From Macrostomum lignano (Eukaryota), in assembly GCA_002269645.1 (NCBI GenBank), contig NIVC01000014.1, positions 124,001 through 188,000 on the forward strand: a stretch of DNA of 64,000 bases, in the 5' to 3' direction. A program made the translations under genes and the position numbers. Shown here piece after piece: positions 1 to 64,000 of this stretch; position 1 is the first letter of the stretch; each line of letters starts with the position of its first letter. The notes under the pieces are model-generated. The model saw nothing but the letters and a program-made list of their open reading frames with translations. It did not search any database and was not told the origin of the DNA.

Positions 1-232
1 GGTTAGAAGGTTGACAGATATTTTTAGATTTCCAAGGCTTATTGGGGGCATTGCTGAGATGTCAAGGGGGGAAGTTGATATGTCAAAGCTTGTGGGGGGG
101 GGGAATTACTGACATGTCAAGGCTTACAAGGTTTGACAGGAGATTTTTTAAGATTTCAAGGATACATGTAGCTTATTAAAAAAACGTGTATTGCATTTAT
201 TTGGCTCCCCAACGGGGGGCGTAGATTGCTAG
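1..232 (+). mobile_element. 3' end of a Helitron-like element (truncated by window start)
   Basis: CCCC-AAC-GGGGGG hairpin (207-219) followed by CTAG (229-232). The same terminal structure occurs at 6820-6845 and 9605-9631. Confidence 0.7.
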
Positions 233-713
233 TCCTTTCCTATATACTAAAAATGAGTTGTCTGTGGGTATGCGATAGATTTCAGAAATCAGAAAAATTG
301 GCTCAACCGATTTTCTTCAAACTTGCACCATTCGATCAGAAATTTTCCTGGGACGGTACATGCATCTTGGCTAAGAAATTGCTCAATTTTAAAGGGATTA
401 ATTATTCGAAAAACATGCTTTTTTGCAAAGGTCAAGCAAAATTTTCGACCTGAAATGCATTGTAAAAATGCTAGAGAAAAAACTGACTGACTGCATTTCA
501 ATTCTGATAAAGATTGCATCACAACAAGTTGAAAACAGTGCCGAAGAAATGCACACACGACTTGAATGAAATTGCGTAACCATATTGCTAACTCAAATTG
601 AGACTGATACTGGCTGACTGAGAAATTGATTATGTCATAACTTTTTACTCCAATTGACTTGCTGTAAGAATTGAATTATAAGGGCCACAATTCATGTTCT
701 CCAATTGAAAATA

Positions 714-779
714 GATAGCCAAGATGCAAACAGACTGGAATGCTAATGTAGCGACCTGGGTTCGAATCTTAGTAGTGCA
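714..779 (+). pseudogene. Degenerate tRNA-like (Ser-GCT-like) segment inside Helitron copy A
   Basis: TAGCC..A-box-like start, TGCTAAT anticodon-like loop and GGGTTCGAATC B-box. Paralogous to 7319-7385. Confidence 0.5.
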
Positions 780-829
780 AAAAGATTTTTTTTATCAAAA
801 CACCTTAAAAACACAAAACTGCTAAACAT

Positions 830-1715
830 AATAGAAGCGGAATGTCAAACATAGAAGAGCCACCATGTCAAACATAAAAGAGCCACCATGCCAAACATAA
901 AATAAGCACTATGTCAAACATATACGTGACTCCATGTCAACGATTAAAAAGCCACCATGTCAAAACTAAACGAGCCACCACGTCTAACATTTATGTGACT
1001 TTATGTCAAACATTTAAGTGTCACCATATCAAACATCAAATAGCCACTTTGTCGAACATTAAAGAGCCACCGTGTCAAACATAAAAGAGCCACCATGTTA
1101 AACATAGAAGAGCCACCATGTCAAACATAAAATAGCCACCATGTCAGACATTAAAAAGCCACCGTATCAAACATAAAAGAGCCACCATGTAGAATATTAA
1201 AGAGCCACCATGAAGAACATTAAAGAGCCACCGTGTCAAACATTTGGGAGCCACCATGTCAGACATTAAAAAGCCACCATGTCGAACATAAAAGAGTTAC
1301 CATGTAGAACATTAAAGAGCCACCATTTCAAACAGTAAAGAGCCACCATGTCAAACATTTAGGAGCCACCATGTCAAACATTTAAGATCCACCATCTCAA
1401 ACATATATGTGACTTTATGTCAAACTTTCAAGAGCCACCATTTCGAACATTAAATAGCCACTTTGTCAAACATTAGAGAGCCGCCATGTCAAACATAAAA
1501 GAGTCACCAGGTTAAACATTTAAAAGCCACCATGTCAAACATTAAAGAGCCACTATGTCAAAACATAAAAATGCCATCATGTCAGACATTAAAAGCCACC
1601 GTGTCAAACATAAAAGAGCCACCAGGTTAAACATTAAAGAGCCACCATGTCAAAAATAAAGAGCCACCATGTTGAACATAAAAGAGCTACCATGTCAAAC
1701 ATTTAAGAGCTACCA
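830..1715. repeat. 23-bp minisatellite (AAACATTAAAGAGCCACCATGTC), interrupted by the 1716-4998 insertion
   Basis: Directly visible tandem units; the array resumes at 4999. Confidence 0.95.
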
Positions 1716-1810
1716 CATACATGCGCAACTTCTGAAATTACGCTGGCCGTGCGACTTAGTTTTCGATAAAAAATGCGACTTACCTATAAAAGAGCCAAGC
1801 AAAAACTTTA

Positions 1811-1880
1811 GGTAAACGGCAGGAGTAACTATGACCATATTTTTAAAGCTAAATGCCTCGCCAGCTAATTAGTGCTGCGT
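1811..1880 (+). pseudogene. 28S rDNA-like fragment (R2/I-PpoI target region), degenerate
   Basis: Ungapped match of 48/60 nt to the conserved eukaryotic 28S segment GGTAAACGGCGGGAGTAACTATGACTCTCTTAAGGTAGCCAAATGCCTCGTCATCTAATT (reference recalled from memory). Confidence 0.75.
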
Positions 1881-2319
1881 GCAGATTCGGCGTTTTTATA
1901 ACAGCTAATCAGTATGTCATCTAGTGGCGGCATGAAGCAATTAGTAAATTGTCAGTACAGTGTAGTGAGCATACTACAAAAGTCATGATTCATGAATGTC
2001 CAGAAGTAAGTGAAGTGAATACAGTGTGACCTATAGCTCAAGAACGATTTGCTAGACGATTTGGCATGGAAGATGAGAGCCCTGATTCAGATGGCTCATC
2101 AGATGCAGAATACGAATCCAGTAGAGATACAAGCTGTGAAAACCCACAGATTTTTAAACCACTGAATTCTAATTCCCGGAACTATTTTTGCATAGATTCT
2201 AAATTTGAAGTCATGCTCAAACAAAAACTTGTTATTTGTTAACAGTTAGGAAAAAGGCAAAGATGGGAGTAATGCATGTTAAACTAAGATTTGAGGCCTT
2301 TGCAAATTCTCTCCATTCC

Positions 2320-2990
2320 TCAATCTTCTCATCCTCTTTTTCTTTTCTCTCTCATCCCTTATCCCTTCTCTCTTTCCTCTCCTCTCTCCTCTCTTTCCTC
2401 TCCTCCCCTATCTCTTCTGTCTCCTCTCTACTTTCTTATCTCTCCTCTCGTCTCTCTCCATTCCACTCTACTCTCATCTTATCTTCCCTCTCGTCTCTCT
2501 CCACTCTACTCTCTCATCTTATCTCTCCTCTCTTTTCTACTCTCTCATCTCTCCTCTCTTCACTCTCCTCTCATCTCCTCTTTATCCTCTCTTCTCTCAT
2601 CTACTTTCTTCTCTTTCCTCTTTCCTCTCTTCTGATCTCATCCATCATCTTTTCTTTCCTCTTTCCTCTCATCTCCTCTTCTCTCTCAACTCTTTTTCCT
2701 CCCTCAGCTTTTCTCTCCTCTTCTATCTTTTCTCCCATCGCATCGCTCGCCTCTCCTCTGTTTGCTTATCTCTAATCTTCTATTCCCTCTACTTTGAAGT
2801 AAGAAAATATGCACATATTTTTGCTGAAGATAAGAGGAGAGAAGAGGGCATTGAGGAGAAAGGGTAGAGAGAAAGGGGGAGAAGAGAGGAGAGTAAAAAT
2901 GAGAGGAGAGAGAAGAGGGAAAAGGGGGAGAGAGAGAAGAGGGGAGGCAAGGTAGAGAAGAAGAGAGAGATGAGAGTTGAAGAGACACCA
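2320..2990. repeat. Low-complexity CT-rich tract followed by GA-rich tract
   Basis: Composition; source of the Ser/Leu-rich spurious ORFs. Confidence 0.9.
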
Positions 2991-3015
2991 ACCTAAGTAA
3001 TGTTACCAACCTTAA

Positions 3016-3856
3016 GAAAGTAGTGTTACTTTTGCTTGGTGTGGACATATGGACAGTCACACTTGCATGTGCTTGCTGTCATTTGAAAGCGGCAAGTCTC
3101 TTCTTTAAAATGACACCAATTGCAAGAGATTTGAATCTGTGCTTCAAGAGATATGGACGATTAAGTAGAGAAAGGTCAGTCATAGACTTACAGAACCTTA
3201 AAAATGTCAACAGAAAACTTTTATCACGAGCGTAATTACTCCAGAAAAAACAAAAAACACAACAGTACAGTACAGAAGCAGGTGAAACAGATAACAAGCA
3301 AATTATCACACAAGCGAACAACATTAAAATCATTCATCGGTTGGCAGACTTGTCATCTTGCTGACAGCATGGTCGCCATGAGCTGTGCAAAGTTGCCTGT
3401 GGATGTCAGCCGATTTGGTTCCGGAGCTCCAAAGTGTAAAGATGGCATGTCGCTGCCCAGTCTTTGAATGCACATCCATTTGCAGTTCACAATTGAAAAT
3501 TGAATGTCAATAAACTTTGCAGGCGCAGCAGAAGCAGTTTTACAAGTCTCGTAGTTTTATGAGACAGCCCCTCTCGTCCACTGCATCACATTTGGCCATA
3601 GACAGCCCATGATTACGAAAAAATCAATAAAATCGTAAAAGTTTTCTGTTGACATTTTTGAGGTTCTGTAAGTCTATGACTGACCTTTCTCTACTTAATC
3701 GTCCATATCTCTTGAAGCACAGATTCAAATCTCTTGCAATTGGTGTCATTCTAAAGAAGAGACTTGCCGCTTTCAAATGACACCAAGCACATGCAAGTGT
3801 GACCGTCCACACGTCCACACCAAGCAAAAGTAACACTACTTTCCGGACGCCCCTCG
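3016..3856 (-). mobile_element. Internally deleted mariner element with ~208-bp inverted arms
   Basis: Arms 3016-3223 and 3636-3843 are inverted copies. The right terminus reads TA-CGAGGGGCGTCCGGAAAGT on the minus strand (mariner-type TIR). Minus strand ~3475-3330 translates MDVHSKTGQRHAIFTLWSSGTKSADIHRQLCTAHGDHAVS, resembling a mariner N-terminal HTH. The left outer TIR is missing. Confidence 0.7.
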
Positions 3857-3859
3857 TAG

Positions 3860-3934
3860 TTAGGAAGTTTCAAAGAACCCGAGGGGCGAGGGCCAGATAG
3901 AGGGGCTTCGCGAGCCGGAGTTTGCCAACCCCTG
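3860..3934. mobile_element. Orphan hAT (Charlie/Buster-like) right terminus
   Basis: AGTTTGCCAACCCCTG end followed by CTCCAGAG; GAGGGCCAGATA subterminal motif. No left end found. Confidence 0.5.
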
Positions 3935-4069
3935 CTCCAGAGTTTAAGAAATCAATGGGAAACTGTTGACGCGGGCTTCTGATTTCAAAGATCTTGTCTG
4001 TTGTTGAAGGCTTCTATTCTGTTTTTGCTCTCCTGCCACACTTGCACCTACTACCCCCTGATTGCCTCT

Positions 4070-4800
4070 GATTGTGACTTACTTCCCTCTTATTGCGACT
4101 TAGTTGCTTCTTTTTGCGACTTACCTAATCCTTTTTGCGACTTACCTAATCCTTTTTGCGACTTACTTAATCCTTTTTGCGACTTACCTAATCCTTTTGC
4201 GACTTACCTAACCCTTTTGCGACTTACCTAACCCTTTTGCGACTTACCTAATCCTTTTTGCGACTTACTTAATCCTTTTTGCGACTTACCTAATCCTTTT
4301 TGCGACTTACCTAATCCTTTTGCGACTTACCTAACCCTTTTGCGACTTAACTAATCCTTTTGCGACTTACCTGATCCTTTTGCGACTTACCTAATCCTTT
4401 TGTGACTTAGCTGATCCTTTTGCGACTTACCTGATTCTTTTTGCGACTTACCTAATCCCTTTTGCGACTTACCTGATCCTTTTTGCGACTTACCTAATCC
4501 TTTTTGCGACTTACCTAATCCTTTTGCGACTTACCTAATCCTTTTTGCGACTTACCTAACCCTTTTGCGACTTACTTAATCCTTTTTGCGACTTACCTAA
4601 CCCTTTTGCGACTTACCTAATCCTTTTGCGACTTAGCTGATCCTTTTGCGACTTACCTGATTCTTTTTGCGACTTACCTAATCCTTTTTGCGACTTACCT
4701 AACCCTTTTGCGACTTACCTGATCCTTTTTGCGACTTAGTTTGCTTCTTTTGCGACTTACCTGATCCTTTTTGCGACTTACCTGATTATTTTTACAACTT
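4070..4800. repeat. ~22-bp minisatellite (TTGCGACTTACCTAATCCTTTT)
   Basis: Tandem units. The core TGCGACTTA also occurs singly near both termini of the 1716-4998 element (about 1750-1785 and 4925). Confidence 0.95.
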
Positions 4801-4998
4801 AGTTTGCTTCTTTTGCGAATTGTTTTTCTTTTGCTTCACGATTTTCCCTGAACTGCTCTTTTTTTTCGCTTTCCTCTTGCCTTTCTTGGTTCTTGTGTTT
4901 TTCTGTTTTTGGTTGACTCAATTTTGCGACTTACCCCTGGTCAGCCACGATTTACGGTGGCCGGATCGGCCAGGTCGGCCAGCAGTTGCGCATGTATG

Positions 4999-6140
4999 AG
5001 CTACCATGTCAAACATTTAAGAGCTACCATGTCAAACATTTAAGAGCTACCATGTCAAACATTTAAGAGCTACCATGTCAAACATTAAAGAGCCACTATG
5101 TCAAAACATAAAAGTGCCATCATGTCAAACATAAAAGAGCCACCATTTCGAACATTAAAGAGCCATCATTTCAAACAGTAAAGAGCCACCATGTCAAACA
5201 TAAAAGAGCCACCATTTCGAACATTAAAGAGCCATCATTTCAAACAGTAAAGAGCCACCATGTCAAACATAAAAGAGCCACCATGTCAAACATTAAAAAG
5301 CCACTTTGTCTAACATTTAAGAGGCACCATGTCAGACATTAAAAAGCCACCGTATCAAACATAAAAGAGTTACCATGTAGAACATTAAAGAGCCACCATT
5401 GTCCATTTCAAACAGTAAAGAGCCACCATGTCAAACATAAAAGAGCCACCATGTCAAACATTAAAAAGCCACCATGTCGAACATAAAAGAGCCACCATGT
5501 AGAATATTGAAGAGCCACCATGAAGAACATTAAAGAGCCACCATGTCAAACATTTAAGAGCCACCATGTCAAACATTTAAGAGCCACCATCTCAAACATA
5601 TTTGTGACTTTATGTCAAACTTTAAAGAGCCACCATTTCGAACATTAAATAGCCACTATGTCAAACATTAGAGAGCCGCCGTGTCAAACATAAGGAGCCA
5701 CCAGGTTAAACATTAAAGAGCCACCATGTCAAACAATAAAGAGCCACCATGTAAAACATAAAAGAGCCACCATGTCAGACAATAAAAGCCACCGTGTCAA
5801 ACATAAAAGAGCCACCAGGTTAAACATTAAAGAGCCACCATGTCAAACAATAAAGAGCCACCATGTCAAACATAAAAGAGCTACCATGTCAAACATTTAA
5901 GAGCTACCATGTCAAACATTTAAGAGCTACCATGTCAAACATTAAAGAGCCACTATGTCAAAACATAATAGTGCCATCATGTCAAACCTAAAAGAGCCAC
6001 CATGTCAAACATAAAAGAGCCACCATTTCGAACAGTAAAGAGCCACCATGTCAAGTATAAAAGAGCCACCATGTCAACATAAAAGAGCCACCATGTCAAA
6101 CATTAAAGAGCCACCATGCCAAACATAAAAGATACACAAT
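4999..6140. repeat. 23-bp minisatellite, continuation
   Basis: Same unit as 830-1715. Confidence 0.95.
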
Positions 6141-6209
6141 TTCAAACGTAAAAGTAAGCGAATTTTAAAGGAGCCACTATAATGCTAAGGAAATTGTCGC
6201 ACTAGCTAC

Positions 6210-6710
6210 TTATTGTCTGGTGGATGCTTGCTATTTGGGGATGCTATCTATCTGGGGAGCTTGCTCTCTGGAAGATGCTTGCTATCTGGGGGATGCTTGC
6301 TATCTGGGGAAGCTTGCTATCTTGGGGATGCTTGCTTTCTGGGGGATCCTTGCTATCTGGGGGTGCTTGCTATCTGGGGGATGCTTGCTATCTGGGGGTG
6401 CTTGCTACCTTGGGATGCTTGCTATCTGGGGGATGCTTGCTATTTGGGGGATGCTATCTATCTGGGGGATGCTTGCTATTTGGGGGATGCTATCTATCTG
6501 GGGATGCTTGCTATCTGGGGGATGCTTGCTATCTGGGGGATGCTTGCTATCTGGGGGATGCTTGCTATCTGGGGGATGCTTGCTATCTGGGAGATGCTTG
6601 CTATCTGGGGGATGCTTGCTATCTGGGGGATGCTTGCTATCTGGGGGATGCTTGCTATCTGGGGGATGCTTGCTATCTGGGGGATGCTTGCTATCTGGGG
6701 GATGCTTGCT
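6210..6710. repeat. 18-bp minisatellite (GGGATGCTTGCTATCTGG) in Helitron copy A
   Basis: Tandem units; a homologous array is at 9015-9495. Confidence 0.95.
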
Positions 6711-7318
6711 GTCTTTTTGCATTGCACTTCATTTAAGTATTTTGTCTGTTTTCTTTGTGAATGCTTTATTTGGCTATCTTTTTGTTACTTGTAGAGAGCA
6801 GATATTCTATACAGATGTCCCCCAACGGGGGGCGAAGATTGCTAGTCCTATATACTAAAAATGAAATGTCTGTGTGTATGTGTGAGATAGATTCCAGAAA
6901 AAACGGCTCAACCGATTTTCTTCAAACTTGCACCATTCGATCAGAAATTTTCCTAGAATGGTACATGCATCCTGGCTAAGAAATTTCTTAATGTAAAAGG
7001 GATTAAATATTCGAAAAACATGCTTTTTGCAAAGGTCAAGCAGCTCTTTCGACCTAAAATTCATTGTAAGAATGCTAGAGAAAAAACTGACTGGCTGAAT
7101 TCCGATTGTGATAAAGATTGCATCACAACAAGTTGAAAACAGTGCCGAAGAAATGCACACACGACATGATTTAAATTGCGTAACCAATATTGCTAACTCA
7201 AATTGAGACTGATACTGGCTGACTGAGAAATTGATTATGTCATAACTTTTTACTCTAACCGACTTGCTATAAGTATTGAATTATAAGGGCCACAATTCAT
7301 GTGCTCCAATTGAAAAAA

Positions 7319-7385
7319 GATAGCCTAGATGCGAACAGACTGGACTGCTAATGTAGCGACCTGGGTTCGAATCTTGGTAGCGCCA
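7319..7385 (+). pseudogene. Degenerate tRNA-Ser(GCT)-like segment inside Helitron copy B
   Basis: TAGCCTAGATGCG (A-box-like), TGGACTGCTAAT (Ser-GCT anticodon arm-like), GGGTTCGAATC (B-box), ending GCGCCA. Confidence 0.55.
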
Positions 7386-7429
7386 AATGATTTTTTTATT
7401 AAAACACCTTAAAAACAAAAAACTGCTAA

Positions 7430-8930
7430 ACATAAAAGAAGCGCAATCTCAAACATACAAGAGCCACCATGTCAAACATAAAAGAGCCACCATTTCGAAC
7501 ATTAAGAACATTAAAGAGCCACCATGTCGAAACATTAAAGAGCCACCATGTCGAACATAAAACAGCCACCATTAAAAACATTACAGAACCATCATGTCGA
7601 ACATTCAAAAGTCACCATGTCAAACATTAAAGAGCCACCATGTCGAACATTAAAGAGCCACCATGTCAAACATAAAACAGACACCATTAAGAACAATAAA
7701 GAGCCACCATGTCGAACATTAAAGAGCTACCATGTCAAACATAAAACAGCCACCATGTCGAACATTAAAGAGCCACCATATCGAACATTAAAGAGCCACC
7801 ATGTCGAACATAAAAGAGCCACCATATCAAACATAAAAGAGTCACCATGTCGAACATTAAAAAGCCACCATGTCGAACATTAAAGAGCCACCATGTCCAA
7901 CATAAAACAGACACCATTAAGAACATTAAAGAGCCACCATTTCGAACATTCAAAAGCCACCATGTCAAACATTATAGAGCCACCATTTCAAACCTAAAAG
8001 AGCCACCATGTCGAACATTAAAAAGCCACCATGTCAAACATTAAAGAGCCACAATGTCAAACATTAAAGAGCCACCATTTCAAACCTAAAAGAACCACCA
8101 TGTCGAACTTTAAAGAGCCACCATGTCAAACATAAAACAGACACCATTAAGAACATTAAAGAGCCACCATGTCGAAAATTAAAGAGCCACCATGTCAAAC
8201 ATAAAACAGCCACCATGTCGAACATTAAAGAACCACCATGTCAAACATAAAATAGCCACCATGTGAAACATATACGTGACTCCATGTAAAACATTAAAGA
8301 GCTACCATATCAGACATATACATGACTCCATGTCAAACATACATGTATATGTGACTCCATGTTAGACATTAAAGAGCCACCATGTCGAACATTAAAGAGC
8401 CAACATGTTAAAAATACAAGAGCCACCATGTCAAACATATACATGACTCCATGTCAAACATTGAAGAGACACCATGTCAAACATAAAAGAGCCACCATGC
8501 AAAACATGAAAGAGCCACCATGTCTAACATTAAAGAGCCACCATGGCAAACATATACATGACTCTATGTCGAACATTCAAGAGCCACCATGTCAAACATA
8601 TACGTAACTCCATGTCAAACATTGAAGAGACCCCATGTCAAACATTAAAGAGCCACCATGTCGAACATAAAAGAGCCACTATGTAAAACATATACACGTA
8701 ACTCCATGTCAAACATTGAAGCGACACCATGTCTAACATAAAAGAGCCACCATGTCGAACATTAAAGAGCCACCATGTCAAACATAGAAGAGCCCCCATG
8801 TCAAACATAGAAGAGCCCCCATGTCAAACATAGAAGAGCCACTATGTCAAACATTGAAAAGCCACCGTATCAAACATAAAAGAGTTACCATGTACGAGCG
8901 TAGAACAAAAAAGAGCCACCCTGTTAAACA
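7430..8930. repeat. 23-bp minisatellite in Helitron copy B
   Basis: Tandem units of the same family as 830-1715. Confidence 0.95.
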
Positions 8931-9014
8931 TAAAAGATACACAATTTCAAATGTAAAAGTAAGAGAATTTTAAAGGAGCCGCTATAATGCTAAGAAAATT
9001 GTCGCACTAGCTAC

Positions 9015-9495
9015 TTATTGTCTGGTGGATGCTTGCTATTTGGGGATGCTATCTATCTTGGGGATGCTTGCTATCTGGGGGATGCTTGCTATTTGGGGAT
9101 GCTATCTATCTTGGGGATGCTTGCTATCTGGGGGATGCTTGCTATCTGGGGGATGCTTGCTATCTGGGGGATGCTTGCTATTTGGGAGATGCTTGCTATC
9201 TGGGGGATGCTTGCTATCTGGGGGATGCTTGCTATCTTGGGGATGCTTGCTATCTGGGGGATGCTTGCTATCTGGGGGATGCTTGCTATCTGGGGGATGC
9301 TTGCTATCTGGGGATGCTTGCTATCTGGGGGATGCTTGCTATCTGGGGGATGCTTGCTATCTTGGGGATGCTTGCTATCTGGGGGATGCTTGCTATCTGG
9401 GGGATGCTTGCTATCTGGGGGATGCTTGCTATCTGGGGGATGCTTGCTATCTTGGGGATGCTTGCTATCTGTGGGATGCTTGCGGTCTTGGGATG
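9015..9495. repeat. 18-bp minisatellite in Helitron copy B
   Basis: Same unit as 6210-6710. Confidence 0.95.
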
Positions 9496-11279
9496 ATTTC
9501 TTTTTGCAATGCACTTCATTTGAGCAGTTTGTCTGTTGTCTTTGTGAAGGATTTTTTGGCTGTCTTTTTGTTACTTGTAGAGAACAGAGATTCTATCCAG
9601 ATGTCCCCCATCGGGGGGCGAAGATTGCTAGTTAACTAACTCACATTGTATTGCGTCATGGTGTGTGGTATAGTCAGGAGTTCTTTCAGGGTTTGATTTC
9701 ACTCTATAGAATAAAGTTATATGGTCATAACAAAATTGGCTTTATTTAACTTTAAGATTTGGATAATAAATAGCTAGGCCTACTTGACATTTTTTGATCT
9801 TATAAAACATGAATCCTCCATGTTTTTAGGTTTTTTAGTTAAGTAGTTAAGTTACTGAACTTGGAGTATGTATACTTTACTGTATATTATTCTTTCGAAC
9901 ACGTAAAGCTATAGACATATAATAATTTGGTTGAAAGAAGAATAAATTCTACACTTCTAAATGAAAACATCATCTTAATACGTGCAACTTATCAAAATTT
10001 ATAGGCCTAGGGAAAAGACAAAATTGGCCTTCAACTATTTTGCCACCATTTTAGAGTTTAGAGTCCTTCTAGGTAGTTAAGTAGTCCTTGGTAATAAGTA
10101 TAGAGTGTAAGAATACAAATGAAAAATATGAAAATAACATGTAATTAGGCCTAGACATATAGTTTTTGAAACTAGAGAAAAAATGCATAAGCATAAATGC
10201 ATATTAATGCATAAATGCATAATGCATTTTGCATGCTAAGGACTAAGGTATCACACAAAAATTGGATAGAAGCCTAAGGAATAGGCCTAAGGCTAAAAAA
10301 AGTTATAAAAAAACTTTTTTAAAACATGAAATCAGATCATCTGCAAAATGATAATAGTCCCTTAAAATTGAGGTGTCTTTTTACTCATACAACAAGATCT
10401 ATTATAAATAGTAAAAGATTAGAAATTTAGAAGTTTTAAAATCTCACTGAAGGCTGAAGCCCCTATCTTTAGTTTACTCTATTTTTTATATCTTAGATTA
10501 GATTTTTGGCACATTTTAAAATCAAGATTTAATCAAGATTCAAGATTCAATTAAGAAAACAGTAAAAAACATCAAATATTGATTGCAAGTTCAAGATCTT
10601 GTGTTGTGCAATCTCTATAGAGAAGATTAAAAAGGGGGGGGGGGCTATCCTACTAAATTGGACGTCTACTGATGATGATGATGAAGGGGCCTTTTCATAT
10701 TGCTTGTTCTGGTTCCAGAACCAGAACCAATTTGTGAAGTATAACTTTTATCTCCATAACTAGAGGGAGTCAGGGAGATCCGTGCTATAAAGTTTTTATT
10801 ATTGAATGACAATTGCCAAGAAGAAAGTGAAAAATTGTGCTAAGTGAGGTTGTTAAGGCAGTTAAACATTCAAAAGAATTAAATAGTTATAGTGCTGTTT
10901 TTCTTGGAAGATCCGAACCGATTTCTGATTCTGGAATTGGTAATATGAAAAGCCTCACTAGTTCGTTCGAACCTTGTCGACCGTTAAAATGTTATTTTAA
11001 ATCAGCGAATATTTCTAAGAACCTTATATTTAAACTTTTATCAACAATACTTAGAACAAAATAAGTATTTTAATGTACCTAAATAACTGTTTTTTAAAAA
11101 CTTTTTTGTTAACAGGGCCTGTCAATATTACACTGTTAGCGACTTTGATGTACACGTTTTTAGACGTTTTCTTTTTTCGCACATACATTACACTTTTTTC
11201 TTTTTTTGAACGCAGTGGTGTTTTTCCTTCAATATTTTACCACTGAATCCTGACACTACTAAACTACGGATTTTCAGCT

Positions 11280-11321
11280 ATGTCTACTGTTCACTGGATT
11301 CCTCTGGAGTCGAACCCTGAA
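11280..11321 (+). CDS. UCHL3: Ubiquitin C-terminal hydrolase (peptidase C12, UCH-L1/L3-like), exon 1
   Basis: ATG..GAA encodes MSTVHWIPLESNPE (family N-terminal motif W-x-P-L-E-S-N-P-E). GTAGGT donor, phase 0, joins to exon 2. Not in the ORF track. Confidence 0.85.
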
Positions 11322-11447
11322 GTAGGTTATGCTCTTTTAATTGTGCTAATATTCTTACTGTTCTTCGAAATAAAATCATTTTGTTTGTTTTAAGCATAAT
11401 TATTGCATCTGCATACAGGCTATACATACGGCGCATGACTAGGCCCT

Positions 11448-11667
11448 AAGACCGCCACACACCAAGACCAACACAGCTATTACTGGCTACTGGTATTGAG
11501 GGGGAGCTACCAATCTTCTAGCATTGCTATTCCTCTCATAGGTTCTTTTCTCACTGCTGGGGCTGGCTCTCCTACCCACTCATCTCTCTAGCACCATCTA
11601 ATAACACATAAATTCAAATTTCTCCCTTAGCTCCCCAAGTGTGGCAGTCTTGGTGTGTGGCGGTCTT
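11448..11667. mobile_element. ~220-bp MITE-like element
   Basis: Perfect 21-bp inverted repeat AAGACCGCCACACACCAAGAC / GTCTTGGTGTGTGGCGGTCTT; TSD unclear. Confidence 0.55.
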
Positions 11668-12313
11668 CGTCCTACACCATACATACATGTGTCATGTACT
11701 TGTGTTTGAAACTTAAAATAAATATAGCTAGCTAGGGCCAAAGCCTATATTGCATAAAAATTACTCTTCCTATATTACATTGTGTCCTATACTTTCTAGC
11801 ATAAAGTAAGCTGGTTAAAATATATAGTATAGACCCTAGTTGATGCAATATTTTTACTAATAGTAGGGCCTAATAGTCATAATATATTTATTTGAATTAT
11901 AAGGTTCATATATATTTGTATTTGTTAAAATTTATTTGCGTGACAAAGTAAATAGTATTTAGCAGTGGTGTAGCAGTACACTTTTGTTTTGTTTTGAATG
12001 GCCTATTTATTTATTGTTTAAATGCATGGATAACTTAGAAGGTTAATAAGGGGCAAGAAAAGACAATCATACTATGTTGCTACAAACACTGCAAAAAGAA
12101 GAAGTAAATTTAAACACATTTTATATTGCTGACTGTTTCTATGAATCATTCATTTAATCCAAGAATTATCTAAAAAATACAATACAAGAATACTTAATGA
12201 CGGAGCACATGAGAAGTATTAAATATAGGTACTAAATATAACTTAATAAATCAATAATTATGGAACAGAAATGATACTGTCACACTTACCTCCCTTTAAA
12301 CAATGAATGTTAA

Positions 12314-14102
12314 GGCATTCCTTCGGTTTACGATCCCTGAAATTGGTGACGATCCCCATAAAAAAGATATGCAAGAGTAAGAAATTCGTGTTTTTTAATC
12401 ATTTTTTAAACTAGCACTGAAAATCACTCCAAGCCTTTTTATTTTTCTGTCGTCAAACGATCGAATACCAACCAGAATGAAACAATGCAAAGAGATCTGT
12501 TCATTCGCATACATTCATCAAATTGAAAGAGTTGCTCGTTTCAGAACTGTTCTATGCAGAGGATCCTATATATCCACTTCGGTTTACGATCATTTAAATG
12601 GCAGAAATACATGTAAATGATCGTGAACTAAAGGTAGAGGGTTTTAGTGTACCATTTCACGTCTCAGAACTGTTCCATGAAGACGATCCTATATATCCAT
12701 TTCAGTTTACGATCATTTAAATGGCAGAAATACATGTAAATGATCGTAAACCGAAGCTGAGGGGGGGGGGTGTAGAGATGTTCCGAAATTTTGATTTCAA
12801 TTTCGATTTTCCGAAATTCGGATTTTTTTAGAGCAAATTTCGATTTCGAAAAAATTTCGGAAGTCAAAATTTCAGAAGTGCCTACTTTCGAAATTTTTAT
12901 CTGATTTTAGTTTTTTTAGAACTTCGTTACTGTCTTTTATCGGTGATATTATACAGTTTTTACATGTAAAACTTTTTGAATTTGTTAAAACTGTTCCATG
13001 CATGTAGGACATGTAACATGGTAGTTTGTACATGTGGAACTGTAAATTTTCGTAAATTTTGTTGCACTTTAAAGCTGCAAAAGTGTCTGCTGATATATTG
13101 CATATTTTTCGCATTTTACAGTATATATATGTACATTTACCGTACATGTACATGCATTATCGTTTACACGATCTCAGTTATTGCTAGTCATGCAGTACTG
13201 ATACATGTACATTTTAACTGTACATTTTATACATGTACAACTCAGTATACACCCTATACCCTACCGCCTAGACGGATAAAGGCAGAGAAATTTGTTTTGT
13301 CTAGCAGGGAAAAGGCGCGCTTTGCTGCCGTGCTTTAATACCGTCTAGTAATGCAATATACGCGCCTTAGTGTTTCTTTTAAAGGCACTAGTTCAAATAA
13401 ATTACTTAACACATTTACAGTATATGTAGTTTTCGCGTCGAAAAAAAAATTTGCATTTAAAAGTGGCAATAAGGGATTCTACTTATTTAGTGGCCGAAAA
13501 TAAACGAACTTCTGCTAAACATACATGTATTTTGTTTTGCATGAGCAGTAAATCGAAAGTAGAAAAGTGAGTGTCGGTTGTACTAAACTTTGTTTTTCTG
13601 AATTACGATTTCGGAAAATTTCAATTTCAATTTCGATTTCGGAAAGTAGCGAATTTCAATTTCGATTTCGATTTCGACAGAAAATTCGCTTTTGGAACAT
13701 CTCTAGGGGGGTGGCAGCGTGCAGAGAATAATAAAGCATCAAGTTACTTGGGAGCGCACGTTAACTCAAGATGACATTTCAATCGCCAACAAGCCAACAA
13801 ATAAATATATGACTACATATGTCTTTGACACCCCCCTCAGCTTTGGTTCACGATCATTTAAATTGAAGAAATACATGTAAATGATTGTGAACCAAAGTGG
13901 ATATATAGGATCCTTACCATCGCAATGCCATTAAAGAAACCATTTGCCGGCTATTCCGCTCAGTTTTTTCTAATGTAACAAATAAGCTCAGTTTAACAAT
14001 TTTTGTTATTTCAAGTAAGCTATGATCATTTATATGAAAAATTACATGGGGATCGTGAACCAAAATGTAGGTGGAAAAATGATCGTAAACCGAAGGAATG
14101 CC
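12314..14102. mobile_element. Non-autonomous foldback transposon with 9-bp TSD (MULE- or Merlin-like)
   Basis: TIR GGCATTCCTTCGGTTTACGATC / GATCGTAAACCGAAGGAATGCC. TSD GAATGTTAA at 12305-12313 and 14103-14111. Long internal inverted motifs (12740-12772 vs ~13828-13860). Confidence 0.85.
12773..13705. mobile_element. hAT-type MITE nested in the 9-bp-TSD element
   Basis: TIR TAGAGATGTTCC / GGAACATCTCTA. 8-bp TSD GGGGGGTG on both sides. ATTTCG subterminal repeats. Confidence 0.88.
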
Positions 14103-15279
14103 GAATGTTAATAGCTACTATAAGTAAAAACAGTAACATTTAACAAATACAATATTGATAGACAATTCTAAATAATGACAAAATTTTTGGCAATAGCAGG
14201 TCAAGCACGAAGCAGAAACAACTGGATAAAATAAACAAAAGTTTAGTCAATGCTGATTAACAACTGTATTAGCGTGTGGCACAAATATTGAGAGTTGCAG
14301 GTTAAGATTTTGAAGTCGTGAGAGCAGAAATAAATAAAGCAGAGACAATCAAAGATAGCACACAAGTAGATTGAGAGAAAGTGAAAGATGCCAAGTGCAT
14401 CATGCTGCTAAGTGCAGCCAGCTGATAGACGGCTTATTTGCTAGGCTGGTCCTGGATGGACCACACGGATGCGCCCCCAATAGGACATAGACACAGCCCA
14501 GCTACGCGCACAAAGGCGCAGAAACAGACAGGCACGCAGAAAAAAATATGGATACTAAGAAACGCCAATGATGTCCGGCTTTTGAAGGCCAGCATTGCAA
14601 AAATGGGATGTCTCATGCACCCGCAACAAGAAAGGAAGAAATTGGAAGACAGATACAGAAAATTATAAAACAGAAAAATACTTCATTACATTAAGATTAT
14701 GGAGTACATGAATGATGAGAATAGTCAGACAAAAATGCGCTATAGTTCTGGTAACACTACAAAATATTGATATTGATAAAAATTAGACAATCACCGATAG
14801 GAAGTATAGAACAATCTGTTCTGAGCATTAGAACAAAAAATAAAATAAAATTTGTCATATTGAATAAATGCTTTTGACGCCCTGCACCTTACTTAGCCAG
14901 TCAATCCTCACTTAATTCACTGCTCTTTGCCACCTCTCCAAAAGTCGATGACCAGAGTGATAGTTGGAACTTGAGCCCACTGTGGAGTGTGGTTGGTAGG
15001 CTTGGCGCTTAATTTGAAATGGCAGTGGTGATTCACATGGTTGACAAAACTGGGTGGTGAGTCATGGCTGGCTGGCTGGCTGGCTAGTAGACTTGTGCTT
15101 GAGTGCACTTATACTAGTAAATCTATTGACTAGTAAATCTGTATATTGTATAGATACCTGCAAGGCTAGCTAGAACAGATTTGGTTTTGGCTGCACTTCT
15201 CTCTTTCCACCAAAGCTGAGGGGTATAGATAGATCACACACACTAAATGATTCTAATGAAGTGAACCCAATTAGCACAT

Positions 15280-15720
15280 GAATCCGGGCTAAATTCTGGG
15301 CAAGTGAACTAGATCAACACACAATTCTGGTCAAGTAAACTGGATCAGCACACAATTCCAGGCGAGTGAACTGGATCAGCACACAATTCCAGGCAAATGA
15401 ACTGGATCAGCACACAAATCTGGGCTAAATTCTGGGCAAGTGAACCAGATCAGCACACAGATCTGGGCTAAATTCTAGGCAAGTGAACCAGATCAGCACA
15501 CAATTCTAGGCGAGTGAACTGGATCAGCACAAAAATCTGGGCTAAATTCCGGGCAAGTGAACCAGATCAGCACACAATTCAAGGCAAGTGAACCGGATCA
15601 GTACATAATTCAAGGCAAGTGAACTGGATCAGCAGACAATTCCAGGCAAGAGAACTGGATCAGCACATGAATCCGGGCTAAATTCTGGGCAAGTGAACCA
15701 GATCAGCATACAATTTTGGG
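15280..15720. repeat. Degenerate ~31-44-bp tandem repeat (GGCAAGTGAACTGGATCAGCACACAATTCCA core)
   Basis: Directly visible tandem units. Confidence 0.85.
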
Positions 15721-15923
15721 TGAATGGCAACAAAGTACAGATTTACTGAAAAAGTGTGGGTGTAATTCTGCCCCAAATAGAATAGCAAGTTGTTACGTGT
15801 ATTTGATGTCATGCAAAAGAGGTATACAAGACAAAAACAGTTAATGCACCAGAAAGGTGGAACAACACGGTGAATAAAGGATTAGGACACCATAAGAGAA
15901 TGTCACCCATTGTCATTTAAACC

Positions 15924-16223
15924 AGGGGTCGGCACTTCACTATTGCAATCAATTGCCTACTCAGGGTTTGTCTTCTCAGCTCTTTTTCTTTTGTCTCTTC
16001 TCTTGTATCCTCTCCCCTCTCTATTCCCTACTCTTATCTGCTCATCTTCTCGTCCCTCTATCTCTATTCTACTCTTATCTTATCTCATTTCTTTTCTCAT
16101 CCCATCCTCTGCCTTCTCATTTTTCATTTTCTACTGCATCTTATTGTCTCTCTTACCTGGCCCGCAGCCATGAGCTAGATCCCTTATCTGGCCCTTGAGG
16201 TAAAAAACATTTGCCGACATCTG
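15924..16223. mobile_element. Degenerate hAT-like MITE
   Basis: CAGGGGTCGGCA ... TTTGCCGACATCTG imperfect TIRs and a TATCTGGCCC subterminal motif; TSD not preserved. Confidence 0.45.
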
Positions 16224-16599
16224 ATCAAAATATTTATAAATTTGTACGACATGAATAGGGCATGAATAGGATATTAGTCACTCAAAAGTGGTACACATGA
16301 AAAGTTAAATGCACCAGATAGGTGGAAGACTCATATAAAGGTATGTATAAATGGGTCTGGAGTTGAGTTAGTGAGTACTTGGCATCTGTTGAACACCTCT
16401 GCTAAAAATAAAACTAAGTTATAGTTCCTCATTTTAAGGCATTCTGCCTTCACTATCAAATTCTCAAATCCTGCGTGACATTTATTAATTAATTAGTAAG
16501 ATTAGTAAGACTAATTAGTCCCATAAGCCCAATTAACCCCGTATGAAACTAGTAGCATCAATAAGATTCACCCCAGATTAATTTGTCAGGAACTGGACG

Positions 16600-18300
16600 T
16601 CAGCAATAGGATAGTAGTAGCACTTTTAAAACTTTCTTCGCTTTACCATTTTATTATGCTGACTGCCCATGCCCAGGCTGTATCTATGGTAATGAGAGTG
16701 TAGATAATACTCGTTGTCTACAATGCCGGCCGCAATGGCAGAAGTAGTGGCTGCTGTCGGTAGAACCGCGCTGGAATCCAGCTGCTGGAATCCATACTGC
16801 TCGCAATGCCAGCTGCAATGGCGGAAGTAGTGGCTGCTGTCAGCGGAACTGCGGCAATTCAACACTGGTCATACTGCTTGCAATGCTAGCCGCAGTGGTG
16901 GAAGTAGTGGCTGCTATCGGCGGAACCGCGCCAGAATCCAGCGGCAGTTCAACGCTGGCCATACTGCTTGCAATGCCAGCTGCAGTGGCGGAAGTAGTGG
17001 CTGCTGTTGGTGGAACCGCGGCAGTTTGACACTGGCCATACCGCTCGCAATGCCGGCCGCAGTGATGGGCATCAGCTCATCAGGGTCAAAAACAAGCCCT
17101 TGCAAGGTAAGGCCTGAGCTAGGCAACGCCAGTAGTGCCAGGTAGTGGACCATTAATTGTGCTGTCTCACAGCAGATCAAGAGCACTATTGGCGCATCAA
17201 AGCTGCAGTACCTTACCTCTACACCCACAATGGCCACAGCAACATTATCTGTTGTGCAATAGCCACGGGGGATGCCCTCCTTCAACAGCATTTGTATACT
17301 ATAATTAGCAGGAAGCCGATGAGATCTCTCCAGCCTTTTCTGCACTGATAGGCCACATTAAATCTGCCCACCTCCTGATGGAGTAGCACCAGCAGAGCGT
17401 TGGCTTGGTTGGCCAAGGGCTCCGTGCCCATAATGGTGGGTTTTTCTATTCCTGCTTTTTGTGGCAAACGTAGGCCTATGCCCAGCTGCCAAGCCCAAGA
17501 TCTGAGCAGTTGGAAACAGCAGTTAAGGCCACAGTCACGCCTAATCACGTCTCGTAAGCTGACTTGGATGACAACCAGCCACTCCAGCACAGCAGCAGGT
17601 GCCATGCTCATGTTGCACAAGTCAGCAGCAGGTACCATGCTGATGTTGCACGAGTCATCCTCTCCGTCCTCCTCTCTATCCTCCTCTTTGTCCTGCCACA
17701 GAAAGCCCGTGTAAATGTCTGTTGGGCTTTCTACGTCAATTGTGAGGAGACCCATGACGCCGCGAAGCCACACTGACTGGAAGCCACCACCTCATGCCTA
17801 TTGTTTTCATCAGCCAACTGTGTAGCAGAGTGTTTCGATGGCTTCGCAGTGACGCATTCTTCCAGTCTAAAGTTGACAGGCAACCGATATGGCAGCTTTT
17901 TAGTGGCAATTCACGCGAGCATGTTATGTACCACTGCCAGTGCTTCAGGACAGTGTCGACGTTAGCGTCTGGTGTGAGCAACCAGCCAACTTTGGCCACT
18001 GTCGGTTGTGCCATGACCAAGGGATTAGCCCTGCCTGGCAAATTTGGCTGACTATATACGCCAACTTCAGCCACTTTCAGTTGTGTTGCAACGCTGGGAT
18101 TGGCCCTGCCTGGCAAACTTGACCGACTATGTACGCTGACTTCGGCCACTGTCGGTTGTGCCGCAGTGCCGGGATTGGCCCTGCCTGGCAAATTGGGTTG
18201 TTTATTTACGCTGAATCTGGGCACGGGATCTGTGAGCCAAAGCCACATACCGTCTGCGGCAATTCTCTGGCTATATTGATCTATAAGTTTGCCAATGCTG
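16600..18300 (-). pseudogene. Decayed coding-like sequence, possibly transposon cargo
   Basis: GC-richer than flanks, with overlapping broken ORFs and internal 60-bp repeats encoding QPNLPGRANP..AQPTVAEV. No family recognised with certainty. Confidence 0.25.
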
Positions 18301-18773
18301 TTACATCCAAAGTCAGCGAGAGGAATTTCAGTGCCTAATAGCCATCAGTACAATGTTAATACAGACTCAATGGGCACCCGAGGTGCTGGACGGCCCCAAT
18401 GTGTGGGGTACAGCAGGATGGCCCGGAGACTAGCTAGCACATCGGCTATTTTCCGTTTCTTTTCATTGGACAGCACAGAGAATTCGTTGCAATCCATTGT
18501 GCTAAAAAGGGGTGTGGTATTCACTTCTGTAAATAGCAGTCAGTTTGAACTGTATGGGACATATATATCATTCATTCAACTTCGGGTTCTAGCTGCACTT
18601 TTAGTAAACAATTTAAAAAATTTCTGCTGCACCTAATACTCAACAGTTTATGAGGTTGCTTTCAATACATAACAATGATCATACATACTACCTAATAGTT
18701 TCAAAAATGGAAATAAGAAAGAAAAAAGTCAGTGTGCCAATACTGAAGTGTATAATTCATTTGTATTTTCAAA

Positions 18774-18982
18774 TCGCATGTCAGCTTAGCAGCTGCCTTG
18801 AGCCACAACAGAAGCAAAGATTGATTATCCATCGCAGGTCAGCTTAGCAACTGCCTTGAGCCACAACAGAAGCAAGGATTGATTATCCATCACAGGTCAG
18901 CTTAGCACCTGCCTTGAGCCACAACAGAAGTGAGGATTGATTATCCATTGCATGTCAGCTTAGCAGCTACCTTGAGCCACAC
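18774..18982. repeat. 58-bp tandem repeat, about 3.6 copies
   Basis: GCATGTCAGCTTAGCAGCTGCCTTGAGCCACAACAGAAG..GATTGATTATCCA units. Confidence 0.9.
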
Positions 18983-19589
18983 AATATGGTAACTGACCCT
19001 AGTAGGCCATATAGACTACTTTAGACTTAATCTGCTCACAGCTGGTGCAACTGCAAATGCCTTAGACAAACCATTGGAGCATGTACCAAAATAAATTGGA
19101 TTAGCATCTATCTTAATAATGAAGCTGCTTTGCATACTGGGCCAGTTAGAGCTATTTGGAACTATGCCACAGTCTCCATCTAGACACCCAGCTATGCCAA
19201 ACAATATGGTTGGCTGACTCATGTTTCTAAGCGTCAAATAAGCGTCAACTAAGCAGCTGTGATAGACTATATGCCAGTGGAAGTCAAACCTCTCGCACAC
19301 AAATAGGGTGCAACAATTTTTTGATCAATTGTCACCTGTACAGAGGATGGGCTCAGCCTCACATTACGGACGCTATAGTACTACTGTAAAGCAGATAAGT
19401 TGTTGCAACAGAAGTGAGGCTTTATTACCTCTCGCTTTCCAAGAGGAATTAGCGCCGCTGACCAAATGGATGCCAGGGATTGCCTGATGGGATAACCATT
19501 TGCTAGGGTCTATATTCAGTGGTTTTCCATTGGAGGCTTCCTCTCAAAATCCCCATGGTACTTGTAATGGATGCCTGATTGATTTTGAC

Positions 19590-19965
19590 TTAAGTCCCAA
19601 AATTTTCCCAGATCAGCTTTGCCCGGAACTTGGCTGAAATTCAAGTCAGGGGAGCTGATCCGGGTGAATTTTCTGGATCATTTGGTCCAGATACCTGAGG
19701 AAATCTGACTGAAGTCCCAAAGTTTTCCTAGATCAGCTTCGCCTGGAACTTGGCTAAAATTTGGGTCAAGGAAACAGCTGATCTGTGTGAATTTTCCAGA
19801 TCATTTGGTCTAGATCACTGAGGAATTCTGACTGAAGTCCCAAAATTCTCCTGGATCAGCTTTGCCTGGAACTTGACTGAAATTTGGGTCAAGGGAGCTG
19901 ATCCAGATGAATTTTTCTGGATCATTTGGTCTAGATCACTAGGAAATTCTAACACAAATCCCAAA
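19590..19965. repeat. ~120-bp tandem repeat, about 3 copies
   Basis: Recurring AAGTCCCAAA..GATCAGCTTTGCC.GGAACTTG..GATCATTTGGTC.AGAT blocks. Confidence 0.8.
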
Positions 19966-22001
19966 ATCTCACCTGGAACATTTTCACCCAGAACACTACT
20001 GAAATTTGGGTCTACACCCAGAATTCTATAGTGTTCTGGGTGAAAAATTACAGAAAATCCAACCAGAACAGCTTTCCTTTTCCCCAAAATTTTACCGGAT
20101 CATATTTCCGGATCTTTTTCCAGAAAAAAGGGCTGTTCTGGGCCAAAAAAACCTGATCTGGGCCTAGAAATAAAAAAAAATCGGGCCTGGATCACAAAAT
20201 TCCAGAAAAAAAACTGGGTGAAAAGTTCAATGGGATTAAGTTGCTAGTTATTATTAAAGAGAAAGCAGATATAATAGAGATTTAATGTTGTAACTATGGC
20301 CATCTTGGTCTTGCACCCTAACAGATTTTATATTTTGGATTTCATATGGATTTTAATTTAAAAACAAATAAAACTTTATGTATTGTTTTTATTTTCACAT
20401 ATAAAATTCATTTTAGGATAATAAGCCTATCTTTTCGAAAAAAAAGTTAAACATTTATAGCTTTGATTTGATTGAATTTAGGCCTAGAGTGTCATGTACA
20501 ATGTTTTAATATAAGTGTTGTAAAAATTTTTACATATATAATGGTTGTTTTGTTTAAAGCTTCCTAGTTGATATTTCCATTAAACTACAAAGCAGAAAAT
20601 AACTATTGCCCAGTAGAAAATCCTAGTTCACCCCAATTGTCGAGCAAAGTGTGCCCTGCAGCTGTTCGACGTCAGTGAGGTGCACTAATTATACAGTCAC
20701 CCCAAGGTTGGGCAATGTCCACCCCTCAATGCAAACAAAAAGTATAGCAGAAAGTCATCATACTCTATTGAAAGTAGTATAGTTGTTTATTAAAGACTAG
20801 AAAATTGGCCTGGTAGTGTTACAGCTTGAAAAATATTTGTAGCTTTAGCTTATTTTCCTATAAGCATGTAATATTTTAGTAATAATAATTTCATTTTCAT
20901 ATATAATAATTTCATTTTCATATATAATAATTTCATTTTCATATATAATAATTTCATTTTCATATATTTGTCATTTCTTGTAGCTGCCCTTGCTTTTTGA
21001 ATATACTTTAATTTGTTCCCTGAAATTTTCACATTAGTAACCCTACATTTTATAAGCCGAACTTATGCATAAAACTATCATGGTGAATAAGTGATCAAGT
21101 GAGCAATTGAACAATTGCATTGATTAGTCAATAGTCAAAATCGCTGTCAATGTCATCATCAGTTAGAAATTCCATTCGTGAGTCTTCGCTCAAGCTGCTG
21201 CAGTATGCACTCTTCTTCTCTAAGGTCTTCCTGTTTTTGGCCCAAGGTTCGAGGTCTGCCAGTGCTTCAAACTGCCAAAAGGGTCTCTTTTTGCATGATG
21301 GATACTAGGCAGCAGGGCAGATCTGCTGCGTTGCTGCTGCCGCCCCGGCATTTGCTGCTGCTCAAGCGCTTCCTGCTGCTGTTGCTGTTGCCCTGGCATT
21401 TGCTGCTGGCTGTTTGTGGCTGTTGATGTCTTCTTGTGAGATCAAGGTGTCACGCAGTCAGTGGCATGCTTTAGCATATTCATACACATTTTTTGCACTT
21501 CCACTGTTGATGGAACGTGGGCTGGTCTCAGCTGTGGCTCGAGGGTAAAGTCTCTGTAGATGGTGTTCATAATATCTGGAATAGATGCATTTTATATTTG
21601 TGCAAGTTAAATCATGACAGCATTGTTTTTCAAGTAACTACTTTTAGTAGCTTGCATGCAGTTTCAGTTGCAGTTTCTAAATGCAATATATCACAAAACT
21701 GTTGTCTCACCTTATAACCACCATAGAAAAACTTTTTCAAAGCCAAGCATGTCATCCGTTAGAGATGTTAGACAGCCAGCAGTGCAAGCTCTTTCTGCCA
21801 TCTTGCGACCATTAAAATTGATCGCCCTTTGCATTTTGGCTGCCAAGGCGAAGTCTATCATTGTCCTATGGTCATGGTCCACTTTGCTCATCCACTCTGC
21901 AATTTTGTAAATGGTGGGCTTAAGGGGTTGAGTTATGGTTCGTGACTCATGGATGAGTGAATTATTTAATTAATACTTAAAAAAGTATAAAATATACTCA
22001 C

Positions 22002-22151
22002 CTGTACAAGATATGCCCGATATGTCTCACCCTCATACACAGCTTCAAACAGCCATTGCTCTATAGAATTTCTCAGTTCAAGCCATTTCGACCTACTGAG
22101 GTCTTGCAGTTCGCTAGGGAGAGTTACACTTTTTGGAGAAATCTCTATAAC
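22002..22151 (-). pseudogene. Isolated 150-nt exon-like segment antisense to UCH-L intron 1
   Basis: TGTCAG acceptor, GTGAGT donor and an open phase-0 frame VIEISPKSVTLPSELQDLSRSKWLELRNSIEQWLFEAVYEGETYRAYLVQ. Downstream coding-like fragments (21200-21900) contain stops. Confidence 0.3.
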
Positions 22152-22830
22152 CTGACAATTGTACTTATAAATAACAACAAATTTCATTCTGGAAATCTAA
22201 GTATTTGAATTTTAAGATAGTAGGACTAGGACTGATAGTGAAAGATGAAAACAATGATTTCAGTAGAATTTGAGGTTGTTAAAGCAAAGTTTCAACAAGG
22301 TTGTGTGAAGCTTGGTCTCCCATTTGCTGGGTCTGCCTAGACCCCCTCTTTTTCTCTACCCCAATCCCTGCTCCCCCACCACCCTGCTCCCCCACCACCC
22401 TGCTCCCCCCACCACCCTGCCCCCCCCCACCGCCACCGTCAAAGCTCCCACAACCCAGCCTGCTCTTCTCTTTTAGTAACTATCTTGTTACTAGTGAATC
22501 AAAATCAACAAAAAATGCATTAACCTCTGAATTACTTTTCTTCAAAGTGAAATTAAAACTTTTTGAAATTGTCTTAGACTATTTGGCGCAAGACAAATAA
22601 TTACCTTCTGGAACTTCTTGCCGACCAGCCTCAAACAACAGCTGACAAGCAGAGGGTGCTGAAAAAACCAAAGACAGACAAATAAACTACAAAGACATCA
22701 TAAACATATGTGCTTTACGATCTCCCTGAAAATAAAGTTGTGTTTTTGCTAATGGTGTGGCCCATGGGGCCTTTAAAGGAACAAAACTTTGAACAAAGCT
22801 TTTTTTCAGATTTCATATGAAGCTTTAAAG

Positions 22831-22875
22831 CAGGAGTCAGCAACCTTTTTCCACTTGAAGGCCAGATGAGGTTTT
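22831..22875. mobile_element. Orphan hAT-like left terminus
   Basis: CTTTAAAG then CAGGAGTCAGCAACCTTTTT..GAAGGGCCAGAT; no right end recognised. Confidence 0.4.
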
Positions 22876-24185
22876 CAGTTCAAGACAATGGGCCACAGGT
22901 CGCAAACAAAGAAGCGAGCTTAATAGGATGAATTTATTTTCTGTTTAAGCATGCAAGCGTACTTTATTATAAATGCCTTAATTGCATGCAGGAATTATTA
23001 CCTTGAATTTCTTACCACAGGCACAGCTCTCTGGATTTTTCTTTTTTTGGAGCTGTTATACAAAATTCAGTTTGTACAAGTATTTTTTAGCTTATTTGGG
23101 TTTAGTTTAAGCAATTCATCCGGGACTTAGCTGCTTCATTCAAAGCTTCATAGTTATGGGCTCTTTGTTCAATTTCCTAGTTGCTTTCAAGTAAAGATCA
23201 ACCACTAGAGCTAGCAGGGTATATAAATATGTGCGTATATAAAATGCAATATTATACTATTGTATGCTCATATTTTCTTCTTTGTCCAGTTCTCTGCTCA
23301 GTTCTTTTCACTGAAATTGCGGCCAAAATAAGTGGCTTGATGTGGCCTCAGACCAAATAATAAATAGACAGCCAATGAGTAGAAAAAGGCCTTCCTTTTT
23401 TTCACATTTATTGCAATAGCAGTCTTCTATTCATGGTCTCTGCATATGGTTTACAGACCTAGAAAATACTGGGCTTCCCACATTGCCTGCAAGGACTGCC
23501 TGCATTGGACTGCCTATATAGACTATATTATATATATATTTCTCAATATATTTCTATATATATATATATATATATCAAATTCAAATAAAAAATAATAATA
23601 AAAGAAGGCTCTTTAAAGAATGCCATATTTTTTAAGAAACTTTCATGTTTGGTAGGTAAAAATTATACACTTGCATATATTCACAGATAAAAGTAGAAAT
23701 TTTCTTGTAGCATAAGTTTAGTATGATCAGGACTAGGCTCTAGATTTTTAATAAATATTAAAATAGTATTTCCTTATTTGAACCACATTGACTTTTACCA
23801 AAAAGTTCTTTTAATTTAAACAAATTTTAACAAATGTCCTTATAAAAGTTATAGCATTATAATTTTAAAACAAAATTGAACATATATTGACTATATCTAT
23901 TTTCAAAATCAATTAAATCCTTTGCTAGGCCTAGAAAATAATAAGAAATTTGGCTGTTTTGCTATAAAATCTATCAAAAGTTAAAATCTATCAATCAAAT
24001 GTTGAACTTTTTTCTACCAAATAGATTTTTATACCTAAAGGCCATGCTATGGCATATAAAATTTCAATTTAGCATCCTAAACTTAGATGAAAGTAGCCTA
24101 TCCCAAATATCACTGCAATTCTAACAATTAAATAGCCAAGGTCCATACTTTTTTATTCTTTTTTCCTTTGCATTTTTTCAAACAG

Positions 24186-24468
24186 GTGCTAAACAAGTAT
24201 GCCCATAGTCTTGGTCTGTCTACTCAATGGAACTTTATGGATGTGTTCTCATTGGACAAGGAGCTCCTAGACATGCTGCCAAAGCCAGTAGCCTGTCTAC
24301 TATTCATCTACCCCATCACTGAGAAGTCTGAGGCGGCTCCTATTGGCGAAAAGCTGCCAGCAAGCACTGAAGGGGTTTATTTTATGAAGCAGACAGTGTC
24401 GAATGCGTGCGGCACTGTTGCTTTGCTTCATGCTATTGCCAATAAAAGAGATCAGCTGCAGATTGAGA
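24186..24468 (+). CDS. UCHL3: UCH-L exon 2
   Basis: AAACAG acceptor and GTGAGT donor (phase 1). Encodes FMDVFSLD and YFMKQTVSNACGTVALLHA, with the oxyanion Gln and catalytic Cys. Confidence 0.93.
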
Positions 24469-24519
24469 GTGAGTCGTTTCTATTTGAAATAAGCACAAAA
24501 TCAAGCTATCAACCACTGT

Positions 24520-25695
24520 CTTTCTAGAATCCAGCACTCCTTAAACTCAGTTGAGAATCACCCGCTGTCTTCCTAGAATCCATCACTCGTTAAACTCACT
24601 TGAGAATCACACACTGTCTTCCTAGAATCCATCACTCGTTAAACTCACTTGAGAATCACACACTGTCTTCCTAGAATCCATCACTCGTTAAACTCACTTG
24701 AGAATCACCCGCTGTCTTCATAGAACCCATCACTCCTTAAACTCAGTTGAGAATCACCCGCTGTCTTCCTAGAATCCATCACTCCTTAAACTCACTTGAG
24801 AATCACCCGCTGTCTTCATAGAATCCATCACTCCTTAAACTCACTTGAGAATCACCCGCTGTCTTCATAGAATCCATCACTCCTTAAACTCACTTGAGAA
24901 TCACCCGCTGTCTTCATAGAATCCATCACTCGTTAAACTCACTTGAGAATCACACACTGTCTTCCTAGAATCCATCACTTCTTAAACTCAGTTGAGAATC
25001 ACCCGCTGTCTTTCTAGAATCCATCACTCGTTAAACTCAGTTGAGAATCACCCGCTGTCTTTCTAGAATCCATCACTCGTTAAACTCAGTTGAGAATCAC
25101 CCGCTGTCTTCCTAGAATCCATCACTCCTTAAACTCACTTGAGAATCACCCGCTGTCTTCATAGAATCCATCACTCCTTAAACTCAGTTGAGAATCACCC
25201 GCTGTCTTCCTAGAATCCATCACTCGTTAAACTCACTTGAGAATCACACACTGTCTTCCTAGAATCCATCACTCCTTAAACTCACTCGAGAATCACCCGC
25301 TGTCTTCATAGAATCCATCACTCCTTAAACTCAGTTGAGAATCACCCGCTGTCTTCCTAGAATCCATCACTCCTTAAACTCAGTTGAGAATCACCCGCTG
25401 TCTTCATAGAATCCATCACTCCTTAAACTCAGTTGAGAATCACACACTGTCTTCATAGAATCCATCACTCCTTAAACTCACTCGAGAATCACCCGCTGTC
25501 TTCCTAGAATCCATCACTCCTTAAACTCAGTTGAGAATCACCCGCTGTCTTCCTAGAATCCAGCACTCGTTAAACTCACTTGAGAATCACACACTGTCTT
25601 CCTAGAATCCAGCACTCCTTAAACTCACTTGAGAATCACACACTGTCTTCCTAGAATCCATCACTTCTTAAACTCACTTGAGAATCACCCGCAGT
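24520..25695. repeat. 49-bp minisatellite filling UCH-L intron 2
   Basis: CTAGAATCCATCACTCCTTAAACTCAGTTGAGAATCACCCGCTGTCTTC, about 24 copies, no spacers. Confidence 0.95.
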
Positions 25696-25744
25696 CTTAC
25701 AAGAGAACAAATTCTTAAACAAGTTTTGTTAATCAACCTTGCAG

Positions 25745-25827
25745 AGGACTCTACATTGGACAAGTTCTTCGCCAAAACCAAGGACTCAACGCCGGAGGAG
25801 CGGGCCAAAATAATGGAAACTGACGAG
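25745..25827 (+). CDS. UCHL3: UCH-L exon 3
   Basis: CTTGCAG acceptor; phase 1 in, phase 0 out. Encodes DSTLDKFFAKTKDSTPEERAKIMETDE. Confidence 0.85.
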
Positions 25828-26189
25828 GTACAGTCGCGTTTGAAGTTTATCGCCAAGCTTTTATCGTCGGGTGCCTCTGGCTCTGTTAGTGGTGGTGTTG
25901 GCGGTGCGAGAAGGAGGGACGCAACGGTGCGAAACAAAAGAATGTACATGTAAACATTATAGTGTTTTTCCTAGAATAGTAGCGCAGGTTTATTAAATGT
26001 ACTTTCTTCGTTTCGTTTAGTTGTGGGCGGTGTGGTTGAGATTAAGTACGTTCACTTTACATCACGATGATTCATAGATGTACATGTCAATGTCAGAGTT
26101 GAATATTTTTTCAATATAATTATCCAAAATAATGTCTAGAATCGTTACATATCGATTTTATTAATATCAATTCATTTTGGTTTTATTGA

Positions 26190-26420
26190 AAATCGATACA
26201 TATCGGCTTCATTAAAAATCGATACATATCGGCTTCATTAAAAATCGATACATATCGGCTTCATTAAAAATCGATACATATCGCCTTTTAAAAAATCGAT
26301 ACATATCGGCTTTGTTAAAAAAATCGATACATATCGGCTTTGTTAAAAAAATCGATACATATCGGCTTCATTGAAAATCGATACATATCGGTTTTATAAA
26401 AATCGATACATATCGGCTTT
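26190..26420. repeat. ~26-bp minisatellite (AAAATCGATACATATCGGCTTCATTA) in UCH-L intron 3
   Basis: Tandem units, plus one isolated unit at ~26537-26553. Confidence 0.92.
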
Positions 26421-26565
26421 ATAAAATCTACAGATAAGCAGAACATGCTTTAAGGATCTCAGACTTATGATTTGTATACGTACTAACTATACTACTAATC
26501 ATTAACAGTTGCAAATGACTAGCCTACATAAATTCTAATCGATACATATCGGCACCCGCACGCAG

Positions 26566-26844
26566 GGCTTGAACACCGCCCACGAGTCGGCAGCCACCGA
26601 AGGCCAAACCTCCGCTCCTGACCGGGAGTCGCGCACGAATCTTCACTACATCGCTCTGCTGAATCGGGGCGGCAAAATTCTAGAATTCGACGGCCGGCGC
26701 GATGGCCCAGTTAGTCACGGCGACACCAACGAGTCGAACTTTCTCGCCGATTCCGCTACTGTTGTGCAGAAGTTCATGGCTAGGCAGAGCGACGATCTCA
26801 ACTTTAGCATTGTAGCTTTGGCTAAGGGCGAGTCGCCGTTTTGA
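26566..26844 (+). CDS. UCHL3: UCH-L exon 4 (terminal)
   Basis: CACGCAG acceptor. Encodes AHESAATEGQT, LHYIAL (catalytic His), EFDGR (catalytic Asp) and FSIVAL, then TGA. The spliced CDS is 687 nt, 228 aa. Confidence 0.93.
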   Translation, partial: GLNTAHESAATEGQTSAPDRESRTNLHYIALLNRGGKILEFDGRRDGPVSHGDTNESNFLADSATVVQKFMARQSDDLNFSIVALAKGESPF

Positions 26845-27059
26845 ATGCAGGACTTTTTGAGACAAAAATACTGCTTGCTAATGTTTGATTGACTGAACTT
26901 TCTTATCCAGGATGATGGATCAAGCATTAGTTGGACCACCGAGTATTTCATGGAGCGTTATTTCAAAATCTAAGATATAAATGCTTATTAAAAATAATAA
27001 GCATTAGAATCTAGTGGATCTGTGGAGTCATTGTGATGGGTCACTGTTGAAGATCTCAG

Positions 27060-27775
27060 AGGTTGCTGAAGATCTTTTAGGTGTCACTGAGGATCTCTAA
27101 GGGTTCACTGAGGATCTTTGAGGGTTCACTGAGGAGCTCTGAGGGTTCACTGAGGAGCTCTGAGGGTTCACTGAGGATCTCTAAGGGTTCACTGAGGAGC
27201 TCTGAGGGTTCACTGAGGATCTCTGAGGGTTCACTGAGGAGCTCTGAGGGTTCACTGAGGATCTTTGAGGGTTCACTGAGGATCTCTGAGGGTTCACTGA
27301 GGATCTTTGAGAGTTCACTGAGGAGCTCTGAGTGTTCACTGAGGATCTCTGGGGGTTCACTGAGGATCTTTGAGGGTTCACTGAGGAGCTCTGAGGGTTC
27401 ACTGAGGATCTCTGAGGGTTCACTGAGGATCTCTGAGGGTTCACTGAGGATCTGAAGAGTCACTAAGGATCTCTGAGGGTTCACTGAGGATCTGAAGAGT
27501 CACTAAGGATCTCTGAGGGTTCACTGAGGATCTGAAGAGTCACTAAGGATCTCTGAGGGTTCACTGAGGATCTGAAGAGTCACTGAGGATCTCTGAGGGT
27601 TCACTGAGGATCTGAAGAGTCACTGAGGATCTCTGAGGGTTCACTGAGGATCTGAAGAGTCACTGAGGATCTCTGAGGGTTCACTGAGGATCTGAAGAGT
27701 CACTGAGGATCTCTGAGGGTTCACTGAGGATCTGAAGAGTCACTGAGGATCTCTGAGGGTTCACTGAGGATCTGA
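27060..27775. repeat. 21-bp minisatellite switching to a 40-bp higher-order unit
   Basis: GATCTCTGAGGGTTCACTGAG monomers; after ~27430 they alternate with GATCTGAAGAGTCACTGAG. Confidence 0.95.
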
Positions 27776-28234
27776 GGGCTTTGCCATCTTATATGTGTTC
27801 CAGCTTAAGCTTATAAAAGCCGAAACAATTTTGTTTCGAAAAGGCATCTAAAATCAATCCAAACATTTCTTGTTTTACGAGTATAAATGCTTTGAAGTCC
27901 AAAATTTATATATTTTACTGTTGCTAATATCCAACTATTCAGCCCTGTGAATTCTGCTAAGCATGCTCCTGACCCTCTAATATTGTTTTTCTAATTACAC
28001 ACGTATTCAGCAAAATAGGCAACTGCTTATTAACTTAAACAGGCAAATTCTTGCTTCAAACATTGTCGTGACCGGTGTTGAGAAAAAGTTAAATAAATTG
28101 CCTTTGCCATGAAATTGATAAAGTTATGAATAAATATTTTCACTTTGGAAATCTTAGTAACCAATTGCTACCAATGGATAAAATTATTTGAATTAGATTT
28201 GTTAATTTTTTTATTTCCATTTTAAGCAATAATA

Positions 28235-30095
28235 TGGATAAACAAACTGCAGTTCCTTCAGGGAAAACTAGGACTGGATAAACACAAACTGCAGTTCTTT
28301 CAGGGAAAACTATTACTGGATAAACACAAACTGCAGTTCTTTCAGGGAAAACTATTACTAGATAAACACAAACTGCAGTTCCTTCAGGGAAAACTAGGAC
28401 TGGATAAACACAAACTGCAGTTCTTTCAGGGAAAACTATTACTGGATAAACACAAACTGCAGTTCTTTCAGGGAAAACTATTACTAGATAAACACAAACT
28501 GCAGTTCCTTCAGGGAAAACTAGGACTGGATAAACACAAACTGCAGTTCTTTTAGGGAAAACTATTACTGGATAAACACAAACTGCAGTTCCTTCAGGGA
28601 AAACTATTACTGGATAAACACAAACTGCAGTTCTTTCAGGGAAAACTATTACTGGATAAACACAAACTGCAGTTCCTTCAGGGAAAACTAGGACTGGATA
28701 AACACAAACTGCAGTTCCTTCAGGAAAAACTATTATTGGATAAACACAAACTGCAGTTCTTTCAGGGAAAACTATTACTGGATAAACACAAACTGCAGTT
28801 CTTTCAGGGAAAACTATTACTGGATAAACACAAACTGCAGTACCTTCAGAGAAAACTATTACTAGATAAACACAAACTGCAGTTCCTTCAGGGAAAACTA
28901 TTACTGGATAAACACAAACTGCAGTACCTTCAGAGAAAACTATTACTAGATAAACACAAACTGCAGTTCCTTCAGGGAAAACTATTACTGGATAAACACA
29001 AACTGCAGTTCTTTCAGGGAAAACTATTACTGGATAAACACAAACTGCAGTTCCTTCAGGGAAAACTAGGACTGGATAAACACAAACTGCAGTTCCTTCA
29101 GGAAAAACTATTACTGGATAAACACAAACTGCAGTTCTTTCAGGGAAAACTAGGACTGGATAAACACAAACTGCAGTTCCTTCAGGGAAAACTATTACTG
29201 GATAAACACAAACTGCAGTTCTTTCAGGGAAAACTATTACTGGATAAACACAAACTGCAGTTCCTTCAGGGAAAACTAGGACTGGATAAACACAAACTGC
29301 AGTTCCTTCAGGAAAAACTATTACTGGATAAACACAAACTGCAGTTCTTTCAGGGAAAACTATTACTGGATAAACACAAACTGCAGTACCTTCAGAGAAA
29401 ACTATTACTGGATAAACACAAACTGCAGTTCTTTCAGGGAAAACTATTACTGGATAAACACAAACTGCAGTACCTTCAGAGAAAACTATTACTGGATAAA
29501 CACAAACTGCAGTTCTTTTAGGGAAAACTATTACTGGATAAACACAAACTGCAGTACCTTCAGAGAAAACTATTACTAGATAAACACAAACTGCATTTCC
29601 TTCAGGGAAAACTATTACTGGATAAACACAAACTGCAGTTCTTTCAGGGAAAACTATTACTGGATAAACACAAACTGCAGTTCCTTCAGGGAAAACTAGG
29701 ACTGGATAAACACAAACTGCAGTTCCTTCAGGAAAAACTATTACTGGATAAACACAAACTGCAGTTCTTTCAGGGAAAACTATTACTGGATAAACACAAA
29801 CTGCAGTACCTTCAGAGAAAACTATTACTAGATAAACACAAACTGCAGTTCCTTCAGGAAAAAATATTACTGGATAAACACAAACTGCAGTACCTTCAGA
29901 GAAAACTATTACTAGATAAACACAAACTGCATTTCCTTCAGGGAAAACTATTACTGGATAAACACAAACTGCAGTACCTTCAGAGAAAACTATTACTAGA
30001 TAAACACAAACTGCATTTCCTTCAGGGAAAACTATTACTGGATAAACACAAACTGCAGTTCTTTCAGGGAAAACTATTACTGGATAACCAAACTG
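28235..30095. repeat. 42-bp minisatellite
   Basis: GGATAAACACAAACTGCAGTTCCTTCAGGGAAAACTATTACT, about 44 copies. Confidence 0.95.
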
Positions 30096-30554
30096 CAGGT
30101 GTGGCGCCAGCACTCCACCGGCGCCCCCCCCCCCCTACCGCCAATAAAAGCGCCTGTCTGCAAGGCTGCAGCTGTGTGTCCATTGGTGAATTTAAACAGC
30201 CATTAAAGCCCGTGGCAAGCCCACCGCTATCTATTGGCCGACCCAAATCTATCCAACCAGCGCAAACCTAGCGATAGGATGTGCACCGTGTGCTTGCTTT
30301 TAAAATGCAGCTTAAATGCTAATTTGCCTCTGTTTCCCGGACACCCTGCTTCAGTGCCCCCTGTCTTGCCTGATATGCAGATCGGTAATTAAAGAACGGA
30401 ATTTTTAACTGAGTCCACGTTTTAGGCGATACTTGGTGAGTTAGAAAGGATACTCGTACTACAACAAATTTGTACTTTTCAATAAATTCCAGCATGTGAG
30501 TCACTGAAAACTCAACTTCACTTTCTCGGCTGCTTTGAAAAAAACTTTATGATG

Positions 30555-31395
30555 GAATCTACCCCCATTCCCCAAACATTTCAGGTGGAATCTACCCCAC
30601 TCCCAAAACATTTCAGGTGAAATCTACCCCATTCCCCAAACATTTCAGGTGGAATCTACCCCATTCCCCAAACATTTCAGGTGGAATCTACCCCATTCCC
30701 CAAACATTTCAGGTGGAATCTACCCCATTCCCCAAACATTTGAGGTGGAATCTACCCCATTCCCCAAACATTTCAGGTGGAATCTACCCCACTCCCAAAA
30801 CATTTCAGGTGGAATCTACCCCATTCCCCAAACATTTCAAGTGGAATCTACCCCATTCCCCAAACATTTCAGGTGGAATCTACCCCACTCCCAAAACATT
30901 TCAGGTGGAATCTACCCCACTCCCAAAACATTTCAGGTGAAATCTACCCCATTCCCCAAACATTTCAGGTGGAATCTACCCCATTCCCCAAACATTTCAG
31001 GTGGAATCTACCCCATTCCCCAAACATTTCAGGTGGAATCTACCCCATTCCCCAAACATTTGAGGTGGAATCTACCCCATTCCCCAAACATTTCAGGTGG
31101 AATCTACCCCACTCCCAAAACATTTCAGGTGGAATCTACCCCATTCCCCAAACATTTCAAGTGGAATCTACCCCATTCCCCAAACATTTCAGGTGGAATC
31201 TACCCCACTCCCAAAACATTTCAGGTGGAATCTACCCCATTCCCCAAACATTTCAGGTGGAATCTACCCCATTGCCCAAACATTTCAGGTGGAATCTACC
31301 CCACTCCCAAAACATTTCAGGTGGAATCTACCCTATTCCCCAAACATTTCAGGTGGAATCTACCCCATTGCCCAAACATTTCAGGTGGAATCCAC
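30555..31395. repeat. 32-bp minisatellite
   Basis: AGGTGGAATCTACCCCATTCCCCAAACATTTC units ending ~50 bp before the aminotransferase ATG. Confidence 0.95.
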
Positions 31396-31442
31396 ATTAG
31401 CACACATGCAAACCCCTTAACCCCCTCCCGCCCCAAACAGAG

Positions 31443-33026
31443 ATGTCTTCCTCATCTTCATCAGACGGCCACGATCAGCAGCTGCCAACTCCGCTGTCAG
31501 TGCCGCTGTCTCAACTGAGCAGTCCGGCTGCTAAACTGTCCACCAGCTTGGAGCTGCGACGGCGTCAGGAGACAGGCGAGCCGATTGTCAATCTGGCGTT
31601 TGGTCAGTCGCCGTTCCCGCCGCTGGAGACTGGCGTTCGAGCGCTGCGCCAGTTCGCCGAGGCCAGCCACTATCTGCCGACGCCCGGGCTGGAGGAGCTC
31701 CGCCAGATGCTGGTGGAATTCCACGAACACTACGACAGTTTCGAGCAGTTCAATTCGCGCGACGTTGTTGTCGGTCCGGGCGCGAGGCAGCTGACCTTCC
31801 TTGTCAGTCTGGTGTTTGACGGTCCCGTGCTCGTACCCACACCGGCGTGGCCCGCCTATGCCGCACAGGCCGCTCTCAGCGGCAGCCGGCGACACTGGCC
31901 GGTGCCTCTGTCCGCCGATACCGACTGGAAGCTCAACTGCGACGCTCTGGATCGAGCGGCTCGCTCAGCCGGGTCAGATCCGCGCCAGCCGAAGCTGCTG
32001 ATCATGTGCAATCCGGACAATCCGACCGGTCTGTCCTACGGCCGCAAAGAGCTCGAGTCCTTGGCCGCGTATCTGCGCAGCAACTCCTATATTGTAGCGT
32101 GCGACGAAGTGTACGCCAGGCTGCACTTCGGTGACGAGTTCTATTCGTTGGCCAGCTATTACCCGGAGGGCACAGTGGTGGTTAGCGGCCTGTCCAAGTG
32201 GGCCAGTCTGGGCGGCTGGCGTCTGGGCTACGCTCTGTTCCCGGAGGAGCTGGCCGAGCTCCGGCTGGCGGTGGTCAGCGCCGCCTCGCACACGTTCGCT
32301 TGCGCGCCAACCCCGGCGCAGTTCGCCGTAGTTCGACTGTTGCGCGACCTGCACTCGGCCAACGCCTACATGCGGCACTGCAGGCGCGTGCTAGCGGCCG
32401 TGGCCGCCTACGCCTGCAAGAAGCTGCGCTCGGCGGGTCTCCTAGCAACCGAGCCGCAAGCCGGCTACAGTCTGCTAGTAGATTTCGAGCCAGTTCGCGA
32501 GCACCTGGCCAAGGAGGGCCTGACAACTGGCGAGCAGCTGTGCGAGCGGCTCCTGGCTGAGCTGGGCATCGCCCTGCTGCCCTGCTCCGGCACCTTCGAC
32601 CGGCCCGACGACGAGCTCACGCTCCGGCTCTGCTTCGTCGACTTTGACGGCTACCGAGCTTTCGCCGAGTGCCGTCGCCGGCCAGTGGCCAACGCCGAGA
32701 TGCAGCCGTTAGGCGAGGAGTTCGTCAGGAATTTCTGCGACCCGACAGCCTCGGCGGTGGCCAAACTTGCGGCCTGGACTCGCGCCCTGCGTGGCTGGCA
32801 GCCCGAGGATGAAGAAGGTGCCGTCGCATCCGCCGATCCTGACACCTCCGTTGCCGCAGACGCGGATGGAGCGAAACTCAACACAGCTGAATCTGCTGCC
32901 GCTTCCGCGCCTTCAGCCCCTGAACCTTCGGCGCCCAGTGCCAGCGACATCGAAGAGTACAGTAAAGATCTAGTCGATGACGTCATACTCATTGCTCAGG
33001 CGGAGTGGGTTGGCTGCAAAATTTGA
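31443..33026 (+). CDS. Class I/II PLP-dependent aminotransferase (aspartate aminotransferase-like), single-exon CDS, 527 aa
   Basis: Motifs NLAFGQSPFP, CNPDNPTG, DEVY and SGLSKWASLGGWRLGY (PLP-binding Lys), and RLCF (substrate Arg). GC-rich codon usage. Confidence 0.92.
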   Translation: MSSSSSSDGHDQQLPTPLSVPLSQLSSPAAKLSTSLELRRRQETGEPIVNLAFGQSPFPPLETGVRALRQFAEASHYLPTPGLEELRQMLVEFHEHYDSFEQFNSRDVVVGPGARQLTFLVSLVFDGPVLVPTPAWPAYAAQAALSGSRRHWPVPLSADTDWKLNCDALDRAARSAGSDPRQPKLLIMCNPDNPTGLSYGRKELESLAAYLRSNSYIVACDEVYARLHFGDEFYSLASYYPEGTVVVSGLSKWASLGGWRLGYALFPEELAELRLAVVSAASHTFACAPTPAQFAVVRLLRDLHSANAYMRHCRRVLAAVAAYACKKLRSAGLLATEPQAGYSLLVDFEPVREHLAKEGLTTGEQLCERLLAELGIALLPCSGTFDRPDDELTLRLCFVDFDGYRAFAECRRRPVANAEMQPLGEEFVRNFCDPTASAVAKLAAWTRALRGWQPEDEEGAVASADPDTSVAADADGAKLNTAESAAASAPSAPEPSAPSASDIEEYSKDLVDDVILIAQAEWVGCKI

Positions 33027-33369
33027 CGGAGATTTTTTGACACATTTAATTACGACGTATTAGCTCGTATCACGAGACTATTAATGTTTGCGAAAAAAAT
33101 AATTCTCGATAACATTGAATAACACTAGCTGGCCAATCTTGAGCTTACTAGAAATGTCATCTGCGATATCATTGACCTATATAGATTTCAATTTGAAGGT
33201 TTTCATTTTGATCGAAATTTGTACAGCTAAATATGTCGCTATTCCGTCGATAAACAAGGTAAGCCCATTCTAAAATAAATTCACCCAAACACAATTGGAC
33301 ATTCTACCATACTCGTACTTATATAATAACCTCATTATGCCTTCAACTAACCACATAACTTTTATTATT

Positions 33370-34120
33370 AAAATATTATTCCCTGGCCTTGAGAATCAAG
33401 AGGTAGCATTATATCTCTGTGACCTTGAGAATCTGGGGATATCATGATGTCTCTTTGACCTTGAAAATCCGGAGGTAGCATGATGCCTTTATGTCTTTGA
33501 CATTGAGAATCCGGGGGAGCATGATATCTCTGTGACCTTGAGAATCCGGGGGGGTAGCATGATGTCTCTTTGACCTTGAGAAACCGGGGGGTAGCATGAT
33601 GTCTCTTTGACCTTGAGAGTCCATGGGGTAGCATGATGTCTCTTTGACCTTGAGAAACCGAGGGTAGCATGATATCTCTGTGGCCTTGAGAATCCGGGAG
33701 AGCATGATATCTCTGTGGCCTTGAGAATCCGGGGATAGCATGATGTCTCTTTGACCTTGAGAATCCCGGGGGTAGCATGATGTCTCTGTGGCCTTGAGAA
33801 TCAGCATTATATCTCTGTGGCCTTGAGAATCCGGGGGAGCATGATATCTCTGTGGCCTTGAGAATCAAGGGGGTAACATTATTTCTCTGTGGTCTTGAGA
33901 ATCCGGGAGGTAGCATGATGTCTCTTTGACATTGAGAATCCTGAGAAGCATGTCTTTGTGGCCTTACAATTCGGCTGGAGCATGATCTCTATTTGACCTT
34001 GAAAATGCGATGGGAGCATGACATCTCTTTGACCTTGAGAATCCGGGTCGGGGGTAACATGATGTCTTGATCTGTGACCTTGATAATTCGGAGAAGGGCA
34101 TGATGTCTCCTTTACCTTGA
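33370..34120. repeat. ~33-35-bp degenerate minisatellite
   Basis: GAGAATCCGGG..AGCATGATGTCTCTTTGACCTT units. Confidence 0.9.
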
Positions 34121-34559
34121 TACAAGCGTAATTGCAACTGGGGAAGTACAAAGCGTCCCCATTACTGTCGTAAATTGGCTGAAGATGGAGCGAAAGGAGT
34201 TAAGCGGTAACCACTTCTTAATGAAGGTACAGAGAGCTCCAAGCAACGTACCTGTTAGCTGAATTAATGCACCAGCATTGGACTCAGATTGGAAGAGACT
34301 TAATGTTGCAATCCTGCGGCCATTTTGGCCAGAAAAAATGAATGAAATTATTTTTTCGAGTCTGAAGTATGTACGCAGCATGGCGACTTCAGCTTTGATT
34401 GATGAAATGTCCTCTCGAGAGACCCGGTGCGCTCTCAGCCCGACACCAACCACTCACTCAACCGCTCGATTCTCTTCGTTTCATGATGATGTTGATAAGC
34501 TGCGGTTTTTGGAGAAGAAAATTGGCACCTCTGAAATAGCTTCTAATTATTTTCTTGTT

Positions 34560-35205
34560 GACCGTACGAGAGTGAAGTGGGTGAGAGTGAAGAGGCTGAG
34601 AGTGAAGTGGGTGAGAGTGAAGAGGCTGAGAGTGAAGTGGGTGAGAGTGATGAGGGTGGGAGTGAAGTGGGTGAGAGTGATGAGGGTGGGAGTGAAGGAG
34701 ATGAAAGTGAAGAGGCTGAGGGTGAAGGGCTGAAAGTGACGACACTGAGAGTGAAGAGAGTGAGAGTGAAGAGGCTGAGAGTGAACAGGGTGAGAGTAAA
34801 GAGGGTGAGAGCGAAGGGTGTGAGAGTGAAGAGGGTGAGAGTAAAGGGTGTGAGAGTGAAGAGGGTGAGAGTAAAGGGTGTGAGAGTGAAGAGGGTGAGA
34901 GTAAAGGGCGTGAGAGTGAACAGGGTGAGAGTGAAGGGCGTGAGAGTGAAGAGGGTGAGAGTAAAGGGCGTGAGAGTGAAGAGGGTGAGAGTGAAGAGGG
35001 TGAGAGTAAAGGGTGTGAGAGTGAAGAGGGTGAGAGTGAAGGGCGTGAGAGTGAAGAGGGTGAGAGTAAAGGGCGTGAGAGTGAAGAGGGTGAGAGTAAA
35101 GGGCGTGAGAGTGAAGAGGGTGAGAGTAAAGGGCGTGAGAGTGAAGAGGGTGAGAGTAAAGGGCGTGAGAGTGAAGAGGGTGCGAATGAAGGGCGTGAGA
35201 GTGAA
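34560..35205. repeat. Purine-rich 15/30-bp minisatellite (GAGAGTGAAGAGGGT)
   Basis: Tandem units. Confidence 0.9.
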
Positions 35206-35769
35206 GAGGATGATAGGGATATCCGGCAACTCTGCAACTATACCCAAAAAGGGATATAAACTTGGTCATATCTCTAAGCCAGGGCTGTCAAAGAGCAGCC
35301 CTCTCGTCGGGCAGGTTTCGAATCAGAGGTTAGGAGACGGAGAGCTCATGATCTGATTAACGAGGTGTCTCCCCATACCCTCGCCCGAGTCCCTAAACTC
35401 AATAATCTGGATGGAAGATCGTTATCCGCATCATAAATCTACTTACCAAGCTTGGGAAGTCTGCCTTGCATATTCCGTAAGGATTTGGGAGAAAATTTAA
35501 TATTAGAAAATATTATTTTGTGACGCATTGAGCAGCTGAAATAGGATTTATGGCAGTATTATTCCTCTAAAAAAACACTCACCCTCAGTAATACTATATA
35601 GGGATGCAGCAAGCAGTGAGAGGGTGGCAACTGTCTGTCATTCATGAGCAAATTGAATTATGAATTATTAAAGTGGATTTCACTGCACGCTGGTCTATCT
35701 GCTCAAGTTTTGGGCTAAAAATCTGTCAGGCAGGTTTTTCGTCCCGGCGAACGTCGGGCGCAAAGCGAG

Positions 35770-36950
35770 GTTGTCGGGAGTGTCAAACTTAGGAGTGTCC
35801 GAAGCGTCAGGAGTGTCAGGAGCATCAGGAGTGTCAGGAGTGTCAGGAGTGTCAGGAGCATCAGGAGTGTCAGGAGTGTCAGGAGCATCAGGAGCATCAG
35901 GAGTGTCAGGAGTGTCAGGAGTGTCAGGAGTGTCAGGAGTATCAAGAGTGTCAGAAGCATTAGGAGTATCAGGAGTGTCAGAAGCATCAGGAGCATCAGG
36001 AGTGTCAGGAGTGTCAGGAGCATCAGGAGCATCAGGAGTGTCAGGAGTGTCAGGAGCATCAGGAGTGTCAGGAGTGTCAGGAGCATCAGGAGCATCAGGA
36101 GTGTCAGGAGTGTCAGGAGTATCAGGAGTGTCAGGAGCATCAGAAGCATCAGTAGTGTCAGGAGCATCAGGAGTGTCAGGAGTGTCAGGAGTGTCAGGAG
36201 CATCAGGAGTGTCAGGAGCATCAGGAGTGTCAGGAGTGTCAGGAGTGTCAGGAGCATCAGGAGTGTCAGGAGTGTCAGGAGTGTCAGGAGTGTCAGGAGC
36301 ATCAGGAGTGTCAGGAGTGTCAGGAGTGTCAGAAGCATTAGAAGTGTCAGGAGCATCAGGAGTGTCAGAAGTGTCAGGAGTTTCAGGAGTGTCAGGAGTG
36401 TCAGGAGTGTCAGGAGCATCAGGAGTGTCAGGAGTGTCAGGAGTGTCAGAAGCATTAGAAGTGTCAGGAGCATCAGGAGTGTCAGGAGTGTCAGAAGCAT
36501 TAGAAGTGTCAGGAGCATCAGGAGTGTCAGGAGTGTCAGGAGTTTCAGGAGTGTCAGGAGTGTCAGGAGCATCAGGAGTTTCAGGAGTGTCAGGAGTGTT
36601 AGGAGTGTCAGGAGCATCAGGAGTGTCAGGAGTGTCAGGAGTTTCAGGAGTGTCAGGAGTGTCAGGAGTGTCAGGAGCATCAGGAGTGTCAGGAGTGTCA
36701 GGAGTTTCAGGAGTGTCAGGAGTGTCAGGAGTGTCAGGAGCATCAGGAGTGTCAGAAGCATCAGGAGTGTCAGGAGCATCAGGAGTGTCAGAAGCATCAG
36801 GAGTGTCAGGAGCATCAGGAGTGTCAGAAGCATCAGGAGTGTCAGGAGCATCAGGAGTGTCAGGAGCATCAGGAGTGTCAGGAGTGTCAGGAGCATCAGG
36901 AGTGTCAGGAGCGTCAGAAGCATCAGGAGTGTCAGGAGCAGGAAGCTGAA
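35770..36950. repeat. 9-bp minisatellite (TCAGGAGTG/TCAGGAGCA); minus strand reads (PDT/PDA)n
   Basis: About 130 units with the frame never broken. Confidence 0.92.
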
Positions 36951-37804
36951 GAGTTTCGGGGTCACCAACAAGTTGTTTTTCCAAGTAGCTCGCGGTCTGA
37001 TTCGGTGCACATTCGATGAGCCATTGCTGCCAAAGGCAAGCAGGATTCGTTGATAAATTCTATTCAAATTTATCATGAGTGCAGGATATGACTTTCTGAA
37101 TCGCTAAAACAACTTTTTTAGGCTACGATCCAAACAGCCAGGCGTGCTTGCAAGCGTACACGCGCTTGGCCACACGCATAGCTTCCCCACAAGATTAAAA
37201 AAAACCGATAGGCATAGCAAGACAGGTTTTAAGTCTATAGCCACTGCAGTGAGGACAGTGAGGGAGATTCCTCCCCCTTTGCATTTATTATTCATTACCC
37301 AGCCCCCACAGCCGTGCAGGGCTAATCCACCCATCTATGCAGGGGCTAGGTTAGGTTAGAACACTGCGTCCGCAACTAGAAAAATCCAGTCAGTTGAATG
37401 CGATATTTGCAGGCTGACTGATTCTTTTTCGTTATAGATTGCATGTACATCTTGGCTTAGATAGGCATTTTACTCTCTCTGTGGGTTTTACCATAGACAT
37501 GGTTAGGAAAAATCAGTATGGAAAGCATACAGCTAAAAAGATTCTCCTAGAGGCTGTGTACACCCTGGCGCACTTTAAGCGACATTGTCACACAATCGGA
37601 GAGAGGCATTGCTGCCCATTCCGCCCACCGCCCCAAGCAGGATACGTACGCAGTCATAAGAGGGGTGTGCAGCGGCCCTAACACTATTTATCGTTAGGCA
37701 TGTACACTTCACTGTGCCTTGGGGGTTGGCCTTCAAGGCCGTTAATTGCACGAGCAGAGCCTGGCCGAGATTCCAGTTTAGCCCCCAAATTTAATGTGTC
37801 TGCA

Positions 37805-37868
37805 CTTGGAATCGAGCCTGGGCCGCTGGTACTTCAAAGCGACGCGCTGGACCTGTCCACATGCATCA
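37805..37868 (-). mobile_element. tRNA-derived SINE head, degenerate
   Basis: Minus strand GTGGACAGGTCCAGCGCGTCGCTTTGAAG..GGCCCAGGCTCGATTCC: A-box-like and B-box-like motifs at tRNA spacing. Confidence 0.45.
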
Positions 37869-38129
37869 ACAGCAATTCGGAACCACGAGGCGATACTGCA
37901 TTTGATACGCAATATCACAATGTCATTATTATTCAACGTGCCTGAGACTGACGTGTCACTTCAAGGAACTGCAGATGGTACTCCTGGCTGATTTAAAGCA
38001 AACAGTTTCGAGTGTTGTCGACTCGGAATGGCTTCCAGCACTTTTGCTCAAGTATAGGGTGCAGGCTGCTGCTGCTGCTGAGATGGTGGAGAATTTTAGA
38101 CTATCAGGCCTGCTCCATTGGGTCTTGCT

Positions 38130-39005
38130 GTAGCTGTAATGCTGTAGCTGTAAAGCTCTAGCTGTAAAGCTGTAGCTGTAATGCTGTAGCTGTAAAGCTG
38201 TAGCTGTAAATCTGTAGCTGTAATGCTGTAGCTGTAAATCTGTAGCTGTAAATCTGTAGCTGTAAATCTGTAGCTGTAAATCTGTAGCTGTAATGCTGTA
38301 GCTGTAAAGCTGTAGCTGTAAATCTGTAGCTGTAATGCTGTAGCTGTAAAGCTGTAGCTGTAATGCTGTAGCTGTAATGCTGTAGGTGTAAATCTGTAGC
38401 TGTAATGCTGTAGCTGTAAATCTGTAGCTGTAAATCTGTAGCTGTAATGCTGTAGGTGTAAATCTGTAGCTGTAATGCTGTAGCTGTAAATCTGTAGCTG
38501 TAAATCTGTAGCTGTAATGCTGTAGCTGTAAAGCTGTAGCTGTAAAGCTGTATCTGTAATGCTGTAGCTGTAAATCTGTAGCTGTAATGCTGTAGCTGTA
38601 ATGCTGTAGCTGTAAATCTGTAGCTGTAATGCTGTAGCTGTAAAGCTGTAGCTGTAAAGCTGTATCTGTAATGCTGTAGCTGTAAATCTGTAGCTGTAAT
38701 GCTGTAGCTGTAAATCTGTAGCTGTTAAGCTGTAGCTGTAATGCTGTAGCTGTAATGCTGTAGCTGTAATGCAGTAGCTGTAATGCTGTAGCTGTAAAGC
38801 TGTATCTGTAATGCTGTATCTGTAATGCTGTAGCTGTAATGCTGTAGCTGTAATGCTGTAGCTGTAATGCTGTAGCTGCAATGCTGTAGCTGCAATGCTG
38901 TAGCTGTAATGCTGTAGCTGTAATGCTGTAGCTGTAATGCTGTAGCTGAATGCTGTAGCTGTAATGCTGTAGCTGTAATGCTGTAGCTGTAATGCTGTCG
39001 CTGTA
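38130..39005. repeat. 14-bp minisatellite (GCTGTAGCTGTAAT)
   Basis: Tandem units. Confidence 0.95.
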
Positions 39006-39919
39006 AAACATTCTCTTTAATGCTTCATGGAACCCAGCTATCTTCATATCCATCTCCATCCCGATTTCTATAGCTCTATATGCAATCAAGGTTCTCAATC
39101 GCATAAACTCAAATTGGACAACCATGGAGGTCGCTGCTAAGTCGGTCGGACAGGGCCGCCAGTCTGCGGTAGGTGTGTATAATCCCCCCCCTATATTACG
39201 TGTATATATATTTTATATCGCATGGCCGCCTTAAGTCCCCAATTTTCTGTGCTCAAAGCGCTCACTCTTTCCCGACCAAAGTGAGTTTGAGCTCTCGAAC
39301 GGGTTAAGGAGAGACTGACGGAATCACTGAGGCAGTTCCGATTGGAAATCGAATACTTCTCCTTACCCACCTCTCGCTCTCTCTCTCTCTCCAGCTCATC
39401 TGGCCCCCGAAGCGCTGCTATTGGGAACAGTTGAGCGGAAGAGCGAAGCGAAATCGGCGGGGGAGGACAGGGATTATATAGGCAATAGCCGCGTCTGTGT
39501 GGCCTAACTATTTAAGCCCTGGAGTTGTATACTAGAATATTCTTGGATGTAGGATAGATAGATGGATGTTTTGTTTCTAGAAGCTGTCAACCCGGGTTAG
39601 TGTTGGATTGGTGCATAGAAACAAACTGTGTTGCTGGCATATAGCGGCGTGAAATTCTAAAAGCTGCTGCTGCTGCTGATAGCCTAGTTGCTAGGCAGAA
39701 GCAATCTCCCCTCTGTCCAGTCCCCGAGACAGTTTCCCGCGCAGTGTCTGCCAAACACTTGATCGTAAAAGTGCAAAACAGCCTCAGAGAGGGACGCGAG
39801 AAAAAGATGAAGAACGATTCTTGTACTTGCCGTGCTTGGATGTTGTCATGAAGTTTTAAGACTGTGGATGTTAAGATTTGGAATAGTCGTTAGGAGGTTT
39901 GTTGTGATTGTTTATTAGT

Positions 39920-42770
39920 GGGGCTATCGTGTTTTTGGCGGCTCTATCGTGTTTTGGGGGGCGCTATTGTGTTTTGGAGGTGCTGTTGTGTTTTGGGGGG
40001 GGGGCTGTTGTGTTTTGGAGGGGGCTGTTGTGTTTGGGGGGGGGGCTGTTGTGTTTGGGGGGGGCTGTTGTGTTTTGGAGGGGGCTGTTGTGTTTTGGAG
40101 GGGGCTGTTGTGTTTGGGGGGGCTGTTGTGTTTTGGAGGGGGCTGTTGTGTTTTGGAGGGCGCTGTTGTGTTTTGGATGGGGCTGTTGTGTTTTGGAGGG
40201 GGCTGTTGTGTTTTGGGGGTGCTGTTGTGTTTTGGAGGGGGCTGTTGTGTTTTGGAGGTTGCTATTGTGTTTTGGAGGGCGCTGTTGTGTTTTGGAGGTT
40301 GCTGTTGTGTTTGGGTGGGGGTTGTTGTGTTTGGGTGAGGGCTGTTGTGTTTTGGGGGTGCTGTTGTGTTTTGGAGGGTGCTGTTGTGTTTTGGAGGGCG
40401 CTGTTGTGTTTTGGATGGGGCTGTTGTGTTTTGGAGGGGGCTGTTGTGTTTTTGGGGGGCTGTTGTGTTTGGAGGGGGGGCTGTTGTGTTTTGGAGGGGG
40501 CTGTTGTGTTTTGGAGGGGGCTGTTGTGTTTTGGAAGGGGCTGTTGTGTTTTGGAGGGGGCTGTTGTGTTTTGGGGGTGCTGTTGTGTTTTGGAGGGGGC
40601 TGTTGTGTTTTGGAGGGGGCTGTTGTGTTTTGGAGGGGGCTGTTGTGTTTTGGAGGGGGCTGTTGTGTTTTGGAGGGGGCTGTTCTGTTTTGGAGGGGGC
40701 TGTTGTGTTTTGGATGGGGCTGTTGTTTTTTGGAGGGGGCTGTTGTGTTTTGGAGGTGCTGTTGTGTTTTGGAGGGTGCTGTTGTGTTTTGGAGGGCGCT
40801 GTTGTGTTTTGGATGGGGCTGTTGTGTTTTGGAGGGGGCTGTTGTGTTTTTGGGGGGCTGTTGTGTTTGGAGGGGGGGGGGCTGTTGTGTTTTGGAGGGG
40901 GCTGTTGTGTTTTGGAGGGGGCTGTTGTGTTTTGGAGGGGGCTGTTGTGTTTTGGGGGTGCTGTTGTGTTTTGGAGGGGGCTGTTGTGTTTTGGAGGGGG
41001 CTGTTGTGTTTTGGAGGGGGCTGTTGTGTTTTGGAGGGCGCTGTTGTGTTTTGGATGGGGCTGTTGTGTTTTGGAGGGGGCTGTTGTGTTTGGGGGGGCT
41101 GTTGTGTTTTGGAGGTGCTGTTGTGTTTTGGAGGGGGCTGTTGTGTTTTGGAGGTGCTGTTGTGTTTTGGAGGGGGCTGTTGTGTTTGGGGGGGCTGTTG
41201 TGTTTTCGAAGTGCTGTTGTGTTTTGGAGGGGGCTGTTGTGTTTTGGAGGGGCTGTTGTGTTTTGGATGGGGCTGTTGTGTTTTGGAGGGGCTGTTGTGT
41301 TTTGGATGGGGCTGTTGTGTTTTGGAGGGGGCTGTTGTGTTTTGGAGGGCGCTGTTGTGTTTTGGATGGGGCTGTTGTGTTTTGGAGGGGGCTGTTGTGT
41401 TTGGGGGGCTGTTGTGTTTTGGAGGTGCTGTTGTGTTTTGGAGGGCGCTGTTGTGTTTTGGAGGTGCTGTTGTGTTTTGGAGGGGGCTGTTGTGTTTGGG
41501 GGGGGGCTGTTGTGTTTTCGAAGTGCTGTTGTGTTTTGGAGGGGGCTGTTGTGTTTTGGAGGGGGCTGTTGTGTTTTGGATGGGGCTGTTGTGTTTTGGA
41601 GGGGGCTGTTGTGTTTTGGAGGTGCTGTTGTGTTTTGGAGGGTGCTGTTGTGTTTTGGAGGGCGCTGTTGTGTTTTGGATGGGGCTGTTGTGTTTTGGAG
41701 GGGGCTGTTGTGTTTTTGGGGGGCTGTTGTGTTTGGAGGGGGGGGCTGTTGTGTTTTGGAGGGGCTGTTGTGTTTTGGAGGGGGCTGTTGTGTTTTGGAG
41801 GGGGCTGTTGTGTTTTGGGGGTGCTGTTGTGTTTTGGAGGGGGCTGTTGTGTTTTGGAGGGGGCTGTTGTGTTTTGGAGGGCGCTGTTGTGTTTTGGATG
41901 GGGCTGTTGTGTTTTGGAGGGGCTGTTGTGTTTTGGAGGGGGCTGTTGTGTTTTGGGGGTGCTGTTGTGTTTTGGAGGGGGCTGTTGTGTTTTGGAGGGG
42001 GCTGTTGTGTTTTGGAGGGGGCTGTTGTGTTTTGGGGGTGCTGTTGTGTTTTGGATGGGGCTGTTGTGTTTTGGAGGGGGCTGTTGTGTTTTGGAGGGGG
42101 CTGTTGTGTTTTGGAGGGGGCTGTTGTGTTTGGGGGGGGCTGTTGTGTTTTCGAAGTGCTGTTGTGTTTTGGAGGGGGCTGTTGTGTTTTGGAGGGGCTG
42201 TTGTGTTTTGGATGGGGCTGTTGTGTTTTGGAGGGGGCTGTTGTGTTTGGGGGGGGTTGTTGTGTTTTGGAGGTGCTGTTGTGTTTTGGAGGGGGCTGTT
42301 GTGTTTTGGAGGTGCTGTTGTGTTTTGGAGGGGGCTGTTGTGTTTGGGGGGGGGCTGTTGTGTTTTCGAAGTGCTGTTGTGTTTTGGAGGGGGCTGTTGT
42401 GTTTTGGAGGGGGCTGTTGTGTTTTGGATGGGGCTGTTGTGTTTTGGAGGGGGCTGTTGTGTTTTGGATGGGGCTGTTGTGTTTTGGAGGGGGCTGTTGT
42501 GTTTTGGAGGGGGCTGTTGTGTTTTGGATGGGGCTGTTGTGTTTTGGAGGGTGCTGTTGTGTTTTGGAGGGGGCTGTTGTGTTTTGGAGGGGGCTGTTGT
42601 GTTTTGGAGGGGGCTGTTGTGTTTTGGAGGGGGCTGTTGTGTCTTGGAGGGGGCTGTTATGTTTTTGAGGGGGCTGTTGTGTTTTGGAGGGGGCTGTTGT
42701 GTTTTGGAGGGGGCTGTTGTGTTTTGGAGGTTGCTGTTGTGTTTTGGATGGGGCTGTTGTGTTTTGTGGC
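39920..42770. repeat. 18-20-bp minisatellite (GCTGTTGTGTTTTGGAGGGG), ~2.9 kb
   Basis: Tandem units with variable G-run; almost no A on the + strand. Confidence 0.97.
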
Positions 42771-43689
42771 CTGTCGTGATCTAGGGCCTCAAAGAATTCC
42801 TTTAATGGGGGTTGCGTTTTAGAGGTTTGCCTTTGTTTTATTGCACATAATACCAATTTTTTCGAATACATGTACGAGCTAAATGCATGTGCATGCAAAT
42901 AATAAAACCCCATCTGGTTGACTGGTGTGGGTACTGTAAAATTTTATCAGTGGGAATTAGAAGTCAAACAGCTTCATATAAAATTCAAACGCAGACAAGA
43001 CTGTTATGTACAAAAAATGCAAATTATGGGTTTGAATGGTGCAAAAAGTGGAATTCTGCCCGAGTGTCCACCAGCCTCCCTCTCCGGCTCCGTCTGGAAG
43101 CGGGTTAAAAGTGCACACTCACAGCGCAGTCTCCCCCGTTCCCCATCGTCGACATGCAGCCTCATCTCTGTCCTCTCTCAATTCATTCCATCGCCACCAA
43201 CCCCCCCCTCTTCAAACTCTGAAGCAGATGAGAAACAGGCATGCAGATTTTCTATTCAAACAAATTTTCCAACAATTGAACTGCTGAGGTTCAATGCTCT
43301 CAGACTTCTTTTTGAGGGTCTTAAAGGGGATTAAGAGGATGTTGCAAAAGCACTTGAGTCTATTTATAGACAATCCTGTATTCTGATAAGAATTATGCAA
43401 ATCGGATATATTCGATAGCGACACAGCTGAAGGCATAGATTAATGATGAAGCATTGGTACTCGGGATTATGGGATTATTTAGAAGCTTAATTACGAGTAT
43501 GTAGCCAATGACGGATACATGCGAGGTTGAGAAGGCAGCGTGACATTATTTGGCTCGATTTTTTAACAGCGCATGGGCTTTACGAATTATTTTATCATAT
43601 GAGTTATATTAGAGTCTAACGTACATTTGGAACACTGTGACATTGGCGCCCAATGGCACTCGCAGTAACTTTGGCACCAATGTCACACT

Positions 43690-44240
43690 CAGTCACTTAA
43701 GCGCCCTTTGGCCCACACACGGTCATTTTAGCGCCCTGTGACTCACACACACGGTCACTTTAACGCCCTGTGACTCACACACACGGTCACTTTAACGCCG
43801 TGACTCAAACACACCATCACTTTAACGCCCTGTGACTCACACACACGGTCACTTTAACGCCCTGTGACTCTCACACACGGTCACTTTAGCGAACTGTGAC
43901 ACACACACGGTCACTTTAGCGAACTGTGAAACACACACGGTCACTTTAGCGCCCTGTGACTCACACACACGGTCACTTTAACGCCGTGACTCACACACAC
44001 CATCACTTTAGCGCCCTGTGACTCACACACACGGTCACTTTAGCGCCCTGTGACTCACACACACGGTCACTTTAGCGCCCTGTGACTCACACACACGATC
44101 ACTTTAACGCCCTGTGACTCACACACACGGTCACTTTAACGCCCTGTGACTCACACACACGGTCACTTTAACGCCCTGTGACTCACACACACGATCACTT
44201 TAACGCCCTGTGACTCACACACACGGTCACTTTATCACCC
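43690..44240. repeat. ~32-bp minisatellite (GCCCTGTGACTCACACACACGGTCACTTTAAC)
   Basis: Tandem units, each with an internal GTGAC..GTCAC inverted pair. Confidence 0.93.
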
Positions 44241-44779
44241 GGTGACACACTTCGCTTACCAAACCTTCGAATAGCCACACTATTGAGTGCTAAATCATAT
44301 AAAAATTTGATTATTTAGCAAGCCTTAAATAGGAGATAAGAGACAAAGTCGAGAAGAGAGATCCAGAAAAAACACCAAAAAAGTTGAGAAAAACTTTATA
44401 AATAGCTAATATAGTACAAGCATACTCGTATGTAAAGTAAAACATATAGGAAGTCTATATAGGAAGCATGACTGATGGATGGACGGATGGAACGCAGTTA
44501 TATTTTATGCCTCTCATCTCTCTCACTACAACAAGCGATGAGGAATCTCCCTTGCCTTGCACTTCCTTCTTCCCGGCTTCGCCGCCTGCCACTCTTATGC
44601 ACGCACGGATGTAAAATCGGAAAGATCATTTTACAGCTTTTAACTGGGGGTTTACTATACTCAATATGGCTATACATGTAGGGGCTTTGAGCAAGACTGG
44701 CAGATAAATATAGCAGTATTTATCGTGTTAGATTTGGCCGCAGGGAAGGCGTTAAAGCACTAGATAAACAAAAGACACT

Positions 44780-45500
44780 TTCCAACCATAGACACACCAC
44801 AAACCACAGACACTTCACAAACAATAGACACTATACAAACCATAGACACTTCCCAAACCACAAACACGCCACAAACCATAGACACTCCACAAACCATAGA
44901 CACTCCAAAAAACAGACACTCCACAAACCATAGACACGCCACAAACCATGGACACCTCAGAAACCATAGACACTATACAAACCATAGACACTTCACAAAC
45001 CATAGATACTTCACAAACCATAGACACACCACAAACCATAGACACTCCACAAACCATAGACACTATACAAACCATAGACACTCCACAAACGATAGATACT
45101 TCTCAAACCATAGACACTTCACAAACCATAGACACTTTACAAACCATAGATACTTCACAAACCATAGACACACCACAAACCATAGACACTTCACAAACCA
45201 TAGGCACTCCACAAACCATAGACACTTCAGAAACCATTGGCACTCCACAAACCATAGACACTCCACAAACCATAGGCACTCCACAAACCCTAGACACACC
45301 ACAAACCATAGACACTCCACAAACCATAGACACACCACAAACCATAGACACTCCACAAACCATAGACACTCCACAAACCATAGACACTCCACAAACCATA
45401 GACACACCACAAACCATAGACACTCCACAAACGATAGGCACACCACAAACCATAGACACTCAACAAACCATAGACACACCACAAATAATAGACACTTCAG
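44780..45500. repeat. 18-bp minisatellite (CAAACCATAGACACTCCA)
   Basis: Tandem units. Confidence 0.93.
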
Positions 45501-46254
45501 AAACTAGTAAATGTAAATGCGATGCTTCCTAGAAAATAAAATTTATCTTTCCAGAAGCAACCTGGATTAAAGCAAGAATGCTTACTCTTCCTAACCTAGA
45601 TAGAAGATCGCCTTGCCCCATCATTGGGCATCCGCATGTTCTGTTAGGGAAGCCAGTCATCGCAGTTCCCCAAAGTTTACTTGATGGCGCGCGAAATTCT
45701 AGAAAGTACTGTAGAGGGACGAGGGAAGCGGATTTAACAAACACCATAATTCCGTTCGTATTGCAAATCTTAGCTATTCGTCTTTGGGTTGCATTAGAAA
45801 ATTTATTTTTCGCACATACTGCAATGCACACAGGGCACACAGTGTGTTGAAAATTCACAAATACGAAAGAAAACCACAGTTCCTGACTAGATGCTTGGCT
45901 AGTGTAATTTATCAATAGCTATCATTTTAGGAATATCTGAATCCACGAGCTCATACCCTCTCCTTCCCTACTGCCTCTCCCTCTTTCGGATTCTACTCTC
46001 TTTTTTCCTTTTTAACTTTCGAAAATTTTAAAAGCGTAAAACAAATACGCTGACAAAAAGCGAGCCTACGTGTTTGATAATTAATCTATTCTTGCAATAT
46101 TATTGTAAAATTAGATAATTTAAATTTATATTTTTTTGTAAATGATAGCAAAAAAATAAAAAAAACGCAGTTTACGAAAACATGGCAACTTTTGTAGCGA
46201 TCTTGAATTCACTAAATCGAAAAATAATTAATCATAACAAATACAGTCCAATAT

Positions 46255-46520
46255 CCAGACAATCCCACACCATATACCGTCCCACACCCAGACAATCCCA
46301 TACCCATACAGTCCCACACCTAGACAGTCTCACACCCAGTCAGTCCCACACTCAGACAGTCTCACTGCACCCAAGACAGTCCCACACCTGAGACAGTCCC
46401 ACACCTAGACAGTCTCGCTGCACCCAAGACAGTCCCACACCTGAGACAGTCCCACACCTGAGACAGTCCCACACCTGAGACAGTCCCACACCCAGACAGT
46501 CTCACTGCACCCAAGACACT
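46255..46520. repeat. 17-bp minisatellite (CCCACACCTGAGACAGT)
   Basis: Tandem units. Confidence 0.9.
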
Positions 46521-46647
46521 CCTATGCATAGGCATTACAATTCCTGTTACATACATCTACTCATAGATGACTCATTAATAATTAAAGCACAATGTGCACT
46601 TTTAACGGCCCATTAAGCAGTCCTGAAAGATTAGATTGAGTTCACAT

Positions 46648-46920
46648 TCACTCGTAGCGAAATTGCAAACCCGAGCCGGCCAATTTCTCCTCAATAATTC
46701 CGTCAACCAGCTCGGCATCCTCAGCGGAGAAATGCCGTTTCCAGTCGCCGATTTCACCGCGACGAATAAAATTTGAGCCGGGACGCCAGCGCTCGGGATC
46801 GGTCAGCGTGATGTTCACCATCGGGTTGGACTGCATTGCGGAGAAGCTGGTCTGCTGTAGCACCGAGTGCAGCAGGGCTTCGGTCAGCGGGGTGGATAGG
46901 AATTCGGCCATCCGCTTCAC
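46648..46920 (-). CDS. Cytosolic sulfotransferase, exon 3 (terminal)
   Basis: AACGCAG acceptor. Encodes TSFSAM and FIRRGEIGDWKRHF (RKGxxGDWK motif), then TGA. Confidence 0.92.
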   Translation of the reverse strand: MKRMAEFLSTPLTEALLHSVLQQTSFSAMQSNPMVNITLTDPERWRPGSNFIRRGEIGDWKRHFSAEDAELVDGIIEEKLAGSGLQFRYE

Positions 46921-46944
46921 CTGCGTTTCGTTGTAGTAGACGAT

Positions 46945-47730
46945 TTTTAGAGGCGATTTTTAGTGGCGATTTTTAGAGGCGATTTTTAGAGGCGATTTTT
47001 AGAGGCGATTTTTAGTGGCGATTTTTAGTGGTGATTCTTAGGGGTGATTTTTAGAGGCGATTTTTAGAGGCGATTCTCAGAGGCGATTTTTAGTGGTGAT
47101 TCTTAGGGGTGATTTTTAGAGGCGATTTTTAGAGGCGATTTTTAGAGGCGATTTTTAGAGGCGATTTTTAGTGGTAATTCTTAGGAGTGATTTTTAGAGG
47201 CGATTCTCAGAGGCGATTTTTAGTGGTGATTCTTAGGGGTGATTTTTAGAGGCGATTTTTAGTGGTGATTCTTAGGGGTGATTTTTAGAGGCGATTCTCA
47301 GAGGCGATTTTTAGTGGTGATTCTTAGGGGTGATTTTTAGAGGCGATTTTTAGAGGCGATTTTTAGAGGCGATTTTTAGAGGCGATTTTTAGTGGTAATT
47401 CTTAGGAGTGATTTTTAGAGGCGATTCTCAGAGGCGATTTTTAGAGGTGATTCCTAGGGGTGATTTTTAGAGGCGATTCTTAGGGGCGATTTTTAGAGGC
47501 CATTCTTAGGAGTGATTTTTAGAGGCGATTCTCAGAGGCGATTTTTAGAGGCGATTCTCAGAGGCGATTTTTAGAGGCAATTCTTAGGGGCGATTTTTAG
47601 AGGCGATTCTTAGGGGCGATTTTTAGAAGTGTTTCTTAGGGCCATCTTTAAGGTTAACTAATTTTAAGGGCAATTTGTAAGACAATTTTTAAGGTACGTT
47701 TTAGGGGCGATTCTTAGGGGCAATTTTTAG
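46945..47730. repeat. 13-bp minisatellite (GCGATTTTTAGAG) filling sulfotransferase intron 2
   Basis: Tandem units. Confidence 0.93.
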
Positions 47731-47819
47731 GGAAAATTCTCATCAGCATCAACAATTCTTCTAAAAAGACTCTTAAAAAACTTTGCAGGACCATAACTAT
47801 AGTTAGTCAGATATTTCAC

Positions 47820-48107
47820 CTCAGCAGTCTTGTCCACAATCAGATCTTCGTAGAACAAAATAAGCACCCTGGAATGCCTTCGCATCGACCACCAGGACAG
47901 ATTGAAGTCGAAAAAATCATGCACAACAATTTCGGTATTCTCGGCACCGCCGGGGATTCCTAGCATCATCCGCCAGAACTGGGAGAACTCCTGCGGCACA
48001 CCCGACAGCTCGTCGCGCCTGGCAGATGTCATGTGATGATAGGTTGACACAATGGCGTCTTTTGGATTGCGCATCACTATGATGTTGCGCGGACCAGATG
48101 GCGCCAC
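47820..48107 (-). CDS. Cytosolic sulfotransferase, exon 2
   Basis: ATGTAG acceptor and GTGAAA donor, phase 0/0. Encodes IVMRNPKDAIVSTY (3'-PB motif) and LFYEDL. Confidence 0.92.
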
Positions 48108-48627
48108 CTACATCAATCAGAGCGGCATCGGTCACCGATGTACTTTTATTGTACTTTAAACATTATTGTACTTTTACATTGATGTACTTTTACCGATTGA
48201 TGTACTTTTAAATTGACGTACTTTTACAGATTGATGTACTTTTATGTCCTGGTGCACTTTTACATGTTGTACTTTTAAGGACCACTGTCGTAAAACTGTA
48301 AGTGTAATTTTTAGAAGGCAAATTTCCTGGGAAAAATACACTGCGGGGATAGGAGAAAAAACATTTTCAACTCTGTTATTCCTTTTTGTTGCATACAGAT
48401 ACTCTTAGCCTTAAAAAGCTAGACCTTGGCTTAAAAACTGATTGTAGCTTTTTAAAGACAAGTTTTAGTATATGGATTTAACTATTTAGAAAGATATAGG
48501 ATAGCTACTAGTATGCATTTAAATTGGACTATGCCTACAATAATGGCTTGACACTACCATTTACTTTACCATTTAAACGAACTGCCCCGCCCTTCGATCC
48601 CGAATGAAGCCGCGGCATTATTCTCAC

Positions 48628-48960
48628 CAGATGCCGCATATGAAAGGCAGGCGGCAGATGCGTCTTCAACACCCGAGGCCTGTCCAGCTTCTTAGCCCCA
48701 TCAATCGGCCTTGGAACCGGCAGTTCCGGCGGCAAATTCAAATCTATAAATGGCGATCTCAATTTAAGGTCCGTAGTTCGAGTCCGCTCCGGTCCCAACA
48801 CCAGACAGGACACGATCTCTTGCACCAGGGTGGTTCCGCATTTGGGAAAAGTGTTCACCAAAATGTCGTCATCGTAGAATTGGAAATTTTCAGCAAGTTC
48901 AGCCAGCACTTCAGCCGACGAGTGTAGAGGCACCGGCCAGTCCCGCCAATATAGAGACAT
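48628..48960 (-). CDS. Cytosolic sulfotransferase (SULT1-like), exon 1
   Basis: DDILVNTFPKCGTT (5'-PSB loop) and LKTHLP (catalytic His); GTGAGA donor. The spliced CDS is about 297 aa. An acceptor 18 nt upstream could mean an additional 5' exon. Confidence 0.9.
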
Positions 48961-49099
48961 GCCTTCGCAGTGAGCGAGCTAACGACCGTTAGAAACCAAA
49001 GGTTTACAGATTTTTAACCTGTTGAACAACTGGGCTGACTTTATCTTATCTATCTTAGCAGCTTTTAGCTATATTTATGCACCAGCTCGGGCACAAGAG

Positions 49100-50090
49100 C
49101 GGCACTCTACCTTCTCTGCTCAGTCTCTACTGTCTCTCCCACTGACTACCCTCTCCATGTACAGACTCTCTCTCTCTCTCTCTGACTCTACCCTCTCCAA
49201 TTCTCTACTGTCTCTTTCTGTCTCTGACTCCACCCTCTCCTTCCCTGACTCTACCCTCTCCGTGTACAGACTCTCTCTCTCTGACTCTACCCTCTCCTTC
49301 TCTACCGTCTCTGACTCCACCCTCTCCTTTCCTGCTGTCTCTCCGACTCTTTGACTCCACCCTCTCCTTCCCTGACTCTACCCTCTCCGTGTACACACTC
49401 TCTCTCTGACTCCACCCTCTCCTTCCTTGCTGTCTCTCCGACTCTGACTCTACCCTCTCCTTCCCTGTTGTCTTCTGTTGACTCTACCCTCTCCTTCCCT
49501 GTTGTCTTCTGTTGACTCTACCCTCTCCTTCCCTGTTGTCTTCTGTTGACTCTACCCTCTCCTTCCCTGTTGTCTCTCCCTCTCTCTGACTCCACCCTCT
49601 CCTTCCCTGTTGACTCCACCCTCTCCTTCCCTGACTCTACCCTCTCCGTGTACACACTCTCTCTCTGACTCCACCCTCTCCTTCCCTGTTGTTTCTCCCT
49701 CTCTCTGACTCTACCCTCTCCTTCCCTGTTGTCTCTCCCTCTCTCTGACTCCACCCTCTCCTTCCATGTTGTCTCTCCCTCTCTCTTACTCCACCCTCTC
49801 CTTCCCTGTTGTCTCTCCCTCTCTCTGACTCCACCCTCTCCTTCCATGTTGTCTCTCCCTCTCTCTTACTCCACCCTCTCCTTCCCTGTTGTCTCTCCCT
49901 CTCTCTGACTCCACCCTCTCCTTCCATGTTGTCTCTCCCTCTCTCTGACTCCACCCTCTCCTTCCCTGTTGTCTCTCCCTCTCTCTGACTCCACCCTCTC
50001 CTTCCATGTTGTCTCTCCCTCTCTCTTACTCCACCCTCTCCTTCCCTGTTGTCTCTCCCTCTCTCTGACTCCACCCTCTCCTTCTTTGCT
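49100..50090. repeat. CT-rich ~40-bp minisatellite
   Basis: CTCTCTGACTCCACCCTCTCCTTCCCTGTTGTCTCTCCCT units. Confidence 0.93.
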
Positions 50091-50237
50091 CTCTCTCTTT
50101 CTCTGTCCTCTCCTTCTCTACTGCCACTCCCTCTTTTGATCTTTCCCTAGAAAACAGTCGTTTAGAAAGTCTGCAGTTTCAAATTTGTGTACCGTAGTAG
50201 AAGGCATGAGGGGGCTTCTGGGACAAAATTTTTCACC

Positions 50238-50480
50238 TCCTCCATAATCCCATTAAATCCATCTATATTATCCCTGACAGAATCAGAAAAAAGGGGGGTC
50301 GCACTCGCTCACAAAACGTCCTCCATAATCCCATTAAATCCATCCATATTATCCCTGACAGAATCATGAAAAAGGGGAGGGGCCGCACTTGCTCTGAAAA
50401 CTTCGAACATAATCCTATTAAATCCATCCATATTATCCCTGACAGAATCAGAGCATTATCCCTGACAGAATCAGAGCATA
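50238..50480. repeat. ~80-bp tandem repeat, about 3 copies (putative subterminal repeat)
   Basis: CATAATCCCATTAAATCCATC.ATATTATCCCTGACAGAATCA recurs three times. Confidence 0.8.
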
Positions 50481-50692
50481 ACAGGTGTCCACTAAAATTT
50501 GCTTAGTCATGCTAGCTAAGTAAGAGTTTCACTTTGCATGCATGCTTGAATCATTAATGCAAATTTCACTTCAAGCAAAGAAAAGAAACAAAGACTCATT
50601 ATATTTTATTTAAGATTTAAGATTATATTTTATTTTCGTAAAGGTGTTTTATGTTTACTAATAAACGACGACTGCAGAATCTTAAATCGAAA

Positions 50693-50986
50693 CTAATTTG
50701 TTCGATGACTTTCAATCGCTCTCTCCAATGCCACATTTGGTGGCAGTTCATTGACCGGCTTGGATGTTATCGCACGACACTCTGGACATGTTATACTATT
50801 TTCTGCCGCATTGTACAAAGTTTGGACACATCTCAGGCAGACCGAATGCGGGCAGTCCAGCTTCCTAGAAGGCGAAAGCCAGTTGTAGCACACTGGGCAT
50901 TCGCATCCACGCGGGATGTTTTCCCTCTCGCGGCTCTCCAACTCCTTCTCTTTAATTTGAATCTTTTCCTTTAGGTCTTTAACCAC
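50693..50986 (-). CDS. RING-HC finger protein, exon 2
   Basis: CPVC..C.H..C..C..CPEC followed by LPPNVAL (TRIM-type RING); TTTGAAG acceptor. Confidence 0.82.
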   Translation of the reverse strand: MVKDLKEKIQIKEKELESRERENIPRGCECPVCYNWLSPSRKLDCPHSVCLRCVQTLYNAAENSITCPECRAITSKPVNELPPNVALERAIESHRTN

Positions 50987-51074
50987 CTTCAAATAGTAAG
51001 AAATGAAACAATGTCATGATTAATGATAAAAAATTACCCAGAAATACACAGAAAACACAAATTTCGAGTCTTAC

Positions 51075-51260
51075 CTGCATTGATTTAAAAAAATCCGTAT
51101 TTCTCTGAAGTGAACTTTCACTCCACCCATTATATATAATCTCTAGCGGATAGGTTGCGAGGTCGCTATCAGCGTGCAACGCGGTTGTCACATTTTGTGC
51201 AGTCCGTAGTTTTGACTTAAGATCTTGCAGTCGCCGTTTATCAGTAGCAGTTGAGGGCAT
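51075..51260 (-). CDS. RING-HC finger protein, exon 1
   Basis: ATG at 51260 and CAG|GTAAGA donor. An 88-nt intron joins in phase 0 to give 159 aa (coiled coil plus C-terminal RING). Confidence 0.7.
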
Positions 51261-51528
51261 ATGTGGGGAGAAGCAGCTCGAGTGTTTCTTGGTTTGCTTA
51301 AATACAGCTAGCCGTAGAAAATTCTAGAAAATTCCAGACTGTACAATCTTGGAGTCAAGCAGGGAAAAACAATCGATATAGCTCAGTGTACGAGAGAACA
51401 TGAGGTGTGTGAATGTGAGGGGTGAGACTTCTCTATAGACAAAGCATAGGGTGAGGAGGTGAGGAGCATGAAGGAGAAGCATGGTGGAAAGAGAGATTGT
51501 AGCCGAAACCAGTGTGCTCAAGACTGTA

Positions 51529-51656
51529 CACTTGTGTGGAGAAAAGCGAAGCGAAGGCCAAAAGGCCAGTTTGCGATAAAATTTGGCCTTACTCGAGGCC
51601 AAAATCCTTTGCGTTCTGGCCTTTTGGCCCTCGCTTCTTTTCGCTCCACACAAGTG
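51529..51656. other. 128-nt imperfect palindrome with an inner hairpin
   Basis: 13-bp perfect outer arms CACTTGTGTGGAG, 22-bp arms GAAGCGA(A/G)GGCCAAAAGGCCAG, and an inner TTTGGCCT/AGGCCAAA stem. Confidence 0.85.
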
Positions 51657-51665
51657 GAGAGAGAA

Positions 51666-52115
51666 TCATTCTGCTCTTTCAACCCCCAGCTCTTTCAACA
51701 GTCTTCCTAGTTCTTGACTTGGCGCGTGCAATGCAAAACCCACCCCGCCCTCGCCTTCAACCCCCAACCCCAACTTTGCCTTACTAAAAATAACAGCTTT
51801 AACTAGCTTCCGAGCGATCGACTCACGAAATCCGCTTGAAGCCCCTATATTGTCTAGTCTCTTAAGCATTTCTTTGTCCCAACGATTCTTCTCCTCAGGA
51901 AAATCCCTATACTTAACGTCGTGCCACATGCAGACAGAGTCTAGCTCGTTCACAGGCTCATGCCCAGGATTTGGATTATTGTTTTTATCTAACTGTATTT
52001 CAAGTGGATTCAAAGGCCCGCAATATTTGTACCCGGGAATGGTCCAGCCTTTGTTTGGATGAGGAAGCTTTTCTATCAGTCCATGTGAATCTATTTTACC
52101 ACCAGAGCGTTGCAT
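51666..52115 (-). CDS. Parvovirus VP1u-type phospholipase A2
   Basis: TIPGYKYCGPLN (Ca-binding loop YxGxG-like) and PVNELDSVCMWHDVKY (catalytic HD). Confidence 0.9.
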   Translation of the reverse strand: MQRSGGKIDSHGLIEKLPHPNKGWTIPGYKYCGPLNPLEIQLDKNNNPNPGHEPVNELDSVCMWHDVKYRDFPEEKNRWDKEMLKRLDNIGASSGFRESIARKLVKAVIFSKAKLGLGVEGEGGVGFALHAPSQELGRLLKELGVERAE

Positions 52116-52145
52116 TATTTTATTTTAAATTTTCTTTTTAAAAAA

Positions 52146-53182
52146 ATGACAGATCAGAAACTTAAAAAACTCTACTACAGCGACAAAGGATTCTTTGTAG
52201 GAAAAAATGCAGTCACCAAACTCGCAGAACTAAGTAAGGAACCAAAAGCTAAAGTAGAAAAGTGGCTCTCTAAGCAAGCAGTCTACCAAGTCTATTTCCC
52301 ACCAGTAAAATTTGAAAGGCCCCATTTCAGTATTTATAAACCTAATGAGGCGCACCAAGCAGATCTTCTGTTTCTCCCCAATGACTCGGGCTACAAGTAT
52401 GCTCTCACAATTACAGATGTTGCCTCCAGATATAAGGAAGCTCGCCCACTCAAGACGAAGAAGTCAGAGGTTGTTGCCAGCGCACTGCAAGATATTTATA
52501 AAAACTCACCCTTAGTTACCCTGAAATGTTCATGACCGACCCGGGTAAGGAATTCATGGGTGCAGTGAAATCCCTTATGGAAAAGCACAATACAGAGATT
52601 CGCTATGGCAGAACAAACTTGCACAGAGACCAAGCGTACGTTGAGAGATTCAATCTAACTCTAGCCAAGAGGCTATTCACTAAGCAGACAGCTGAGGAGC
52701 TGAAACTAAAAAGTGGTCAGTACTATTCAAAATGGACAGACCGGCTCCCCACTGTTATAGAGCAACTGAACAATGAAGTCACACGTATGACTGGATTGAA
52801 ACCGTCCCATGCAATTAAACAAGACACTGTCGAACTTAAGTCATCTCATAAAACAGACAACAACACGACAACCCCACACAACACACACAACACAAAACAC
52901 ACCTCGAACTACCCTAAGCTTCCAGGAGTTGAATCACCATACATACTGACAAACTCTGAGTTTCTACGCTTTTTATATCTACCTGGAGAGCTAGAGAAAG
53001 ACACCAAAAGAAGAGCTACAGATCCATACTTCAGCCTTGATGTACATAAAATAGACAGACATTTTACCTCCGACTCCGGTGACTATTACTTTTTATCTCA
53101 GGCCTTTAACCCTAAATCCCCCACACGGTCATTCACTAGAGCTGAACTCCTAGTGATACCAGCTGACACAGAAATTAATTAA
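52146..53182 (+). CDS. Retroviral-like (rve) integrase, one 1-nt frameshift near 52520
   Basis: DDE triad HQADL / TDPGKEF / YVERFN. Restoring GTTACC to GTTTACC joins the two ORFs. Confidence 0.92.
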
Positions 53183-53198
53183 AATATTAAAATAAAAA

Positions 53199-53657
53199 AT
53201 GACAAAGATTGAAACCAGAACCATCAATAAACTCAATAAAATCATTGAATCAAAGAAACCAGGTCTTATATCAATTAAAGGTATCAAAGTAAAAATCGAT
53301 CCCACGCAGCAAATAGTTCAGTGTAATGAACAAAGACACAGTATCACAGATGAAAAGTCAGGAGGAATCCTACCATTAGCAGCTCTTATTCCGATCATTG
53401 CAGGCGCTGTAAGTGCCGCAGGTGGTGTAGCTGGAGGTGTAGCAACTGCTGTTAAAGCTGGGAATGATAGAGCCCACCAGCTAGAATTGCAAAAGATTGC
53501 AAGAGATAAAGGTATAACAATTAAGGCAGGAGATGGTTGCCCTGAGGGCTGCCCCGATCGTGATGATTTTGAGCATGAAAATTCTGTAAGCAAGTCTGAC
53601 ATTGTCAAAGCCATCATGACACTGCACAATGCTGGGTTTACAATAATGCGCATGTGA
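53199..53657 (+). CDS. Adenovirus pX-like small virion protein, 152 aa
   Basis: GGILPLAALIPIIAGAVSAAGGVA resembles adenovirus pX GGILPLLIPLIAAAIGAVPGIA. Confidence 0.7.
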   Translation: MTKIETRTINKLNKIIESKKPGLISIKGIKVKIDPTQQIVQCNEQRHSITDEKSGGILPLAALIPIIAGAVSAAGGVAGGVATAVKAGNDRAHQLELQKIARDKGITIKAGDGCPEGCPDRDDFEHENSVSKSDIVKAIMTLHNAGFTIMRM

Positions 53658-53779
53658 TGAGGTTTAAAACCCCACTTTATCCAGCTTCATAAACCTAATA
53701 CTACTGATAGGATGTAGAAACAGTTCAACTTTTCTATCAGGGTGGTCACCCTCAAATTTTTTTTATTTTAGAGAAAAAA

Positions 53780-56700
53780 ATGCCAAAAGCCAATCCAGCA
53801 AGAGATTTAGTCAACAAATATTTTTCAAAAGGCGTCTCATTTCAAGACAAAAGTAATTTACTAAGAGAAGCATGTAAACAAACGTTTAACACAGACCCTG
53901 GTCACCTGGGAAGCTATGAAAAACAGTTGGAAATCATCAATCAATTAGAATCCAACCAGTATGCGCCTATAAAAAATTCTGCAAAGGAACACCAAGAGAG
54001 GAGTCGCAACTTAGTTAACAAATACGAAACTCTCACTGGTGAAAAAGCAAAGTACCCACAAAATAAGCAGGAACAAGAAATTAGAGCAATTAATCCATTT
54101 AAAAGAGTCGGAGCTTGCCATTGAAGAGATTAATTTTGCACAGAGGAAGTTTACAGAACATTACATAGAGTACACAATCCCAATTAAGGATACCACCGCA
54201 AACATCTACGACTATAAAGACAGCATCCAATCAGTTGTTGATCACACACTCAAAACACGCAAGACCTTTAAACTACAGATATCATTCAAGATTGCGTTTT
54301 ATATGCCTGCGAAACCCACTGAGCATCTCGAGTATTACATGACAACAAAGGCAAAGCCATTCACCCCAACAGACACACTGGATCCTTTCCTTCAAGATGT
54401 CACTAAGAAAATTGAAGCGTTTACATCCAGAGGTTCGGATGGGTCGTGAGAGGGATTCAAAGAGCGACTGTCATGGTCATGAAATATGACCCACTTAAAG
54501 CCTCCTCTTATATAGAGCTCCCACACAAGCTAGCCGGCAAAAAAGCTTGCATAAATGTTAAAAATAAAGACAATTGCTGTGCCCTATGGGCAGTTCTTTC
54601 TGCACTTATTAGTGTACCTCACCACCCCGAAAGAACCTCAAATTATCAAAATTATTTCAACTACTATCTATCGAATGCGAAAAGAAGGGAATCAGGTTTG
54701 ACAAAGGAGGCTTGGCGATCTCTCAGATCCAAAGCTAGAAGAAGTGTTTAATAACAAAATTAGAATCACAGTCTTTGATGGAGTGAAAAAACTGAGAAAG
54801 TTCAACCGGTCAGATGTAGCAAAGACGTTTTAGATCCTGAGGGGAAAAGGCGGATTGAAGTGGATCTTCTAGTGATTGGTAATTTACTAGAGGAGGCTCA
54901 CTATGTTTGGATTAAAGATCTTTCAAGACTCATTCACAAGCAATTGAATAATCATCACGAGGCTGTTGCCATCTGCCGCTTGTGCCTTAAGCATTACAGT
55001 GGACCTGAACGCTTTGAAAAACTAGCAGAGCATGAATTATCATGTGAGGATCACCCAACAAACTGCTCTCTTCCTTCAGCTGAAGAGAAGTATCTCCGGT
55101 TTAAGAACTATCATAAGATGGAGAAGCTCCCATTTGTTGTATATGCTGATTTCGAATGCTCAATCGTGCCGGAAACTCAAAAACAAACTCAAACTCAAAA
55201 ACAAACTCAAACTCAAACTCAAAAACATGTCCCCAATTCAGTAGCATATGCCTTTATTAATACAAAAGGACTTGTTGAGTATAATTATTTCTTTGGAGAG
55301 CAGTGTGTGGAGCAGTTTATTGCCAGAATGTTAGAGTTGCAAAAAGTATTAGCACCCTTCAACCTGTTCCAATAATGATGACTGAGGAGGATGAAAGCAA
55401 TTTCCTATCAGCAACTCATTGCCACATCTGCAGGAAACATTTAACTTGCACTGATATTAAAAACCCCACCGTTAGGGACCACTGCCACTTTACTGGGAAA
55501 TTTAGAGGTGCAGCGCATAACACCTGTAATCTAAAGCTAAAATCGAACATTCATGATCTAACGATATTTTGTCACAACGCAAAGAACTATGACATGCATT
55601 TAATAGTTGAAAAAATCGGCATGATTCCAGACATACACCTTGACTGCATCGCAGAGAACAAGGAGAAGTTTAAGTGTGTTGATATTAAACAGGATAATTC
55701 GGGTAAGGTACAGGTAAAATAAGACTGAAGGATTCATATCAATTTCTAGCTGCCAGTCTAGACGAACTAAGCAAGAATCTAAAAGATGAACAATGTACAT
55801 ATACAAAGATGTTTGCAAGTAAAATTAACAACACTGATGAATCATTTAAACTTTTAAGAAAGAAAGGCTTCTACCCCTATGAAAATATTACTGGGTATCA
55901 CGTATTTGAAGAGGTTTACCACCACAGGAGAAGTTCTTTTCAAAGCTAACAGACTCTGAATCTCTGACAAAGACTATGAGCACGCGAAGCATGTCTATAA
56001 TTACTTTAATTGTCAAAACTTCTTCCAGTATCACCTGCTTTACCTTTCACAGATGTGTTTCTGCTGGCTGATGTTTTGAAACCTTCAGATACACCTGGTA
56101 CACAGCATATGGCCTCGATCCTGCACATTATGTGTCTCTGCCTGCCACTAGCTGGGAATCTTTGCTTAAAATGAAATGGGATCAAGATCCAGATTGGTAC
56201 ATTGAACTTCTTACAGACATTGACATGTACAATTTTGTCGAATCGTCAAAGCGAGGGGGGATCTCAATTTGCACCCATAGATATGCAAAAGCAAACAATC
56301 CCTACATTGAATCTTACAATAAGGAGCAGCCCTCAAACTACATTACTTACTTGGACGCTAATAATCTCTACGGGTGGGCGATGAGTCAAGATCTTCCAGT
56401 TAGAGATTTTCGATGGCTACCCTCATCAGAATTCAAACAGGACTTTTCATTGGCTGCCATTTATGAGGTTGATGTTTACATTCCACCAGAGCTTCACGAC
56501 TATTTCTCTGACTTTCCACCCTTCCCAGAGAACATTAAGTGCCCGAAAATAATCGAAACTCCCAATGATAATAATGGAACTTGGCACCTGTCAGGAACAG
56601 AAAAAGAACATACAGAGAAACTAACACAGAATCTAAACAACAAGACACGTTACAAAATCCATTACAAACTGCTTCAGTATTTTATCTCACTGGTTGCAGG

Positions 56701-57647
56701 GTCACCAAAGTTCACAGGGCTCTTACATTTACAGAGGAAGCGTGGATGAAACCCTACATTGATAAGAACACCCAGTTTAGGACCAAAGCAACCAACGACT
56801 TTGACAAGAACCTCTTTAAGTTGGCCAACAACTCTGTCTATGGCAAGACTCTTGAGAATGAGCGGAAAAGAACAAACCTGAAACTTGTTACCTCATCAGA
56901 GCCTGCTGTTATTCAGGCAAATTGTCAAAGCCAACATTCAAAGAACTCCATATCTTTAATAGCTACTTAGGTGTGATCATATTTTACAAAACCAAGGTGA
57001 CGCTGCGCAAGCCGATCTATACAGGTGTCACTGTTCTCGACGAATCAAAACGTCTGATGTACCAGTTCTTCTATGGCATGAAGCAGCAGTACAAGGATAA
57101 AATGAAACTCTTGTACACTGACACAGACAGTTTTATTATGGATATTCAAACAGAAGACATTTATCAGGACATGCTGCAGCAAAAAGATTTGTTTGACTTG
57201 TCTGAGTATGATGAATCTTGCAGGACACAGAATGGTGATCAAGTGTTTGACGCTACTAACAAGAAAGTGATTGGGAAAATGAAGGACGAGATTGCTGGTG
57301 ACATAATCACTGAATTCATTGGGTTGAGAGCAAAGTCCTATTTTATAAAATGTGAGTCGTCAGACCCAATCAAAAAATCAAAGGGAATTCCGAAACGTGT
57401 AGTTAGGAAGGAAATTAATGAAGCTGAATACAGAGACGCCTTGAATTGCAACAAAAAGACATCACATGAGTTCTCAAAGCTACAATCTAAAAACCATATT
57501 ATTCACACAATTCAGCAAAAGAAGATTGGACTGTCAGGTGCAGATAACAAGAGATTCATTTTTGATGACAATATCAACAGTCTACCGTTCGGGCATTGGA
57601 GGGTTAGGTTTAGGAGGTGGAAGTTAGATTCGGGCACTGGAGATTAG
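53780..57647 (+). CDS. Protein-primed family B DNA polymerase with endonuclease VII-like Zn-finger insertion; about 13 single-base frameshifts in this sequence
   Basis: ExoI VYADFEC, ExoII HNAKNYD, RDHCHFTGKFRGAAHNTCN (EndoVII-like), motif A YLDANNLYGWAM, motif B KLANNSVYGK, motif C YTDTDS. Confidence 0.93.
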
Positions 57648-57702
57648 GAGATTAGGAGATTGGGTTTAGGTTTAAGAGAAAGTTTAATAAACCTCATAAA
57701 AA

Positions 57703-58105
57703 ATGACGACAAATAACTTTCTTGAAGATTTGGCTAACGAACTGGAAATCCCAAACTTTAGAGGAATATTTATGAGGGACACTCTGCCCCGATTTTCCTC
57801 TAAGAAAGGAATGCGGCATCATGAACTTTGACACCACCGATAAGCCAGGATCTCATTGGGTTTGCTGGGTGATTGATCCCGATCGCAAGCACAAGTGTTA
57901 TTACTTCGATAGCTATGGGACGGCAGTACCAGAAGAGCTAAGAAATTATATGAAGGGGAAAAACAATAAAAAAATTTATCGCTCAGACTTTATTCTCCAA
58001 GGTCTTAGCAGTGATATTTGCGGTGAGCTGTGCATGACTGTTTTGTATGCAATGACCAAAACACGAAAGACCTACAAGGAAATTATTCTTGGCTGTGTTT
58101 CATAA
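57703..58105 (+). CDS. Adenain-like cysteine protease, one 1-nt frameshift near 57797
   Basis: FRGIFMRDTLP..ECGIMNFD..GSHWV (His)..YFDSYG (Asp)..Q..DICGELC (Cys). Confidence 0.9.
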
Positions 58106-58109
58106 GGGT

Positions 58110-58765
58110 TCATTGTGCATTTCTCGTTGTCCTTCTCGTTGTCCTTCTTTCCACATAATGTTGAAGAACTTTCTCGAGTTCATTTCTCAGCTGACTCATG
58201 TCATCAGTACCGACCATGTTCAAGTTCATTCGAATTGATTGTTCATAAAGATCCTGAATGGTTTTGAACTCATCCTCTGAAATGAACTTATCCTCGATTG
58301 CCCTTGAAATGTACCCTATGATTGAAGTGTGCACTCCTTTCTCTTTTACTTGCTTCTCCTGTAGCTGCTTTAGTTTTTTTCGCCTGTTTCGCGCTACTGC
58401 TCCAGTAATTGCTGAAATAAGTCCACATGCAGCACCTACTGAACCAAGTGGAATTGCGATTGGGACTGTGATGGCTGGCAACACTGAGACAGCTGCAGCA
58501 GACCCAGTTAGAACAGACACAGATCCTAGAATCATATTGCTGTAGTCGAAAAATTTACAGTGGTTGTCATAGCGCTTAATTTTCTTTGTGTTGTGGAAAA
58601 TATTTTTTTCAAGATCATCACGCATTTTTTAATCTCCACCAGTCGAAACTGCTGAGAGTTACAAGTAATGACGGGGTAGAGTTTTTGTTGCTCATATTGG
58701 GGTGCACTAGGTGCTGTGGGTGCTGTGGGAGCATTCGGATCATAAAGAGAATTTTGAGCATCCAT
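58110..58765 (-). CDS. Conserved Polinton hypothetical membrane-associated protein, one 1-nt frameshift near 58625
   Basis: LYP..QQFRLVEI..LEK, two hydrophobic Gly/Ala helices, a basic cluster and ISRAIEDKFISEDEF. This pattern is recalled from Polinton accessory genes (called GasderminX-like in adintovirus annotations). Confidence 0.65.
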
Positions 58766-58878
58766 TTTTAGAGAATTTTTAAAAAAAATTGACAACTCGT
58801 TGGTGGTGGTTAGATTTGTTTTACGTTTGATTGTTTCGTCTGCAGTTGGCGCCAGCAGGTCTCTTCGAATCTACCTAT

Positions 58879-59673
58879 TTATTTGTCTATGCGCTCCATT
58901 CTACACTTGATCTCAAACAAACCGGTTGGCTCACGAAATTTTGGGTTAGTGGTCAAACTGGTTGGCTCACGAAATTTGTGGTCAGTGGTCAAGTCGGTTG
59001 GATCACTTATTTCCCTTGTGGTCTGTGGTGCCTCTTCAACAGTATCAATATCAGGAAGATTGTGTACTCCCTCAAGACGACTGATTCTTCTCAACGATTT
59101 CTGCCATTCGGTAAAAATTAAATCTAAATAGACTTTAATTGCATCAAGTCTTTCTTTAATTCTATCATGCAACGATGTTGACTGAGTCATGAACTCTTCT
59201 AAATTATTGACTTTAACTGTGTTGGTTGCGACGTTTTCTTTAATTCTATCATGCAACGCTGTTGACTGGTTCATAAACTCTTCTAAATTATTTACTTTAG
59301 CTGTGTTTGTGAAAACTCCTCCTTCGAGAATACGCATCCGTCTATCAGTGGAATTTCCCAGAAGATTAACTGATGATCTCAAGCCGTTGATTAGCGAGAC
59401 TATCGAAGTTATTTCTGACCTAAGTTCATTAGTTGCGTTTAACAACGGCACATAAAGCTTATCACTGTCAAACTTCTGTCTAGCTACTTTAAGCCTGAGA
59501 TCTTCTATGTTTATTTGCAACTGGTGCATGGAGCGCTCTAGGGCTTTCAGTCTGTTTTTATTCAGTTTGATCTCTGGGATCTCTTCATCAGTGTTAATGT
59601 AGCGCTTGTCAAGGAAGGAAGTTGTGAGAGTGCTGTTGCCTGTAGTTGACTCACCTGCAAAATTTATAGACAT
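58879..59673 (-). CDS. Hypothetical coiled-coil protein, 264 aa
   Basis: Open frame with AAAAAATG start, heptad-rich sequence and an internal duplication TNTxKVNNLEEFMxQSTxLHDRIKE. Confidence 0.7.
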   Translation of the reverse strand: MSINFAGESTTGNSTLTTSFLDKRYINTDEEIPEIKLNKNRLKALERSMHQLQINIEDLRLKVARQKFDSDKLYVPLLNATNELRSEITSIVSLINGLRSSVNLLGNSTDRRMRILEGGVFTNTAKVNNLEEFMNQSTALHDRIKENVATNTVKVNNLEEFMTQSTSLHDRIKERLDAIKVYLDLIFTEWQKSLRRISRLEGVHNLPDIDTVEEAPQTTREISDPTDLTTDHKFREPTSLTTNPKFREPTGLFEIKCRMERIDK

Positions 59674-59689
59674 TTTTTTAAATGAAAAA

Positions 59690-60490
59690 TTAAAGTAAAA
59701 TTCTTTTCTCCTTATTAATCATGACAAACTGATAGGGTTGGTTCCACTTTTCATAGCATATGTTAACGAATTCCTCCTGTGATATTGTTCTGTTAGAGTT
59801 CTTAGCTGGATATGTAATGTGAGCTGGGGCAATGACCTCATTATAAAATCGTTTCAGTCGATCTTGTGGTATGGTTGGGAAAAGGAGAATCAAATTACAG
59901 TTACCTCGAATTGTTTTATTTGGCAGTTCAAACCAGTTTTGGGCAATGTAAATAACATTGCAATTATTATGTCTACCCCGGGTGAAATAATTTTCTATCT
60001 GTTTCTGGGGACCTGTCATGCAGTCATCAAAGACAATCAGGTGCTTTCTCCCCTTTTCTAGCTCATCAGGTTGAGGTAAGAGTTTAGTTTTAGGATCTAT
60101 CTGTGGATCTCCATAAGTGAAAACTTTAATGTTTTGCCATTTTTCATTGTCTGGGATGTGCTTTGCGTATTCAGTGGCTACAACTTCCGGGTTGCTGTTG
60201 AGGTCTTTTTGATGTCTAAAACATTGAATAATATCTTCCTTGTTGAGTTTGTTCTGTAGGCCCGCTACTAGCATTTTATACTCATCTTGATACAGAGTGG
60301 GTGAATAGATATGTAGTGTGTCATAATCGAGGAATCCAGGTCTGAGGAGCATGTTAAAAACTCTGAAGGTTTTCCCTGACCCAGATGAGCCAACAACAAT
60401 GCATCGGAAGTGCCCTGGAATTATCTCGTTGTGAGCAAATTTTATCTGATTGTGTGTCCAGTGGGTATGAAAGTCGTTTGTGAAGTCCAT
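59690..60490 (-). CDS. A32/FtsK-like genome packaging ATPase
   Basis: Walker A GSSGSGKT, Walker B LIVFDD and FTRGRHNNCNVIYIAQ. Confidence 0.93.
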   Translation of the reverse strand: MDFTNDFHTHWTHNQIKFAHNEIIPGHFRCIVVGSSGSGKTFRVFNMLLRPGFLDYDTLHIYSPTLYQDEYKMLVAGLQNKLNKEDIIQCFRHQKDLNSNPEVVATEYAKHIPDNEKWQNIKVFTYGDPQIDPKTKLLPQPDELEKGRKHLIVFDDCMTGPQKQIENYFTRGRHNNCNVIYIAQNWFELPNKTIRGNCNLILLFPTIPQDRLKRFYNEVIAPAHITYPAKNSNRTISQEEFVNICYEKWNQPYQFVMINKEKRILL

Positions 60491-60539
60491 TTTTTATGTA
60501 AAAAAAACTTTTTCTTTTTAAACTTGTGTATTTAAGACG

Positions 60540-60680
60540 CGTGTGTCTTTTTTCGGGATGTGTATGTGTGTGTCTCTTTGCGGGATGTGTGTGTCTTTTT
60601 TCGGGTTGTGTGTGTGTGTCTTTTTCGGGTTGTGTGTGTCTTTTTTTTCGACTAGTCCTACATCCGACTAGTCCTACACC
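60540..60680. repeat. Intergenic iterated motif GTGTCT(T)nCGGG x5 and GACTAGTCCTACA x2
   Basis: Directly visible; lies upstream of the ATPase start. Confidence 0.75.
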
Positions 60681-60713
60681 CTCACACCTCTTTTACCGTC
60701 AGGGTGCACCAAA

Positions 60714-61094
60714 TTAGTCAAATTTAAAACCGCCTCCTTTCTTATATTCAGCTCTCATCTTTGCGTAGATGGCTGGATCGACACTATCTGCACTCGGTGC
60801 AAGGGGTTGAATATCTGGTATTGATTTCCGGGTTTCATTAACCGTATCCTTTATCTTTTTGGCTGCTGTGGCTACACTGCCAGCCGCTTCGGCAACGTTC
60901 TTGATGTTCTCTTTGTTCTCTCCAATGACCTTAAAAATCTTGGCCCCCTGAGCGATCAAATCGGCAAGGCCATTCCCAGAGCGTTCTTTTCTTGGATAGT
61001 GGCCTGCAGGGAAAAGTCCAGATCCGCGTTTAATGAGATTAAGTTCCTCTTTGTCATAGTATTTGTCAATGTCTTTTTCGAAAATAATTGGCAT
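60714..61094 (-). CDS. Small basic protein with amphipathic helix (pVI-like candidate), 126 aa
   Basis: Likely start AAAAAGATG at 61094. GNG is followed by LADLIAQGAKIFKVIG; three GxG motifs. Confidence 0.6.
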   Translation of the reverse strand: MPIIFEKDIDKYYDKEELNLIKRGSGLFPAGHYPRKERSGNGLADLIAQGAKIFKVIGENKENIKNVAEAAGSVATAAKKIKDTVNETRKSIPDIQPLAPSADSVDPAIYAKMRAEYKKGGGFKFD

Positions 61095-61110
61095 CTTTTT
61101 AAATAGAAAT

Positions 61111-62337
61111 TTATTTTTTGTTGAACCGCGAAAGCAGAAGCTCTCTCGCCCTCTTATCGATGTATTTTCTCTCAAGCATTTTATTGAGGATGTGAACGAA
61201 CTCTTTTCTATTCTCATCTTTCATTCCGGTCTTTGCCGCTCCTAGAAGAACCGCTACTCGCTTGTAGATTTCAGAAATTCCTTTTCCAGTTGAGGGCGGT
61301 TGGTCTTGAGGTTGTGGAGTTGGTTGGGCTTGTAGCTGCTGGGGAGGTGATGCAAAAGACTGCTCACTTTCAGAGATGGAACTGTCATGTGGTGCCTGTC
61401 TTTGTTGAGGTGTGAAAACTCTTTGCTTGATTCTGTTCATTCGATCTGGAGAGTGTTGTTCTAAGTGTTGCCAATCTGTTGGGTTTTGTTTCTTATATTC
61501 AGCTACTTGAGTCGGATCTGCATTTTCCAGTTGCCTGAGTACTTCTGTGAAATGTTGCTGCTGCTGTGGTTGTGGTTGTTGTTGCTGTTGTTGTTGTTGT
61601 TCTAGATATTTTATGACTTCCGCCTGATCTGGCAAATCGAACCATTGTTTAAAGTGCTTGTACTTTTTGAATCTAGTCAGGTTGACACCGTTATCATACA
61701 TAAGTCTCAGGACTTCTGGGGCCTTTAGTATTTCTATATCTCTAGCAAGAGCAAAAGTCACTAGATCTCTATAGTTCTTTAGCTGTTTGTCCGAGATTCT
61801 CTCTTGGTTCTTGGTCATAAAAGTCAGTAAGGTTTCTGTGAAAGGAATGCTCTTAGTTTCCGAGCCTTTGACAACAGAAATATGTTTCTTATTTATGTCG
61901 ATATAATATTCCACTGGTTCATTATAAATGTTTTTTCTCCACATACTTATTCCAAATACATATTTCCCATCATGTTCGACACGCTCTACTGGTCCAAAAA
62001 TGTTATCTGTCACTTTTAGTTGTGATTGATGTGGTTGTGATTGTTGTTGTGATTGTTGTGGTTGCGGTTGTGTCTGTGGTTGCGGTTGTATCTGTGGTGC
62101 TTCTGGAATTTTACCCAAAACCTTTTGCACTTGGGTTTCCTGTATGTCGTCGATAGTTTCTTTGACCTGATCAATATTTTTCTTAGCTTCTCCATACCCG
62201 GGCTTATGAAACTCTGTGGCTGCTTGGACAAACTCATTGTAGGATTGTTGCTCCTTATTTATTAGCCCGGTAACTCGTTTCTCAGCTTGTGCTAGCTTCT
62301 CCAATTCAGATATCTGCTGTGTACTTTTTCGCTTCAT
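61111..62337 (-). CDS. Hypothetical Gln/Pro-rich protein, 408 aa
   Basis: Intact ORF. C-terminal GKG..RVAVLLGAAKTG..E..IL resembles a motif recalled from Polinton core proteins. Confidence 0.7.
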   Translation of the reverse strand: MKRKSTQQISELEKLAQAEKRVTGLINKEQQSYNEFVQAATEFHKPGYGEAKKNIDQVKETIDDIQETQVQKVLGKIPEAPQIQPQPQTQPQPQQSQQQSQPHQSQLKVTDNIFGPVERVEHDGKYVFGISMWRKNIYNEPVEYYIDINKKHISVVKGSETKSIPFTETLLTFMTKNQERISDKQLKNYRDLVTFALARDIEILKAPEVLRLMYDNGVNLTRFKKYKHFKQWFDLPDQAEVIKYLEQQQQQQQQPQPQQQQHFTEVLRQLENADPTQVAEYKKQNPTDWQHLEQHSPDRMNRIKQRVFTPQQRQAPHDSSISESEQSFASPPQQLQAQPTPQPQDQPPSTGKGISEIYKRVAVLLGAAKTGMKDENRKEFVHILNKMLERKYIDKRARELLLSRFNKK

Positions 62338-62367
62338 TTCTTATTTTATTTTATTTTTAGTTAAAAA

Positions 62368-63654
62368 ATGAACGACCCACTGACACCAGTTTTCTACAAG
62401 ATTAACAAGCCTATTTTGAGTGATGATAGCACAATCAAAGCGACTCAGGTAAGAGTTCCCAGTCAGGAAAATCAGAATGAAACTAATCTTGGTCCTGGTC
62501 AAACACTGACATTTACATACAATGGATGTTCGTCTCTGGTTAGTGTGCACAGTCTTAAGAGCGGCTTCCATATGACATTTCAATTCAAGACAAAAGGTGG
62601 TGCGGATGCGGCTCGTGCTAACGTTGACAAGCATGATGCGGATGTGGCTCTGATCAGTAACTTTTGGGCGTACATGTTCAAGGAGTTTAGTGTATCGAAT
62701 GGGAGCACAGAGTTGGAGCGAATCGCCAACTTTGGAATTGTCTATGACGCTCATTGTTTGATCGAGAATCCTGATTTTATTCAATTGGGAAGTGGTGCGG
62801 GTTTTATTGCAGACGAAAAAGAAGGAGATATCAATGACAGTGGTTATAAAAATAGGAAGAAGAGATACAACTATGCATTGCAAGGTGCTGATGATGCTGC
62901 TAAGAACCCGCTGTATCGGTCTGTTGATGTATTTGTACCATTGAGATTCATGAGTGGATTCTGTAATACATTTAATCGACTGACTAGTAACTTTAGCTAC
63001 ACATTTAGACTGACTAGAGATGATCGCAGTAGAGTGTTGTGGACTGGGGCGGACCACACTGGGATGGCTGTGAAGCTAACCGGAATCGAGCTGTATTTGG
63101 AAGTCATTGAGCCAAAGACTGCACTAAAAGCGGATTATCTCAAGGCAATAGAGAAGGACATTGATGTTGCATACACGGCCTACATGTGTCGAGATGAGCG
63201 AAACGAAACTAGAACAAACATCTGCATTAAAGAGGGATCATGCAGCAATCCAAGGTATATCATTATTAATATGAGAAACCCAAATAGCATTATACGCTAC
63301 ATGCATGGAGACGTGCGGTCCATTCAGCATGAAATCAGTGATAATCTTTACCCTGCACTGCCACAAAATGGAGATTTCAGTCAGAACAAGATTAGCAAAT
63401 TTTACAGCGAGTTGGTCGACTTGGCTGTGAAAGAGAACAATGGAATTGCTATCACTGCTCTTCAATATGGAACTCTATATCCGATGTTTGGCGCTGATGT
63501 GTCTGCCAGACAAATGCCTACTGATAACAGCCCTGTGAATATCGTGACTAACATTGAGAGGACTGCCGCAACACCCGTGGACTTGTACATTATCTATGCA
63601 TTTGAGAGGAAGGTGAAGCTTAACATGATCAACAATTCATCCAGTAAAGTTTAA
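62368..63654 (+). CDS. Major capsid protein (double jelly-roll, Polinton type), 428 aa
   Basis: Size, beta-strand-rich pattern, FVPLRFMSGFC, NPRYIII, LYP..FGAD motifs and position directly before the minor capsid gene. Confidence 0.82.
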   Translation: MNDPLTPVFYKINKPILSDDSTIKATQVRVPSQENQNETNLGPGQTLTFTYNGCSSLVSVHSLKSGFHMTFQFKTKGGADAARANVDKHDADVALISNFWAYMFKEFSVSNGSTELERIANFGIVYDAHCLIENPDFIQLGSGAGFIADEKEGDINDSGYKNRKKRYNYALQGADDAAKNPLYRSVDVFVPLRFMSGFCNTFNRLTSNFSYTFRLTRDDRSRVLWTGADHTGMAVKLTGIELYLEVIEPKTALKADYLKAIEKDIDVAYTAYMCRDERNETRTNICIKEGSCSNPRYIIINMRNPNSIIRYMHGDVRSIQHEISDNLYPALPQNGDFSQNKISKFYSELVDLAVKENNGIAITALQYGTLYPMFGADVSARQMPTDNSPVNIVTNIERTAATPVDLYIIYAFERKVKLNMINNSSSKV

Positions 63655-63674
63655 ATATTTTTTTAGGACAAAAA

Positions 63675-64000
63675 ATGGAAGCTATAGCCGAAAGACTAAA
63701 CAACATTGTTTCACACTCTAAGGAGAGCATTCCTATTACAATAACCGGGCGAATTAATGACTCAAACGGGATATTTGTTGAAAAATTAGAGCAGGCGATT
63801 CGCCTGGATCCTGGCGCTAATTACCATGTCTATCTTAACGACTTCACTGGTTGGTCAAACGTTCCCAATGTGATGGCAGCAAATAATAAGTTTTATTACA
63901 AATGGAAAGGTGCAGCAGCAGACCCTGTGGTATTCCATGTGAGCACGCAAAGTGTGGATACCTACAATAACTTTCTAGAAAATGTCTTTACTAAGAGAGG
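63675..64000 (+). CDS. Minor capsid protein (penton-like), truncated by window end
   Basis: Open frame to the end: IRLDPGANYHVYLNDFTGWSNVPNV..NNKFYY, a Polinton penton-like N-terminus. Not in the ORF track. Confidence 0.78.
   Translation, partial: MEAIAERLNNIVSHSKESIPITITGRINDSNGIFVEKLEQAIRLDPGANYHVYLNDFTGWSNVPNVMAANNKFYYKWKGAAADPVVFHVSTQSVDTYNNFLENVFTKR

Follow-up and report, generated by a model that had tools for sequence, protein, structure and literature searches.

In the window, the 64,000-nt stretch of contig NIVC01000014.1 of Macrostomum lignano that was analysed, a Polinton lies between two host genes. It was probably inserted very recently, and replication, recombination, and packaging into particles likely continue in its family of roughly 240 close copies (93-99% identity). 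The class of the element and module swapping in general are already known.

Boundaries and insertion site

The element is a complete Polinton/Maverick of 15,537 bp (adintovirus-type provirus), which extends from position 50196 to 1.7 kb beyond the window end. Positions to the right are given in the numbering of L001, an adjoining stretch that overlaps the right end of the window and runs past it. As expected for Polintons/Mavericks, terminal inverted repeats (TIRs) are present and a perfect 6-bp target site duplication (TSD), TACCGT, flanks both ends. The right TIR, which the initial annotation had proposed to seek beyond the window together with the TSD, ends at L001:3732. The number of 84-bp units in the TIRs differs between the two ends and between copies. 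Integration into host DNA is borne out by the TSD on both sides and by two homologous loci (C13 and C991), in which the same flanks surround a single TACCGT without the element. Because one of these empty loci, C13, has identical unique flanks (0 substitutions and 0 gaps across 965 bases), the insertion is likely very young.

Gene content

Between 50693 and 64000, 13 genes are densely packed with spacers of 4-223 nt between core genes, in agreement with the earlier count of at least 12 closely spaced genes, and the gene spans sum to 13,026 of the 15,537 bp.

50190..50195, +, left TSD copy TACCGT (right copy at L001:3733-3738)
50196..50490, +, left TIR, a short terminal segment and about 2.6 copies of the 84-bp unit
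50693..51260, -, RING gene in the left variable slot, exons 51260-51075 and 50986-50693, 88-nt GT-AG intron, 159 aa
51666..52115, -, parvovirus-type phospholipase A2 (PLA2), PF08398, E 7e-14, Ca-loop-like motif and HD dyad, open
52146..53182, +, retroviral-type DDE integrase, one frameshift in the assembly
53199..53657, +, pX-like protein, PF05829, E 5e-7, xGG motif followed by a hydrophobic stretch, open
53780..57647, +, protein-primed B-family DNA polymerase (pPolB), Endonuclease VII/HNH-like insert, 13 copy-specific frame-changing sites
57704..58105, +, adenain-like cysteine protease, His, Asp, and Gln/Cys motifs, one frameshift
58110..58765, -, conserved protein with a hydrophobic two-helix-like segment (2-TM gene), one frameshift
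58879..59673, -, protein of 264 aa, coiled-coil-like and with internal repeats, variable between copies, no family
59690..60490, -, A32-like packaging ATPase, type A, PF04665, E 7.5e-7, Walker A and B, open
60714..61082, -, protein of about 123 aa, GxG motifs followed by an amphipathic helix
61111..62337, -, Gln-rich protein Q408, 408 aa, two types among copies
62368..63654, +, double-jelly-roll major capsid protein (MCP), type A, open
63675..64000, +, penton, single jelly roll, 287 aa, crossing the window end (whole gene L001:1675-2538)
L001:2927-3169, -, 80-aa ORF without family, beyond the penton and before the right TIR
L001:3389-3732, right TIR, beyond the window

Pfam calls were divided by the curated cut-off, and matches below it were backed by the expected motifs in the sequence. 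Above the cut-off are the parvovirus-type PLA2 (52 bits), Adeno_PX (30), and the Pox_A32 ATPase (29); rve, DNA_pol_B_2, Endonuclease_7, Peptidase_C5, and a DJR-like match lie below it with their motifs present. The matches of the integrase (rve, E 2e-5, sub-cut-off) and the protease (PF00770, E 0.002) were obtained on split pieces, and the D, D, E motifs and the catalytic motifs, respectively, are found in the sequence. The integrase frame is open in 26 of 36 copies. For pPolB, with sub-cut-off matches to PF03175 and PF02945, 318 longer homologues were recovered, and five full-length homologues align across most of the region. The frame splits of pPolB, integrase, protease, and the 2-TM gene in the assembly, as well as the spliced RING gene at 50693-51260, had been missed by the initial annotation.

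Three candidate membrane-penetration proteins had been proposed initially. Of these, only PLA2 is firmly matched to its family, including catalytic motifs. The pX family (PF05829) is described by Pfam as a core protein of adenoviruses. The protein of about 123 aa with the amphipathic helix, which has a computed hydrophobic moment of 0.57 and a weak Colicin match (E 0.034), is a candidate membrane-lytic virion protein. Q408 presumably resembles a conserved Maverick core protein, and a protein atlas search with it found nothing. For the 2-TM protein, the atlas returned only unnamed look-alike clusters with recognition below the reliable level. Neither a fusogen nor a TBP had a Pfam match among the element ORFs scanned, and no group I intron was matched by Rfam in the window, L001, or four sister loci. 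PLA2 is uninterrupted in 40 of 40 copies. GGNCC sites are not depleted (23 versus 27.4 expected).

Capsid proteins and possible particle formation

Structure prediction confirmed a double-jelly-roll fold for the 62368 ORF and a penton fold for the 63675 ORF, as had been suggested from sequence. The predicted MCP model is of low confidence (pLDDT only 54), though its top matches are consistent: it matches the PBCV-1 and Sputnik capsids (E 1-2e-10), its best structural match has a Z of 14.3 (rmsd 5.2, 322 residues aligned), and the top 15 are all capsid-type double-jelly-roll proteins. For the penton, a model with a pLDDT of 93 was obtained, and it matches the penton of mavirus with a Z of 13.3 (rmsd 7.1, 239 aligned). 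Together with the TIRs, the TSD, and the core genes, these folds bear out the initial assignment to a complete Polinton/adintovirus with a capsid toolkit.

In the whole genome, 483 exact copies of the 21-nt termini were counted, compared to 0 for the control. All 98 MCP matches scored (of 665 candidates) have 97-100% identity, and 96 are without stops. In close pairs with open frames, dN/dS is 0.095 for MCP, 0.195 for the penton, 0.17 for the ATPase, and 0.16 for the integrase, and 0.03-0.16 between types; these pairs are non-independent, only open frames were used, and the selection may predate the burst. Judged by these ratios, the capsid genes are under purifying selection.

Formation of particles by the family is slightly favoured. 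A possible but less probable alternative is that the family is a self-synthesising transposon whose movement is confined to the cell interior, with capsid genes that are conserved remnants or encode shells retained in the cell. This would agree with the fact that capsid genes appear in RNA-type contigs at low depth only, indistinguishable from DNA carry-over, and with the statement in the part of PMC8097293 considered here that Maverick particles were unobserved as of that paper. It is difficult to reconcile with dN/dS values that, even between close copies, are about 0.1-0.2 for MCP, penton, and ATPase, with two capsid types (83% amino acid identity) that are both kept open, and with a PLA2 frame that is open in 19 of the 20 copies spanned.

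Reading-frame breaks in the assembled copy

As assembled, the copy in the window is broken by 13 frameshifts in pPolB and one each in integrase, protease, and 2-TM gene. The initial suggestion of a potentially active virus is supported by the recent activity of the family; this copy is not coding-complete as assembled. The breaks are probably for the most part long-read or assembly errors. Compared to its sister C739, the window copy has 17 substitutions and about 20 gaps, mostly of 1 bp, over 7.6 kb, and of the 18 one-base gaps, 13 fall within runs of at least two bases, whereas the unique flanks compared with C13 have none. Moreover, a single locus is present twice in the assembly (C1652/C276), and its two versions have 15 gaps and 25 mismatches between them along 11 kb.

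Alternatively, the breaks could be real, and this copy and most of the family would be defective passengers that depend on a few complete elements for copying and insertion in trans. We regard this as rather unlikely. It is in accordance with the state of pPolB: none of 32 sampled copies has an open pPolB frame, and only 3 of 150 scored matches have an open frame of at least 1,250 codons. Short derivatives of 0.6-3.6 kb with TSDs (three of five perfect) indicate that mobilisation in trans occurs, and copy-rich vertebrate genomes carry mostly defective pPolB according to the part of PMC8097293 considered. The excess of gaps, mostly of single bases, over substitutions, their absence from the unique flanks, and the differences between two assemblies of one locus argue against it, and an insertion with identical flanks had little time to acquire 13 frameshifts.

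Private frameshifts are denser in pPolB than in MCP (1.27 versus 0.60 per kb), as are homopolymers (18 versus 10 runs per kb). The higher frameshift density follows that of homopolymers, although real decay could also account for it. A selective inactivation of pPolB that spares the capsid genes was considered and rejected, since the approximately two-fold excess fits homopolymer density and gene length.

A spliced RING gene in the left variable slot

The slot beside the left TIR is exchangeable between copies and contains in the window a gene for a protein with a C3HC4 RING motif (PF15227 and PF00097 above the Pfam cut-off). Pfam named none of eight left-slot ORFs from other copies. The splice joint was found in five of eight sequencing runs, from five studies, and was absent from two DNA-like runs; these runs consist of contigs whose RNA status was guessed, and contig depth cannot rank genes. 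RING contigs in runs X19 and X8 have 0 differences to the window allele. Expression, which the initial annotation had proposed to look for, is supported for the spliced RING transcript. The protein is letter-for-letter identical to one annotated as a Macrostomum lignano host gene in NCBI and UniRef, which corrects the earlier impression of a non-model invertebrate: M. lignano is a laboratory flatworm. No relatives were found outside this host-labelled cluster (one match among five candidates, 53-170 aa).

The product is predicted to be an E3 ubiquitin ligase and would most likely act as a regulator, with proteins of host silencing or defence as its targets. RING E3 ligases are known from DNA viruses, e.g., herpesvirus ICP0, baculovirus IE2/PE38, and poxvirus p28, and the gene described here likewise encodes a C3HC4 RING protein near a genome end. 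A literature search judged by title found nothing related to a spliced RING E3 gene in Polintons.

It is unlikely that the gene serves the host as domesticated or captured cargo without a role in the cycle of the element, even though it has a spliceosomal intron, an upstream context unlike the A-rich starts of the core genes, a host-style annotation, and transcription in five studies. All ten copies with at least 94% identity occupy the left slot of a Polinton copy, an eleventh adjoins a TIR, and more distant homologues adjoin Polinton protease or integrase sequence. Among 31 matches, with 19 loci besides the window examined in context, no host locus was found. Furthermore, the gene evolves far faster than the core genes. 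Across six close alleles, its pN/pS is 1.3 and not significantly above 1 (42.5 non-synonymous versus 11.5 synonymous, P 0.32). Positive selection is not claimed: one pair gave 19.5 versus 2.5, but the six-allele total has the P value stated.

Probable module exchange between copies

The copies are mosaics of two ATPase and two capsid types and appear to swap genes. pPolB is common across copies (95-98%) whereas ATPase, Q408, capsid, and terminal slot vary, and a crossover was mapped within a gene. Among 27 typed of 40 sampled copies, six combinations of ATPase/Q408/MCP types were found, with BAA (12), BBA (5), and ABA (5) as recurrent ones. C739, an independent insertion, is near-identical to the window copy up to about 59750 and diverges from within the ATPase gene onward. 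It is improbable that this pattern is an assembly artefact caused by merging reads of different copies within a 15-kb high-copy repeat: the many indel errors in the interior, the lack of a matching TSD in three of nine sampled copies with both termini, and the locus C633, with inverted flanks as well as inverted arms, would fit, but the swaps are module-sized and recurrent, TSD-matched copies cover all four ATPase x MCP combinations, and the window copy and C739 have about 9.5 kb plus the far right end in common.

In view of the missing TSD matches, some assembled copies may be chimeric, and C633 may itself be an artefact. Elements with a doubled right arm were rejected as a new class, since C1652 and C276 represent the same insertion site with the middle flipped and thus one event. 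A title-based search for literature on palindromic non-autonomous elements returned none on point.

Proposed life cycle

By analogy with other Polintons and with adenoviruses, the element would have a free linear form; the protein-primed polymerase would start at the ends of this form to replicate it, and the DDE integrase would insert it. The ATPase would package the DNA into a shell of MCP and penton, the protease would mature it, and PLA2 and the amphipathic protein would aid entry. Co-replicating copies would exchange modules via recombination and supply short derivatives in trans, and the RING protein as a predicted E3 ligase would be made from integrated copies. A more far-reaching and less probable view is that the laboratory flatworm hosts a living endogenous DNA virus, with hundreds of proviruses that insert, make particles, and recombine as a swarm with two interchangeable capsids and rotating terminal accessory genes, and in which the spliced, fast-evolving RING protein would be a latency or anti-silencing factor made from integrated copies.

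Comparison with known elements

The following comparisons refer to the parts of the cited sources that were considered. Polintons/Mavericks have been described with 12.7-24.6 kb, TIRs, a 6-bp TSD, and accessory regions flanking the core (PMC8097293). The element agrees with these animal elements in TIRs, TSD, size range, pPolB, integrase, ATPase, protease, major and minor capsid proteins, and core-flanking accessory regions. It differs in gene order, in its termini (AGTAGA instead of (AGT)2), in an accessory gene with an intron, whereas the core ORFs in PMC8097293 are described as intronless, and in its approximately 240 close copies. Among vertebrates, the median copy number is 8 and the highest 287, and in the hosts at the top of that range every copy is defective.

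With adintoviruses (PMC8502044), it has in common PolB, rve integrase, adenain, FtsK/A32, hexon, penton, PLA2 and pX-like domains, and membrane-active accessory proteins, and recombination of virion modules was proposed there. PLA2 and pX are separate genes here, in contrast to the PLA2X fusion of adintoviruses. Neither a RING gene label nor an entry for Macrostomum is contained in the searchable part of the supplement of PMC8502044. Module exchange between co-resident elements, an HNH-type insert in some pPolBs, and recent insertions are also features of nematode Polintons with exchanged pPolB (PMC10748475) and of mosaic polisuviruses (bioRxiv 10.64898/2026.10.13.758929); in contrast to these, pPolB is the common part here (95-98%) and the other modules vary within one young family. 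No work on Mavericks of Macrostomum was found, judged by title or among the matches listed.

Biological significance

Whether integrated animal Polintons have a virus-like life cycle with particles is a long-standing question (PMC8097293; PMC11131425, in the parts considered). Since the family is very young and rich in copies, has capsid genes under selection, and resides in a laboratory animal, observation alone could test this question. Its mosaic copies display module exchange inside one genome. In addition, a transcribed and spliced gene that the annotation of Macrostomum lignano presents as a 'host' gene is part of a provirus, a point of relevance to expression studies.

Insertion site and boundaries

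The window covers positions 124001-188000 of contig C14. The window Polinton, an adintovirus-type provirus starting at 50196, is 15,537 bp long. Its right terminal inverted repeat (TIR) and a 6-bp target-site duplication (TSD), which the initial annotation had expected from an extended contig, were both found: the TIR ends at position 3732 of L001, the stretch following the window, and TACCGT is present at both ends of the element. On two other contigs of the same genome, C13 and C991, the left and right flanks meet around one TACCGT and the element is absent. The TSD and the two empty homologous sites therefore identify a true integrase-type insertion. C13 matches all 965 bases of unique flank without a substitution or a gap; C991 has 18 substitutions. 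Since the unique flanks of C13 are identical, the element inserted after this copy of the region and the one on C13 had separated, and the window Polinton is a real, very young insertion. It lies in host DNA between a sulfotransferase gene and Rtf2 (Pfam).

Features of the locus
Window 46648-48960 (-), intron-containing sulfotransferase gene with three Sulfotransfer_1 exons, starting ~1.2 kb from the insertion
Window 50693..51260 (-), RING gene in the left accessory slot (left TIR to PLA2)
Window 51524-51661, inverted repeat with 66-bp arms, left of PLA2
Window 58110..58765 (-), 2-TM gene, coding for a hydrophobic, two-helix-like segment
Window 62368, ORF of the major capsid protein (MCP)
Window 63675, penton ORF
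L001:2780-2920, repeat of the TTTTGGCC type, to the right of the penton gene
L001:4483-4956 and 6829-7164 (-), two-exon Rtf2 gene, ending ~750 bp past the right TIR
L001:6751-6820, weak tRNA match inside the Rtf2 intron

Both empty sites also contain the first sulfotransferase exon searched for. Host DNA at 1-50120 carries dense long minisatellites with units of 13-49 bp; GGNCC is rarer there than expected (51 versus 125), possibly because of the repeats alone.

Gene content and protein folds

Thirteen tightly packed genes occupy the block 50196-64000. PLA2, pX and the A32 ATPase match Pfam models above curated cut-offs; rve, pPolB, Endonuclease VII, adenain and DJR match below them, mostly on split gene pieces. 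The structural model of the MCP is weak (pLDDT 54, built from 10 sequences). Its best Foldseek matches are all double-jelly-roll capsids (PBCV-1, E 1e-10; Sputnik, E 2e-10), and VIA aligned 322 residues with the faustovirus MCP (Z 14.3, rmsd 5.2), so that the double jelly roll on which the initial annotation staked its reading is upheld by the predicted fold. The penton model is strong (pLDDT 93, 76 sequences) and matches the pentons of mavirus, PBCV-1, adenovirus and Sputnik at Z 12-13. Pfam and fold models together support the proposed virion toolkit, the morphogenesis set being full. The family has neither a group I intron nor a TBP gene: Rfam gave no such intron in the window, L001 or four sister loci, and none of the scanned element ORFs matched TBP in Pfam.

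The nearest MCP relatives outside the family are nine unnamed proteins (43-78% identity). Among 120 matches listed of 318, pPolB relatives share 39-49% identity across the C-terminal piece; those with names come from corals, a pearl oyster, an aphid and a protist. Most core genes between 52115 and 63675 have a T-rich tract followed by an A run immediately 5' of the ATG; the RING gene has no such start. The repeats at 51524-51661 and L001:2780-2920 share sequence and may be a cis element marking the inner boundary of the two accessory slots.

Family size and mosaic copies

A genome-wide count of the exact 21-nt terminus gave 483 occurrences (control, 0), corresponding to ~240 elements; this figure takes in short derivatives and duplicated loci, so that independent insertions are fewer. 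Forty other copies were sampled. They are alternate members of a set of 95 suitably placed loci, drawn from the 149 integrase matches other than that of the window (of 467 candidates, 150 were scored). Nine sampled copies had both ends in range: four TSDs were perfect, one matched over five visible bases, one had one mismatch and three did not match.

Short derivatives, 0.64-3.8 kb long and bounded by exact termini (L108-L112), have been mobilised; two that lie on separate contigs have the same TSD, ACCAGC, and may represent a single site that was duplicated. Other loci (L095-L098 on C1652 and C276; L093-L094 on C633) carry an inverted duplicate of the capsid arm and lack integrase and polymerase. 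C1652 and C276 represent a single TSD-flanked site whose centre is flipped.

While pPolB is 95-98% identical across the copies compared, other genes fall into two types by identity: 99 or 80% for the ATPase, 91-96 or 68-79% for Q408, a 408-aa Gln-rich protein, and 95-99 or 76-79% for MCP/penton. The 27 of 40 copies typed for ATPase, Q408 and MCP show six combinations; a seventh is found in C1113, a copy left out of this count, its Q408 alignment being short. C739, the closest sister copy, has a TSD of its own and is an independent insertion; it is nearly identical to the window copy up to a point within the ATPase gene, divergent beyond it and nearly identical again at the far right. Chimeric assembly could also produce such mosaics; all four ATPase and MCP combinations are present among TSD-matched copies. 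Recombination between co-resident copies is the simplest reading.

Reading frames and selection

As assembled, the window copy is not intact: its pPolB frame changes at 13 sites that are specific to it, and there is one such site in each of integrase, protease and the 2-TM gene. Among sampled copies spanning the respective gene, frames are open in 18/26 for MCP, 20/24 for penton, 19/29 for ATPase, 26/36 for integrase, 16/36 for protease, 22/38 for pX and 0/32 for pPolB; genome-wide, 3 of 150 scored pPolB matches have an open frame of at least 1,250 codons. These breaks could represent real decay. Between the window copy and C739, 52146-59750 contains 17 substitutions and ~20 mostly single-base gaps (13/18 in base runs), one locus assembled twice differs similarly, and the unique flanks contain no gaps. 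This gap pattern looks like long-read consensus error, and assembly errors are the probable cause of the frame breaks.

The morphogenesis genes are under selection. Open copies were used, in non-independent pairs, and close copies gave dN/dS values of 0.095 for MCP, 0.195 for penton, 0.17 for ATPase, 0.16 for integrase and 0.25-0.27 for pX and protease. Comparisons of ATPase, penton, MCP and Q408 between types yielded 0.03-0.16, and a value of 0.72 was obtained for 14 divergent protease pairs.

Left accessory slot and RING gene

The left slot varies among copies, and the version of the window copy is shared by 1/40 sampled. Rough clustering of the 40 copies (L003-L082) plus the window, with many slots only partly covered, gave at least eight sequence clusters and ten singletons; several slots contain ORFs of 150-260 aa matching no Pfam family.

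The RING gene consists of two exons with an 88-nt GT-AG intron and encodes a C3HC4 RING (Pfam); its 159-aa product is identical to P0244, named a hypothetical protein of Macrostomum lignano at NCBI, and this identity is what the naming of the host rests on. The gene is transcribed and spliced: contigs from public runs X6, X16, X19, X20 and X8 (five studies) contain the predicted joint, which was absent from X1, X5 and X18 (run types guessed throughout), and X19 and X8 include contigs identical to the window allele. Among the matches scored, this allele occurs only in the window copy and C739. RING exons far exceed core genes in contig depth in most of these runs, not in X20; contig depth cannot rank genes, so the excess is a hint only.

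All ten RING copies at ≥94% identity occupy this slot of a Polinton copy, and no host locus was seen among the genome matches examined in context. The frame is open in these ten close copies; the 91% copy has indels. The gene is fast-evolving, with a pN/pS of 1.3 that does not significantly exceed 1. Divergent homologues (73-79%, L088-L092) lie beside protease-like sequence, seemingly in other Polinton families, and both examined retain the intron.

Proposed life cycle and relation to known elements

For an element that integrates with a 6-bp duplication, carries a full morphogenesis set, exists as mosaics and expresses a spliced RING transcript, Polinton and adenovirus biology suggest that a free linear form would be copied by protein-primed replication and packaged by the ATPase. 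The protease would act in maturation at Gly-rich motifs, candidate cleavage sites by the protease consensus, which are present in pX, in PLA2 and in the amphipathic protein, and PLA2 would aid entry. By analogy with viral RING ligases, the most likely role of the predicted RING protein is a regulatory one directed at host silencing or defence factors.

The literature places the element among known kinds. Adintoviruses have been defined with this set of genes, PLA2 and further membrane-active proteins among them, and transfer of virion modules has been proposed (PMC8502044). Polinton TIRs, 6-bp TSDs, accessory regions and copy numbers have been described, particles not having been observed (PMC8097293). 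Exchange of pPolB in nematodes and 748 pPolB1 entries from 8/73 flatworm genomes (PMC10748475), general mosaicism (bioRxiv 10.64898/2026.10.13.758929), Orthopolintovirales insertions in Rhabditophora (bioRxiv 10.1101/2025.04.19.649669) and hallmark gene expression in a coral (PMC11131425) have also been reported. The kind is known; the literature searched, with Repbase and most subscription journals outside its scope, yielded neither an account of this family nor one of a Polinton with a spliced RING gene. The value of the window Polinton lies in a tractable host, population-level mosaicism and an expressed proviral RING gene.
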